Shown here: in pieces, positions 1 through 38,497 of the stretch | How the letters are laid out: the number at the start of each line of letters is the position of its first letter | Position numbering within the stretch: the stretch's first letter is position 1 | Virus record (IMG/VR): IMGVR_UViG_3300014533_000149 | DNA: 38,497 nt | Origin: a virus | Lineage: Duplodnaviria; Heunggongvirae; Uroviricota; Caudoviricetes | Reading direction: 5' to 3' (one strand) | Translations under genes and position numbers: made by a program | Notes under the pieces: generated by a model | What the model saw: only the letters and a program-made list of their open reading frames with translations | Database searches by the model: none | Told to the model about the DNA's origin: nothing

Positions 1-483
1 CTATCTGGTCAGGGTGTCGTACTGTTTTTCACAGACTCTTCCGGCTTCGGCTGCCCGGTCAGCATACTCTGCCAGTTGTCTGTTTCTCTCGAGAGATTTA
101 CTGAGCACGTCGGCAAGCAAAACTCCGGTGTCTGCGGCTGACGTCCCAGCGCCGACAATGGCGTTATACTGCCTGAGCTGCTCACGGATGGCAACGAGCT
201 GTTGCTGCAACCGGCCAGCGCGAGCGGCAGCATCAAGAGCATCATTGCGCGCCTGGTCGATCCTCTGCTGCGCTTCACGTTCATTGATCGATTTCTCCTG
301 TTCGTAGTGCTGACGAACTCTCTCATCTTCGGTTTTGCGGTCTTCTTTCGCCTGTGCATACCCGGCGTCGTACTGACGACTACCGTGTACATTCCAGGCA
401 ACAACCCCTGATATGACCAGAACAGCAAGCACCGCCACGATAAGCAACTGTTTCCAGTATGCTTTTACGAATGCCCAGATCAT
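1..483 (-). CDS. Rz: Rz-like i-spanin; C-terminus runs off the window start
   Basis: N-terminal TM helix then charged coiled-coil-like region rich in Q/R/E/A; ATG at 483 overlaps the endolysin stop (ATGA); contains an embedded lipoprotein ORF in another frame. Confidence 0.6.
9..245 (-). CDS. Rz1: Rz1-like o-spanin, outer-membrane lipoprotein embedded in Rz
   Basis: Alternate frame inside Rz; begins [13 protein letters not shown] with lipobox LAGC, followed by a Pro/Ser-rich short mature peptide. Confidence 0.5.
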   Translation of the reverse strand: MMLLMLPLALAGCSNSSLPSVSSSGSITPLSALGRQPQTPEFCLPTCSVNLSRETDNWQSMLTGQPKPEESVKNSTTP

Positions 484-1109
484 ACCGCCAGCACCTTACT
501 GGCAGTGATGTACCGCGCTCTCCGGTCGTCGATGCCGTTCCTGCCACCATTGATAATCAAAGTTACACGTGCAATATCGCCGGTATACTTCATGCAACCT
601 TTGCTGGAGAAGAACCACGCCGCGCTACGAGCCGCATATTCGTCCTGCGCTAACAGTTCAGGATTCTCCAGCAGGTCCACTTTCAGGCCGTTTCCGCAGT
701 CACGATAGTTATTCAAACCGGTAATCTGGATAAGTCCACGGCCTCGGTAATTCCAGCCGTCACCAGGGGAATTGTTCCCCATGCGTTTGCTGTACACCAG
801 ATTGGCGATCGCTCGCTGGCGCTCGAGTGGCAATGGTGGTTCACCAGCACGGCGACCCAGTGCATTAGCCTGCCCCTGAGTGAGACGCCCAGCCCGAACG
901 AAGTTAGCCAGACCGCTGACACTGTAGTTGAAATTCTCCTGCAATCTGGTGAAGCCCACAGATTCATGCCCGACCTGAGCAATAAACATTGCCAGATCTT
1001 CTGGTTTGCTGATACCAAACTCTTTCATCGCAGAAGTTATATGCGAGAACCAGCGTGCGGCCAGCGCCTCGCTAATACCAGCAGCTCGCTGGAATTGTTT
1101 AATCTCCAT
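480..1109 (-). CDS. Endolysin, glycoside hydrolase family 19 (chitinase-like) type
   Basis: ATG at 1109 chosen inside the longer track ORF; motifs [10 protein letters not shown] and [11 protein letters not shown] typical of GH19 phage endolysins; RBS GAGGTCTAAAC upstream; overlaps Rz start. Confidence 0.8.
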
Positions 1110-1407
1110 GTTTAGACCTCGATATTTTGAAAATCTGAACAACGTTACCGCGTGTTTTAATAACCGCGGCAAGCATGACAGCGTTGATAATGACCTCAGA
1201 TAAATCCACAGCCATTGGCGTGCGTAACCAGATTGCATAGACGACACGAACAGGAATACTGGCCGCAGCAACAATAAGGAAATAAGCAAGCCACCCTCCC
1301 CATCTTCGATGTTGAGAGCCGTTACGCCGGAATGTGACAACGCGAATTGCTATGCCAGTACAAATAACTGCATTGGTGATAAGCAAAAAAAACTCATGCG
1401 TTACCAT
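1099..1407 (-). CDS. Holin/antiholin-like small membrane protein
   Basis: 102 aa with two hydrophobic helices and a charged C-terminus; SD GGGGAG 8 nt upstream; sits immediately 5' of the endolysin. Confidence 0.5.
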
Positions 1408-1810
1408 CGTCTTTTCTCCCCGGAATTAAATCGCGTGGATTGTCTGAACGGTGGTAGAGCCATATACCAATACGCACAGCGACAATTGCTGACACGAATG
1501 CGCCAGCAGAGAAAACAATACCTTTTTCAAAAGAGTCCTGCGTGATGGTAGGGATCAGGCTGGCTATGCCGATAAGAATTGATGCTGCTGGTTTGTAGAA
1601 AAGAAGTCCGCAGAGAAAGCTGAGCATCGACAAGAGTACGCGACGACGAATTGGATACTCTACCGCAGAGGTAACAAAAATTACCGCACCAGCAAGAGCA
1701 CCGAGCGCCACCTCTGGCGGAACGCCTACGATAACCGCAGCAAGAGAGCTCACACTAAGCCATTGATTTAAAGACTCAGTTGTTATGTTAACCGACATAG
1801 CACACACCAT
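1394..1810 (-). CDS. Holin-like membrane protein (3-4 predicted TM helices)
   Basis: 138 aa, mostly hydrophobic; first gene of the lysis cassette; true start may be the ATG at 1798 (MSVNITT). Confidence 0.5.
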   Translation of the reverse strand: MVCAMSVNITTESLNQWLSVSSLAAVIVGVPPEVALGALAGAVIFVTSAVEYPIRRRVLLSMLSFLCGLLFYKPAASILIGIASLIPTITQDSFEKGIVFSAGAFVSAIVAVRIGIWLYHRSDNPRDLIPGRKDDGNA

Positions 1811-1973
1811 TTTTTTTGTACATATCGAACCTCTTCACTTACAGATCACCACACACAACAAACCATATATGTTTAACCATCAGATATTCTGAAATAACTA
1901 TCAATTCATTGGTTTTTGATGACAATATTCATAAACAACCATAAATGTAAGGATGTTTATTAGTTGCCAAAAT

Positions 1974-4580
1974 TTATTTCCTGCAAACTCCAGATGATGT
2001 TAATCCATCAAAAATAACCTGCACTCTGGCAATAACAACATCAACTCCAGAAGTCGTTTCACTTGCATAACCAAGTTTTATTTTAGATACAATATCCTGA
2101 GTAAGTTCAGATATTTCAGTTTCTGCAATGTTACCAGAGGCCATGTGATTATCGTATGCCATAGAATGAATTCCATTATTGACATCGATTGAACTAGTAT
2201 GTTTGTGAAAAATAGATGGGTTTACCTGAAACGAATTTGAACCGATAAGATCAGAAGATACTCCATTCATCACTGCAGTACAGCGTGGAATATTATTATC
2301 GGTTATTGTCATATGCAGACGGTTACCAGTTAACCCCTCACCAAGTGTGACATAATACGCCAATTCTCCACCTGCATATTGTTTCCCCTCAACAATAACA
2401 GTAATCCCTCTTAATTTCTGATTAGCTAGCAAAAACTTATTACTGTCTATATAGCATTTATTTGCGGAACCAAAAACAGCCCCTTCTAAAATATCTGATG
2501 AATAGGAATAAATAAGGTCACCTGAAACAAAGGAAAGAATATCAGATACGTTTCCTTTTTTAGATAAGTTGGGAGAATAGCTATTAACTATTTCATATTG
2601 TCCTGTGATAAAATCAAGGTAAACGCCATCAGTTTTCATCTCTTTAAAGAAAATGCTATTAAAGCATCCATCAAGAACCGGTGGATATATTCTAGAGCTT
2701 GCATAAGCTGTTGGGTGATTCTTATTATTACCACTACCAGGCGAATAAACATCTTCGTTAGTCATTGACTTTTTAAGCTTAACAGGAATCATCGGCTGCA
2801 TATCAATTTTGCAGTTCCCTGAACCACCGATGCGAGGATAAAATAAACCACCAAACCTTACAATATTACTACTGAATAGTATTTCGTTATCGTTAAGTGT
2901 TATCTCAACGAAGTTTCCAATAAGTTTAAATTCAACTGAAAACAAACCAAGTGGAGCAGATAATTTAACAATATTGCGCATAAAAACACCTACAGTCCCT
3001 GTTGATGCAGTATAGTGTGTGGTTTCAAAGGCAGAGCCTGTATATTTCAAGTTAATGAAATTATTATGGTATGAAGACAATTGGAATTGAATCCCAGAAC
3101 TAAGGATTTCAATATCTACAAATTGAATCCTTACGGAGTAAGAATATGATAAATCTTCATATTCATAAGGCAATGTAACATCTTTTGAAATAGTTGCCCT
3201 CACATAATTACCAGAAACCACATCAACCCCATCACGTACTGCATTAAAGTAACGATTAAAATCAATAAGCCCAGCGCCAACATACTGCGCATATGAACGA
3301 GTCCATCCTGCCATTGCGTTTCGTCCATTCTGAGCTTCTAAACTGCTAAATTCAGAGTCACTTGTGGTACTTGATGGGAGGATATTTGTACAAAAAACAA
3401 TTTCAGGCATTGAAGTAATATCATTCAGTTCAGCCATCAATTTAAAAAAAGTTTTCTGCGGGAAGTTACCAACATCCCAACCATCTCCGTCATTCATGCC
3501 AAAAGCAATAATAACAACATCAGGGTTAATATCACGAATGTAATCAATCCAGCGTCTGTTCGTGTCTGAATACCATGGGTACTGTGAGTTATAAGAAGTA
3601 ATTGCTGGTGTATCTTTTCCAAGGTCATAGTACCTCATTCCACCAATTGCTCTGTTAAATAAAGTAGAACTTGGGAATTTCTCTTGCAAAACTCTCTTAA
3701 GATGAGCGGCAAAAATGCTTGATCGATCCACTGTGCTTATATTATATGGGGCACTTAAGCTGTCACCAACTAACACTATTTTTGAGTTAGGCCTTGATAA
3801 TCTCTCAAGTGTTTTAGATGTGACTAAACTGCAGGAATTAATGAACTGAGTACTATTTAGCGTCTGTTCAAGTGTATCACCAAATCTGGTACCAACGTAT
3901 GATGATCCGTTGACACTTGCTAGCTTAAGGCATAAATCAGCAGTATCTGTAATTGAAAAAATAGGAACAGGACGTCCTAAACTGTCATACCCCTGAATTG
4001 AGTTTGCCCTAGAAGATGCTGATGCCATTTCGCTTACTATCTCAGGGAAGCGGAGTGTTTTAGATATGTTGCTGTTAATAACTCCTTTGATAGATGAGTC
4101 TGTATATTTCTTCGTGGAAGCGTCCTGAGGAAATAATGGATCATCAAGGTTACGAATACGATTGCCGAGTGCATCGTAGTAAGTGGCACTAAATGATGGT
4201 TTACGAAGAGCCAGCCGAGCCATGCTTTTGACTAACTGGATCAGCATCGTTAGCTTATCAAAAGCATCCTCATGCACTTCCGCAAAGAACTTACCCTGAT
4301 TGCGCAGATCAGTTTCCTGTGTAACCGGTAGCTCTCGTGATATAGAAATCTTATAGCCATTGGCCAACGCCTTCGACAATATTACATTTCCACCATTGTA
4401 TCCTCCGGCCCCGGTAACTATATAATCAGTATCAAGAGTCAGTACGGTGATATTTTCATGAATATCAACAACCTGCACAATCAAATCAGATTTATTGAAA
4501 ACCCTAAAGGCATACGGAAACGATGTCGTAACGCCGTTACCGGTGTATTCGTTGTGGTCAACTTCGGTTGAGACCGTCAT
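1974..4580 (-). CDS. Tailspike/tail fibre with T7 gp17-like N-terminal anchor and a central SGNH/GDSL esterase-like domain
   Basis: 868 aa; N-terminal ~110 aa resemble the T7 tail-fibre N-terminal domain; GDSLS motif (IVLVGDSLSAPYN) and GxND block (IIAFGMNDGDG); SD GGAGAT 7 nt upstream; visibly AT-rich after the N-terminal part. Confidence 0.75.
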   Translation of the reverse strand: MTVSTEVDHNEYTGNGVTTSFPYAFRVFNKSDLIVQVVDIHENITVLTLDTDYIVTGAGGYNGGNVILSKALANGYKISISRELPVTQETDLRNQGKFFAEVHEDAFDKLTMLIQLVKSMARLALRKPSFSATYYDALGNRIRNLDDPLFPQDASTKKYTDSSIKGVINSNISKTLRFPEIVSEMASASSRANSIQGYDSLGRPVPIFSITDTADLCLKLASVNGSSYVGTRFGDTLEQTLNSTQFINSCSLVTSKTLERLSRPNSKIVLVGDSLSAPYNISTVDRSSIFAAHLKRVLQEKFPSSTLFNRAIGGMRYYDLGKDTPAITSYNSQYPWYSDTNRRWIDYIRDINPDVVIIAFGMNDGDGWDVGNFPQKTFFKLMAELNDITSMPEIVFCTNILPSSTTSDSEFSSLEAQNGRNAMAGWTRSYAQYVGAGLIDFNRYFNAVRDGVDVVSGNYVRATISKDVTLPYEYEDLSYSYSVRIQFVDIEILSSGIQFQLSSYHNNFINLKYTGSAFETTHYTASTGTVGVFMRNIVKLSAPLGLFSVEFKLIGNFVEITLNDNEILFSSNIVRFGGLFYPRIGGSGNCKIDMQPMIPVKLKKSMTNEDVYSPGSGNNKNHPTAYASSRIYPPVLDGCFNSIFFKEMKTDGVYLDFITGQYEIVNSYSPNLSKKGNVSDILSFVSGDLIYSYSSDILEGAVFGSANKCYIDSNKFLLANQKLRGITVIVEGKQYAGGELAYYVTLGEGLTGNRLHMTITDNNIPRCTAVMNGVSSDLIGSNSFQVNPSIFHKHTSSIDVNNGIHSMAYDNHMASGNIAETEISELTQDIVSKIKLGYASETTSGVDVVIARVQVIFDGLTSSGVCRK

Positions 4581-4683
4581 GTTAAATCTCCAGATAGTCG
4601 CAGCACCCGTTGCGCCGCATATCTGGTTATTCTATTACCTGAAAAACCATATATGTATAGAAAGACTATAAATACCAATAGAT

Positions 4684-4700
4684 ATTACCTTTATGGTAAT
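4684..4700. promoter_or_regulatory. Operator-like 17-bp palindrome ATTACC-TTTAT-GGTAAT
   Basis: Perfect dyad; member of a 13-copy intergenic family. Confidence 0.5.
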
Positions 4701-4736
4701 TTGCAAAACGTGCTGGATAGCAAACAAATTATTTGA

Positions 4737-4756
4737 TACTGTATAAATATACAGTT
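4737..4756. promoter_or_regulatory. LexA (SOS) box
   Basis: TACTGTATAAATATACAGTT, a CTGT-N8-ACAG dyad with AT-rich spacer, about 18/20 match to the E. coli LexA consensus; ~20 bp upstream of the 4776 start codon. Confidence 0.65.
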
Positions 4757-4775
4757 ATTGCATGGAGAAGATAAG

Positions 4776-5033
4776 ATGCAGCGGTATCACTATCCACTGG
4801 AAGACGGATTTACCGAAAGGATTCACACGCCGGGAGGCGTCAGGTCACTGGTGGAGGGATCGCACTTGATGAAATTACTCCGGGATCTCGATAAGGATGG
4901 ATTTAATGTCGATGGCCCACTTGCCGAACTGACTGCACTGATTAACTACGTCACCAGCTCACAGATGTCTATGCGGGATCTGCAAACACATCTCGACTAT
5001 TGTGCCGAACAATTACGAAAACAAACCAGATAA
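4776..5033 (+). CDS. Small SOS-box-associated antirepressor-like protein (standalone Ant C-terminal-like domain)
   Basis: 85 aa from ATG 4776 with SD GGAGAAG; ~45% identical by eye to the C-terminal ~65 aa of the Bro-N protein at 5348..6040; LexA box immediately upstream. Confidence 0.55.
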   Translation: MQRYHYPLEDGFTERIHTPGGVRSLVEGSHLMKLLRDLDKDGFNVDGPLAELTALINYVTSSQMSMRDLQTHLDYCAEQLRKQTR

Positions 5034-5063
5034 GGTTTGCAATTACCAAGTGGAGTGCTTATA

Positions 5064-5080
5064 TTTACCTTTGAGGTAAA
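5064..5080. promoter_or_regulatory. Operator-like palindrome TTTACC-TTTGA-GGTAAA
   Basis: Perfect dyad, flanked by inverted repeat GGAGTGC (5052-5058) / GCACTCC (5091-5097). Confidence 0.45.
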
Positions 5081-5163
5081 TTTACATCGCACTCCTCTTG
5101 TGCCATAGTAATCGGGCACTGGCAAAATCCAGTGCCGGGATTGGTCTCCCGGATTACTACAGA

Positions 5164-5193
5164 GGCACATATGCCGCATAAGCGGTTTTTTTT
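5164..5193 (+). terminator. Candidate rho-independent terminator
   Basis: Short GC hairpins (GGCA-CATA-TGCC, CCGC-ATAA-GCGG) followed by an 8-T run; stems are short. Confidence 0.35.
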
Positions 5194-5347
5194 ATGTGTA
5201 AAGCGCACCTATTCTATGGTGGGCTGTGTGGGGGCACCGAAAGGTGCGCCGGGTTCCTTTGTAGCCGGTAAGACCAACTCTGCACAGTTCACCACCATCT
5301 GATTGGTCTCAGCGGTGGTGATTAACCTAACTACAAAGGTGATCGCC

Positions 5348-6040
5348 ATGAATACCAAACCTTCCATCTTTTCCTTTGAGTCATCCTGCCAGATCCGTAT
5401 GTTCATGATTGACGGAGAACCTTGGTTTGTCACCAAAGATGTGTGCAATGCTTTGAATATTGATGTTACACAAGCGAGAAAACTTGATAAAAAAGGCTGG
5501 AACAAAAAGGGGCTGTATTCAATACAGACCCCTGGTGGAATACAAGAACTATCCATCGTTTCAGAATCAGGTCTCTACATCCTTATTCTGCGTTGCAAAG
5601 AGGCAATGACTGAGGGAACGAGAGCATTCAGATTTCTTGAATGGGTTACAGGCGAGGTTCTTCCTCAGATCCGCCGCACCGGAAGTTACATTAAAAACTC
5701 GCTACCGCAGGAAGAACGCATAAAGATGGTTGCCGACCAGGTAGCCAACGCCACGGCGTCAGCAGTAATGCAGGCGATGAAGATAGAGAACAAAACCTAC
5801 AGTGCTCCACTGAAGCCCGGCTACCGTAGCCTGATTCATTCTCCGTCTGGTGTTCTCGGCCTGACGGAGAACTCACTGCTGATGAATCTGCTGAACCAGT
5901 TACAGGACGACGGGCACGACGTATCGGGCGCGGCGGCGGAGCTGACCACCATGTTCTGCTACATCGTTGGTGTGAGCAAATGCCTGCGTGATATCCAGAC
6001 GCACGCGGAGTACATCAACGACAAGGCTGGGTTCTTCTGA
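5348..6040 (+). CDS. Antirepressor (Ant)-like protein with Bro-N N-terminal domain
   Basis: ATG 5348 with SD AAAGGTGA; N-terminal region matches the Bro-N fold pattern (FMIDGEPWFVTKDVCNAL...); C-terminal ~65 aa paralogous to the 4776..5033 product. Confidence 0.65.
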   Translation: MNTKPSIFSFESSCQIRMFMIDGEPWFVTKDVCNALNIDVTQARKLDKKGWNKKGLYSIQTPGGIQELSIVSESGLYILILRCKEAMTEGTRAFRFLEWVTGEVLPQIRRTGSYIKNSLPQEERIKMVADQVANATASAVMQAMKIENKTYSAPLKPGYRSLIHSPSGVLGLTENSLLMNLLNQLQDDGHDVSGAAAELTTMFCYIVGVSKCLRDIQTHAEYINDKAGFF

Positions 6041-6048
6041 CGGGCGGC

Positions 6049-6070
6049 GGCACAGGGATGTGCCTTTAAA
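6049..6070 (+). terminator. Weak terminator-like hairpin after the Ant-like gene
   Basis: GGCACA-GGGA-TGTGCC followed by TTTAAATAAT. Confidence 0.3.
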
Positions 6071-6111
6071 TAATCCTGTACGATTGCAGACCGGGGGGTG
6101 AATAGAGTACT

Positions 6112-6128
6112 ATTACCTTACGGGTGAT
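6112..6128. promoter_or_regulatory. Operator-like imperfect palindrome ATTACC-TTACG-GGTGAT
   Basis: One half-site perfect, the other one mismatch. Confidence 0.35.
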
Positions 6129-6215
6129 CCATAGCGATTAGGCACCGATACAGGAGGAGCCCACATGAGAAAATTTGACGAGTACGAAGGCGTTTAACAT
6201 TCGGATAGTTTAATG

Positions 6216-6239
6216 ACGGGGCCATCAGGCCCCGTTTTC
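6216..6239 (+). terminator. Hairpin terminator/attenuator
   Basis: ACGGGGCC-ATCA-GGCCCCGT followed by TTTTCA; lies between a 10-codon ORF and the 6257 gene. Confidence 0.4.
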
Positions 6240-6256
6240 ATGTCTGGAGACAGTTT

Positions 6257-6796
6257 GTGTTAAGTGAAGAAATGCAATTTGCCATGGCTGTGGCTCAAAT
6301 CGTAAGTGCAGTCGCGGTTTCGCTTGGCTTGTTCATAGCTATCGCTACTATTATTTATAATGTAAATACAGCGAGAAAAGTACACACTTCAGTATTCCTT
6401 GGTGAAAGCAGGTTTGATGTAGATTATAAGAAAGGCCTATCTACTATGCGCCGCATTCACGAGTCGAACAAATCATTCCGCTCTTATATGTATCCAAGCA
6501 ATGGGCAGGCTGATCTTACGGATGAAGAAAAGACAGAGAAGAGAGAAATAATTTACTGTCTAGGTTTCTACGAACGCATGGCTGTGAGCGTGAAGCGGAA
6601 AACTTATGATGAGACCATGATTAAGGAAGTATTTTACAGCTCCGTTGTAAATAACTATCAGATTGCGCTACCTCTTATACAAGCCATTAGAGAAAAAGAA
6701 AACATAAACACATATTTTAAAGAATATGAATGGTTGGCCACACGATGGAAGGATTGCCCATTGAAGGATAAATCCCCGTGGTACAAGTTTTGGTAA
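6257..6796 (+). CDS. Membrane-anchored hypothetical protein (moron; candidate superinfection-exclusion/defence function)
   Basis: 179 aa; N-terminal TM helix then a charged soluble domain; AT-rich; SD GGAGA 6 nt before GTG 6257 (ATG 6272 is an alternative start). Confidence 0.5.
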   Translation: MLSEEMQFAMAVAQIVSAVAVSLGLFIAIATIIYNVNTARKVHTSVFLGESRFDVDYKKGLSTMRRIHESNKSFRSYMYPSNGQADLTDEEKTEKREIIYCLGFYERMAVSVKRKTYDETMIKEVFYSSVVNNYQIALPLIQAIREKENINTYFKEYEWLATRWKDCPLKDKSPWYKFW

Positions 6797-6890
6797 GCCA
6801 GCGCTGCGGGCTTTTTTTGTGGACGAAACAAAAGTCAGTGCTACACTCATTGACGCCACATTGAGGTGGCTTATAGATGGAAATTTCACA

Positions 6891-7052
6891 ATGAAAAAAG
6901 CATTTGCTGCACTGTTCGTTTTGTTGTCTCTGGTAGCTTCAACTCAGGCTTTTGCCGGTCGTTGTCAGCACGACAGCGATACTGCCGCTGACGGCTCCCG
7001 CTGCGGTGGGCGTTCTGCGGATTCCCGCCCGGGTGGCGGTGGCATTCGTTAA
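6891..7052 (+). CDS. Small secreted peptide (53 aa) with signal peptide and two cysteines
   Basis: MKKAFAALFVLLSLVASTQAFA signal-like N-terminus, then a Gly/Arg/Cys-rich 31-aa tail; short ORF, speculative. Confidence 0.3.
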   Translation: MKKAFAALFVLLSLVASTQAFAGRCQHDSDTAADGSRCGGRSADSRPGGGGIR

Positions 7053-7075
7053 AAACAAGGCCGCGAAAGCGGCCT
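7051..7075 (-). terminator. Rho-independent terminator at the end of the late operon
   Basis: On the minus strand AGGCCGC-TTTC-GCGGCCT followed by TGTTTTT; sits just 3' of the last minus-strand gene (7084). Confidence 0.6.
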
Positions 7076-7087
7076 GTGACATGTCAC
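7076..7087. repeat. Perfect 12-bp palindrome GTGACATGTCAC (copy 1 of 2)
   Basis: Identical 12-mer recurs at 27393..27404. Confidence 0.5.
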
Positions 7088-7380
7088 GTCCCTTTTCTGA
7101 ATGATAGCCATTCGAAAAATGATGACATTCCACCGCAGACAACAGCAAAGATGATCCCACCAAAGAAGAGAATGCCAGCCTGCCACCACTCCCACCGCCA
7201 TACATCCACAGCGCCAACCATACCAACAATCGCTCCAACAAATGGAATATAGCTCACGATGAAAGCAATGGGGGCTGCAATTATCCAGTGCAATCCCCAC
7301 CATGATTCAAGCCCAGCCATAATTGCTGCCAACTGAAAAAGACCAACGACGATATAAACAATGAATCCTATAGCTTGCAT
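7084..7380 (-). CDS. Small multi-pass membrane protein (SieA-position candidate)
   Basis: 98 aa, ~3 hydrophobic helices, Trp-rich; SD AGGTGA upstream; follows the last large internal-protein gene. Confidence 0.5.
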   Translation of the reverse strand: MQAIGFIVYIVVGLFQLAAIMAGLESWWGLHWIIAAPIAFIVSYIPFVGAIVGMVGAVDVWRWEWWQAGILFFGGIIFAVVCGGMSSFFEWLSFRKGT

Positions 7381-7392
7381 GTAGTCACCTAT

Positions 7393-7566
7393 TTACCCAG
7401 TAAAAATCAGAGGCCTCCCCTCAATAAGGCTTGCAACAAGAACTATTCCCTGCACAACAAAGATGAACCAGCAAATAGCTTGAGTCTGAGGGTTAAGAAA
7501 ATATTTGTAGCGGTCAATAAATAACAACCCACCAGAAATTATCACACTCAAAATAATTAAAAACAC
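7393..7566 (-). CDS. Small hydrophobic protein (57 aa), below the ORF-track cutoff
   Basis: Hand-translated from GTG 7566 with SD AAGGAAG: MFLIILSVIISGGLLFIDRYKYFLNPQTQAICWFIFVVQGIVLVASLIEGRPLIFTG. Confidence 0.3.
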   Translation of the reverse strand: MFLIILSVIISGGLLFIDRYKYFLNPQTQAICWFIFVVQGIVLVASLIEGRPLIFTG

Positions 7567-7575
7567 AACACTTCC

Positions 7576-10050
7576 TTATTGCGGAGTGACATCCTGAGGT
7601 CGCCACCAGTATGTCTGGTTAAACTCTTTCTTCGAACGTTGCTCCATTTTACGCAAATAGCCTGGTGAAAAATACTCCTGCATCTGGTTAAAGATCATAT
7701 GATCGAGAGCCGCCTTTAAGTACCAGAGATTCGCACCTGGCATCAAACCTTTCCCCAGCTTCACCAGATCACCACCAGTCTGCTCACTCTTCCCTTCCAC
7801 AGCATTTAACGGTATGCCCTGAGCAATCTTCACTACGTCATCAACCAGACCAGCTACCGGGCCAAGCATCGACGCCAGCGCGCCGCTTCCGTAACTAGTG
7901 TGATCTGACAATAAAAAGTCACCGTAAAGGCCAAGACCACCACCTTTCAGTAGAGCACCAAGCCAAAATTTAGCAGCATCTTCTCCTGTCATCTCGCGAG
8001 GATTACGACCAGACGCAAGGTCGTTAAGTTGCTGCGACAAAGCGCCAAGAATGGTCGTACTGGCAATAAACGTCGCAATATATGCCGCACGCCCACCAGC
8101 AGACGGCATACCCATAGCGCGTGACCAGTGACGCATAACCACCGAGATAGGGAACGATTTAAACAGGAAAACACTTCTCGTTAATTCACCTTTCCATGTT
8201 CCACGCTGAATACCAGAACCGGTTATCAGTTGCTCACGTGCTCCCGGTGTAATAACAGCCATATCAACTTCTTCAGTTACGGCACCGAGCAGTTTACGCA
8301 TTGCCTCAAATTTCACGCGTTCAGGCTCACCAAGATGTTTAACTGCTGAATCAGGGATACGCATAATGCTTTCCGGTGTCAGCATCGTATTATTGCCGTT
8401 CCCCCAGTCCTCCTGTTGCGCCAGCTTCCATACGCTCCAGTCTGTGTCAGTAATCCCTTTGCTTTTCAGGATACGAAAATCAGAATCATCGAGGCTACGA
8501 AGGTCTGGTGTCCGTGACACTACTTCTCCCAGGCTTCCCATCATGGTTACGCCATAGGCGCGCTTGTGCGCATCTGACCATGCTGTAAGCCCACTGGCAC
8601 GCATTACCGCCGTTGCAGCCCAACGAGACACAGACGGCCCCATATTATCCATCGCCCAGCGGTTAACGCTGCCAAGTAGAGATTCCATCGCCAGACCAGC
8701 GCGGCGCGCCCGCGCAAGTTCTGTACGGTTCGTTGGGTCCATAGCTTCAAGCTGGTTGCGGAATAACTGGTTCATTGGAAGGTTGGTCACCTTCGCAGAC
8801 AGATACATGGTTCCAAGATCAGAGAACGATGACAGCAACGCGGATCCGAGTCTGCTGGCAACCAGCCAGTTGCGGATATTGTCAGACCATCGCGCGATGT
8901 GCGGATTCGCTACAGGCTGTGTCTTTCCGGAAATAAAGTTGTACAGATTCTCTGTGTTGTTCGCCAGCCGCTCGACTTTACCGGTTTTACTCGGGTTAGC
9001 TGTTGCCGTTTCTGCCTTCACCTGATCAAGAAGAGAGCGGAAAACATGATCGGGGTTTGGGCCATATGTTTCCACCAGTGCAATATCTTTACTGATACCT
9101 TCAAGGTGACCGACCATGATTTCCCATAGAGAGCGATCGCCATAAAGTTGCTGATATTGCAGATAGGAATCTGCATCTTTGAAATGTATCTGTCGTGATG
9201 CATTACCACGGTTAGCACGTGCGCCGGAAATTCGCATTCCGGTATCAGTAAGCTTATTCAGCCCACCAGTAGCGATCGTGTTATAAGCCTCTCCAAGAAA
9301 TGCAGACAACTCGGCATCGTTCATCAGTTGTCCATCGGCTCGGGTATAATATTTGCGATCCAGCTTACCTATAACATCGCTAACCCATTTATCTTTTGAT
9401 ACCGCCCCAACCTTTTCCATAGAATGATGTTGAGGGATCCCCCAGTTTTCGAGATAGCCAATGTCCCCACCAGCATCATTAAACCGGCGGCGCAGTAGAT
9501 CTGTCACTTCTCTCCACGCCTTAGCACCTTTTCTTGCTTTAGCATTGCCAGTATTTTGCCCTCGCATTTCATATACCAGGTCACGCACGCCCGCTTCATC
9601 TTCAAACAGGCCAAAAAAGCGAGGATCAACTGCTTCAAATGCCTCCTGCAATTGACTCAATGCATAATCACGAGTGGCTTTTGTTCTGGATTCAACAGAG
9701 AGGAAATTCGATTTACCGTCTGCATTAAAAGCAATAGTACGGTTAAGAGCGCCAAGTTTCCCATCAGCCCCTTGATAGCTATTGATAAATTTATCCAATC
9801 TCTGACGTGCGGCTATAGTGAGGGCCACACGACGTTTCTTTAATGCCGCTTCTCGCTGTAATTCTTCAGATGCCAATTGTGCTGCACGATACAACCGTTC
9901 TGATTCGGAAAGTTGTCGCCACGACATCGGGTCATCACGAGCAATGGAGCGCATATTTCGATAAATGCGGTCTTCAATGTTCTGTATTTCTCGCGCCGTT
10001 AACGTGCGCTGCGCCGCCTGCTGGACCGCTTGTATACATTCCTGTCTCAT
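7576..10050 (-). CDS. Large internal virion/ejection protein (T7 gp16-like position)
   Basis: 824 aa; SD GAGAGG upstream; last of three large genes following the tail tubular genes; function from size and synteny only. Confidence 0.6.
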   Translation of the reverse strand: MRQECIQAVQQAAQRTLTAREIQNIEDRIYRNMRSIARDDPMSWRQLSESERLYRAAQLASEELQREAALKKRRVALTIAARQRLDKFINSYQGADGKLGALNRTIAFNADGKSNFLSVESRTKATRDYALSQLQEAFEAVDPRFFGLFEDEAGVRDLVYEMRGQNTGNAKARKGAKAWREVTDLLRRRFNDAGGDIGYLENWGIPQHHSMEKVGAVSKDKWVSDVIGKLDRKYYTRADGQLMNDAELSAFLGEAYNTIATGGLNKLTDTGMRISGARANRGNASRQIHFKDADSYLQYQQLYGDRSLWEIMVGHLEGISKDIALVETYGPNPDHVFRSLLDQVKAETATANPSKTGKVERLANNTENLYNFISGKTQPVANPHIARWSDNIRNWLVASRLGSALLSSFSDLGTMYLSAKVTNLPMNQLFRNQLEAMDPTNRTELARARRAGLAMESLLGSVNRWAMDNMGPSVSRWAATAVMRASGLTAWSDAHKRAYGVTMMGSLGEVVSRTPDLRSLDDSDFRILKSKGITDTDWSVWKLAQQEDWGNGNNTMLTPESIMRIPDSAVKHLGEPERVKFEAMRKLLGAVTEEVDMAVITPGAREQLITGSGIQRGTWKGELTRSVFLFKSFPISVVMRHWSRAMGMPSAGGRAAYIATFIASTTILGALSQQLNDLASGRNPREMTGEDAAKFWLGALLKGGGLGLYGDFLLSDHTSYGSGALASMLGPVAGLVDDVVKIAQGIPLNAVEGKSEQTGGDLVKLGKGLMPGANLWYLKAALDHMIFNQMQEYFSPGYLRKMEQRSKKEFNQTYWWRPQDVTPQ

Positions 10051-10055
10051 TTAAT

Positions 10056-11858
10056 TTAACCTCTCAAGAAACACGCCACAGCAACATCAAACAGGCTGGA
10101 ATCCTGTATTGCCTGCTCACTTTCCCTGTTCGCTTCATCCAGTACTTCACGCGCACTGCGCGATTGTGGATTACCATCATCATCCAGCACGGTGATTATC
10201 ATGTCCGGAGATTCAAGCAGCGAGTCTTCAGCTATACGCAGATCAATATCTCCTGCCGGATCTGCCATCATTTTTTGTTCTGTCTGTTGCAATATCTTAC
10301 CGGGCTCAAAAGGAGCTACTTCGTCTGGCGTCCTGACCTCTGCTGTTTTATAGAATGAAACAGCCTGAGCATTAAGTTCACTTTCTGCCTGCTGTCGCCG
10401 TGCCAGTTCTGCTCGAGCTTCAAAAAACTGACCTCCAGGCTCGTGCGGCGCCAACGCGTTACGGGAAAATTCCAGGCGTTCTTGTGCCTGCCGGATTCGT
10501 TGATCAATATCGCGAAGTCTGGCCTGTTTATCTGATCGAGCACGAGACAAAGCTTTACCGCTACCGGTTGGCTCTTCTGCAAGAATTTGTGCACGCTGTT
10601 CAGTGAGATTGTCGATAATTCGTTGGCTATTAGCGATTTCAGACTGGTAAACCTGTCTATCGCCACGCGGCAAAAGCTGCGCAGCCTGTTCTTCAAGCAA
10701 CCGATTTTCGATAGCGCGCGCCGTTACTCCATCATCTACAGATGACAGAGCCTCATTAACTGCCTGAGACAGCAGATTCTTGCGCCCAGGAATTTCACTG
10801 AAAGATGCAGACTCAACAATGCTGGCAACGTCTACAGGTCTCCCCTGGCTAACATCAGACATAGCTTTTCGCAGAGCCTGAATGTGAGAATTACGCGAAA
10901 GCACGTTGATCGGCACGCCAGGAGCAATATCAATTTCAGCATGATGAGCGGCATTCGCCGCCAGTGCAGCATCGATATCAACTGGTGAAAAATTTGGTGT
11001 GCTTGTAGACTCGCCGCGAGAGTTAATAAATCTGCCGACACCACCAAACGCCACCCCAAGAACAGCATCAATAGCAATTGCCTGTCGATCCAACACATCA
11101 TACTGGTTAGCCATTTCGCTATAGCCACCATCACGAAGCGTTTTTGCAGTAAGCCCACGCTGTGCCATACCGAACGCAATATTTGTACCTGCGGCATAGG
11201 CAATATCTGGCGTTGCACGTACTGCTGTTGCTGCGGCGCGTCGCACTGAACTCTCACCCGTCCGCGCAAGCTGAGCCGCCACACCTTCCGCCAGCGCACC
11301 ACCAGCACGTAACCCGAGGCTCATAGGGATCAGCGTTCCGGCACCAGCAGTAATGCCCTGCACTAATCCCGCTTCCTGCGCCGTCCTGAAATCAACACCC
11401 TGTGCTGTCAGCCGTTCAAACTCAGAAAAACCCTGTAGAGAAGTTACCGCCGCAGCACCTCCGACCGGACCACCGAGCGTTGTACCGACAACAGCCTGCC
11501 CGCCCATATCGAACAACCCATAAAGAACCTGCCCAGCGGTTCCAGTTGTCGCGGCATCAGGCGTCAGCCGCTTAACCTGCTGCTCTGCTAGTTTTCTCTG
11601 CTCGGCAATGTATGAAACTGAAGTATCATTGAGCGAGGTGTTTTCGTTAACAAACTGAGCAATCGGGGATACGATTTTATCCATCCCTGCCCATAGCAAC
11701 TGATCTGGCTTTGCCACCAGCCCGGAGTACAAACCAGACAATGCCGCTCCTACAGCATTGTCGAAAAAACCAACATCGCTGTTAAAGCCAGCTGGATTTG
11801 ATGCTGCTTCGTCAAGCTGCTGATTCTGGTTTACTGGATTAAGGCCAAAGTAACTCAT
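10056..11858 (-). CDS. Internal virion/ejection protein
   Basis: 600 aa, Gly/Ala-rich N-terminal half and charged coiled-coil-like C-terminal half; ATGA overlap with upstream gene. Confidence 0.6.
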   Translation of the reverse strand: MSYFGLNPVNQNQQLDEAASNPAGFNSDVGFFDNAVGAALSGLYSGLVAKPDQLLWAGMDKIVSPIAQFVNENTSLNDTSVSYIAEQRKLAEQQVKRLTPDAATTGTAGQVLYGLFDMGGQAVVGTTLGGPVGGAAAVTSLQGFSEFERLTAQGVDFRTAQEAGLVQGITAGAGTLIPMSLGLRAGGALAEGVAAQLARTGESSVRRAAATAVRATPDIAYAAGTNIAFGMAQRGLTAKTLRDGGYSEMANQYDVLDRQAIAIDAVLGVAFGGVGRFINSRGESTSTPNFSPVDIDAALAANAAHHAEIDIAPGVPINVLSRNSHIQALRKAMSDVSQGRPVDVASIVESASFSEIPGRKNLLSQAVNEALSSVDDGVTARAIENRLLEEQAAQLLPRGDRQVYQSEIANSQRIIDNLTEQRAQILAEEPTGSGKALSRARSDKQARLRDIDQRIRQAQERLEFSRNALAPHEPGGQFFEARAELARRQQAESELNAQAVSFYKTAEVRTPDEVAPFEPGKILQQTEQKMMADPAGDIDLRIAEDSLLESPDMIITVLDDDGNPQSRSAREVLDEANRESEQAIQDSSLFDVAVACFLRG

Positions 11859-14368
11859 TGCGGAATATCTCCGGAGAATCTCTGACGCTTCTGTGTCAGA
11901 TTAAGAACAACGGGAGAACCATCATCTTTCAGCAGATAACCAGTACCAAGTTTCACCAGGTACTGACTATCGCCGTAACTTTGCAAACCATACTGACCAG
12001 GCGGTGTTTTTATCCCAGAGCCGACAACTTGTTCATTCCAAGCCTGATTAACCTGCTTATCGAATTGCTCTGCAGACATTCCCCACGGCAAAAGGACATT
12101 CCCCATTCCGTTATAGTCATGCACGCCACCTGTAGCTACGTTAACAGCCTGTTTCCAGATATCATTGTCAATTTCGCCTGATACCACGCCTTTTTTCGCC
12201 ATCACACCAGCGTAATAGTCCTTTGCGATCTCGTATGCCATTGATGCCCCCTGAGCGTCACCAGCAAATGCATCCTTCACCATGTCAGAAAACTCAAGGC
12301 GAAGATCAGCATCTTTAGGCATCGGAATACCTTTCGCATCATCAGTACCTTTACGAGCCGCCGCGCCAGCAAGAATTGTCTGCGCAGCGGTTTCAGGAGA
12401 CACGGAAACATCCGGATTAAACCAGTTTTTTTCTGCCAAAATACCACCTGGCTTATCCATCAGTATCCCGGCAACGGCAGCAGATGGAGCGTTGGCACTG
12501 ATCTGCTGTAGTGCTGACATATACACCTGCCCACCACCAGTGCTCTGCCTGATGGTATCGAGATATGCTGCCTGTTGGGAAACGGGCGCATCACGAAAGA
12601 AAACACCGATCTGATTGGCCTCGTCTTTGGAAAAGAACGTCAGTGGAGTGCCATATGACTTAGCAAGGTCACTGACCTGAGCAGCACGCAAGGCAACGCT
12701 CTGTCCAAAGTTATCCTTATTGCTCATGTCGATAGGCTTTGTCTGTCCGGCGGCAAGAGAGAACTGTACAGGATCAGCCTGTCGCTGCTTTATCACCTGA
12801 CTTGCAGCCGACACAACGTTGTCATAAAGAGCGGCTCCCGCCGCATAACCCTCCCCTGTCTCACCAGTATCCGGGCGTAATTGCTCAACATATGCTGTAA
12901 TGCTGCTTGTCGGCATGTTGCGGAAAGAGCCTATATACTGTCCGGCGATTTGCGTATTTCTGAACTCGGTATATCGCAGGTTTCCTTCTCTTACTCCATA
13001 AGCTGCAATAAAATCAGCCTCACCAGGTGGGTTAGGAAATTCAACGCCACGCATATACGCAGCTGTCGCATCGCGAACCTGGCTGTCAATCATCGTTTTA
13101 TATTCAGCCTGCTGCTGCCGACGCAGTTGATCCGCCTGTCGCATAAAACTTGCCTGCGCCTCAGGAGATGCCGCATCGAATGCTGCATTACCGGTATAGC
13201 GTTTGGTGTTGGTTGGAATTGTTGATAAACCAAGTGCTGCACTGACACCAGCAGTTAACTGCTGATCACTGTATGGCTGGCTACCGTTCTCATGATGGAT
13301 AATGGCTGCACAAAGCGCCTTCAGGGTATCAGGATTAGATGCATCGAGAGGCTCATCAGCAGAAACGCCAAGTTGTTCGCACACTGCTTTGATATACGAC
13401 ATAGTGTCATTTTTATCAGCAGGCGGTGCCCAGCGATTAATTATCTCGCTGACGGTATCAATACCCTGCCTCTGATACGACATCAGGTTCCGCCCTAATG
13501 CACGAATCCCGTGTTCAGGTGTTTCGAATTTAGCAAATCGACCATCATCACCGGTCTGGCCTACCCACGGATTAGTTTTGCTGTATTCGAGATTTCCTGG
13601 GTTATTGTTGCGTATGCCACGGGCACGCTCGGAAGAGTCACTATCTGCTACAGCACGGCGAGCTCCAGCAGCAGTATCACTTAACTCGCCATTACTTTGG
13701 ATGAATGCGGTCGCATTGTTTGCCGACCACTGGGACAATGCAGCATCAGCAACCTTCTCTTTAAACTCGATTTTCTTGGCCTGGATTTGCTCGTTGCTCC
13801 AGCCATGTGCAACACCGTACTCCTCAATTTGCTGGAAAGTTTGTTTGTTAGCCAATACGTATGCGGCGTTGTCGCCATACAATGCTGCGGCATTTTTACC
13901 ATTGTTCAGCAGTGTCGCCTGAAACTGGCCTTCTTCGTAGGCATTAATTTGCCCTATCTCGTGTCGCCCGGCCTGCGTAGTGAACTGAATGCGCTGCTGC
14001 TGCGCCTGCTGCATGAAAGCATTACGAGCCTGTTCATCCGGCAGCGACATAGCCAGTTGTTCGACCTGAGCATCAAACTGCTGCGTATACTCATGGCCTT
14101 TTCCAATAGCATTTTTCCCTTTCAGGTTAAGCAATCCTGTTTCAGGATTATTCAGCAGATCGCTGCTTATCTGACTGAGGTTAAGAGATGCCTCCTGAGC
14201 CAGAGCGATATTGGCACGCTGTTTTGCCTGCCCCAAAACATCAATTGCCTCTGTCCCTGCCCGAACAAAAGCATCACCAATACCTTGCTGAGAAAACGTC
14301 TGCAAGCCTGCTGACTGAACTCCACGACTCTCAACCTGACGTCCGGATACTGTTGGTACGACTGGCAT
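11855..14368 (-). CDS. Internal virion protein (T7 gp15-like position)
   Basis: 837 aa from ATG 14368 with SD GGAGGA; start overlaps upstream stop (TAATG); track ORF extended further 5' without an RBS. Confidence 0.6.
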   Translation of the reverse strand: MPVVPTVSGRQVESRGVQSAGLQTFSQQGIGDAFVRAGTEAIDVLGQAKQRANIALAQEASLNLSQISSDLLNNPETGLLNLKGKNAIGKGHEYTQQFDAQVEQLAMSLPDEQARNAFMQQAQQQRIQFTTQAGRHEIGQINAYEEGQFQATLLNNGKNAAALYGDNAAYVLANKQTFQQIEEYGVAHGWSNEQIQAKKIEFKEKVADAALSQWSANNATAFIQSNGELSDTAAGARRAVADSDSSERARGIRNNNPGNLEYSKTNPWVGQTGDDGRFAKFETPEHGIRALGRNLMSYQRQGIDTVSEIINRWAPPADKNDTMSYIKAVCEQLGVSADEPLDASNPDTLKALCAAIIHHENGSQPYSDQQLTAGVSAALGLSTIPTNTKRYTGNAAFDAASPEAQASFMRQADQLRRQQQAEYKTMIDSQVRDATAAYMRGVEFPNPPGEADFIAAYGVREGNLRYTEFRNTQIAGQYIGSFRNMPTSSITAYVEQLRPDTGETGEGYAAGAALYDNVVSAASQVIKQRQADPVQFSLAAGQTKPIDMSNKDNFGQSVALRAAQVSDLAKSYGTPLTFFSKDEANQIGVFFRDAPVSQQAAYLDTIRQSTGGGQVYMSALQQISANAPSAAVAGILMDKPGGILAEKNWFNPDVSVSPETAAQTILAGAAARKGTDDAKGIPMPKDADLRLEFSDMVKDAFAGDAQGASMAYEIAKDYYAGVMAKKGVVSGEIDNDIWKQAVNVATGGVHDYNGMGNVLLPWGMSAEQFDKQVNQAWNEQVVGSGIKTPPGQYGLQSYGDSQYLVKLGTGYLLKDDGSPVVLNLTQKRQRFSGDIPQ

Positions 14369-14913
14369 TATAATCCTCCGGGTAATCTGGTTCCTGCTGC
14401 TGCCCCGATTGGCGCAGGAGTGCTTTGAGTAAACGGACTCCACGTCCCACCAAACATCTGGTACGCACCGTATGCCTTCAGAGGCGCAGTGAGCAATGTT
14501 GTTGCTGCTCCCACATTCCCCTGTTTACGGGCTGAACTGGCTTCTGCTTTATAGTTGGCAGCCTGAACCTGATAACCGTAAGCCTCGCGTTGCGCGTTAT
14601 TCACCGTCGTCAGCGAATCAAGAGCGCCAAACTGGGCAGTGTCGCCAAATATATCCAGCGCGTTACCTGTAGATAAATCAGCGCCGGTAGCCCCCATTGT
14701 CGCCGCCTGTGTACCAAGCCGCTGTCGGGTCTCTCTGCGTCGTTGCTCAGCTTCAGCGTTACCTCTGTTTATTGCATCATTTGCCTGAGCTGTGGCTATA
14801 TCTGCGTTCGCTTCTGCAACCTTCGAGGCATACTTTCCCTGTTGGTACTGGGTGTATGCCTGAATGCCACTCATGGCGAGCATTGCGCCACCAGCAATAA
14901 CCGGATCGCACAT
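14368..14913 (-). CDS. Internal virion protein (T7 gp14-like position)
   Basis: 181 aa, Ala/Gln-rich; SD GGAGAG; translationally coupled to neighbours. Confidence 0.5.
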   Translation of the reverse strand: MCDPVIAGGAMLAMSGIQAYTQYQQGKYASKVAEANADIATAQANDAINRGNAEAEQRRRETRQRLGTQAATMGATGADLSTGNALDIFGDTAQFGALDSLTTVNNAQREAYGYQVQAANYKAEASSARKQGNVGAATTLLTAPLKAYGAYQMFGGTWSPFTQSTPAPIGAAAGTRLPGGL

Positions 14914-15377
14914 TATTTTCTCTCCATGTGAAATCTGTGGAAATTAAGACCAAGAGCACCATAAGGCGCGGCTTCTTCAAGCCTGAATCCAAGCCAGTGC
15001 AGCCATTCTTTGGCAACATGGTTTCGCTCGTCGACGTAGTTTTCCAGGCGCGGATAAACTGCCAGCATCTGCTGCAATACAGGGCGGCAGTGGCGAAGAA
15101 ATGTCTTCTGATATTTTTCAATACGGCTGGTTCCTACCAGCCAGGGCGTACCATTGCCACCGATCATTGACGCCGGAGATACGCCAAACATGGTTACCAG
15201 TTCTCCGTTCGCAAATCCTGACCAGGCCATAGTCGCAGTGCGAAGACCAACACGCAGCGCATCTTCGGTAGTCATCAGCGATACCGCATACAGTTCGTCA
15301 ATATCAGCCTGACGAACATCCGGCAAAATCATCTGAAGATGCTCTTCGGTAGCGGGAACAATTCGAACATCGATCAT
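14913..15377 (-). CDS. Hypothetical virion-module protein (T7 gp13-like position)
   Basis: 154 aa; start overlaps the tubular-B stop. Confidence 0.5.
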   Translation of the reverse strand: MIDVRIVPATEEHLQMILPDVRQADIDELYAVSLMTTEDALRVGLRTATMAWSGFANGELVTMFGVSPASMIGGNGTPWLVGTSRIEKYQKTFLRHCRPVLQQMLAVYPRLENYVDERNHVAKEWLHWLGFRLEEAAPYGALGLNFHRFHMERK

Positions 15378-17848
15378 CAGAATCCCCCAACAGTAAGGCG
15401 AGGAATAACGGCAAGAACAGACAGCGGCAACGGATCAAGCTGACGGATTTTTACACGTCCGTTTTTGCCCCAGTTACTGTCCAGTTTCACTTCTACTTTT
15501 CCGGTAGCATCATCAACAGGATCATCGTAGAACTCGAATTCACGCTGTGGATATTCGTACCATTTACCGCCGGGCGTAGTCGCCCAGATGCCGCGACTGG
15601 CATTCACAACCAGAGTAACGGAGGGGATCACCTGTTTTTTGTCCAGCAGCGTTTCCTGTCCGTTAATGTTGATATCCAGTGTTTCGAATTCAGCAGTTAT
15701 TGGCAGGCCGATGTGCACTACAGCCCCCGGAGATTCCAGCGTGACGGCACCTCCGGAAACCACTTTCTGTGGTTCCACGTTCGCATCAGAGAGAATGTTT
15801 ACGGTCTGGCCTTCAAGATGAGACAGGCCTCCAAATGTCCGGCGTGCCATCTGCCAGTTCGTGGTGGCCACATTCCTGAGGGATGGCGGGACGTTCCTGT
15901 TAGCACGAACCACTACAGCGGTGTTGCTGGTTACAGAAATAATGTCGCAACGTAATTCTTTTGACACTTCATCGCCAGTATCAGGATCAGTTCCGGTATA
16001 AGGGAACTGTAGTTGCGCACCGACATCACTACTGGTGAAGTACGCACCGCCAGAAATACTGATTGTATATTCCGCGCGGTAATCCCATTCGCCAGAACCA
16101 CCAGTGATGGTCATCGTTCTGTCAGACGTATTTCTTCCATCATAGCTAAGGCCAGAATCAACAAAGAAAGCATCTTCATCGCTGGTAAATAAACGGCTGG
16201 ACAGTCGCTCGATGTATCTCACTGTTTGCCCGTTAACGGTTCGGTTAACGACGAAATACACCGCATCTTCATTTCCTTCGCTGATACTGCATGTGCTTTC
16301 ATATTTTCCGGTACTGGATTGTGGTGCCCATGCAAAAACCTGCTGATCACGCAAATAGGTCATCACCAGTAATTTACCGTCATCACGAATGCAGAAGGCG
16401 CTGGAGTAAGGGACAATAGAGAAGCACCAGTCAACAATGCTGTGCTTCTGAAAAAGATGATTGGCAAGGATGGTCAGGTCGTTCCCCTGATAGCCGTCAA
16501 CATCGAATGAGTAGGCCAGATCACGGACAACACTGCCTTTCTCCTGGACGAACAGAGCAATATTCGCCACGGCAATTGGTGGGACATTGCTCGAGCCATT
16601 TGATCCCTGAGAGCTGAATGCAAATGATGATGGGGTTAACACTTTGTTCTGGTCGCCGGTGATGACGTACTCACCTCCGGAAGTCAGTGCCACCAGCGAA
16701 CCGACATCAATCAGGTGGCGGATCTCATTAACCTGACGCCCGGCATAGGTGTAGATAATTCTGTCGTCATCCTGCGTAGGATTGCTTTTGCCAAAATCCT
16801 TATAATCCCCGGTACGGCTGGCCCAGATAGTCTGAGGGAACGCAGTCGATGCGGCGAAGTAAAGACGTTGTTGATAATAAACAACAGTGCCAGGATAACC
16901 ATTAACACTGTTCCAGGCATATTTAGCCCATTTATAGCTGGCATTATCCTCGCCAACTACCTGCGAAGGGATATAGGAAATCACCTCGGCAGTTGCAGTA
17001 GTTCCATTTGCAGCAGTGATACGGGCAATGCCAAAACCACTGTGCAGATATTCCCACTCAATGCCAGTATCATCATCACCGGATCCGCCCCAGCCATCCC
17101 ATGATGTGCCTTCTGTATGCGAAGGGCGCAAAGTACCTGTTTTGCCTGCTGTAACGGCGCGATAGTAGTTACTGTCTGCACGGCGAATATCGCCAATCGA
17201 CGTACTCTTACTGGTTTCCCATACCGGCACTGAATCCACTGCAGGCTGTTCCAGATAGAACAATTTGCCTACCTGCTCCGCGCCAAAAATAGAGGCGCTT
17301 GCCGTTAACGTAATTGTCCCGGTGCTGGCGCTGGCATAAACCGTCACTGACTCGTCAATATTGATATCTTCAAATGGCCCGTTCTTCGTTACCACATCAA
17401 CCAGTTGCCAGTTGTCATGAGCATATCGGCGCAACTCTTTCGGCGGGTATGCCGGGTGAACCAGCGTAAGCACGTCGGCGCTTTGCGTGAATTTAATTCG
17501 GAACAGATCGGCTTCAGTATATGGCGTTGCAATTTCATAAATAACATTGCTGCTGTTCAGCACCAACGCACCATCTTTGATAACGCGCATGTACTGGTGT
17601 CCGAACTCCAGAGCATAAGTCTGAACCGTCGAGAACTGGAACGGGATCAGGCGGCATTTCCGATTTGGGTATTTGGCGGCACCGACAAAACGCGTACCAG
17701 GTCGATTCTCAACGCCGCCATACTGCCGCACGATAAAGTTATCGCACTTGCGCAATGCCACCTGGTACTTCGCCATGTCGATACGACCGTACAACGACGG
17801 TCCAATCTCACCACCGGCAAAGCTGGGCTGGATCCAACTGATAGCCAT
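15377..17848 (-). CDS. Tail tubular protein B-like (nozzle)
   Basis: 823 aa; N-terminus (SFAGGEIGPSLYGRIDMAKY) resembles T7 gp12-type proteins; follows a gp11-like gene. Confidence 0.6.
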   Translation of the reverse strand: MAISWIQPSFAGGEIGPSLYGRIDMAKYQVALRKCDNFIVRQYGGVENRPGTRFVGAAKYPNRKCRLIPFQFSTVQTYALEFGHQYMRVIKDGALVLNSSNVIYEIATPYTEADLFRIKFTQSADVLTLVHPAYPPKELRRYAHDNWQLVDVVTKNGPFEDINIDESVTVYASASTGTITLTASASIFGAEQVGKLFYLEQPAVDSVPVWETSKSTSIGDIRRADSNYYRAVTAGKTGTLRPSHTEGTSWDGWGGSGDDDTGIEWEYLHSGFGIARITAANGTTATAEVISYIPSQVVGEDNASYKWAKYAWNSVNGYPGTVVYYQQRLYFAASTAFPQTIWASRTGDYKDFGKSNPTQDDDRIIYTYAGRQVNEIRHLIDVGSLVALTSGGEYVITGDQNKVLTPSSFAFSSQGSNGSSNVPPIAVANIALFVQEKGSVVRDLAYSFDVDGYQGNDLTILANHLFQKHSIVDWCFSIVPYSSAFCIRDDGKLLVMTYLRDQQVFAWAPQSSTGKYESTCSISEGNEDAVYFVVNRTVNGQTVRYIERLSSRLFTSDEDAFFVDSGLSYDGRNTSDRTMTITGGSGEWDYRAEYTISISGGAYFTSSDVGAQLQFPYTGTDPDTGDEVSKELRCDIISVTSNTAVVVRANRNVPPSLRNVATTNWQMARRTFGGLSHLEGQTVNILSDANVEPQKVVSGGAVTLESPGAVVHIGLPITAEFETLDININGQETLLDKKQVIPSVTLVVNASRGIWATTPGGKWYEYPQREFEFYDDPVDDATGKVEVKLDSNWGKNGRVKIRQLDPLPLSVLAVIPRLTVGGF

Positions 17849-18453
17849 CAGGACAACCTCGCAATGGTAAACTCGTCAACCGGTGGCTGTGGTTCCTGTG
17901 ATTCATTCTGGCTATGCGAACCAGCACTAAGAATCACGCGATTGTACATATTGAGAGCAAATGTACCGAGATCCGCATTCCCAGTCAGCGCCATGTTAAT
18001 GGCTGCCGCAAGACGCCAGGCCAGCGCCTCCATAAAAATGGCATCAAACATGTTCACATCTGAAACGCGAGATACATACTTGAGCCATGCCTGCGGCTGG
18101 TCTGTGTAGATCAACTTTCCTGTTCCGTTGGTGTCTGCACCAACTTCGTACTGAACGCGCATTGCTGCTGTTGGATTGCGTACACCAAGAAGCATAATTT
18201 CAGTAATGCGCAGACAATCGGACGGGTACTGGTACGCATATTCCCAGTCAGGCGGTGGATTGCTCGTATCTGCAAGCGCCACGCGTTTGGTAGCAAAGTT
18301 CCAGTCAAAATCAGAAAGAACAGCATCACGGCAGGCCTCAAAGTGCAGCGAACATTCCCCAGCTTCCTTGCTGGCTTCCGTCAGGCTGTTAATGCTGCGG
18401 CTATTGCCAATATTGGACAGCGCACGATTGCAGATCTCTACTACAGAGGCCAT
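17848..18453 (-). CDS. Tail tubular protein A-like (adaptor)
   Basis: 201 aa; N-terminal pattern similar to T7 gp11 as recalled; SD GGGGGTGAG. Confidence 0.55.
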   Translation of the reverse strand: MASVVEICNRALSNIGNSRSINSLTEASKEAGECSLHFEACRDAVLSDFDWNFATKRVALADTSNPPPDWEYAYQYPSDCLRITEIMLLGVRNPTAAMRVQYEVGADTNGTGKLIYTDQPQAWLKYVSRVSDVNMFDAIFMEALAWRLAAAINMALTGNADLGTFALNMYNRVILSAGSHSQNESQEPQPPVDEFTIARLS

Positions 18454-18776
18454 TACTCACCCCCATTGCCGTACAGGGTTTCAGCCGCTGATTTTTCTAC
18501 ATCCCCGGAAACAGGAGCGATCGCCATATCAGTGATCTGCAGATCGGCGCTGCGATTAACCCCATCGTCAGTTTCTCTGGCAGACAGGCCTCGAATAACA
18601 GCCTTTGCAGTTATCATCACTTCTGTTCCGACGCCCTGAGGTTGCGCCTTCAGCTTATTCAATGTGTCGTTATTAAGAGTGATGCACAGCCCCCACGGGT
18701 ATTCATCGCGAGTTCTGGTTTCTCCGCTCTCATCCTGGTAGCTGTCAGTGCCGGTTTTGAGGTTTACGAGTTCCAT
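18453..18776 (-). CDS. Hypothetical head/neck protein
   Basis: 107 aa from ATG 18776 with SD GGAG. Confidence 0.45.
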   Translation of the reverse strand: MELVNLKTGTDSYQDESGETRTRDEYPWGLCITLNNDTLNKLKAQPQGVGTEVMITAKAVIRGLSARETDDGVNRSADLQITDMAIAPVSGDVEKSAAETLYGNGGE

Positions 18777-18826
18777 ATACACTCCTGCAATAAAGGGGCC
18801 GAAGCCCCTTGTCTGATCCGCGAGGC

Positions 18827-19162
18827 TTACACGCCCAGTTCTTTACGCTTATCTGCGATCTTCTCGCGGAGCGTTTCGGCTTTGGCGTTATGGTGTGGCT
18901 TCTCGTTAAAGAGCAATTCGTACTCTTCACGGAGCTTATCCAGTTCACCATCATCTGACACATCGTTGATGATTTTGGTGCTGGTTGCTGCCATAGACAC
19001 CTTTCCTGCTACCTTTGCTTTTGCCTGTCTGGCTGCATCGTTAACAGGTTCCAGTGCGCTACCAGGCTCACCTTCGTATTCGATTTCTGCCCCCTCCGGC
19101 CACAGTGTGTTATGGATATGAGAGAGGCGCAGAACGCGGTATCTTGGTTTCTCACCTGACAT
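18827..19162 (-). CDS. Hypothetical structural-module protein
   Basis: 111 aa from ATG 19162 with SD AAGGTGA. Confidence 0.45.
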   Translation of the reverse strand: MSGEKPRYRVLRLSHIHNTLWPEGAEIEYEGEPGSALEPVNDAARQAKAKVAGKVSMAATSTKIINDVSDDGELDKLREEYELLFNEKPHHNAKAETLREKIADKRKELGV

Positions 19163-19172
19163 CGATATCACC

Positions 19173-19610
19173 TTAACCAGTTACTTTTGAGCGGATCGGG
19201 TACGGTGTATTGGCATCAACATCCAGACTGATACCCGCAGTGAATTTGCCGGCTGTTAGTGGGCCAGTTGCGACGGAGTAGTTAACACGCAGATATCGCT
19301 GAACACCGGCAGGCACCTTTGCAGAAACAACTCGTTTACCTGCTGTCAGGGTAGCCTTTGCCAGTGCGCCACTATCATAAATAGTGGACCATGAGCTGTT
19401 ATTCTCACTCGTCTGCAACTGGATGTTTACAGTTGCCTCACCACTTGCCGTGGCGGCTTCGTTAACCAGCACCCAAAACTCAAGCGGATAACCCACGCCG
19501 ATATCGCGACGGTTTCCATCAATTGGACCGAGATCGATTACGTCAGTAGAAGCCGCGGTATTCGTAACCGCCTGAGCTTCGGAGAACATCAACAGTTTGT
19601 CGGTGATCAT
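19173..19610 (-). CDS. Hypothetical capsid-associated protein
   Basis: 145 aa; SD GGAGAAAG; directly downstream of the major capsid gene. Confidence 0.5.
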   Translation of the reverse strand: MITDKLLMFSEAQAVTNTAASTDVIDLGPIDGNRRDIGVGYPLEFWVLVNEAATASGEATVNIQLQTSENNSSWSTIYDSGALAKATLTAGKRVVSAKVPAGVQRYLRVNYSVATGPLTAGKFTAGISLDVDANTPYPIRSKVTG

Positions 19611-19661
19611 CTTCTTTCTCCATTAGTGGGCCTGTTGCGGCCCACAGGTTAATAACAGGCG

Positions 19662-20648
19662 TTACACCACGCGGGCTTCTGTTTCCAGAAGCGCATCAGT
19701 TTCACGGATTGGTACACCACGGAATGAAGTCCACCACTCGCCTTCAGTCTCTTTTACGCTGATAGCCAGAGATGTTTTCTCCAGAGATTGCAGATCAAGA
19801 GCCTGGCCTACAGTGCGGTTCATGTAGAACACCGGGCGGCCCATGCCACGGTTTGGAATGCGATGCAGTGCTTTAACCATCAACTTCGCAATATTTGCGG
19901 CAGAGGAAGGTTCTGAAAGATTGTTGACATCGATGTTTGCAATGCGAACAACATAACGCCAGTCACGCAGAGCAAGTCCGTTATCCCATTTATAATGGGT
20001 GCGATAGCCTTCGTACTTGCCGCCATTAGCATCTTCCAGTGTCACCTGGCCTTTATCTTCCATCTGGATGCCAGCCTTCTGCCCTTTCGGGAAGATACCA
20101 TGCACGGTGTTTTCGCCCCACACCACTAACCAGATTGAGGTGTTATCTGTACCCGTGCCACCAGCATCAATGATGTTCTGAGCATTACCCGCAGACAGGC
20201 TGGAATAGCGGGAGGACAATCCCATAAACTGCTGAGGGTTAACGCTGGAATCACCATAAAACAACGTCTGCGCCATCTGCTGATTCATCGCTTCAATAAA
20301 TGCGCGGTCTTCAGACAGGCGGAATTCGGCGGTATTACCGTTCAGATCAGCCAGTGACTTATCGACTTCAGCATAGGTTTCCAGCATGCCAACGGAATCG
20401 GTTACCTGCACTGTGGTTGATTTGCTTGGCTGTACGCCATAGTTCAGCAAACGCCAGGTAGCTGAAGGTAAACCAGAACGAATGGTGGTTCGGTGTCCGG
20501 TAGGAAGGTTCCCTTCGACAAAAGGCATATCCTGAAGGATCGGGTTAGTTTGACCGAGAAGCTCGATAATCTTATCGACTTTCCCGTTTGGATCGACGCG
20601 CTTACCCCAGTCAGCCAGCGTTAGCGCAGTTAAGCCTTTAACAGCCAT
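19662..20648 (-). CDS. Major capsid protein
   Basis: About 328 aa from the second ATG (SD AGAGGA at good spacing); size and position after the scaffold-like gene fit a major capsid protein. Confidence 0.7.
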   Translation of the reverse strand: MAVKGLTALTLADWGKRVDPNGKVDKIIELLGQTNPILQDMPFVEGNLPTGHRTTIRSGLPSATWRLLNYGVQPSKSTTVQVTDSVGMLETYAEVDKSLADLNGNTAEFRLSEDRAFIEAMNQQMAQTLFYGDSSVNPQQFMGLSSRYSSLSAGNAQNIIDAGGTGTDNTSIWLVVWGENTVHGIFPKGQKAGIQMEDKGQVTLEDANGGKYEGYRTHYKWDNGLALRDWRYVVRIANIDVNNLSEPSSAANIAKLMVKALHRIPNRGMGRPVFYMNRTVGQALDLQSLEKTSLAISVKETEGEWWTSFRGVPIRETDALLETEARVV

Positions 20649-20662
20649 TGTCATTTCCTCTC

Positions 20663-21358
20663 TTATTTGCCATAGAGCACTTCGGCCGCACTACGCTGGC
20701 CTTCATTACCACCGGTGACCATGCCATCTTCAGACATCGCCTTTCCGATTTTCACGAACGTTTTGACCAGATCAGGGTGATTACCCAGCCCGGTGGTGTT
20801 CAGATATTCTTTGAGTTCAGGTGTCCCGAACTGGTCAAGCGCACGCTGTGCGGCGCTAAGGTTAGAAATCAACTTGTCGCCACCGATTTCTTTGTCAGCT
20901 TTTACATCCGTAGCCCACTGCTCGGTTGTTTTCTGCCAGGCTTCTGCCTGGCGCTGCTGAACACCTGCCAGAATCTTCGGATAAGCATCAACCAGCTTTT
21001 GCGCTTGCTCGTTGGTCAGGTTTAGTTCTCGCGCCACCGGCTCGAATTCCTTCAACGCTTCTGTATCCAGCTCTACGCCTTCGGCAGCCTGAAACTCGTA
21101 CTTCTCAGGCGCACCCTCTGGTTTATCGCCGTCCTTTTTTTCATCCTGCTTATCGTTTTCAGGCTTTTTGTCATCAGCAGGTTTATCGCCATCAGCAACA
21201 GGTTGTGGCTTATCACCTTCCGGTTGTGATGGATCACCAACTGGAGCAGGGTTATCACCTGCAGGCGCTGACGGTTCTGACGCAGCCGGAGCTGCTCCAC
21301 CATCGACTGGTTGCTCATTGCAAAGACGGCGATACAGCAAACGCTCAAATAAATTCAT
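20663..21358 (-). CDS. Scaffolding-like protein
   Basis: 231 aa from ATG 21358 (SD GGAG); acidic, Pro/Asp/Lys-rich low-complexity N-terminus and helical C-terminus; between portal and capsid. Confidence 0.55.
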   Translation of the reverse strand: MNLFERLLYRRLCNEQPVDGGAAPAASEPSAPAGDNPAPVGDPSQPEGDKPQPVADGDKPADDKKPENDKQDEKKDGDKPEGAPEKYEFQAAEGVELDTEALKEFEPVARELNLTNEQAQKLVDAYPKILAGVQQRQAEAWQKTTEQWATDVKADKEIGGDKLISNLSAAQRALDQFGTPELKEYLNTTGLGNHPDLVKTFVKIGKAMSEDGMVTGGNEGQRSAAEVLYGK

Positions 21359-21360
21359 GA

Positions 21361-21657
21361 TCACTCCTGTTCACTGGCCTCTTTGGCCATCTTCAAATAC
21401 TGTTCAGGGCAATGCGCCATAACGCGCTGAAACAGTTCCAGCGCCAGATTGCGTTGCCCCTCATTAAATGCCATTGCCATAGCGTCCATCGGTGAGATAG
21501 CGGAAAACACCCGGCCTTTCTCCAGCACAGACCAGACAACGCGACGCCCCTGTTCACTGCTCATGACAAAGCGAATGTCATCAATTTCACGCTGTGCCAT
21601 GTCACGTTGCTTACGGGCGTTTTCTTCTTTCAGTTGATCATCTTCGTAATCTGTCAT
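21361..21657 (-). CDS. Hypothetical small protein between portal and scaffold
   Basis: 98 aa; ATGA overlap with the portal stop; SD GGGTGGG. Confidence 0.5.
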   Translation of the reverse strand: MTDYEDDQLKEENARKQRDMAQREIDDIRFVMSSEQGRRVVWSVLEKGRVFSAISPMDAMAMAFNEGQRNLALELFQRVMAHCPEQYLKMAKEASEQE

Positions 21658-23333
21658 TGTGATTGCCCACCCTGACCACTAACTGCATTCGCCATAGCTG
21701 ACAAAACACTCGGATCCGAAGTTTTAGCTTCGCTTAGCGTCTTGGCACCCTGTGCCGCCGCCATCCCCATCGCCATCATTTGTTGCTGCTGTTGTTGCTG
21801 TGCCCGTTGCTGGCGAGCCTGCTCAACCTGTTCCTGCGGAACAATGAAGGTTGGAGACACTCCGGACATATCAGCGAATGCATCGATCGCCTGATCAACA
21901 TTGAGTTTGTCGAGAGCTTCTGGTTTCGCTTGCGCAAGTTGACCAATGAAGTTGACCGTAGACGCCAGACTGGACAGGCCGATAGACTTCTGCGCCTGAG
22001 CCATGACAGAAATGTATTCGACCTTCAGGGGCATACCTTCCATCGCGTCAGGCGGTGGCGGCAGCATGTTTTTACGCACCATCATCGAGAAAGCGCGGTC
22101 AATGAGAGGATTAAGACATTCGTCGTTCAGACGCTCCAGAACCGGCCCCAACATCAGAAGTTTTTCTTCTTTCATTTCGATCACCGCTTCAACAGGCATC
22201 GAGCGGGTATTGATGTTCTGCAACATCATGAACAGATCGACAAAGTAGGCGCTGTTAATGATTTGACGCGTGTCCTGAATGTCTGCCACCAAATCTGCTG
22301 TACTGGGGTTAACCAGATAAGCAGGCCTGAAACCATCCTGACCAGTAATCTGATCGATATACGTGATGTCGCCAGGAAGAAGGGAGGCACGCTGATTCTT
22401 GAGGGAAGTCGGAGCAACCATCGGAGGATTGGTGGCTTTATCAATCAACTGCGACTTGCGCTTCTGGAGAAGCTGTAATGCCTTAACAGGTCCAAGCGCC
22501 AGCATACCCGGGCATGATGATCCATAAACATCTTCGCCGTTAACTTCCCAGCGCGGAGCCATAATTGGAAACTCATCGAATCCGGACTCACGCAACAACT
22601 TGTCGTTATCACCGCCAACCTCGTAATAAACCGATTTGAATGGCTTGTTCTTGCCATCCAGCTTCGATGTATCGCGGTCAATGTTCGGGTAAACCGAATG
22701 CATCACTTCAATCCACTTCTCGTAGGTGCCGCTTTCCCACATGCTTTTTACGGATTCGCTGACGTTATTTAGCCCGAACTCCTGAACAAGCTGACGAACA
22801 GTCATAGAGAACTTGCGAAAACAGGTGTCCACACTGCCACGAGGTGAGTTAGCCAGGTAGTAACTGCCTATAGGGAATGGCATTGTGCGAATGATGTCCT
22901 CGTCATCCTCCAGCACCGCCATTGCACCAGTGCTGTATGTGCCGAGGCTTCCGTATAACTGCGGCAGCGACTGATAGAGATTCGACTTATTGAACATATC
23001 GTTCATGCGGTTCTGCACCGCCTCAAGCCACAACTTAACAGGGCCATAATCCATCATTTCAGGATCTGGCGTAGCCAGGCGAAACCACGGACGCGCGGGG
23101 CTTGTGATGCCTGACATCATGCCGCTAGCGAGAGTGCGCGCCGCCATAGTCCCGGTCGAATCAATAATGCGTGTATTCCGTCGATCGTTACGGTTGACCT
23201 CAGAAGTCAGAAAGCGGGAACCACGCGGGTTGATGTAATCACTCAACTCGCGCCAGTGCGGCTCGAACGACTGACGCTCGCTTTCAAGTTGTGCGAACTG
23301 TTTGTTCAATCGCTCTTTAGTTGTTTCCGCCAT
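21654..23333 (-). CDS. Portal protein
   Basis: 559 aa with Gln/Ala-rich C-terminal tail; immediately downstream of the terminase genes in the late operon; SD GGAG. Confidence 0.7.
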   Translation of the reverse strand: MAETTKERLNKQFAQLESERQSFEPHWRELSDYINPRGSRFLTSEVNRNDRRNTRIIDSTGTMAARTLASGMMSGITSPARPWFRLATPDPEMMDYGPVKLWLEAVQNRMNDMFNKSNLYQSLPQLYGSLGTYSTGAMAVLEDDEDIIRTMPFPIGSYYLANSPRGSVDTCFRKFSMTVRQLVQEFGLNNVSESVKSMWESGTYEKWIEVMHSVYPNIDRDTSKLDGKNKPFKSVYYEVGGDNDKLLRESGFDEFPIMAPRWEVNGEDVYGSSCPGMLALGPVKALQLLQKRKSQLIDKATNPPMVAPTSLKNQRASLLPGDITYIDQITGQDGFRPAYLVNPSTADLVADIQDTRQIINSAYFVDLFMMLQNINTRSMPVEAVIEMKEEKLLMLGPVLERLNDECLNPLIDRAFSMMVRKNMLPPPPDAMEGMPLKVEYISVMAQAQKSIGLSSLASTVNFIGQLAQAKPEALDKLNVDQAIDAFADMSGVSPTFIVPQEQVEQARQQRAQQQQQQQMMAMGMAAAQGAKTLSEAKTSDPSVLSAMANAVSGQGGQSQ

Positions 23334-23347
23334 TTCAATGACTCCGG

Positions 23348-23554
23348 TTACTGACCAAGTAGCGTTTTACCGCTGGTATTAGCGGTTGATGTGTCGCCCT
23401 GAGAACCGGTAAGCAGCGTAGAACTACGACCAGCAGCAGCGCGACGGCGACGAGTTTCTTCGTCGCGGGCATCAACAACGGCGGCATCCTGCTCCTGTGG
23501 TGCTGCCTGAACTTCTGGTGTTGCAGGCACTGATGGTGAGCTACCCATGCACAT
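23348..23554 (-). CDS. Hypothetical small protein (68 aa), doubtful
   Basis: Low-complexity ORF; its start region shares a 12-mer (TCAATGACTCCG on the plus strand) with the portal start region. Confidence 0.25.
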   Translation of the reverse strand: MCMGSSPSVPATPEVQAAPQEQDAAVVDARDEETRRRRAAAGRSSTLLTGSQGDTSTANTSGKTLLGQ

Positions 23555-23643
23555 ATCAATGACTCCGTACGCAATTAAATTATTACCAATTTAACCACAT
23601 ATGATTTATTTATCGTAGGAGGTTGACATTTAACGCACGAATT

Positions 23644-23660
23644 ATTACCTTTCAGGTAAT
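23644..23660. promoter_or_regulatory. Operator-like palindrome ATTACC-TTTCA-GGTAAT
   Basis: Perfect dyad upstream of the portal-proximal part of the late operon. Confidence 0.5.
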
Positions 23661-23980
23661 CAAAAAGTTCATTCCGGTTACTAACCTGACTGGCTTGTCG
23701 TTAAATTGAACAGGTGGAGTGAGCTTTTATTTTGAGCAGTACGGCGTATGGCACATGCGCCGATAGCGGTCTGGGTACGTTTAAGGGGCACCCTCCCTTG
23801 CTCGGGCAAACGAACCAGGTAGCCGGAATGTGCAAGTCGAGCGGTTTTATTCCGCGCACGGGGATTCACCATCCCGGCGATTCGGTGTGACGCCTCGGAA
23901 GAGACGAGGTACAACGATGAGAGCATTTATGGATCCGCGACAAAGTGTGGCGCCTTAACAGGCTAAGTGCTCTCAGCGTT

Positions 23981-24057
23981 GTGGCATTAGCTCAGTTGGA
24001 CAGAGCAACCGCCTTCTAAGCGGTTGGTCGCAGGTTCGAATCCTGCATGCCACGCCA
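23981..24057 (+). tRNA. tRNA-Arg (anticodon UCU)
   Basis: 77 nt; cloverleaf by hand: acceptor GTGGCAT/ATGCCAC, D-stem GCTC/GAGC, anticodon stem ACCGC/GCGGT with loop CTTCTAA, T-arm GCAGG-TTCGAAT-CCTGC, 3' CCA; differs from E. coli argU in stems as recalled. Confidence 0.85.
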
Positions 24058-24100
24058 GAATCACGCCTAAGGACCGTGATGCCAGAAGTTCCAAGTGCTT

Positions 24101-24144
24101 GGCGGTGATGGTTTCCCTTGAAGGACTATCACCGCCCTTTTTAC
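24101..24144 (+). terminator. Rho-independent terminator downstream of the tRNA
   Basis: GGCGGTGAT...ATCACCGCC stem followed by CTTTTT. Confidence 0.55.
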
Positions 24145-24220
24145 AGCAGGACGCCATTGCGATGACTTCATGCTGTAAACCCGTACAGCCACGGAAGGCA
24201 TAACTCATTGCTTCCAGTTC

Positions 24221-24245
24221 GCCCACTTCAGTGGGCTTTTTTTTC
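24221..24245 (+). terminator. Rho-independent terminator
   Basis: GCCCAC-TTCA-GTGGGC followed by 8-9 T. Confidence 0.65.
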
Positions 24246-24257
24246 TAGTGACTACTG

Positions 24258-24274
24258 ATTACCTTATGGGTAAT
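24258..24274. promoter_or_regulatory. Operator-like palindrome ATTACC-TTATG-GGTAAT
   Basis: Perfect dyad ~30 bp upstream of the 24306 start. Confidence 0.5.
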
Positions 24275-24305
24275 ATGCTGCAAACAAATAACACAAGGCC
24301 GTGAC

Positions 24306-25196
24306 ATGCTTGACTTCATCCGTGACATTTACTCCTCTTTCCGCCAAGCATCTCTTGAGCGGGTGAAAAGCCCGTTCCTTGGGGCATTTGTTTTTTCCTG
24401 GCTTTGCTTTAATTGGCAGATGTTAGCAATTCTATTTTTTAGTTCTAAGGATATTGAAAAGCGCCTTGCTATTATTAATGGCTCTTTCGGCATCGTCAGC
24501 TTTTTAATTGCGCCAATATGCACTACAGCATTGATAGTTATCCTTTTACCGCAAATTAATAAATTAATTACAATAATACAAGATAAACCTAACTCAGACA
24601 CAATTGAAATGAGCCTTGCATCTAAAATAAAGATCGCCGAACTGCAGCAACTATTAGCAGAAAATGAAGCAAGAAAGAAACTTGCTGATAAAAAAGAAGA
24701 ACGCTTCATTGAAGAGAATATTATTTCAATAAAAAAAGACCATGAAAAAGCAATAGATAACCTTAAAGACAAAGAAAGTAAAATCTTAAATCTCACGGAC
24801 ACAATAACTGAACTTCAGAGCAAACTGGTTAAAGCTGAGGCCACTCTCAAAGTTGAACAGGAGTCAAGATCCCAAGTGCAGAATGAATTGATTATTGAAA
24901 AAGAGAACAAGCGGAAATTAGAAGACAACATTCTGCACCTTAATTTAAGTTTAAAAAAAAACCAATCAGAATTGGCCATTGCAAAAGAAGCCTATGATAA
25001 TACCTTGATGGCTTATAATGAACTTAACACAACATTAAAAAAAGCAGAAAGCTCAATAATAAACTTCAATGCTAACTTTCCTTTTTTAACTGACATAAAT
25101 AACAGCACCCCAAATACATACTTAAAAATAAATAAAAATGCATGGGAGCATTTAGTTAGTTTAAATTTAAGTCTAAAGGAGAAAATACAAAAATAA
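24306..25196 (+). CDS. Membrane-anchored coiled-coil protein (moron; candidate exclusion/abortive-infection function)
   Basis: 296 aa; two hydrophobic helices in the first ~90 aa then a long Lys/Glu/Leu-rich coiled-coil-like region; strongly AT-rich; opposite strand to the flanking late genes. Confidence 0.55.
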   Translation: MLDFIRDIYSSFRQASLERVKSPFLGAFVFSWLCFNWQMLAILFFSSKDIEKRLAIINGSFGIVSFLIAPICTTALIVILLPQINKLITIIQDKPNSDTIEMSLASKIKIAELQQLLAENEARKKLADKKEERFIEENIISIKKDHEKAIDNLKDKESKILNLTDTITELQSKLVKAEATLKVEQESRSQVQNELIIEKENKRKLEDNILHLNLSLKKNQSELAIAKEAYDNTLMAYNELNTTLKKAESSIINFNANFPFLTDINNSTPNTYLKINKNAWEHLVSLNLSLKEKIQK

Positions 25197-25219
25197 ATAA
25201 CCAATCCACTATGGCATAT

Positions 25220-26689
25220 TTACTCATACGGGTCATAATCTATTATAGCCTTACCCTGCTGCTGGCGCGGATCATTAAGTTTTTTTGTGACCGGAAAAGC
25301 AAACGTCAGCAGTAGCGCATCGCCTTTACCCGGCGAACGCCCAAGCCGCTCCTTGATATCTTCCTTCGGTTCGATAACGATTTTACCGTCCACTCGAACT
25401 TTGTACTCTGCCGCCGACAGGTCGTCCGCTGTTTCCTGGTCATCCAGCATGCCGCCCAGCCTCAGCCATGTCTTGCATGAGTTGAACATCTCCCCACGCT
25501 TGTTGAGCATCTGCGGGTCAGTAGACGCGCCACCGAACGGAACAAGTTGCCACGTCCGCCCCCAGCCGTCACCGATGGACTTCAGCCCGGTGCCGTAACC
25601 AAAGTCGATAAACACCGCATCAGCCTGGTACTGGTCTTCAAAGTCGGCGATGCGCTTCGCCATAATCAGATCGTCAGTGGTCTTGTTTCCCGTCCAGAGG
25701 ACTTTGCTGTGCAGCCCCTGTCGCAGGTATATCACCGCGTCATCCACGCCGGAATACGCCGGGTCGACGCCAATAATCACCGGAGCGTGCGCCACCTGCG
25801 CAGCGGTCACGACGCGCTTCATCGCCTCATCGGTCAGCCCGGTCGGGATGAACTGCAGTTCTGACGCGTCAGGGAAGATCCCCCGCACACGGACCTTCAC
25901 GAAGTCGCTGTCCTCGCCATGGTCTTCAATCCATTTTTGAATCTGCTCTTTGTTCGTTCCTTCGACGGTACGGCTGTCGATCTGCTTCGTAACCCAGCGG
26001 TGTTTATATTTGCGGAAGCATTCCCTGAAACGCCCGGAGTTACGCGTAGGGTTTCCGAACGCTACCCAGATGATTTCCGTGTCTTCGTCCGTCAGCGCAC
26101 CCTCGGCCACCTCCCAAACTTTATCAGCAATGTTTGACGCCTCATCGAATACCACGATGATCCGCTTACGCTCGTTGTGCAGGCCGGCGAACGCCTCGGT
26201 GTTGTGCTCAGACCACGGGATTGCGTCAGCGCGCCAGCGTTTATCGTGGCCCGGATCATTGCTGTACATGGCTGTTGCTGGGGTAGAGAACCAGTCTTTC
26301 GTGATGGACAGGTTTGCCCACTTAATCACTTCAGGCCATGTCTTGGTACGCAGCTGATTTTCGGTGTTGGCAGTGACTACTGCTTTGCAGTCTTCGCAGG
26401 TTGACATACCCCAGTTCAGGAGCATGGAAATACCCGCACTTTTCCCTATGCCGTGGCCTGAAGAAACGGCAATCATCAGCGGCTGATGACGGGTTTCTGG
26501 GTTCCTGAGGTGCTCACCAACCGTATCGAGCATCCATCTTTGCCAGTTTCTTGGTCCGGATGCATGCGCCAGCTCTGTACCCTCTTCCCCCCACGGGAAC
26601 GCATAGAGGGCATAGCCAAGCGGATCGTGAGTGAACCCTGCTATATCCTCGATCAACTGCTCTTCAGGAGATAACGATGTATCTGTCAC
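25220..26689 (-). CDS. terL: Terminase large subunit
   Basis: 489 aa; Walker A-like SSGHGIGKSAG and acidic nuclease-like C-terminal half; GTG start overlapping the terS stop (GTGA) with SD AGGATGG. Confidence 0.8.
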   Translation of the reverse strand: MTDTSLSPEEQLIEDIAGFTHDPLGYALYAFPWGEEGTELAHASGPRNWQRWMLDTVGEHLRNPETRHQPLMIAVSSGHGIGKSAGISMLLNWGMSTCEDCKAVVTANTENQLRTKTWPEVIKWANLSITKDWFSTPATAMYSNDPGHDKRWRADAIPWSEHNTEAFAGLHNERKRIIVVFDEASNIADKVWEVAEGALTDEDTEIIWVAFGNPTRNSGRFRECFRKYKHRWVTKQIDSRTVEGTNKEQIQKWIEDHGEDSDFVKVRVRGIFPDASELQFIPTGLTDEAMKRVVTAAQVAHAPVIIGVDPAYSGVDDAVIYLRQGLHSKVLWTGNKTTDDLIMAKRIADFEDQYQADAVFIDFGYGTGLKSIGDGWGRTWQLVPFGGASTDPQMLNKRGEMFNSCKTWLRLGGMLDDQETADDLSAAEYKVRVDGKIVIEPKEDIKERLGRSPGKGDALLLTFAFPVTKKLNDPRQQQGKAIIDYDPYE

Positions 26690-27282
26690 TGATTACCATC
26701 CTGACGTTCTTTGAGTCGCTTCCTGGCTGCTGCTATGCGATCAGCAATTGTCACATTCACATTAACATCCAGACGTTCTTTGAACGCGTTGACATCAACA
26801 TGCTTACCAATCAGCTCAAGGTTCTTCACCTTGTCAGGCCATTTAATTTTTTTGAGGATTGTCTCTATCGAATCCTCGTTCATGTTCATGATGGTCGATG
26901 ACAGATCAAAGCCACTAAGCGTAGTGCGCCAGATTTTCGGCCACTCACGGATTGGTTTAAGGCTCCCATCGTCGTTGAGGATGTCGATCACGTCCATCTG
27001 GTCGATCTCCACCAGGCGCATGAGAACGTAATCAGCACTGACGCGCATTCGTTTGTTGCGCTCCTCCATCAACTCGGCAATCCGTTTTTGAATGCGTTCA
27101 TCGCGCATCATGACACTGGCTTTAACTGCCGCTGTATTTGGAGAGAATCCTGCGTTAATCGCTGCCTGAGTCTGGTTTTCAGGCGTTTTGATGTATGACT
27201 GGCAATAAGCCTCCTGCATTGCTGTTAGTGGCTTAAATTGCGTTGATTTGCGTTTATAGGTTTTAGGTTCAGCAGGCATCAT
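26686..27282 (-). CDS. terS: Terminase small subunit
   Basis: About 198 aa from ATG 27282; small-terminase-like N-terminal DNA-binding region; directly upstream of terL. Confidence 0.65.
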   Translation of the reverse strand: MMPAEPKTYKRKSTQFKPLTAMQEAYCQSYIKTPENQTQAAINAGFSPNTAAVKASVMMRDERIQKRIAELMEERNKRMRVSADYVLMRLVEIDQMDVIDILNDDGSLKPIREWPKIWRTTLSGFDLSSTIMNMNEDSIETILKKIKWPDKVKNLELIGKHVDVNAFKERLDVNVNVTIADRIAAARKRLKERQDGNQ

Positions 27283-27289
27283 AACCACC

Positions 27290-27321
27290 GTGGTAATAGT
27301 TACCGTTGTGGTAATAGTACC
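27290..27321. repeat. Tandem direct repeats GTGGTAATAGTTACC / GTGGTAATAGTACC
   Basis: Two copies 18 bp apart immediately upstream of terS; each contains a GGTAAT half-site in everted arrangement. Confidence 0.5.
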
Positions 27322-27322
27322 A

Positions 27323-27351
27323 TGCAAAATAAAGCCGCCATAGTTGGCGGC
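27323..27351 (-). terminator. Rho-independent terminator between early/nin genes and the late operon
   Basis: On the minus strand GCCGCC-AACTAT-GGCGGC followed by TTTATTTTG. Confidence 0.6.
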
Positions 27352-27392
27352 AGTATTCAAAACCCATCAAATTCATCATGCATAATCTACTC

Positions 27393-27404
27393 GTGACATG
27401 TCAC
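27393..27404. repeat. Perfect 12-bp palindrome GTGACATGTCAC (copy 2 of 2)
   Basis: Identical to 7076..7087; overlaps the stop codon of the 27401..27742 gene, ~110 bp upstream of terS. Confidence 0.5.
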
Positions 27405-27742
27405 ACTATTAATTTCGTTTCATGCCAGCCTTTAGTCACCCAGCATTGCGAGTCACCATTACACGGGCATGAATTAACTGGAACTCTCTCGCCGCACTTA
27501 CCGCAACATTTTCTGCTGATCGATTTTATACGCCCGCGCACGCGTGCATCATCCTGGTGGATCAGTAACGCTATATACTCACCAAATTCGTAAGGCGCAC
27601 GCCCGGGGCGACGCGTGGCACAGTTACGCTCCAGCATTTCAATTTCCTGAGCATCAAGCACAATTTCCAGCTTACGCACACCGGATTCAGCTTGTCTGGC
27701 TCTCTGAGCGGCTTTGCGCTCTGCTGCTGATTTAGCCATCAA
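27401..27742 (-). CDS. Putative small DNA-binding protein with C-terminal Cys cluster (candidate late regulator)
   Basis: 113 aa; N-terminus resembles a ribbon-helix-helix pattern; C-terminus CCGKCGERVPVNSCPCNGDSQC; last gene before the terminator and terS. Confidence 0.45.
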   Translation of the reverse strand: MMAKSAAERKAAQRARQAESGVRKLEIVLDAQEIEMLERNCATRRPGRAPYEFGEYIALLIHQDDARVRGRIKSISRKCCGKCGERVPVNSCPCNGDSQCWVTKGWHETKLIV

Positions 27743-28013
27743 TATTCACCTTTATCGCGAACACCTTTACCGGTTTATCGCCGAAGTGGGGATGTGTGAT
27801 TGTCTTGATTTCATAGCCGTCATACGGGACGTCTATTCTACGGCTGGAATCGTCGCGCTTCGGATATCCCTTTGTGATAATCAGGCGGTCATACTCCCGG
27901 AACATAATTCGCTTATTCCAGTAGTCATTACACAGGCGATACTCTTCCGTTTTCTCGCCTGACTTCATCTGGTCGAAATATTCACCGTTAACTGCCAGTT
28001 GCAGGTTAGCCAC
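27732..28013 (-). CDS. Hypothetical protein, possible ASCH/PUA-like fold
   Basis: 93 aa; weak recollection-based similarity only. Confidence 0.4.
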   Translation of the reverse strand: MANLQLAVNGEYFDQMKSGEKTEEYRLCNDYWNKRIMFREYDRLIITKGYPKRDDSSRRIDVPYDGYEIKTITHPHFGDKPVKVFAIKVNIDG

Positions 28014-28854
28014 GGTTAACCTCCTGCGGCGGGTCCGGTAGCGGCATCCAGTGGGTTACCTCTTTGAGATACAGGTCTTCGCCATCACCGTCATCCCAAG
28101 TGGGATTGCCATCATTAAACCAGTCGCCATATACGCCGACCTGAGTGTTGGGGATGTTTGGTGGGTAGTTGTTTTTAAAGTCAGCCGCTAACACATAGCA
28201 TTGTCGCTCTCCCATTTCAGGCATTCGCTCACTACAGCTTATCCAACCATCCGGAGTTACCGGAGAATTGCCACCCTGAACAGTAGGCATATCCGGACCT
28301 TTGCGAATCGCCCTGGCAAGATCGATTGGGTCGTCGTACAACCAGTCACCTGTTTGCGGATGATTGGCTTCTGCCAATTGTGCAGCCCACTCCAGGCCGT
28401 CTTTGTGTCCTTGCAGATAGTCCAGCGGTAACTCATCACTATTACTTACAGGTTCGGCCTGAAGCATGGCGGCGCGATAGGCGTTCCAGCCAGATGTTCG
28501 CCCAAGCGCGTAAACTTCAGATGGCTCAAGATAATCAATGTCATGCCCGTCCTCATCGTCGTTCTCAGGTAATGCAGCAGGTACTACTGGCACTGGCGGG
28601 GCGGTGTAAAGTGGAATAGCTTCTGTCTTGCACCCATCCCCCTTGCCGGGTGATAGTGGCGCAAGACACACCCGCCACGGGCCAATCTGCACACCGTCAA
28701 AAAGACTAGTAAGCCGCCATTTCCACGCCATCGGCTCTGCTGCCAGTGAGGCCAGTGCAATCTGCGCCAGTTCCATTTGTTCGCCACGGGTAAGCCCGTT
28801 ATCAAGCGGATTTTTAATGAATAATTCGATACGTTCTTTGGTAATAGTGGTCAT
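28006..28854 (-). CDS. Hypothetical early protein with DUF551-like C-terminal domain
   Basis: 282 aa; C-terminal region (WISCSERMPE...VTHWMPLPDPP) resembles DUF551 as recalled. Confidence 0.55.
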   Translation of the reverse strand: MTTITKERIELFIKNPLDNGLTRGEQMELAQIALASLAAEPMAWKWRLTSLFDGVQIGPWRVCLAPLSPGKGDGCKTEAIPLYTAPPVPVVPAALPENDDEDGHDIDYLEPSEVYALGRTSGWNAYRAAMLQAEPVSNSDELPLDYLQGHKDGLEWAAQLAEANHPQTGDWLYDDPIDLARAIRKGPDMPTVQGGNSPVTPDGWISCSERMPEMGERQCYVLAADFKNNYPPNIPNTQVGVYGDWFNDGNPTWDDGDGEDLYLKEVTHWMPLPDPPQEVNRG

Positions 28855-29093
28855 TTGTTAATCCTCAAAACTTTATGCCCGGGCGCAAAAGCACGTGTTT
28901 TGTCTTTACTTATTCGCCACCCGTCTTTACGGGCCTCTTTTGCACAACCAGACCATGACGTACCGATATACTCACCGAAGTCTGGCACTGGATATACACC
29001 TTCCGTACACTGGCGGCAGTCACAATAGAGATGCATGGTGTAACTTGCAGCGATAGCCATATCACTCTCCTTTGATGCGAATGCCTGTTGCAA
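28851..29093 (-). CDS. Small Cys-rich hypothetical protein
   Basis: CxC-x2-C...C pattern; start may be the internal ATG at about 29060. Confidence 0.4.
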   Translation of the reverse strand: MQQAFASKESDMAIAASYTMHLYCDCRQCTEGVYPVPDFGEYIGTSWSGCAKEARKDGWRISKDKTRAFAPGHKVLRINK

Positions 29094-29198
29094 TGCTGTT
29101 TATGATGCTGTCAGTGCATGGGGTAGAAAGCTGGGCATCTCCAGCAATTTTCATGACATCAACATCTGCATATCGAATACCGAGGTGTATCAGACCGG

Positions 29199-29507
29199 CT
29201 ATGCCTGACTTAAGCCGAGCATTTTCCATAAATAGAACTTTTGCCCGCTGTTTTTCTGCTTCAAGCTCAACGCGCAGCTTCCNNNNNNNNNNNNNNNNNN
29301 NNNNNNNNNNNNNNNNNNNNNNNNNNNNNNNNNNNNNNNNNNNNNNTCCCGTTCATCCAGCAGTGCCAGCGCGATATCTGGCGAAAAGTGCTTCATAAAA
29401 TCGTTAAGCGCATTAATTCGCTGATCGAAGGGCATTACAGGTGCTTCACCAGCAATTTTTGTTTTTTCAGCGATTTCACGAAGCTTTTGATAATCAATCT
29501 TGCTCAC
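29199..29507 (-). CDS. ead/Ea22-like early protein, interrupted by an N run
   Basis: Coiled-coil-like N-terminus; the reading frame crosses 64 N so frame and length are unreliable. Confidence 0.3.
   Translation of the reverse strand: MSKIDYQKLREIAEKTKIAGEAPVMPFDQRINALNDFMKHFSPDIALALLDERXXXXXXXXXXXXXXXXXXXXXXGSCALSLKQKNSGQKFYLWKMLGLSQA
29283..29346. other. Run of 64 N (assembly gap or masked sequence)
   Basis: Directly visible; not a multiple of 3. Confidence 0.99.
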
Positions 29508-29938
29508 TGGTTGCCTCCTTTGCGAAGCTCAGCGGCGAAGGCTACTGCGTGATCATGATGTTCAAGCGTGTATGCACACTCCGCAAACATCTCCACGCCC
29601 TGCGCCCGCACTTCAGCCAGGAAAGCATCGGTGGCTGTGGTTTCGATATCGTTAATTTCAGGAAGAATCTCTTCCCATGTAGCGATATCGCCATTCAAAT
29701 GCCATCCGGCAATTCCACTGGAGTTATCCGCAACACTCCGAACGGCTTCAATAGTTTCATGCATTGCCGCATTCTCCGCTGCCAGCGCATTAGCACGCAC
29801 CAATTGCACTTCCAGTTGCGTTGCCAAATCGCTGATCAGCTTTGCCACACTGCGCATATCAACGGCACCACATTCAGCTTTCAGTTCCGAAGCCATCTCA
29901 TGCCCGGCGGAAACTAACCCTTTGATATTACTTTCCAT
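29504..29938 (-). CDS. Hypothetical early (Ea-like) protein
   Basis: 144 aa, acidic; ATGA-type overlap with the downstream gene. Confidence 0.5.
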   Translation of the reverse strand: MESNIKGLVSAGHEMASELKAECGAVDMRSVAKLISDLATQLEVQLVRANALAAENAAMHETIEAVRSVADNSSGIAGWHLNGDIATWEEILPEINDIETTATDAFLAEVRAQGVEMFAECAYTLEHHDHAVAFAAELRKGGNQ

Positions 29939-29999
29939 CTTTACCCTCGCTTATCCACATAACTTATTGATTACATTGATAACTAAAAAGATCGTCGAT

Positions 30000-30347
30000 T
30001 CAGAACTCTTCGATGTTCCAGCCGCCACCTGCTTTCTTTGGTTTAACCGTTACCCCGATGATTCGGAACGGATACTGATCTGCGGCTACTTTGGTTTTCA
30101 CCCTGGCGTCGTCGGTCCAGAATCCCCCTTTCACTTCGTGCAGTTCCATCTCTCCGGTGGCGAGCATCACAGCGAAATCGGGCGTATAGAACGTGTTGTC
30201 AGCTAACCGCAGCTTAATACCCTCGAATCGATACCAGGCGATTTCCCCTGCACGTTTACGCTGCTCAAGGTGCTGGCAATACGCAGATTCTGTTTTGTTC
30301 ATCTGGCCTGTTTTGAGTCGACCAAGAGCCTGTATCTGTTTTCTCAT
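30000..30347 (-). CDS. DUF1064-like protein with PD-(D/E)xK nuclease-like motif
   Basis: 115 aa; D...ExK arrangement (YTPDFAV...ELHEVKG); first gene after the P-like gene. Confidence 0.45.
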   Translation of the reverse strand: MRKQIQALGRLKTGQMNKTESAYCQHLEQRKRAGEIAWYRFEGIKLRLADNTFYTPDFAVMLATGEMELHEVKGGFWTDDARVKTKVAADQYPFRIIGVTVKPKKAGGGWNIEEF

Positions 30348-30349
30348 GA

Positions 30350-30366
30350 TTTACCTCTAAGGTAAT
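30350..30366. promoter_or_regulatory. Operator-like palindrome TTTACC-TCTAA-GGTAAT
   Basis: Overlaps the RBS/5'UTR of the 30347 gene and the -10 of the candidate promoter. Confidence 0.5.
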
Positions 30367-30393
30367 TAAAAACCACATAAGACACGAAATCAA
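30365..30393 (-). promoter_or_regulatory. Candidate sigma70 promoter for the nin-like operon
   Basis: Minus strand: -35 TTGATT (30393..30388), 17-bp spacer, -10 TTTAAT (30370..30365); flanked by two operator-like palindromes. Confidence 0.4.
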
Positions 30394-30411
30394 TAGATTT
30401 TAGAATATTTT

Positions 30412-30428
30412 ATTACCCAACAGGTAAT
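30412..30428. promoter_or_regulatory. Operator-like palindrome ATTACC-CAACA-GGTAAT
   Basis: Perfect dyad just upstream of the candidate -35. Confidence 0.5.
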
Positions 30429-30464
30429 TATCAAGACGTAAAAAAATGCGCTATCGCGCTGGTA

Positions 30465-31250
30465 TTACTTGATAAATCCTGCCGCCTTTCCCCGCCTGTA
30501 TTCCTCCATCAGCCACTGCGCCGGTGTTATTCCCCCAAGGGTGGCGGCGTTAGGCATGCACCCGAAACTTCGCCCTGGTGGATGGTAAACGTCTCTCCCT
30601 GTGTCCGGAGGTGTACTCATGGGCTCTCGCTTTGCCTGTATGCTGATCACCGGATCGGGTATCTGCTGTCCGGAAGCTACCTTTTTCGCCCAATCATCGA
30701 GCAGCCTGCGCGCGTGTTTCTCAACCTCAATCTCGCTAAGCTGGCGCTGATACATTGCACGGCGGGTATCACATACGACCCAGTACATAACCGGATGTCG
30801 CCACGGGAATCTTTCGGGACCACCAGGATATAAACTTTTTTCCTTGCTGTACCGGTGAAACTCCGCCATCACATCGTCAATGGTGACGCCAAGAACCATC
30901 TTGCTGTCTTTACACCACTTGATGAATTGCCCTGGCGACGGCCAGAACGGAGACTCACTGGCGCGGGCGTGGCGCATACCAGCAGAAACCTGTTCACGGG
31001 TTCGGATCCCCCCTTCGGCAAACGCAGCAATCCACTGCTGTTTTGCAGCAACTTCCTGCTCTGGCGTCTTCAGGTTGGTTACCACTGCCGCCGGAAACAG
31101 TTGTTTCAGCTGTTTGAAAAGGGCATCAACAAGCCTCTCTGCTGACATGTTCACCACGTTGTCATTGTTGGTGTACTGATGCTCATAACCTGACATGCGA
31201 GAAAGGGCTTCTCCGTCACGGTTTTGTATCGCGGTAAAAACGTTGTTCAC
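30465..31250 (-). CDS. Replication protein P-like (helicase loader)
   Basis: Resembles lambda P around FPAAVV...WIAAFAEGGIRTREQVSAGMRHARASESPFWPSPGQFIKWCK; likely GTG start at 31250 with SD GGGAGGA, overlapping the O-like stop (GTGA). Confidence 0.7.
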   Translation of the reverse strand: MNNVFTAIQNRDGEALSRMSGYEHQYTNNDNVVNMSAERLVDALFKQLKQLFPAAVVTNLKTPEQEVAAKQQWIAAFAEGGIRTREQVSAGMRHARASESPFWPSPGQFIKWCKDSKMVLGVTIDDVMAEFHRYSKEKSLYPGGPERFPWRHPVMYWVVCDTRRAMYQRQLSEIEVEKHARRLLDDWAKKVASGQQIPDPVISIQAKREPMSTPPDTGRDVYHPPGRSFGCMPNAATLGGITPAQWLMEEYRRGKAAGFIK

Positions 31251-32062
31251 AAGAAATCCTCCCATGCTTCAGGGCTGTTCCAGTGCGGAACGTTGTTATC
31301 AGGTAATGTTGATTGCTTCTGTCTGCTAATCTGCAGCCGCCTTGCCAGCTTCTGCTCCCACTGTGCCTGATGGTATGCCTTACCCTCAGCCATCCAGTAA
31401 ATTCTGAACTCTGCAAGTTCCTGTGCCGTTGGCAGACTGTCCAGGTAGATCCCCTGCAATGAGCTTTTCCGAAGAAAGTCATCTGATGGCTGCCATTGTT
31501 CATGCATGACAAATTTGCCTAATTGCCCTGGCCCACCAGGAGGAACAAAGTTATTCATCACGGCGTTGTTTGCGCCGGGGTCATGATGCACAGAATCCCC
31601 GTTTTTTGTCCTGCTCTCCCTCTCTTGGTTAAATGACTGGTTATATGACTGGTTCTGGATCCCGTTTTTGGGATCATTCAACATCCCGTTTTTGGGATCA
31701 TTCAACATCCCGTTTTTGGGTATATTCCCGTTTTCGGTAACATTACCGTTTTCGGGTTCATTGCCCCCCTCTCGGTTGCCTTTAATGTTCCCGTTTTTGG
31801 TTATATTAAGAGAGAAAACCCGCACTCTTTTTGTCGCTCCCTTTCTCTCTCCGGTATCTGAAATAAGCCCCATTTTCATGAGCGATATAAGCCCGGCCTG
31901 CACGGTTTTTTTATTCAGGCAAGTGTCTTTAACGAGGCGTTCTATGCTGGGGTAGCAGAGGTTATATTCATCGGCTCTGTCAGCCATCGAGAGCAGTATG
32001 AGCTTTAATGATGAGCTACCTGGATCTGTCTCCCAGGCCCAATCTGTTGCATGTCTGCTCAT
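31247..32062 (-). CDS. Replication initiator O-like protein with DnaT-like C-terminal domain
   Basis: N-terminal winged-helix-like region; repetitive PKNGMLND linker encoded by iterons; C-terminus (GKFVMHEQWQP...IYWMAEGKAYHQAQWEQKLARRLQ) resembles E. coli DnaT C-terminus as recalled. Confidence 0.7.
   Translation of the reverse strand: MSRHATDWAWETDPGSSSLKLILLSMADRADEYNLCYPSIERLVKDTCLNKKTVQAGLISLMKMGLISDTGERKGATKRVRVFSLNITKNGNIKGNREGGNEPENGNVTENGNIPKNGMLNDPKNGMLNDPKNGIQNQSYNQSFNQERESRTKNGDSVHHDPGANNAVMNNFVPPGGPGQLGKFVMHEQWQPSDDFLRKSSLQGIYLDSLPTAQELAEFRIYWMAEGKAYHQAQWEQKLARRLQISRQKQSTLPDNNVPHWNSPEAWEDFL
31658..31808. repeat. Iteron array, candidate replication origin inside the O-like gene
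   Basis: At least six direct repeats built on CCCGTTTTTGGG / CCGTTTTCGG with ~24-bp periodicity, two perfect 24-bp copies at 31661 and 31685; AT-rich stretch follows. Confidence 0.65.
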
Positions 32063-32077
32063 GATTAATCTCCGCTA

Positions 32078-32278
32078 TCAGCTTGAATGTTGTGGGGAGG
32101 AATTAATCATGATCTGCTTAATCTCAGCCCTGATGCGACGGTTTGATTCCATGGTGCACTCAACACAGTGTCCGTTGTAAACCCAACGTTCACTGTCATG
32201 TCCGTGCTTACATGGTTTTCCGGTGTAGTAGCGTTTAAGTCCGCGCTTTGCGGCATCAATACGTGTAATGATTTCCAT
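32078..32278 (-). CDS. Small zinc-finger-like protein
   Basis: About 66 aa from ATG 32278; CKHGH...CVEC motif; track ORF begins at a TTG without an RBS. Confidence 0.4.
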   Translation of the reverse strand: MEIITRIDAAKRGLKRYYTGKPCKHGHDSERWVYNGHCVECTMESNRRIRAEIKQIMINSSPQHSS

Positions 32279-32357
32279 GGTAAGCCCTGTTATTAGTATT
32301 GGGATTACGGTCATTTTGTGCTGACACAAAAAAAAGATCAACCAGATTTGGTTTTTT

Positions 32358-32374
32358 ATTACCTTTGAGGTGCG
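32358..32374. promoter_or_regulatory. Operator-like half-palindrome ATTACC-TTTGA-GGTGCG
   Basis: One perfect half-site, degenerate partner. Confidence 0.3.
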
Positions 32375-32428
32375 AATAGATATGAAAAGACCGCCGGGTG
32401 GCGGTCTACAGAGGGTTGTGGCTGGATA

Positions 32429-32659
32429 TCATGAGTAGAAGAAGTATGCCAGTTCTGCTTTTGAGCGCAGCCATTGTCTTGTTTTACAGGCTTTAAAAAG
32501 CCCATTCATCAATACTTTACCTGGCATTTTGCGCTTACCTGTTAAGTGAGTCTGGATATAGTGACTCGTCGTTCCGGCTTCCTGTGCGAAGGCTTCACGC
32601 TCATCCGGAGTAAGTGCAAGCCAGTGCTTTTTGAAATCGAAATGTCCGTTATCGCTCAT
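32429..32659 (-). CDS. Cro-like (YdaS-like) HTH regulator
   Basis: 76 aa; divergent from the repressor-like gene; helix-turn-helix-like core GTTSHYIQTHLTGKRKMPG. Confidence 0.55.
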   Translation of the reverse strand: MSDNGHFDFKKHWLALTPDEREAFAQEAGTTSHYIQTHLTGKRKMPGKVLMNGLFKACKTRQWLRSKAELAYFFYS

Positions 32660-32684
32660 AGCTATTGCCTGATATTTATTTCAG

Positions 32685-32713
32685 ATAATAAATATTCACC
32701 CATAAGGTAACAA
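32685..32713 (-). promoter_or_regulatory. Candidate PR-like promoter for the cro-like gene
   Basis: Minus strand: -35 TTGTTA (32713..32708), 17-bp spacer, -10 TATTAT (32690..32685); overlapped by the 32695 operator. Confidence 0.35.
32695..32711. promoter_or_regulatory. Switch-region operator-like site TTCACC-CATAA-GGTAAC
   Basis: Imperfect dyad; overlaps the candidate -35. Confidence 0.45.
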
Positions 32714-32725
32714 AAATCAAGGATA

Positions 32726-32742
32726 GTTACCTATGGGGTGCA
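32726..32742. promoter_or_regulatory. Switch-region operator-like site GTTACC-TATGG-GGTGCA
   Basis: Imperfect dyad, abuts the next site. Confidence 0.35.
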
Positions 32743-32759
32743 TTTACCTGTTGGGTAAT
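32743..32759. promoter_or_regulatory. Switch-region operator-like site TTTACC-TGTTG-GGTAAT
   Basis: Near-perfect dyad ~55 bp upstream of the repressor-like start. Confidence 0.5.
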
Positions 32760-32813
32760 ATTGCTTTAAATTGAATCATCTACTGATTCATATACGAGGC
32801 GATTTTCCAGAAA

Positions 32814-33398
32814 ATGAAAAGTATCCAGGACGTCCGCAGGCAAAATCTCAACGACTTGATCGACCGTGAATTCAATGGTGTTCAGACGCGGATGGCAGAA
32901 AAACTTGGAACTCAGGCAAATCTGGTAAACCGCTGGGCTCTTGGCAAGAAGGTTATCGGCGACCAGGTTGCGCGAAAAATTGAAGCTGCCGCCAATAAAC
33001 CCCGTAACTGGCTTGATATCGATCGCTCGCTTTCTCAGGAAGGTTTTCAGCCTGTCGGCCCAAGCGACATTGGTCAGCTGGCGGCTCACAACCTGGAACG
33101 CTGGATGAGCGAAAGCCGCGACCTTTCAACACAGGGAAAACTTCACCGCGCATCCGGCGTCGCCCAGGTGACAATCAGCCGCCTGTTAAACAATGAGGTC
33201 AGCGTTTCCATTTCCACCCTGGAGAATGTTGCATCCGCATTCGGGCGTCACGGCTATGAATTACTGATTCACCCGCACGACCCTGCGACCATCAACTATG
33301 ACCGCTCGCGCTACGCATTGTTACCCGAAACCGAGAAAGCAAAGATCGAAAGTTACATTGAATTTGTCATCAACCAGAACGAAAAAAACAAACAATAA
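32814..33398 (+). CDS. Tandem-HTH repressor-like protein, no peptidase S24 autocleavage domain seen (putative prophage repressor)
   Basis: 194 aa with two Cro/C1-type HTH-like segments (about aa 5-65 and 100-165); weak SD; divergent from the cro-like gene; own terminator downstream. Confidence 0.6.
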   Translation: MKSIQDVRRQNLNDLIDREFNGVQTRMAEKLGTQANLVNRWALGKKVIGDQVARKIEAAANKPRNWLDIDRSLSQEGFQPVGPSDIGQLAAHNLERWMSESRDLSTQGKLHRASGVAQVTISRLLNNEVSVSISTLENVASAFGRHGYELLIHPHDPATINYDRSRYALLPETEKAKIESYIEFVINQNEKNKQ

Positions 33399-33420
33399 AA
33401 TCATATTTTTCAGTAAGTAA

Positions 33421-33443
33421 GCCGCCTTCTGGCGGCTTTTTTA
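33421..33443 (+). terminator. Rho-independent terminator after the repressor-like gene
   Basis: GCCGCC-TTCT-GGCGGC followed by 6 T. Confidence 0.7.
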
Positions 33444-33454
33444 TTGTCTACACA

Positions 33455-33471
33455 ATTACCTTAAGGGTAAT
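33455..33471. promoter_or_regulatory. Operator-like palindrome ATTACC-TTAAG-GGTAAT
   Basis: Perfect dyad ~19 bp upstream of the candidate -35. Confidence 0.5.
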
Positions 33472-33489
33472 TTTTTTAACTCATATCTA

Positions 33490-33518
33490 TTGACACCAAA
33501 CCAAATACGCATAATCAT
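33490..33518 (+). promoter_or_regulatory. Candidate PL-like early promoter
   Basis: -35 TTGACA (33490..33495), 17-bp spacer, weak -10 AATCAT (33513..33518) running into the next operator; same layout as the 30365..30393 promoter. Confidence 0.4.
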
Positions 33519-33533
33519 TACCTCAACGGTAAC
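33517..33533. promoter_or_regulatory. Operator-like palindrome ATTACC-TCAAC-GGTAAC
   Basis: Overlaps the candidate -10/+1 and supplies the SD (GAGGTAA) for the 33552 ORF. Confidence 0.45.
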
Positions 33534-33551
33534 AGACCGAGGTAACAAGTT

Positions 33552-33704
33552 ATGCAGTGGAAAATCATCAACGGTTGGTACTGCGTTACTGCATGCGGAT
33601 TCATGAGCTGGAAGTTCCGCACCTTACAGGAAGGCATTAAGTGGGCTTTCGTCAGCAAAGAAGCTCGCGATGTGGCCAACGATAACGAGATATGGGAGGG
33701 CTGA
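33552..33704 (+). CDS. Small hypothetical protein (50 aa), below the ORF-track cutoff
   Basis: Hand-translated: MQWKIINGWYCVTACGFMSWKFRTLQEGIKWAFVSKEARDVANDNEIWEG; SD GAGGTAA; first ORF of the plus-strand early operon. Confidence 0.3.
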   Translation: MQWKIINGWYCVTACGFMSWKFRTLQEGIKWAFVSKEARDVANDNEIWEG

Positions 33705-33706
33705 TA

Positions 33707-34006
33707 ATGAACGTTAATCAGCAGAAAAATCTTCAAAAAATCATGCTGGCATTCGACAAGGACTACCGCCTGTCAGAACAGCTATATGACCGACAAGTTG
33801 AACTGATTGAGAGCATCCGACTTCATCAACTGTCCTCAACTTTCGACGTTGTAACAGGCAAAGGCGTTCGTCAGGAAGTACTGGAGGCTGCTAAAGACAG
33901 CCCTGAGTTCGAAGAACTGATGGATGCCTATCGGCGAGAGGCAATGGCAATTATCGCCCGCTGGGATCTGGCTGATCAGCTTGATGGGCAGAGGGACGCG
34001 GCATGA
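33707..34006 (+). CDS. Hypothetical early protein
   Basis: 99 aa from ATG 33707 with SD GGGAGGG; ATGA overlap with the next gene. Confidence 0.5.
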   Translation: MNVNQQKNLQKIMLAFDKDYRLSEQLYDRQVELIESIRLHQLSSTFDVVTGKGVRQEVLEAAKDSPEFEELMDAYRREAMAIIARWDLADQLDGQRDAA

Positions 34007-34824
34007 AACCGGGAATTTATTTCGACATCAGCAACGAAGACTACCACGCCGGTGACGGCGTGAGTAAGTCGCAACTGGACATGGTTGCCAAGAATCCGGC
34101 GCTTCTTAAATGGGTTCAGGCAGCACCAGAAGACGAAGAGAAAAAGTCTGCACTGGATATGGGAACCGCATTGCACTGCCTGCTTCTGGAACCTGGAGAA
34201 TTCGACAAACGCTTCATCGTTTCACCGAAATTCGATCGTCGGACGAAACAAGGTAAAGATGACGAAGAGGCATTTCTTCTTGATGTGGCGGATATGGGGA
34301 TTACGGTACTTGATGCCGAGCAGTGGCGGAAACTGGAGCTGATGCGTGATAGCGCAATGGCTCACCCGGCGGCACGCTGGATGCTGGAAGCCCCTGGTTA
34401 CTGCGAAGCATCAATGTACTGGAACGATGAAGATACGGGTGAGTTGTGCCGCATTCGTCCAGACAAATGGCTGAACGAGCACAACGTGATCGTCGACGTG
34501 AAAAAGGTTGCAGATATGGACCGTTTTGCACGCCACATCGAGGAATTCCGCTACCACGTGCAGGACGCAATGTACCGCGAAGGCGCAATGAGGGTTACTG
34601 GTCAGCCGCATGGTTTTTTCTTTCTTGCCGTGAGCGAAAGCATTGATTGTGGTCGATATCCGGTACGCGTGTTCGAGCTGGATGCGCCGGATGTCGATGC
34701 CGGGCACGCTCTGTTCCGCCGGGATCTGAATACCTATCACGAATGCCGCATCAACGATGAGTGGGGCGGAGTGGAAATTATTAAACGCCCTGACTGGGCA
34801 CGTAAACAGGATATGTACGTATGA
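34003..34824 (+). CDS. RecE-like PD-(D/E)xK exonuclease (DUF3799-like)
   Basis: 273 aa; sits immediately upstream of a Bet/RecT-like gene with ATGA coupling; family assignment from recalled pattern. Confidence 0.55.
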   Translation: MKPGIYFDISNEDYHAGDGVSKSQLDMVAKNPALLKWVQAAPEDEEKKSALDMGTALHCLLLEPGEFDKRFIVSPKFDRRTKQGKDDEEAFLLDVADMGITVLDAEQWRKLELMRDSAMAHPAARWMLEAPGYCEASMYWNDEDTGELCRIRPDKWLNEHNVIVDVKKVADMDRFARHIEEFRYHVQDAMYREGAMRVTGQPHGFFFLAVSESIDCGRYPVRVFELDAPDVDAGHALFRRDLNTYHECRINDEWGGVEIIKRPDWARKQDMYV

Positions 34825-35702
34825 GCAATGATATCGCAATCACATCACAACCAGGCGCAACTGTAGGTACTGCTGCGGCAATCTTCAGCCAGGAGGGCAT
34901 GAATCAACTGGTGCGTTTCGCGGAGTTGATGTCACAAAGCAAAGCGACTGTACCGAAACATCTTGAAGGCAAACCTGCCGATTGTCTGGCGGTGACCATG
35001 CAGGCGGCACAGTGGGGAATGAACCCTTTCGCCGTGGCGCAGAAAACGCATGTGGTAAACGGAACGTTAGGCTACGAAGCACAGTTGGTAAACGCGGTCG
35101 TATCCTCTTCCAGCCTGCTAGCGACACGCCTGAATTATCGCTGGAGCGGTGACTGGTCGAATGTTAACGGCAAAACAGATAAATCACCGAATCTGACGGT
35201 AACTGTGTCAGCAGTTCTTAAAGGAGAAGCAGAACCCCGTGAGCTTACCATCAGTATGGCGCAAGCCGGAGTGCGTAACTCTCCATTGTGGGAACAGGAT
35301 CCGCGCCAGCAGCTTGCCTATCTTTGCACGAAACGATGGGCTCGCCTGCACGCTCCTGATGTACTTCTCGGTGTTTACACCCCTGACGAATTACAGGAAA
35401 CGGCACCGCGCGTTGAGCGAGACATTACTCCGCAAACGACCACTGCTGCGGGAATGAACAGTCTGATCAACGCTAAACCAGCGAAAAAGCCTGATGAGCA
35501 AACGCGTAAAGCGGATAGCCGTGATCCAGAAGAAATGCTGATGGCCTTTACCAGCGCAGCGATGAATTACAGCACTGTCTCCGAACTGGATAAGGCTTAC
35601 AAATACATTGCACAAAAACTTTCAGATGATGACGAACTGCTGGCAAAAGCCACCGACGTTTACAGCGTTCGTCGGGAAGAATTAAACGAAACATCTATGT
35701 AA
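34821..35702 (+). CDS. bet: Bet/RecT-family single-strand annealing protein
   Basis: 293 aa; GMNPFAVAQKTHVVNG and ERDITP segments resemble lambda Bet as recalled. Confidence 0.65.
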   Translation: MSNDIAITSQPGATVGTAAAIFSQEGMNQLVRFAELMSQSKATVPKHLEGKPADCLAVTMQAAQWGMNPFAVAQKTHVVNGTLGYEAQLVNAVVSSSSLLATRLNYRWSGDWSNVNGKTDKSPNLTVTVSAVLKGEAEPRELTISMAQAGVRNSPLWEQDPRQQLAYLCTKRWARLHAPDVLLGVYTPDELQETAPRVERDITPQTTTAAGMNSLINAKPAKKPDEQTRKADSRDPEEMLMAFTSAAMNYSTVSELDKAYKYIAQKLSDDDELLAKATDVYSVRREELNETSM

Positions 35703-35751
35703 CCACCACCGCGGCGCCACGCGCGCCGCACTGCAACCAAGAGAGGTATTT

Positions 35752-36000
35752 ATGAAAGGTGCATTAGGTAAGAAGGAACTCCTGGCGGTGGTGCCACTGT
35801 CATGGAGCACTATCGACCGTATGGAGCGCGCAGGGGAATTTCCTAAACGCTGGTATATCACCGATAAACGCTGCGCATGGAACCGTGACGAAGTTGAGCG
35901 TTGGCTTGATGAACGTCAGGCAGCAAGCCCGGCAGAGTTCCAGGGTAAAAAGCCTCCTGTTCAGCAACGTGTATATCGTCCTGTGAGCAACGCTGCATGA
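35752..36000 (+). CDS. AlpA-family DNA-binding protein (candidate excisionase/regulator)
   Basis: 82 aa; LSWSTIDRMERAGEFPKRWYITDKRCAWNRDEVERWL fits the AlpA/MerR-like excisionase pattern; SD AGAGAGG; near the integrase. Confidence 0.6.
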   Translation: MKGALGKKELLAVVPLSWSTIDRMERAGEFPKRWYITDKRCAWNRDEVERWLDERQAASPAEFQGKKPPVQQRVYRPVSNAA

Positions 36001-36109
36001 GTGCGCTGCTAAGGCACTGGAGCAAATGGTCAGGATGGTACTTATTCCTGGCCTCTGTTTCAGCATGGCTTTATCTGCTGGCATTAATTTTCAGAGAGGG
36101 TTGGATTAA

Positions 36110-36409
36110 GTGAGAAAGTTAAGCCGACTTGAAAAATATCACATGAATAAGGTTTCAATGCGCAGTCCGTCAAAGATTGTCGCCGTTACTCCTGCGGCGA
36201 TAGAGATCGAAAAACGCGCGATTGAAAGAGAGAAAAAAGGGCAATTCCGCATTGCCGCTCACCTTTGGCTTCAGTGTATGGATGTTGCTTCTGGTGATGT
36301 TGAACGTGCAAGGATCGCGGTTCGCAGGGACCAATGTATCACAAAAGGTAACGGCCTTCGCCGTGGCGACTATAGCGGCATAGGATGTTGTGGGGTGGTT
36401 TATGACTAA
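36110..36409 (+). CDS. Hypothetical small protein
   Basis: 99 aa from GTG 36110 with SD AGAGGG; function unknown. Confidence 0.35.
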   Translation: MRKLSRLEKYHMNKVSMRSPSKIVAVTPAAIEIEKRAIEREKKGQFRIAAHLWLQCMDVASGDVERARIAVRRDQCITKGNGLRRGDYSGIGCCGVVYD

Positions 36410-37052
36410 GAAATACACACTAATCTATGCAGATCCACCCTGGGTATACCGGGACAAAGCCGCAGATGGTAATCGCGGTGCCGGTTTTAAATATCCAGTT
36501 ATGAGTGTGCTGGATATCTGCCGCCTTCCTGTGTGGGATTTGACCGCTGAAAACTGTCTGTTGGCCATGTGGTGGGTGCCAACACAACCACTCGAAGCAC
36601 TAAAAGTTGTTGAAGCCTGGGGATTTCGTCTGATGACGATGAAGGGCTTCACGTGGATAAAATGTGGTAGTCGACAACCAGATAAACTGGTTATGGGTAT
36701 GGGACACATGACTCGCGCCAATAGTGAAGATTGCCTGTTTGCGGTAAAGGGAAAACTACCTACGCGCATTAATGCAGGGATCGTTCAGTCATTTACCGCA
36801 CCGCGGCTTGAGCACTCAAGAAAACCAGATATCGTTCGTGAAAAACTTGTGCAATTGTTAGGCGATGTTTCTCGCATTGAACTGTTCGCCCGCCAGACGT
36901 CTCATGGCTTCGATGTTTGGGGTAATCAGTGCGAAGACCCGGCAGTGCAACTACACCCTGGATACGCGTTGGATATTGGCGGATTAACAAATGCATTCAG
37001 CAATGCTCAGGTGTCACCAATAGACAACCAGGGGCGGGAGCGTGCTGCATGA
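36402..37052 (+). CDS. DNA N6-adenine methyltransferase (phage Dam / MT-A70-like, DPPW motif)
   Basis: 216 aa from ATG 36402; N-terminal IYADPPW catalytic motif; no adjacent restriction endonuclease recognised. Confidence 0.7.
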   Translation: MTKKYTLIYADPPWVYRDKAADGNRGAGFKYPVMSVLDICRLPVWDLTAENCLLAMWWVPTQPLEALKVVEAWGFRLMTMKGFTWIKCGSRQPDKLVMGMGHMTRANSEDCLFAVKGKLPTRINAGIVQSFTAPRLEHSRKPDIVREKLVQLLGDVSRIELFARQTSHGFDVWGNQCEDPAVQLHPGYALDIGGLTNAFSNAQVSPIDNQGRERAA

Positions 37053-37243
37053 ACAGGGCATCACCAGCAGATTTAAGAAAATGCCTTGAAACTGCAAACA
37101 TGCTTGCACACAGCGGGATCAGGTTTGTTCCAATTCCCGCTGTCACTGATGCTGAATTTGCAACACTGTCAGCAATATTCGAAAACAAAATTGAATCACT
37201 GGCAGCAGAAGCAGAGATGGAAGAAAATCAGCAGAACTATTAA
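37049..37243 (+). CDS. Hypothetical small protein
   Basis: 64 aa; ATGA overlap with the methyltransferase stop; ends 3 bp from the integrase stop. Confidence 0.4.
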   Translation: MNRASPADLRKCLETANMLAHSGIRFVPIPAVTDAEFATLSAIFENKIESLAAEAEMEENQQNY

Positions 37244-37246
37244 ACG

Positions 37247-38497
37247 TTATTCCCCCGCCATCCACTTCTCAAACTTCGACGGGGAGAACGGAATCAGATC
37301 CGTATGCTCCCCGTTAATCCAGGAATCAATCATATCGGCCCACTGCTGCAACATGTAGGCGCGCTGTCTGGCGTATTCCGCTTTGTTATATACGGCGCGC
37401 ACACCTTTCTGCTCATGTGCCAGAGCCTTTTCAATCCAGTCTGAAGGATAACCAGCCTCATGCAACAACGTACTGGCTGTACGGCGCATATCATGTACGG
37501 TGAAGTCCTGAATATGCTCACCATCTTCATTTATTATTTTCACCGTTCTGTCGATCAGAGAGTTCAGCGCGGCATTAGATAATGGCTTCCGGAAGTTGTA
37601 ACGACCAGGAACCAGATATTCACTTCCACCAGCGCACATCTGCAACCCGACCAATATATCCTGTGCCTGTTTAGGCAGGTAAATAACATGCGCCCGGCTT
37701 CCCTTCATGCGGTCTGAAGGAATTGTCCATGTCCATTTTTTAAAATCTATTTCGTCCCACGTTGCATTGGTGAATTCGCCTTTACGAACCATGGTGATAA
37801 GCACCAGCTTTAAAGCCATTTTCATAGTGCCCATAGCACCAATGGCATCCAGCGTGCGGAAGAACAGGCCAATTTCTTCTGGTGTCAGTGTTCGCTCTCG
37901 TGGTTTAAATATGGCGATAGACGAAGGTTTAATGTCAGCCGCAGGATTAAACAAACCATGACCACGGTCATTGGCGTGACGGTATACGCTGCTGATGATC
38001 TCCCTGGCCTGCACTGCTGTTGCCCGACCACCGCGTTCGACAATCCGGTCACACAAATCACGAACCATCGATGTGGTAATTTCAGTCATCATTTTGTTGC
38101 CAAGAACCGGAAGTATGTCACGGTCGATCACCGCCTGCTTCATTGCGCGGGTACTGTCAGCCAGGATGACATGTTTCATATAACTGTCGGTATGTACCGC
38201 AAACGTCTCGGCACCACGAATCTTTTTGATACCGTCACGTTTAGCCGCAGCCGGTGACTGGCCTGCTTTAAGCAGCTTCTTTGCAGCAATCAGTTCTTCT
38301 CGCGCTTCTGCCAGGCTGATACCGTCACGCCCATACTGCCCGATTACCAGTGTTTCGCGGCGACCGTTGATACGGTAGTCATAGCGAAACGAGACCGTGC
38401 CTGACGTAAGCACAGCTACATACAGCCCGTCACGATCGGAGACCTTGTACAGTTTGTCCTGCGGCTTGAGGTTTTTTAATTTTGTATCGGTAAGCAC
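37247..38497 (-). CDS. int: Tyrosine integrase, P4-like; N-terminus cut by the window edge
   Basis: 416 aa; P4-type N-terminal arm pattern (LTDTKLKNLKPQDKLYKVSDRDGLYV) and C-terminal catalytic region with HxxR and a conserved Y; the first codon in the track is an artefact of the window end. Confidence 0.85.
   Translation of the reverse strand: MLTDTKLKNLKPQDKLYKVSDRDGLYVAVLTSGTVSFRYDYRINGRRETLVIGQYGRDGISLAEAREELIAAKKLLKAGQSPAAAKRDGIKKIRGAETFAVHTDSYMKHVILADSTRAMKQAVIDRDILPVLGNKMMTEITTSMVRDLCDRIVERGGRATAVQAREIISSVYRHANDRGHGLFNPAADIKPSSIAIFKPRERTLTPEEIGLFFRTLDAIGAMGTMKMALKLVLITMVRKGEFTNATWDEIDFKKWTWTIPSDRMKGSRAHVIYLPKQAQDILVGLQMCAGGSEYLVPGRYNFRKPLSNAALNSLIDRTVKIINEDGEHIQDFTVHDMRRTASTLLHEAGYPSDWIEKALAHEQKGVRAVYNKAEYARQRAYMLQQWADMIDSWINGEHTDLIPFSPSKFEKWMAGE

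What the first reader, a model, noticed from the sequence alone, without database searches (positions are those of the whole stretch)
27283..27742. Terminator and tandem repeats immediately upstream of terS mark the early-to-late control point
A clear minus-strand terminator (27323..27351) separates the early/nin genes from terS, and two tandem repeats (GTGGTAATAGTTACC, GTGGTAATAGTACC) lie between it and the terS start. No Q-like antiterminator is recognisable. The gene just upstream encodes a small protein with an RHH-like N-terminus and a C-terminal Cys cluster, a plausible late activator or antiterminator; the repeats may be its binding sites or terminase recognition sites.
Basis: partly seen in the sequence, partly recalled or inferred. 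Interest (0 to 1): 0.55.

Follow-up and report, generated by a model that had tools for sequence, protein, structure and literature searches.

The report
Repressor operators at late-operon promoter
The terminator and "tandem repeats" in front of the phage packaging gene are real, but the repeats are two side-by-side binding sites for the prophage's own repressor sitting on a probable late promoter, an arrangement already annotated in the related phage epsilon15; the small neighbouring protein appears to have a different DNA site of its own.

Summary
The window is a phiV10/epsilon15-like (Uetakevirus) prophage. In detail: there is a minus-strand intrinsic terminator (27351..27326), an 18-bp-period repeat, and terS.

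The interpretation needs correcting. The repeats are two abutting 17-bp palindromes, ATTACC-N5-GGTAAT (O1 27315..27299, O2 27297..27281). This motif occurs 13 times in the window against 1.1 expected, mostly at the heads of transcription units and in the immunity region. The epsilon15 GenBank record annotates the homologous site as a repressor-binding site. The window encodes a homologue of the SPC32H Rep repressor.

O1 overlaps a conserved extended -10 (TGnTACTAT), and O2 covers the terS ribosome-binding site and start codon. In 79 close relatives every half-site base is invariant, while spacer bases vary. The junction is therefore best read as an early-operon terminator followed by a Rep-controlled late promoter.

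The small upstream protein (phrog_536) is weakly RHH-like with a 4-Cys C-terminus, as guessed. Its family also occurs in phages that have Q or Ogr, and not always near late genes. Its likely cognate site is a 12-bp palindrome, GTGAC-NN-GTCAC, at its own stop codon. This site is conserved across unrelated phages and appears undescribed; its function is unknown.

The parts
27401..27739 (-). Small gene (112 aa), phrog_536. It has an N-terminal basic helix, a weakly supported RHH-like beta-alpha-alpha region, and a C-terminal C-x2-C...C...C cluster. It is the last gene of the early-right operon.
27393..27404 (.). 12-bp perfect palindrome GTGACATGTCAC, containing the TGA stop codon (27403..27401) of the small gene. 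It is the probable cognate site of the small protein (inferred).
   Evidence: GTGAC-NN-GTCAC lies at or within 5 nt of the stop of homologous genes in epsilon15, Tyrion, BUCT711, ZF40, N15, a P2-like Yersinia phage, AH07 and 9 of 14 GTDB prophage loci.
27357..27383 (-). 8-codon mini-ORF (ATGCATGATGAATTTGATGGGTTTTGA). It is a deletion remnant of a 68-aa ORF present in about a quarter of close relatives.
27326..27351 (-). Intrinsic terminator ending the early-right operon. The stem is 27351..27334 and the T-run is 27333..27326.
   Evidence: It is conserved in epsilon15 (annotated there as stem_loop 39646..39672), Tyrion, and loci L092, L100 and L102. It is absent in BUCT711.
27314..27322 (-). 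Candidate extended -10 of a late promoter, TGgTACTAT. The predicted transcription start is near 27307. Its last two bases (AT) are the first two bases of O1.
   Evidence: Sequence inference. TG and TAnnAT are kept in all seven relatives compared from other genera, while the 'n' of TGn takes G, A or T and TACTAT becomes TATTAT in close relatives. The register matches the PL-like promoter TTGACA-17-AATCAT|TACC at 33490..33533.
27299..27315 (-). Operator O1, ATTACCACAACGGTAAC. It has 1 mismatch to ATTACC-N5-GGTAAT.
   Evidence: It is homologous to the epsilon15 protein_bind 'repressor' feature at 12..27.
27281..27297 (-). Operator O2, ATTACCACGGTGGTTAT, with 1 mismatch. It covers the Shine-Dalgarno GGTGG (27289..27285) and the first ATG of terS. 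It is weaker or degenerate in other genera.
26686..27282 (-). terS (terminase small subunit), the first gene of the roughly 20-kb structural operon. The homologous start codon is probably the second ATG, at 27279.
   Evidence: Pfam Terminase_2, E = 1e-29. RefSeq annotation of TL-2011b.
32814..33398 (+). Prophage repressor (Rep), the presumed binder of O1 and O2.
   Evidence: Full-length match to SPC32H Rep, PDB 5d50, E = 4e-42. PHROG 'transcriptional regulator/repressor' families.
7051..7087 (-). Second exact copy of GTGACATGTCAC (7076..7087). It contains the TGA stop of the last late-operon gene (7380..7084) and abuts the terminator AGGCCGCtttcGCGGCCTtgttttt (7075..7051).
   Evidence: The same arrangement occurs in epsilon15 (19517), Tyrion (20377) and BUCT711 (18526).

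Best explanation
The 118-bp gap between the small gene and terS is where the early-right operon ends and the structural (late) operon begins in a phiV10/epsilon15-like prophage.

Transcripts from the early-right operon end at the intrinsic terminator (27351..27326). Immediately downstream, and partly embedded in the terminator, lies a promoter with an extended -10 (TGgTACTAT, 27322..27314) and no recognisable -35.

Two abutting 17-bp operators for the prophage repressor Rep sit on this promoter. O1 spans roughly -8 to +9. O2 spans the Shine-Dalgarno sequence and the first ATG of terS. Rep is a homologue of SPC32H Rep, which binds DNA as a tetramer carrying two pairs of DNA-binding domains.

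In the lysogen, Rep bound here would shut off or roadblock the packaging and head-tail operon. The same motif would do this at the portal, tailspike-lysis, nin-like, PL and PR units. When the LexA-controlled antirepressor Ant inactivates Rep, all units would be released.

**Shown:** the presence, enrichment and positions of the motif; the Rep homology; the conservation pattern.

**Inferred:** that Rep binds these sites; that TGnTACTAT is an active promoter; that no further late activator is required.
For: 1. ATTACC-N5-GGTAAT occurs 13 times (2 or fewer mismatches) against 1.14 expected, with 0 of 100 shuffles reaching that count. Sites at 4684, 6112, 23644, 24258, 27281, 27299, 30350, 30412, 32743, 33455 and 33517 lie at the 5' ends of transcription units and flank the repressor gene.
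2. GenBank NC_004775.2 (epsilon15) annotates the homologous sequence TTACCAAAACGGTAAT (12..27) as protein_bind 'repressor, lysogeny', together with six other sites of the same consensus. It also annotates the terminator just upstream.
3. The window's repressor matches SPC32H Rep (PDB 5d50) over its full length, E = 4e-42. Rep binds DNA as a tetramer (PMC9638917), which fits paired operators.
4. The same motif set sits at the same relative positions in epsilon15, Tyrion and BUCT711. TGnTAnnAT plus O1 also lies upstream of a different terS in Rahnella and Advenella prophages.
5. Among 18 haplotypes from 79 close relatives, 0 of 24 half-site positions vary, while 4 of 11 spacer or linker positions vary, some with 3-4 alleles (Fisher p = 0.006). 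The 'n' of TGn takes three different bases, and the only -10 change moves it towards consensus (TACTAT to TATTAT).
6. At the PL-like promoter (TTGACA-17-AATCAT|TACC) the operator abuts the -10 in the same register. The site at 6112 has the same TACTAT|TACC junction.
7. BUCT711 has lost the terminator to a moron insertion but keeps TGGTATTAT plus O1. The promoter and operator, not the terminator, are therefore the invariant elements.
Against: - No binding or transcript data were available. The epsilon15 feature is itself an annotation, and the primary papers (Kropinski 2007; Kim & Ryu 2013; Kim 2016) are not in the held library.
- The proposed promoter has no -35, and the promoter scan did not list it. 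It could be weak or need an activator.
- O2 is degenerate in BUCT711 (4 mismatches) and has 2 mismatches in epsilon15 and Tyrion. Some of its conservation may come from Shine-Dalgarno and start-codon constraints.
- Simultaneous derepression does not by itself explain any early-to-late delay. Read-through of the terminator from PR remains possible.
Confidence: 0.72

Rival explanations
1. Q-like or terminator-proximal antitermination. The small RHH-Zn protein binds the GTGACATGTCAC palindrome just upstream of the terminator (and the copy at the end of the late operon). It would make RNA polymerase coming from PR, or from a weak promoter overlapping the palindrome, read through into terS. This could coexist with Rep control.
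For: - The gene occupies the position of lambda Q: last in the early-right operon, immediately before a terminator and the late genes.
- Exact copies of the palindrome sit 0-54 nt upstream of terminators at operon ends in four Uetakeviruses.
- GTGACA is a 5/6 match to the -35 consensus. GTGACA-18-CATGAT in the window and GTGACA-17-TAAATT in epsilon15 and Tyrion would start a very short terminated RNA, as at lambda PR'.
- In Vibrio phages, copies lie upstream of the lysis genes and about 20 nt upstream of terS.
Against: - The same gene-plus-palindrome pair occurs in N15, ZF40 and AH07, which carry Q-like genes, and in a P2-like phage. In these it is often not next to late genes or terminators: N15 gene 46 is followed directly by gene 47, and in AH07 it is in the early-left operon beside xis.
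- The -10 of the putative promoter is not conserved. It is coding sequence in relatives that have the 68-aa ORF, and it is absent in L095, L100 and L102.
- The third copy in epsilon15 and Tyrion belongs to a leftward moron, so rightward polymerase would meet the hairpin before the site.
- In BUCT711 and L091 no terminator follows the palindrome.
- There is no similarity to any Q family.
Confidence: 0.12
2. The repeats are binding sites of the small upstream protein acting as a late activator.
For: The gene is adjacent to the repeats, and its product looks like a DNA-binding protein.
Against: - The repeat motif is the immunity-region operator, and it is dispersed over at least 11 sites, including the early-operon promoters.
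- Sites that overlap -10/+1 and the ribosome-binding site are in repressor positions, not activator positions.
- Homologous small genes in N15, ZF40, AH07 and Yersinia phages are not accompanied by ATTACC-N5-GGTAAT. They are accompanied by GTGAC-NN-GTCAC.
Confidence: 0.04
3. The repeats are a terminase small-subunit recognition (pac) site.
For: They lie immediately upstream of and overlap the start of terS, where pac or cos sites often lie. From my own knowledge of the Kropinski 2007 abstract, epsilon15 is reported with a 'nonredundant' genome length, which suggests headful packaging.
Against: - The same 17-bp palindrome occurs at many unrelated places, including both sides of the repressor gene, which is not expected for a pac site.
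- The motif is also kept upstream of a non-homologous terS in Rahnella and Advenella prophages.
- No packaging-end data were found.
Confidence: 0.05
4. The operators act only as a transcriptional roadblock or translation block behind the terminator, with no promoter. Late genes would be expressed solely by read-through from PR.
For: There is no -35 element. O2 covers the ribosome-binding site and ATG. All right-arm genes are on one strand.
Against: - TG and TAnnAT are conserved across genera while neighbouring bases drift.
- A strong terminator lies directly upstream, and no antiterminator is recognisable.
- BUCT711 keeps the -10 although the upstream context has been replaced.
Confidence: 0.15

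Closest known systems
Epsilon15 repressor-binding sites (GenBank NC_004775.2 features; Kropinski et al. 2007, Virology 369:234, not readable here)
   Same: - Homologous position: last early gene gp49, then a terminator, then a site, then terS.
- Same consensus, ATTACC-N5-GGTAAT.
- Same dispersed distribution ahead of terS, the portal operon, the tail fibre gene, the PL/PR region and the nin-like region.
   Different: - The window is phiV10-type. Its repressor is reported as only 42% identical to that of epsilon15 (PMC9782041), yet it keeps the same operator consensus.
- Here a second abutting operator (O2) fits the consensus well; epsilon15 annotates only one.
- The overlap with an extended -10 is my inference and is not in the record.
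SPC32H Rep/Ant antirepression switch (Kim & Ryu 2013; Kim et al. 2016; PDB 5d50 and 5d4z)
   Same: - The window encodes a full-length Rep homologue (E = 4e-42).
- It also encodes an Ant homologue behind a perfect LexA box with C4/isrK RNAs.
- Tetrameric Rep with two pairs of DNA-binding domains fits paired operators.
   Different: Which operators Rep occupies in this phage, and whether one tetramer spans O1 and O2 (18 bp centre to centre), is untested.
Dispersed-operator immunity systems: P1 C1 operators and mycobacteriophage L5 stoperators (own knowledge)
   Same: One repressor has many sites spread across the genome and directly silences several operons, including morphogenetic ones.
   Different: - The sites here are symmetric 17-mers placed on promoters or ribosome-binding sites, not asymmetric intragenic stoperators.
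- P1 late genes additionally need the activator Lpa.
Lambda Q / PR' / tR' late control
   Same: The last gene of the early-right operon is followed by a terminator and then the late genes. A weak -35-like element overlaps the palindrome.
   Different: - No Q homologue is present.
- The promoter upstream of the terminator is not conserved.
- The late operon has its own repressor-operated promoter downstream of the terminator.
MatP-matS (matS = GTGACRNYGTCAC; PMC6907758)
   Same: - The palindrome at the small gene's stop has the same GTGAC/GTCAC half-sites.
- The phage family is found in Enterobacterales, Vibrio and Aeromonas, hosts which I recall as MatP-containing; this was not tested.
   Different: - The phage site is 12 bp (N2), not 13 bp (N3).
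- There is no significant sequence relationship (hhalign E = 0.11).
- The phage protein lacks MatP's N-terminal bundle and coiled coil and has a Cys4 cluster instead.

Membership tests
Epsilon15/SPC32H-type Rep operator | 17-bp palindrome matching ATTACC-N5-GGTAAT | tested here: met
   O1 and O2 each have 1 mismatch.
Epsilon15/SPC32H-type Rep operator | Cognate repressor encoded in the same genome | tested here: met
   The product of 32814..33398 matches PDB 5d50 Rep at E = 4e-42 over its full length.
Epsilon15/SPC32H-type Rep operator | Same motif present at the immunity-region promoters | tested here: met
   Sites at 32743, 33455 and 33517 flank the repressor gene. The PL-like promoter overlaps the site at 33517.
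Epsilon15/SPC32H-type Rep operator | Half-sites under stronger constraint than the spacer | tested here: met
   0 of 24 half-site positions vary against 4 of 11 spacer or linker positions in 18 haplotypes, p = 0.006.
Epsilon15/SPC32H-type Rep operator | Physical binding by Rep | not testable with these tools
   Needs EMSA or footprinting. The primary papers are not held.
Intrinsic (rho-independent) terminator | GC-rich hairpin followed by a U-run, more stable than shuffled sequence | tested here: met
   7-bp stem with 6 GC pairs plus TTTATTTT. Fold energy -16.4 kcal/mol, z = -3.55.
Sigma-70 extended -10 promoter | TGn immediately upstream of a TAnnnT hexamer, conserved across relatives | tested here: met
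   TGgTACTAT in the window. TG and TAnnAT are kept in epsilon15, Tyrion, BUCT711, L092, L100 and L102.
Sigma-70 extended -10 promoter | Transcription start about 7 nt downstream | not testable with these tools
   No transcript data are available.
Lambda-type Q antitermination module | Q-family protein (Pfam Antiterm / Phage_antitermQ and similar) | tested here: not met
   No Pfam, NCBIfam or PDB-sequence match for the small protein or the neighbouring early genes.
Lambda-type Q antitermination module | Constitutive promoter immediately upstream of the terminator, conserved among relatives | tested here: inconclusive
   GTGACA-18-CATGAT in the window and GTGACA-17-TAAATT in epsilon15 and Tyrion. 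It is absent or coding in other relatives.
Ribbon-helix-helix (CopG/Arc/MetJ) DNA-binding proteins | Beta-alpha-alpha fold | tested here: inconclusive
Ribbon-helix-helix (CopG/Arc/MetJ) DNA-binding proteins | Cognate inverted-repeat DNA site | tested here: inconclusive
   GTGAC-NN-GTCAC co-occurs with the gene across unrelated phages. Providencia homologues that lack the site have a different predicted beta-strand. Binding itself is untested.
MatP/matS | 13-bp site GTGACRNYGTCAC | tested here: not met
   All phage copies are 12 bp, with N2 between the half-sites.
MatP/matS | Protein homologous to MatP | tested here: not met
   hhalign of A1 against E. coli MatP gives E = 0.11 over 37 columns.
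pac / terminase recognition site | Sequence confined to the packaging-initiation region | tested here: not met
   The motif is dispersed over at least 11 sites, including the immunity region.
P2 Ogr / P4 Delta zinc-finger late activators | Cys-X2-Cys-X22-Cys-X4-Cys protein acting at TGT-N12-ACA near -55 of late promoters | not tested
   The Cys spacing here is C-x2-C-x~10-13-C-x~5-8-C, and no family hit was found. A P2-like Yersinia phage carries both this gene and a separate small gene at the far end of its genome annotated only as 'transcriptional regulator', which may be an Ogr-like regulator. The TGT-N12-ACA motif was not searched.

The most novel reading that the evidence does not exclude
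The small phrog_536 protein and the 12-bp palindrome GTGAC-NN-GTCAC form an undescribed, portable protein-site module of temperate phages.

- One copy of the site is embedded in, or lies within 5 nt of, the gene's own stop codon. This holds in Uetakeviruses, N15-like, P2-like, ZF40 and AH07 phages.
- Further exact copies lie at operon ends next to terminators. In Uetakeviruses the two main copies bracket the roughly 20-kb structural operon.
- In Vibrio phages, copies lie upstream of the lysis genes and of terS.
- The half-sites equal those of host matS.

The module could therefore act in two ways. It could be a terminator-proximal regulator with a Q-like role in phages that lack Q. Or it could organise or bridge phage DNA in a MatP-like way, or compete with MatP.
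Probability: 0.3. Interest if true: 0.65.

Novelty: new member of a known kind. Interest (0 to 1): 0.33.

Why it matters
For the finding as written, the value is corrective. The 'control point' is an ordinary terminator followed by repressor operators of a kind already annotated in epsilon15. It implies that in this common E. coli prophage group, found in 502 of 5426 complete genomes, the structural genes are held off directly by the prophage repressor, not by a dedicated late regulator. This bears on how induction through the LexA-Ant-Rep pathway would release virion production.

The side observation could open a new question. A small DNA-binding protein has a matS-like site fixed at its own stop codon across unrelated phages. 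No paper in the library mentions the motif in a phage context.

Tried and rejected
- **Rfam:** the whole-window search found nothing in 27283..27742, only C4, isrK and a tRNA elsewhere.
- **Promoter scan:** it found only GTGACA-18-CATGAT (1 site against 2.7 expected). I rejected this as a conserved promoter because its -10 is coding sequence in relatives that have a 68-aa ORF.
- **Direct search for the repeat unit:** GGTAACTATTACCAC gave no other good copies. Only the palindromic reading revealed the family.
- **Small protein against databases:** Pfam, NCBIfam and PDB sequence searches gave no hits. Foldseek against PDB gave nothing significant. The afdb50 library was unavailable.
- **MatP comparison:** hhalign against MatP was not significant.
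- **Genome scan with alignment A1:** The single-protein scan gave 15 loci.
- **Primary papers:** Kropinski 2007 and Kim & Ryu 2013 are not held. The epsilon15 packaging paper says nothing about pac sites or genome ends.
- **Heteroimmune relative for an operator-covariation test:** every Uetakevirus examined shares the same operator consensus, so this test could not be done. AH07 turned out to be an unrelated myovirus.
- **RNA-level reading of the palindrome (hairpin or boxB-like):** judged unlikely. It would give only a 4-bp stem, and the central dinucleotide varies while the half-sites are fixed.

Full report
**Context.** The 1.5 kb around the finding is 92-98% identical to phiV10, TL-2011b, PAS61 and other Uetakevirus (epsilon15-like) podoviruses. 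The 138-bp intergenic segment occurs in 502 of 5426 complete E. coli genomes. The right arm of the prophage is on the minus strand. It runs from the replication and nin-like genes to the small gene (27739..27401), then terS (27282/27279..26686; Pfam Terminase_2, E = 1e-29), terL, the portal and tail genes, and ends at the gene at 7380..7084.

**Observation check.**
- The terminator is GCCGCCaactatGGCGGC plus TTTATTTTG (27351..27326). The scan found it. It folds at -16.4 kcal/mol, z = -3.55.
- The two repeats are at 27290..27304 and 27308..27321, with an exact 11-nt core 18 bp apart.
- The small protein has an invariant CxxC and two further near-invariant Cys in a 57-member alignment.
- No Q-like protein is detectable among the early genes.

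**What the repeats are.** The epsilon15 GenBank record carries a 'protein_bind: repressor, lysogeny' feature at 12..27, just upstream of terS. It also annotates a terminator at the very end of the record and six further repressor sites. Together these define the palindrome ATTACC-N5-GGTAAT.

Searching the window for that pattern gives 13 matches with 2 or fewer mismatches, against 1.14 expected; 0 of 100 shuffles reached 13.
- O1, ATTACCACAACGGTAAC (27315..27299)
- O2, ATTACCACGGTGGTTAT (27297..27281)

The others lie at the heads of transcription units:
- ahead of the tailspike-lysis unit (4684)
- next to ant (6112)
- ahead of the portal operon (23644)
- ahead of a plus-strand moron (24258)
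- a pair ahead of the nin-like genes (30350 and 30412)
- between cro-like and rep (32743)
- a pair at the PL-like promoter (33455 and 33517)

The window's repressor (32814..33398) is a full-length homologue of SPC32H Rep (PDB 5d50, E = 4e-42). Rep binds DNA as a tetramer (PMC9638917). Epsilon15, Tyrion and BUCT711 have the same motif at the same relative positions.

**Conservation test.** I compared 79 close relatives, which give 18 haplotypes.
- None of the 24 half-site positions of O1 and O2 varies.
- 4 of the 11 spacer or linker positions vary, some with three or four alleles (Fisher p = 0.006).

Positions that belong to the 'direct repeat' reading, such as the C of CCAC at 27308 and 27290, are among the variable ones. 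The palindromic-operator reading therefore fits better than a tandem-repeat reading.

**A probable late promoter.** Directly upstream of O1 is TGgTACTAT (27322..27314), an extended -10 whose final AT is the start of O1.
- TG and TAnnAT are kept in epsilon15 (TGTTACTAT), Tyrion (TGGTACTAT) and BUCT711 (TGGTATTAT). They are also kept in Rahnella and Advenella prophages that have a different terS (TGTTATGAT).
- In close relatives the 'n' takes G, A or T. The only change in the hexamer improves it, from TACTAT to TATTAT.
- The PL-like promoter (TTGACA-17-AATCAT|TACC) has the operator in the same register. The nin-like promoter has the operator in its spacer, with a second operator over the next gene's ribosome-binding site and ATG.
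- BUCT711 has lost the terminator to an SOS-regulated umuD-like moron but keeps the -10 and O1.

I therefore read the region as the early-operon terminator followed by a Rep-operated late promoter, with O2 over the Shine-Dalgarno sequence and start codon. Rep binding and promoter activity are inferred, not shown.

**The small protein.** Its family (phrog_536, 146 clusters at 50% identity) is not specific to this genome position.
- It occurs in N15 (gene 46), phiKO2, ZF40 and AH07. N15, ZF40 and AH07 have Q-like genes.
- It occurs in a P2-like Yersinia phage after gpA, and in Vibrio phages.
- In AH07 it sits in the early-left operon next to xis/int.

This argues against a dedicated late-activator role.

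A different sequence travels with the gene: the 12-bp palindrome GTGAC-NN-GTCAC.
- In the window, GTGACATGTCAC (27404..27393) contains the gene's TGA stop codon.
- The same holds in epsilon15, Tyrion, BUCT711, N15-type loci (GTGACTGGTCAC, 15 distinct contexts), the Yersinia phage (GTGACGCGTCAC) and AH07 (GTGACCTGTCAC).
- In ZF40, Xenorhabdus and Rahnella rivi the stop codon is elsewhere and the palindrome follows 2-4 nt later. Its conservation is therefore not a coding constraint.
- A 10-specified-base motif is expected about 0.04 times in a whole 38-kb window.

Extra exact copies exist:
- Window 7076..7087 contains the stop codon of the last late-operon gene and abuts a terminator.
- The equivalent site is present in epsilon15, Tyrion and BUCT711.
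- A third copy lies at the end of a leftward moron in epsilon15 and Tyrion.
- N15 has three identical copies.
- Four Vibrio-type loci each have two copies, one about 140-235 nt downstream of the small gene and one just upstream of terS. The terS-proximal copy lies about 20 nt before the ATG in the two loci where that was checked.

Providencia homologues lack the palindrome and have a quite different predicted beta-strand, GFVIPQWQVES against GxRKLELxLD. That is what a change of DNA specificity in an RHH protein would look like.

The half-sites are those of host matS (GTGACRNYGTCAC; PMC6907758), but with one base pair less between them. MatP is not detectably homologous. No paper in the library contains the 12-mer in a phage context. 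I could not establish a function.

**Rival readings.**
- *Q-like role.* This is suggested by the gene's position, by the proximity of the sites to terminators, and by a -35-like GTGACA. The putative promoter is not conserved. The module also occurs in phages that have Q and away from terminators. One copy is oriented for a leftward gene. I give this about 0.12.
- *pac site.* The dispersal of the motif contradicts this reading (about 0.05).
- *Repeats as the small protein's sites.* About 0.04.
- *Roadblock only, with no promoter.* This remains possible (about 0.15).

**Verdict.** The terminator and repeats are an ordinary arrangement, already annotated in epsilon15: an operon-end terminator plus prophage-repressor operators on the late-operon start. 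The interesting residue is the small protein with its matS-like palindrome at its own stop codon, which appears undescribed and deserves a direct binding test.

Noticed in passing
window 27393..27404 and 7076..7087; also L088 2142/19517/39612, L089 2702/20377, L090 431/18526/26462, L112 28550/33237/39269, L005 4505/7220, L106 3501/6026, L165 22826/34430: The 12-bp palindrome GTGAC-NN-GTCAC has matS-like half-sites. It is fixed at the stop codon of the small phrog_536 gene in many unrelated phages. It recurs at other operon ends next to terminators, and upstream of terS in Vibrio phages.
   Followed up: partly
window 27357..27383: This 8-codon mini-ORF is the remnant of a 68-aa ORF (MPKIRYDLEDMRDN...) that about a quarter of close relatives carry between the small gene and the terminator.
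   Followed up: yes
L090 (BUCT711) 34..430, L091 and L095 downstream of the small gene: In some relatives, SOS-regulated morons are inserted immediately after the palindrome, between the small gene and terS. They have perfect LexA boxes, and the BUCT711 insert encodes an umuD-like gene. This junction is a hot spot for moron insertion.
   Followed up: partly
window 4739..6040: This is a P22-immI-like antirepressor module. It comprises a perfect LexA box CTGTATAAATATACAG (4739..4754), isrK (5116..5192), C4 antisense RNA (5212..5299) and ant (5303..6040). Rep operators lie at 4684 and 6112.
   Followed up: partly
window 23981..25196: A tRNA-Arg(tct) and a 296-aa plus-strand ORF of unknown function (coiled-coil-like, phrog_13369) are inserted between terL and the portal operon. 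The ORF has its own perfect Rep operator at 24258..24274.
   Followed up: no
window 29283..29346: A run of 64 N (masked or unknown bases) lies inside an early-region gene.
   Followed up: no
window 30350..30428 and 33455..33533; L088 33340..33373: Rep operators often come in pairs. The start-to-start spacing is 62 bp at the nin-like and PL-like promoters. The pairs abut at terS (18 bp) and in the epsilon15 PR region (17 bp). This suggests looping or tetramer binding.
   Followed up: no
window 36110..36409: A PerC/ANR-like small regulator gene lies in the early-left operon (Pfam PerC, E = 6e-7). The epsilon15 record annotates the homologue as 'transcriptional activator'. Its target is unknown, and it could be an alternative candidate for a late or host-directed activator.
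   Followed up: no

What the first reader, a model, noticed from the sequence alone, without database searches (positions are those of the whole stretch)
32660..32813. Immunity switch with three clustered operator-like sites between divergent genes
The 154-bp region between the cro-like gene (minus) and the tandem-HTH repressor gene (plus) carries three operator-like dyads, two abutting. One overlaps a candidate leftward promoter (-35 TTGTTA, -10 TATTAT). The repressor gene has almost no SD, like leaderless lambda cI from PRM, and its own terminator; a second operator-flanked promoter follows for the recombination operon. The layout mirrors lambda OR/PR/PRM and cI-tL-OL/PL but uses a non-lambda operator sequence.
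Basis: partly seen in the sequence, partly recalled or inferred. Interest (0 to 1): 0.6.

Follow-up and report, generated by a model that had tools for sequence, protein, structure and literature searches.

The report
Known phage immunity switch operators
This is the repressor/cro control region of a phiV10/epsilon15-type E. coli prophage; its three conserved repressor-binding dyads are real, but they belong to a repressor-antirepressor immunity system already described in sister Salmonella phages, so the finding is ordinary.

Summary
The 154-bp gap (32660-32813) between a cro-like gene and the repressor gene holds three TTACC-N5-GGTAA dyads: O1 32696-32710, O2 32727-32741 and O3 32744-32758. 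O2 and O3 abut. The window has 10 perfect copies of this dyad where about 0.04 are expected, and nearly all are intergenic. The arms stay invariant and the central 5 bp vary across genera. At least 118 viral contigs carry the same O2/O3 pair 45-59 bp upstream of a repressor homologue.

The window is a phiV10-like Uetakevirus. Its repressor is a full-length homologue (42% identity) of Salmonella phage SPC32H Rep (PDB 5D50). Rep is a non-cleavable tetramer that is inactivated by a LexA-controlled antirepressor, and the window also encodes that antirepressor with a LexA box. The epsilon15 GenBank record already annotates the same dyad as "repressor" binding sites.

The lambda-like layout holds: divergent promoters, a terminator, and a second promoter flanked by operators. 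The lambda-like mechanism does not. There is no S24 cleavage domain. Published SPC32H work assigns the second HTH-like domain to dimerisation. Operators lie in at least 7 regions of the genome. A leaderless repressor mRNA is not supported.

Novelty: already known. Interest: low. One possibly new detail is that dyad spacing is quantised, with 62 bp dominant.

The parts
32429..32659 (-). cro-like gene (phiV10 p41 / epsilon15 gp39 orthologue), 76 aa
   Evidence: ORF. It matches PHROG 35 'transcriptional repressor' at E 5.6e-13. The AlphaFold model (pLDDT 87) has five helices. Its best PDB fold matches are YdaS, 434 repressor, P22 c2 and C-proteins at TM 0.53-0.66, but E-values are not significant. 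A 35%-identical homologue is paired divergently with an S24-type repressor in a Paraburkholderia locus.
32388..32407 (-). terminator-like hairpin just after the cro-like gene
   Evidence: annotated as a terminator at the homologous place in phiV10
32685..32720 (-). leftward (cro-ward) promoter. Best-conserved reading: -35 TTGATT 32720-32715, 17 nt, -10 GAATAT 32697-32692.
Evidence: Searches give the sequences. AAATCAA (reverse complement TTGATTT) is invariant in 11 sequences, and a TTG sits at this fixed place in most of 60 unique variants. No transcription start data exist.
32696..32710 (.). operator O1 (TCACC-N5-GGTAA), inside the leftward promoter's spacer and -10
32727..32741 (.). operator O2 (TTACC-N5-GGTGC), between the two divergent -35 elements; weakest match in this lineage, perfect in the Salmonella and Klebsiella lineages
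32744..32758 (.). operator O3 (perfect TTACC-N5-GGTAA), abutting O2
32743..32771 (+). candidate repressor promoter: -35 TTTACC 32743-32748 (the left arm of O3), 17 nt, -10 TTAAAT 32766-32771; weak
   Evidence: TTTACC is invariant, and an xxxAAT hexamer lies 17 nt downstream in nearly all of 60 variants. It was not detected by the consensus scan. Inferred; there are no TSS data.
32814..33398 (+). repressor gene rep (194 aa)
   Evidence: Full-length match to SPC32H Rep (5d50_A), E 4e-42. It is 100% identical to the phiV10 p40 and ZX5 ORF21 repressors. ZX5 ORF21 overexpression abolishes free phage and lowers lysis-gene transcripts by more than 99.9%. Pfam finds only HTH families and no Peptidase_S24.
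33419..33446 (+). rho-independent terminator of rep
   Evidence: annotated in phiV10
33456..33470 (.). upstream operator of the PL-like promoter (perfect dyad)
33490..33518 (+). PL-like promoter TTGACA-17-AATCAT for the recombination operon
   Evidence: 10/12 match. CTATTGAC is invariant in 6 lineages.
33518..33532 (.). downstream operator of the PL-like promoter (perfect dyad over -10/+1), 62 bp from the upstream one
30351..30434 (-). second 62-bp operator pair. It comprises dyad 30413-30427, which fills the spacer of promoter TTGATA-16-TAAAAT (30434-30407), and dyad 30351-30365, which lies over the RBS of the DUF1064 gene.
   Evidence: homologous pairs occur in epsilon15, SPC32H and Tyrion
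27282..27314 (.). operator pair 18 bp apart (27282-27296 with 1 mismatch, 27300-27314 perfect), abutting the small-terminase start codon and preceded by a terminator
   Evidence: the same pair occurs in epsilon15 (one of the two sites is annotated 'repressor') and in Tyrion
23645..23659 (.). single operator between the portal operon and a tRNA-Arg unit, over the -10/+1 of TTGACA(23624-23629)-17-TACCTT
24259..24273 (.). single perfect operator upstream of ORF 24306-25196
4685..4699 (.). perfect operator between the tailspike gene and the small ant gene
   Evidence: the homologous site is annotated 'repressor' in epsilon15
4739..5033 (+). LexA box CTGTATAAATATACAG (4739-4754) and the small antirepressor gene ant (4776-5033, 85 aa)
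   Evidence: Searches show the box. Ant matches 5d50_E 'Anti-repressor protein' at E 3.5e-46.
5037..6040 (+). second antirepressor module. In order: promoter TTGCAA-17-TATATT (5037-5065), operator 5065-5079, isrK-like RNA 5116-5192, C4 antisense RNA 5212-5299, and a large BRO-N/Ant gene (ORF 5303-6040, probable ATG at 5348).
6113..6127 (.). 1-mismatch dyad downstream of the large ant gene
   Evidence: function not examined

Best explanation
The 154-bp region is the OR-type control region of the immunity system of a phiV10/epsilon15-like podovirus (genus Uetakevirus). The three dyads are binding sites for the phage repressor Rep, encoded at 32814-33398.

How the three sites are placed:
- O1 lies inside the leftward promoter of the cro-like/replication operon, so bound Rep blocks lytic transcription.
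- O3 forms the -35 and spacer of the weak rightward rep promoter, so Rep probably limits its own synthesis.
- O2 lies between the two -35 elements.

How Rep works (inferred by homology): Rep is an orthologue of SPC32H Rep, a homotetramer in which two pairs of N-terminal HTH domains each read one dyad. One tetramer can therefore hold two dyads. That fits the abutting O2/O3 pair (17 bp) and the recurrent 62-bp pairs that bracket the PL-like promoter (33456/33518) and the nin-region promoter (30413/30351).

The same dyad guards at least 7 regions of the genome, so Rep acts as a genome-wide silencer rather than a two-operator switch.

Induction does not go through RecA-stimulated cleavage. SOS removes LexA from the box at 4739-4754, and the small antirepressor Ant (4776-5033) is made. 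Ant binds the C-terminal domains of Rep and releases it from DNA. A second, Rep-repressed antirepressor sits behind a C4-type antisense RNA and would then reinforce the switch.

Shown here: the sites, their non-random distribution and conservation, the promoter overlaps, and the homologies to the solved Rep and Ant. Inferred: which sites one tetramer bridges, the direction of autoregulation, and the role of the cro-like protein.
For: - Dyad statistics: 10 perfect copies against 0.04 expected. All but 1660 (inside ORF 1394-1810) and the 27282/27300 pair lie outside ORFs of at least 100 aa. That pair falls only in the TTG-extended 5' part of the terS ORF, upstream of the likely ATG.
- Footprint: arms are invariant and central bases hypervariable (0/30 against 11/15, Fisher p = 1.3e-7). 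The three-site architecture is conserved in 11 sequences from E. coli, Enterobacter, Superficieibacter, Erwinia, Klebsiella, Salmonella, Citrobacter and Scandinavium.
- Link to Rep: of 120 IMG/VR contigs carrying the O2/O3 signature, 118 have a Rep homologue (40-100% identity) that starts 45-59 bp downstream, and 119 have the cro-like gene. The presumed recognition stretch NLVNRW is invariant wherever the dyad arms are TTACC/GGTAA. Five loci with diverged DNA-binding domains have no perfect dyad.
- Homology: Rep matches 5d50_A at E 4e-42 over residues 1-190, and Ant matches 5d50_E at E 3.5e-46. There is a LexA box in front of ant. Domain roles and the tetramer/palindrome binding of SPC32H Rep are taken from PMC9986798 and PMC9638917.
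- Prior annotation: the epsilon15 GenBank record annotates seven sites of the same dyad as 'protein_bind: repressor, lysogeny'.
- Function of the identical protein in phage ZX5: overexpression abolishes free phage and cuts holin and endolysin transcripts by more than 99.9%.
- Promoter overlap: four promoter-like hits overlap dyads where about 0.7 are expected. These include both 10/12 hits in the right half of the window.
- Spacing: 134 of 238 unique adjacent dyad pairs are 61-64 bp apart and 25 are 17-18 bp apart.
Against: - I could not read any direct binding data for this phage. The primary SPC32H and epsilon15 papers are not held, so the exact operator sequences tested there are unverified.
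- The epsilon15 record does not annotate the three sites in the rep-cro gap.
- O2 has two mismatches in the E. coli lineage.
- The rep promoter is only a weak consensus match that the scan did not detect, so the direction of autoregulation is uncertain.
- In ZX5, antirepressor overexpression lowered rep transcript by 75%. This could mean Rep activates its own promoter, which is the opposite of what the position of O3 suggests.
- A 62-bp loop closed by one tetramer is physically tight, and two tetramers are equally possible.
Confidence: 0.85

Rival explanations
1. A true lambda-type switch. In this reading Rep dimers bind O1 and O2 cooperatively, activate a PRM-like promoter that gives a leaderless rep mRNA, and fill O3 last. 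Induction would be by RecA-stimulated self-cleavage.
For: There are three sites between divergent repressor and cro-like genes. The gene order rep-terminator-operators/promoter-recombination genes parallels lambda. No Shine-Dalgarno lies within 5-10 nt of the ATG. In ZX5 the rep transcript falls when an antirepressor is overexpressed. A relative of the DNA-binding domain is fused to Peptidase_S24 in a Paraburkholderia locus.
Against: Rep has no S24 domain. It is a full-length homologue of the tetrameric, antirepressor-controlled SPC32H Rep. The site that would be 'filled last', O3, is the only perfect dyad. No -10 hexamer is placed for a start at the ATG. Conserved -35/-10-like elements lie about 45-70 nt upstream, and SD-like purine runs occur in many lineages. 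Operators occur in at least 7 regions, not two.
Confidence: 0.07
2. The dyads are mainly the targets of another protein and only incidentally of Rep. Candidates are the cro-like protein acting as a lytic repressor on the same sites, or a phage or host factor.
For: The cro-like protein has a lambda-repressor-like HTH fold, and its family always accompanies the dyads. In lambdoid phages Cro and CI share operators (established knowledge). The epsilon15 record places IHF sites next to several dyads.
Against: Dyads occur at promoters that must be silent in a lysogen, namely terminase, portal, ant and PL. That fits the prophage repressor. SPC32H Rep is reported to bind palindromic sites. The epsilon15 annotators assigned the sites to the repressor. 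Shared use by the cro-like protein is not excluded and would complement the main explanation rather than replace it.
Confidence: 0.07
3. The dyads are chance palindromes in an AT-rich intergenic region, or are merely parts of promoter hexamers.
For: Intergenic phage DNA is AT-rich. The arms can double as a -35-like (TTTACC) or an SD-like (AGGTAA) element.
Against: There are 10 perfect copies against 0.04 expected. There are 15-18 copies with at most 1 mismatch in each of three other genomes, against about 0.6 expected. Arms are invariant while centres vary. Spacings are fixed at 17/18 and 62 bp.
Confidence: 0.01

Closest known systems
Rep-Ant immunity system of Salmonella phage SPC32H (Kim & Ryu, J Virol 2013; Kim et al., PNAS 2016; PDB 5D50/5D4Z)
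   Same: Same genus. Rep is homologous over its full length (42% identity, E 4e-42) and the small Ant is about 85% identical (read from the alignment), with a LexA box in front of ant. The gene order is the same, and the TTACC-N5-GGTAA dyads lie at the same places, with 17-, 30- and 62-bp spacings.
   Different: Different host (E. coli) and a diverged Rep. O1 is flipped and lies 31 rather than 30 bp from O2. O2 is degenerate. The PL region has two dyads, not three. There is an extra Rep-operator/isrK/C4/large-Ant module that I did not see in SPC32H. I could not read the primary papers.
Epsilon15 gp38 repressor and its annotated 'repressor' binding sites (GenBank AY150271; Kropinski et al., Virology 2007)
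   Same: Seven sites of the same dyad are annotated as repressor-binding. These lie at terS, portal, ant/tailspike, PL (three sites) and the nin region, all homologous to sites in the window.
   Different: The three sites in the rep-cro gap of epsilon15 (33341, 33358, 33388) fit the motif but are not annotated in that record. The window's lineage is phiV10-like, and the phiV10 record annotates no operators in the 7.4 kb around rep that I inspected.
Lambda OR/PR/PRM and OL/PL
   Same: Three operators lie between divergent repressor and cro-like genes. Operators overlap the lytic promoter. The repressor gene is followed by a terminator and an operator-controlled promoter for recombination genes.
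   Different: No S24 domain and no self-cleavage. Rep is a tetramer with an antirepressor. The dyad arms are 5 bp apart, and spacings are 17/31 bp rather than 23-24 bp. The only perfect site overlaps the repressor promoter. Operators also sit at late-gene and ant regions. A leaderless mRNA is not supported.
P1/P7 immunity (C1 operators dispersed over the genome; immI = operator-c4 RNA-icd-ant)
   Same: One repressor acts on many dispersed operators. An antirepressor gene lies behind a C4-family antisense RNA and a repressor-controlled promoter.
   Different: Rep is not a C1 homologue. The operators are symmetric dyads, not the asymmetric 17-mer of P1 (from my knowledge of P1, not tested here). 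There is an additional LexA-controlled small Ant.
Rco of Bacillus plasmid pLS20 (TetDloop tetramer, DNA looping; PMC9986798)
   Same: The architecture is an N-terminal HTH domain plus a C-terminal p53-like tetramerisation domain. It has paired operator sets and an antirepressor-like partner.
   Different: Unrelated host and element. Rep has an extra middle dimerisation domain. Looping by Rep has not been shown.

Membership tests
Uetakevirus (epsilon15/SPC32H-type) Rep-Ant immunity system | Repressor homologous to SPC32H Rep over the DNA-binding, middle dimerisation and C-terminal tetramerisation/Ant-binding domains, with no S24 peptidase | tested here: met
   5d50_A at E 4e-42, residues 1-190 aligned; Pfam finds only HTH families; domain roles from PMC9986798
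Uetakevirus (epsilon15/SPC32H-type) Rep-Ant immunity system | Small antirepressor homologous to SPC32H Ant | tested here: met
   window 4776-5033 against 5d50_E, E 3.5e-46
Uetakevirus (epsilon15/SPC32H-type) Rep-Ant immunity system | LexA box at the ant promoter | tested here: met
   CTGTATAAATATACAG at 4739-4754, 21 nt before the ant ATG
Uetakevirus (epsilon15/SPC32H-type) Rep-Ant immunity system | ATTACC-N5-GGTAAT dyads at the positions annotated as repressor sites in epsilon15 | tested here: met
Uetakevirus (epsilon15/SPC32H-type) Rep-Ant immunity system | Rep binds the dyads as a tetramer and is released by Ant | not testable with these tools
   Reported for SPC32H in secondary sources; not measured for this phage
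Lambda-type CI/Cro switch | Three operators between divergent repressor and cro genes, overlapping the lytic promoter | tested here: met
Lambda-type CI/Cro switch | Repressor with an S24 (LexA-like) self-cleaving C-terminal domain | tested here: not met
   No Peptidase_S24 hit. By contrast a distant relative of the DNA-binding domain in L015 does have one.
Lambda-type CI/Cro switch | Leaderless repressor mRNA from an activator-dependent PRM | tested here: inconclusive
   No suitably placed -10 hexamer. Conserved promoter-like elements predict a leader of about 36 nt. No TSS data.
Lambda-type CI/Cro switch | Operators confined to OR and OL | tested here: not met
   14 dyads in at least 7 regions
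P1/P7-type immunity | Many dispersed operators for one repressor | tested here: met
P1/P7-type immunity | C4-family antisense RNA upstream of ant | tested here: met
   RF01695 at 5212-5299, 78.6 bits (gathering score 45)
P1/P7-type immunity | C1-family repressor with an asymmetric operator | tested here: not met
   Rep is an HTH_3/YdaS-type protein homologous to 5D50. The operators are symmetric dyads.
Mycobacteriophage-type 'stoperators' | Asymmetric repressor sites inside transcribed regions, oriented with transcription | tested here: not met
   Sites are palindromic, and the perfect sites are intergenic. However, two pairs overlap ribosome-binding sites or start codons rather than promoters.

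The most novel reading that the evidence does not exclude
The dyads may form a genome-wide silencing system built for a four-headed repressor rather than a lambda-like set of independent operators.

Across about 140 loci, adjacent dyads sit at quantised distances. The distances are 62±1 bp (dominant), 17-18 bp and 74-76 bp, irrespective of where the promoter lies between them. The 30-31 and 48 bp classes are seen only in the rep-cro triple.

This would mean that one Rep tetramer either clamps two abutting dyads or closes a very small loop of about 6 helical turns around a promoter. Pairs lying on start codons (terS, the DUF1064 gene) would then act as roadblocks.

The hypervariable central 5 bp could tune affinity or immunity specificity by indirect readout.
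Probability: 0.3. Interest if true: 0.4.

Novelty: already known. Interest (0 to 1): 0.2.

Why it matters
The finding adds little that is new. The repressor, the antirepressor and the operator dyad of this phage genus have been described for epsilon15 and SPC32H, and a repressor of identical sequence was tested in phage ZX5.

Its practical value is annotation. This immunity region is present in 539 of 5426 complete E. coli genomes, where the genes are still labelled 'hypothetical protein' and 'helix-turn-helix domain-containing protein' and no operators are marked.

The fixed 62-bp and 17/18-bp dyad spacings and the arm/centre conservation pattern give concrete, testable constraints on how the Rep tetramer engages DNA. 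A secondary source says this mechanism 'has not been extensively characterized'.

Tried and rejected
- Primary papers: I tried to read epsilon15 (PMC2698709 and PMID 17825342) and SPC32H (PMC4983836, PMC3807360). None is held.
- Remembered consensus: full-text searches for a remembered epsilon15 consensus string and for ATTACC/GGTAAT plus repressor found nothing relevant. My recollection that the epsilon15 paper reports a 17-bp hyphenated inverted repeat is therefore only a lead. The GenBank annotation is the evidence I use.
- Leaderless rep mRNA: I looked for a -10 hexamer 6-8 nt before the ATG. There is none in the window's lineage. The epsilon15 group has TACAAT only 4 nt before the ATG, which is too close, and it is not conserved. 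Rejected as unsupported.
- Alternative rep promoter using TAATAT (32756-32761) as the -10: it has no -35 and is less conserved than TTTACC-17-TTAAAT.
- IHF site reading of the invariant AAATCAA: a poor match to the IHF consensus. A -35 reading fits better.
- Rfam at gathering thresholds finds no RNA family inside 32400-33600.
- Fold search for the cro-like protein gave only non-significant E-values (at least 0.75). All top hits were lambda-repressor-like HTH domains, so the fold class is suggestive, not proven.
- Co-variation between recognition helix and operator arms could not be tested properly. Every Rep with TTACC arms has the same NLVNRW stretch, and the five diverged relatives are too distant.
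Full report
**What the window is.** The 1.4 kb around the finding is 100% identical to an 'Escherichia phage BP9' record and 98% identical to phiV10, ZX5, TL-2011b and other phiV10-like podoviruses. It is about 77% identical to the Enterobacter phages Tyrion and BUCT554. phiV10 belongs to the genus Uetakevirus, together with Salmonella phages epsilon15 and SPC32H. The same 261-bp stretch occurs in 539 of 5426 complete E. coli genomes, so this is a very common prophage.

**Checking the observation.**
- Three copies of TTACC-N5-GGTAA lie in the gap: O1 32696-32710 (1 mismatch), O2 32727-32741 (2 mismatches) and O3 32744-32758 (perfect).
- Taken as 17-bp sites, O2 and O3 abut. Centre-to-centre distances are 31 and 17 bp.
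That promoter lies between perfect dyads at 33456 and 33518.
- The motif is far from chance. The window has 10 perfect copies; 0.038 are expected from composition, and 200 Markov simulations gave a mean of 0.01. All but 1660 (inside ORF 1394-1810) and the 27282/27300 pair lie outside ORFs of at least 100 aa. That pair falls only in the TTG-extended 5' part of the terS ORF, upstream of its likely ATG.

**Conservation.** An alignment of the gap from seven phages, extended to eleven sequences with prophages of Superficieibacter, Erwinia, Klebsiella, Citrobacter and Scandinavium, keeps all three dyads in register while most other positions change.
- Across the eleven sequences, 5/30 arm positions vary, against 15/15 central positions and 84/109 other positions.
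- Among four E. coli prophage variants the figures are 0/30, 11/15 and 17/109. Fisher tests give 1.3e-7 for arms versus centres and 9.5e-6 for centres versus the rest.
- This is the footprint expected of a dyad operator read through its arms.
Of these, 118 encode a Rep homologue (40-100% identity) whose ATG lies 45-59 bp (mode 55) after O3, and 119 encode the cro-like protein. The two contigs without a Rep hit were not examined further.

**The proteins.**
- Rep matches PDB 5D50 chain A, the repressor of Salmonella phage SPC32H, over residues 1-190 (E 4e-42, 42% identity).
- Pfam sees an HTH_3 domain at residues 106-147 and a weak YdaS-type HTH at 21-61, and no Peptidase_S24.
- According to PMC9986798, SPC32H Rep has an N-terminal DNA-binding domain and a middle dimerisation domain. 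A C-terminal domain tetramerises the protein and binds the antirepressor.
- PMC9638917 summarises that Rep binds DNA as a tetramer. It also reports that the domain pairs reading the palindromic sites come from different dimers, and that tetrameric Ant disassembles the complex.
- So 'tandem HTH' is correct as a sequence description but misleading about function.
- The presumed recognition stretch NLVNRW is invariant in six Reps that are only 42-78% identical, matching the invariant arms.
- A protein identical to the window's Rep was tested in phage ZX5. Overexpression removed free phage and cut endolysin and holin transcripts by 99.99% and 99.97%.
- The cro-like protein matches PHROG 35 ('transcriptional repressor', E 5.6e-13). 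It has no Pfam family and occurs only in enterobacterial prophages. It models confidently (pLDDT 87) as a five-helix domain. Its best fold matches are YdaS, 434 repressor, P22 c2 and C-proteins (TM 0.53-0.66), but E-values are not significant.
- A Paraburkholderia locus pairs a 35%-identical cro-like gene with a repressor that has the same N-terminal sequence type but a Peptidase_S24 C-terminus. This supports the view that the pair descends from a CI/Cro-type module in which the cleavage domain was replaced.

**Induction module.** A near-consensus LexA box (CTGTATAAATATACAG, 4739-4754) precedes an 85-aa gene (4776-5033) that matches the SPC32H antirepressor in 5D50 (E 3.5e-46). This reproduces the SPC32H arrangement as summarised in secondary sources, and it excludes a lambda-type cleavage mechanism as the main route.

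**Promoters.**
- Leftward: AAATCAA (reverse complement TTGATTT) is invariant in the eleven-sequence alignment. Most of 60 unique variants keep a TTG at this fixed position (TTGATT, TTGCGA, TTGCAA, TTGTCT).
- With TTGATT (32720-32715) as the -35, the -10 is GAATAT (32697-32692) in this lineage and AATAAT in the Salmonella and Klebsiella lineages. O1 fills the spacer and the -10.
However, their -10 becomes TGTTAT in three of five related lineages.
- Either way, O1 overlaps the promoter.
- Rightward: no consensus promoter is detected. TTTACC (32743-32748, the left arm of O3) is invariant, and a hexamer ending in AAT (TTAAAT, TTTAAT, GATAAT, CACAAT, TTCAAT) lies 17 nt downstream in nearly all variants.
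- This predicts a start near 32778 and a leader of about 36 nt.
- The ATG has no Shine-Dalgarno at 5-10 nt. GAGG lies 14 nt upstream in this lineage, and other lineages have AAGGG or GGGAAA closer in.
- Nothing supports a leaderless transcript.
- Because the only perfect dyad (O3) covers this promoter, negative autoregulation is the simplest inference. The ZX5 observation that antirepressor overexpression lowers rep mRNA by 75% leaves positive control or cro-mediated repression open.

**Beyond the gap.** The same dyad occurs at the following places:

| Site(s) | Position |
|---|---|
| 33456 / 33518 | flanking the PL-like promoter, 62 bp apart; the proximal site covers -10/+1 |
| 30413 / 30351 | 62 bp apart; one fills the spacer of TTGATA-16-TAAAAT, the other covers the RBS of the DUF1064 gene |
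| 27282 / 27300 | 18 bp apart, abutting the small-terminase start |
| 23645 | over the -10/+1 of a TTGACA promoter facing a tRNA-Arg |
| 24259 | upstream of ORF 24306-25196 |
| 4685 | between the tailspike gene and ant |
| 5065 | at a promoter for an isrK/C4 RNA/large-Ant unit |
| 6113 | downstream of the large ant gene |

- Epsilon15, SPC32H and Tyrion each have 15-18 sites with at most 1 mismatch (about 0.6 expected) in the homologous places and with the same spacings.
- The epsilon15 GenBank record annotates seven of them as 'protein_bind: repressor, lysogeny', though not the three in the rep-cro gap.
- Over about 140 loci, unique adjacent pairs cluster at 61-64 bp (134 of 238, of which 117 at exactly 62), 17-18 bp (25), 48 bp (22, O1-O3), 74-76 bp (26) and 30-31 bp (6).
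- Four promoter-like hits overlap dyads where about 0.7 are expected. These include both 10/12 hits in the right half of the window.

**Mechanism.**
- Shown: the sites, their distribution and conservation, their overlap with promoter elements, and the orthology of Rep and Ant to the solved SPC32H proteins.
- Taken from the literature on the orthologue: tetrameric Rep with two DNA-reading units, and release by LexA-controlled Ant.
- Inferred: in the lysogen, Rep at O1 blocks the cro/replication operon and Rep at O3 (with O2) limits rep transcription. Paired dyads elsewhere are each held by one tetramer, either side by side (17-18 bp, about 58 Å) or through a loop of about six helical turns (62 bp). 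On SOS, Ant strips Rep from all sites at once, and the Rep-repressed second antirepressor reinforces the switch.
- The bridging geometry, the sign of autoregulation and any role of the cro-like protein at these sites are untested.

**Comparison and verdict.** Membership in the lambda type fails on three defining points: the cleavage domain, the restriction of operators to OR/OL, and (inconclusively) the leaderless PRM transcript. The element is a member of the epsilon15/SPC32H Rep-Ant system on every feature I could test. It works partly like P1 immunity, with dispersed operators and a C4 RNA in front of an ant gene, but has neither a C1-type repressor nor asymmetric operators. The operator dyad is already annotated in a public record of a sister phage. 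The repressor has been tested in an identical-sequence phage, and its orthologue has been solved. I therefore rate the finding as already known and of low interest. The only possibly new details are the quantised dyad spacing and the hypervariable operator centres.

Noticed in passing
window 5037-6040: A second antirepressor module resembles P1/P7 immI. In order it has a promoter TTGCAA-17-TATATT, a perfect Rep-type dyad (5065-5079), an isrK-family RNA (5116-5192, 74.7 bits), a C4 antisense RNA (5212-5299, 78.6 bits), and a 245-aa BRO-N/Ant ORF. The C-terminus of that ORF (residues 164-240) is homologous to the small SPC32H Ant (E 1.8e-13). This is the 'ORF4 anti-repressor' type that was tested in phage ZX5.
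   Followed up: partly
window 4776-5033 versus 32814-33398: The small antirepressor is far more conserved between the E. coli and Salmonella phages than its target Rep. It is about 85% identical to SPC32H Ant (read from the alignment), whereas Rep is only 42% identical.
   Followed up: no
window 32701-32705, 32732-32736, 32749-32753: The central 5 bp of the three dyads vary more than the rest of the intergenic DNA among otherwise very similar E. coli prophages (11/15 against 17/109 positions, p about 1e-5). Most of these changes come from one 86%-identical variant. This might reflect relaxed constraint, or tuning of affinity or immunity by indirect readout.
   Followed up: partly
window 27282-27314 and 30351-30365: Some dyads lie on ribosome-binding sites or start codons (small terminase, the DUF1064 gene) rather than on recognisable promoters. 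The terS pair directly follows a terminator. This suggests a roadblock role or an unrecognised promoter.
   Followed up: partly
window 23624-24057: A perfect -35 TTGACA (23624-23629), followed 17 nt later by TACCTT overlapping dyad 23645, faces a structured untranslated stretch of about 300 nt and a tRNA-Arg(tct) gene (23981-24057). The tRNA may therefore be under Rep control.
   Followed up: no
window 32405-32432 (+): A promoter-like site, TCTACA-16-TATCAT (9/12), lies just beyond the end of the cro-like gene and points through it toward rep. This is the position a lambda PRE-like establishment promoter would have. It could equally be a chance match.
   Followed up: no
L015 859-1917 (Paraburkholderia MAG contig DATJJN010000006.1): A homologue of the cro-like protein (35% identity, E 2e-12) is paired divergently with a repressor that begins MKSIQDVRR like Rep but ends in a Peptidase_S24 domain. 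The Uetakevirus Rep therefore looks like a CI-type repressor whose cleavage domain was exchanged for dimerisation/tetramerisation domains.
   Followed up: partly
window 32600-32860: This immunity region is present in 539 of 5426 complete E. coli genomes, at 97.7% identity or more in nearly all of them. RefSeq labels the two genes only as 'hypothetical protein' and 'helix-turn-helix domain-containing protein'.
   Followed up: yes
L002 32479-32493, L003 2294-2308, L012/L014 1994-2008: The Salmonella and Citrobacter lineages carry a third PL-region dyad 74-76 bp beyond the proximal one. It lies over the RBS of the first PL gene and follows a small hairpin. The E. coli lineage keeps only a half-site there (CGAGGTAAC, window 33539-33547).
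   Followed up: no
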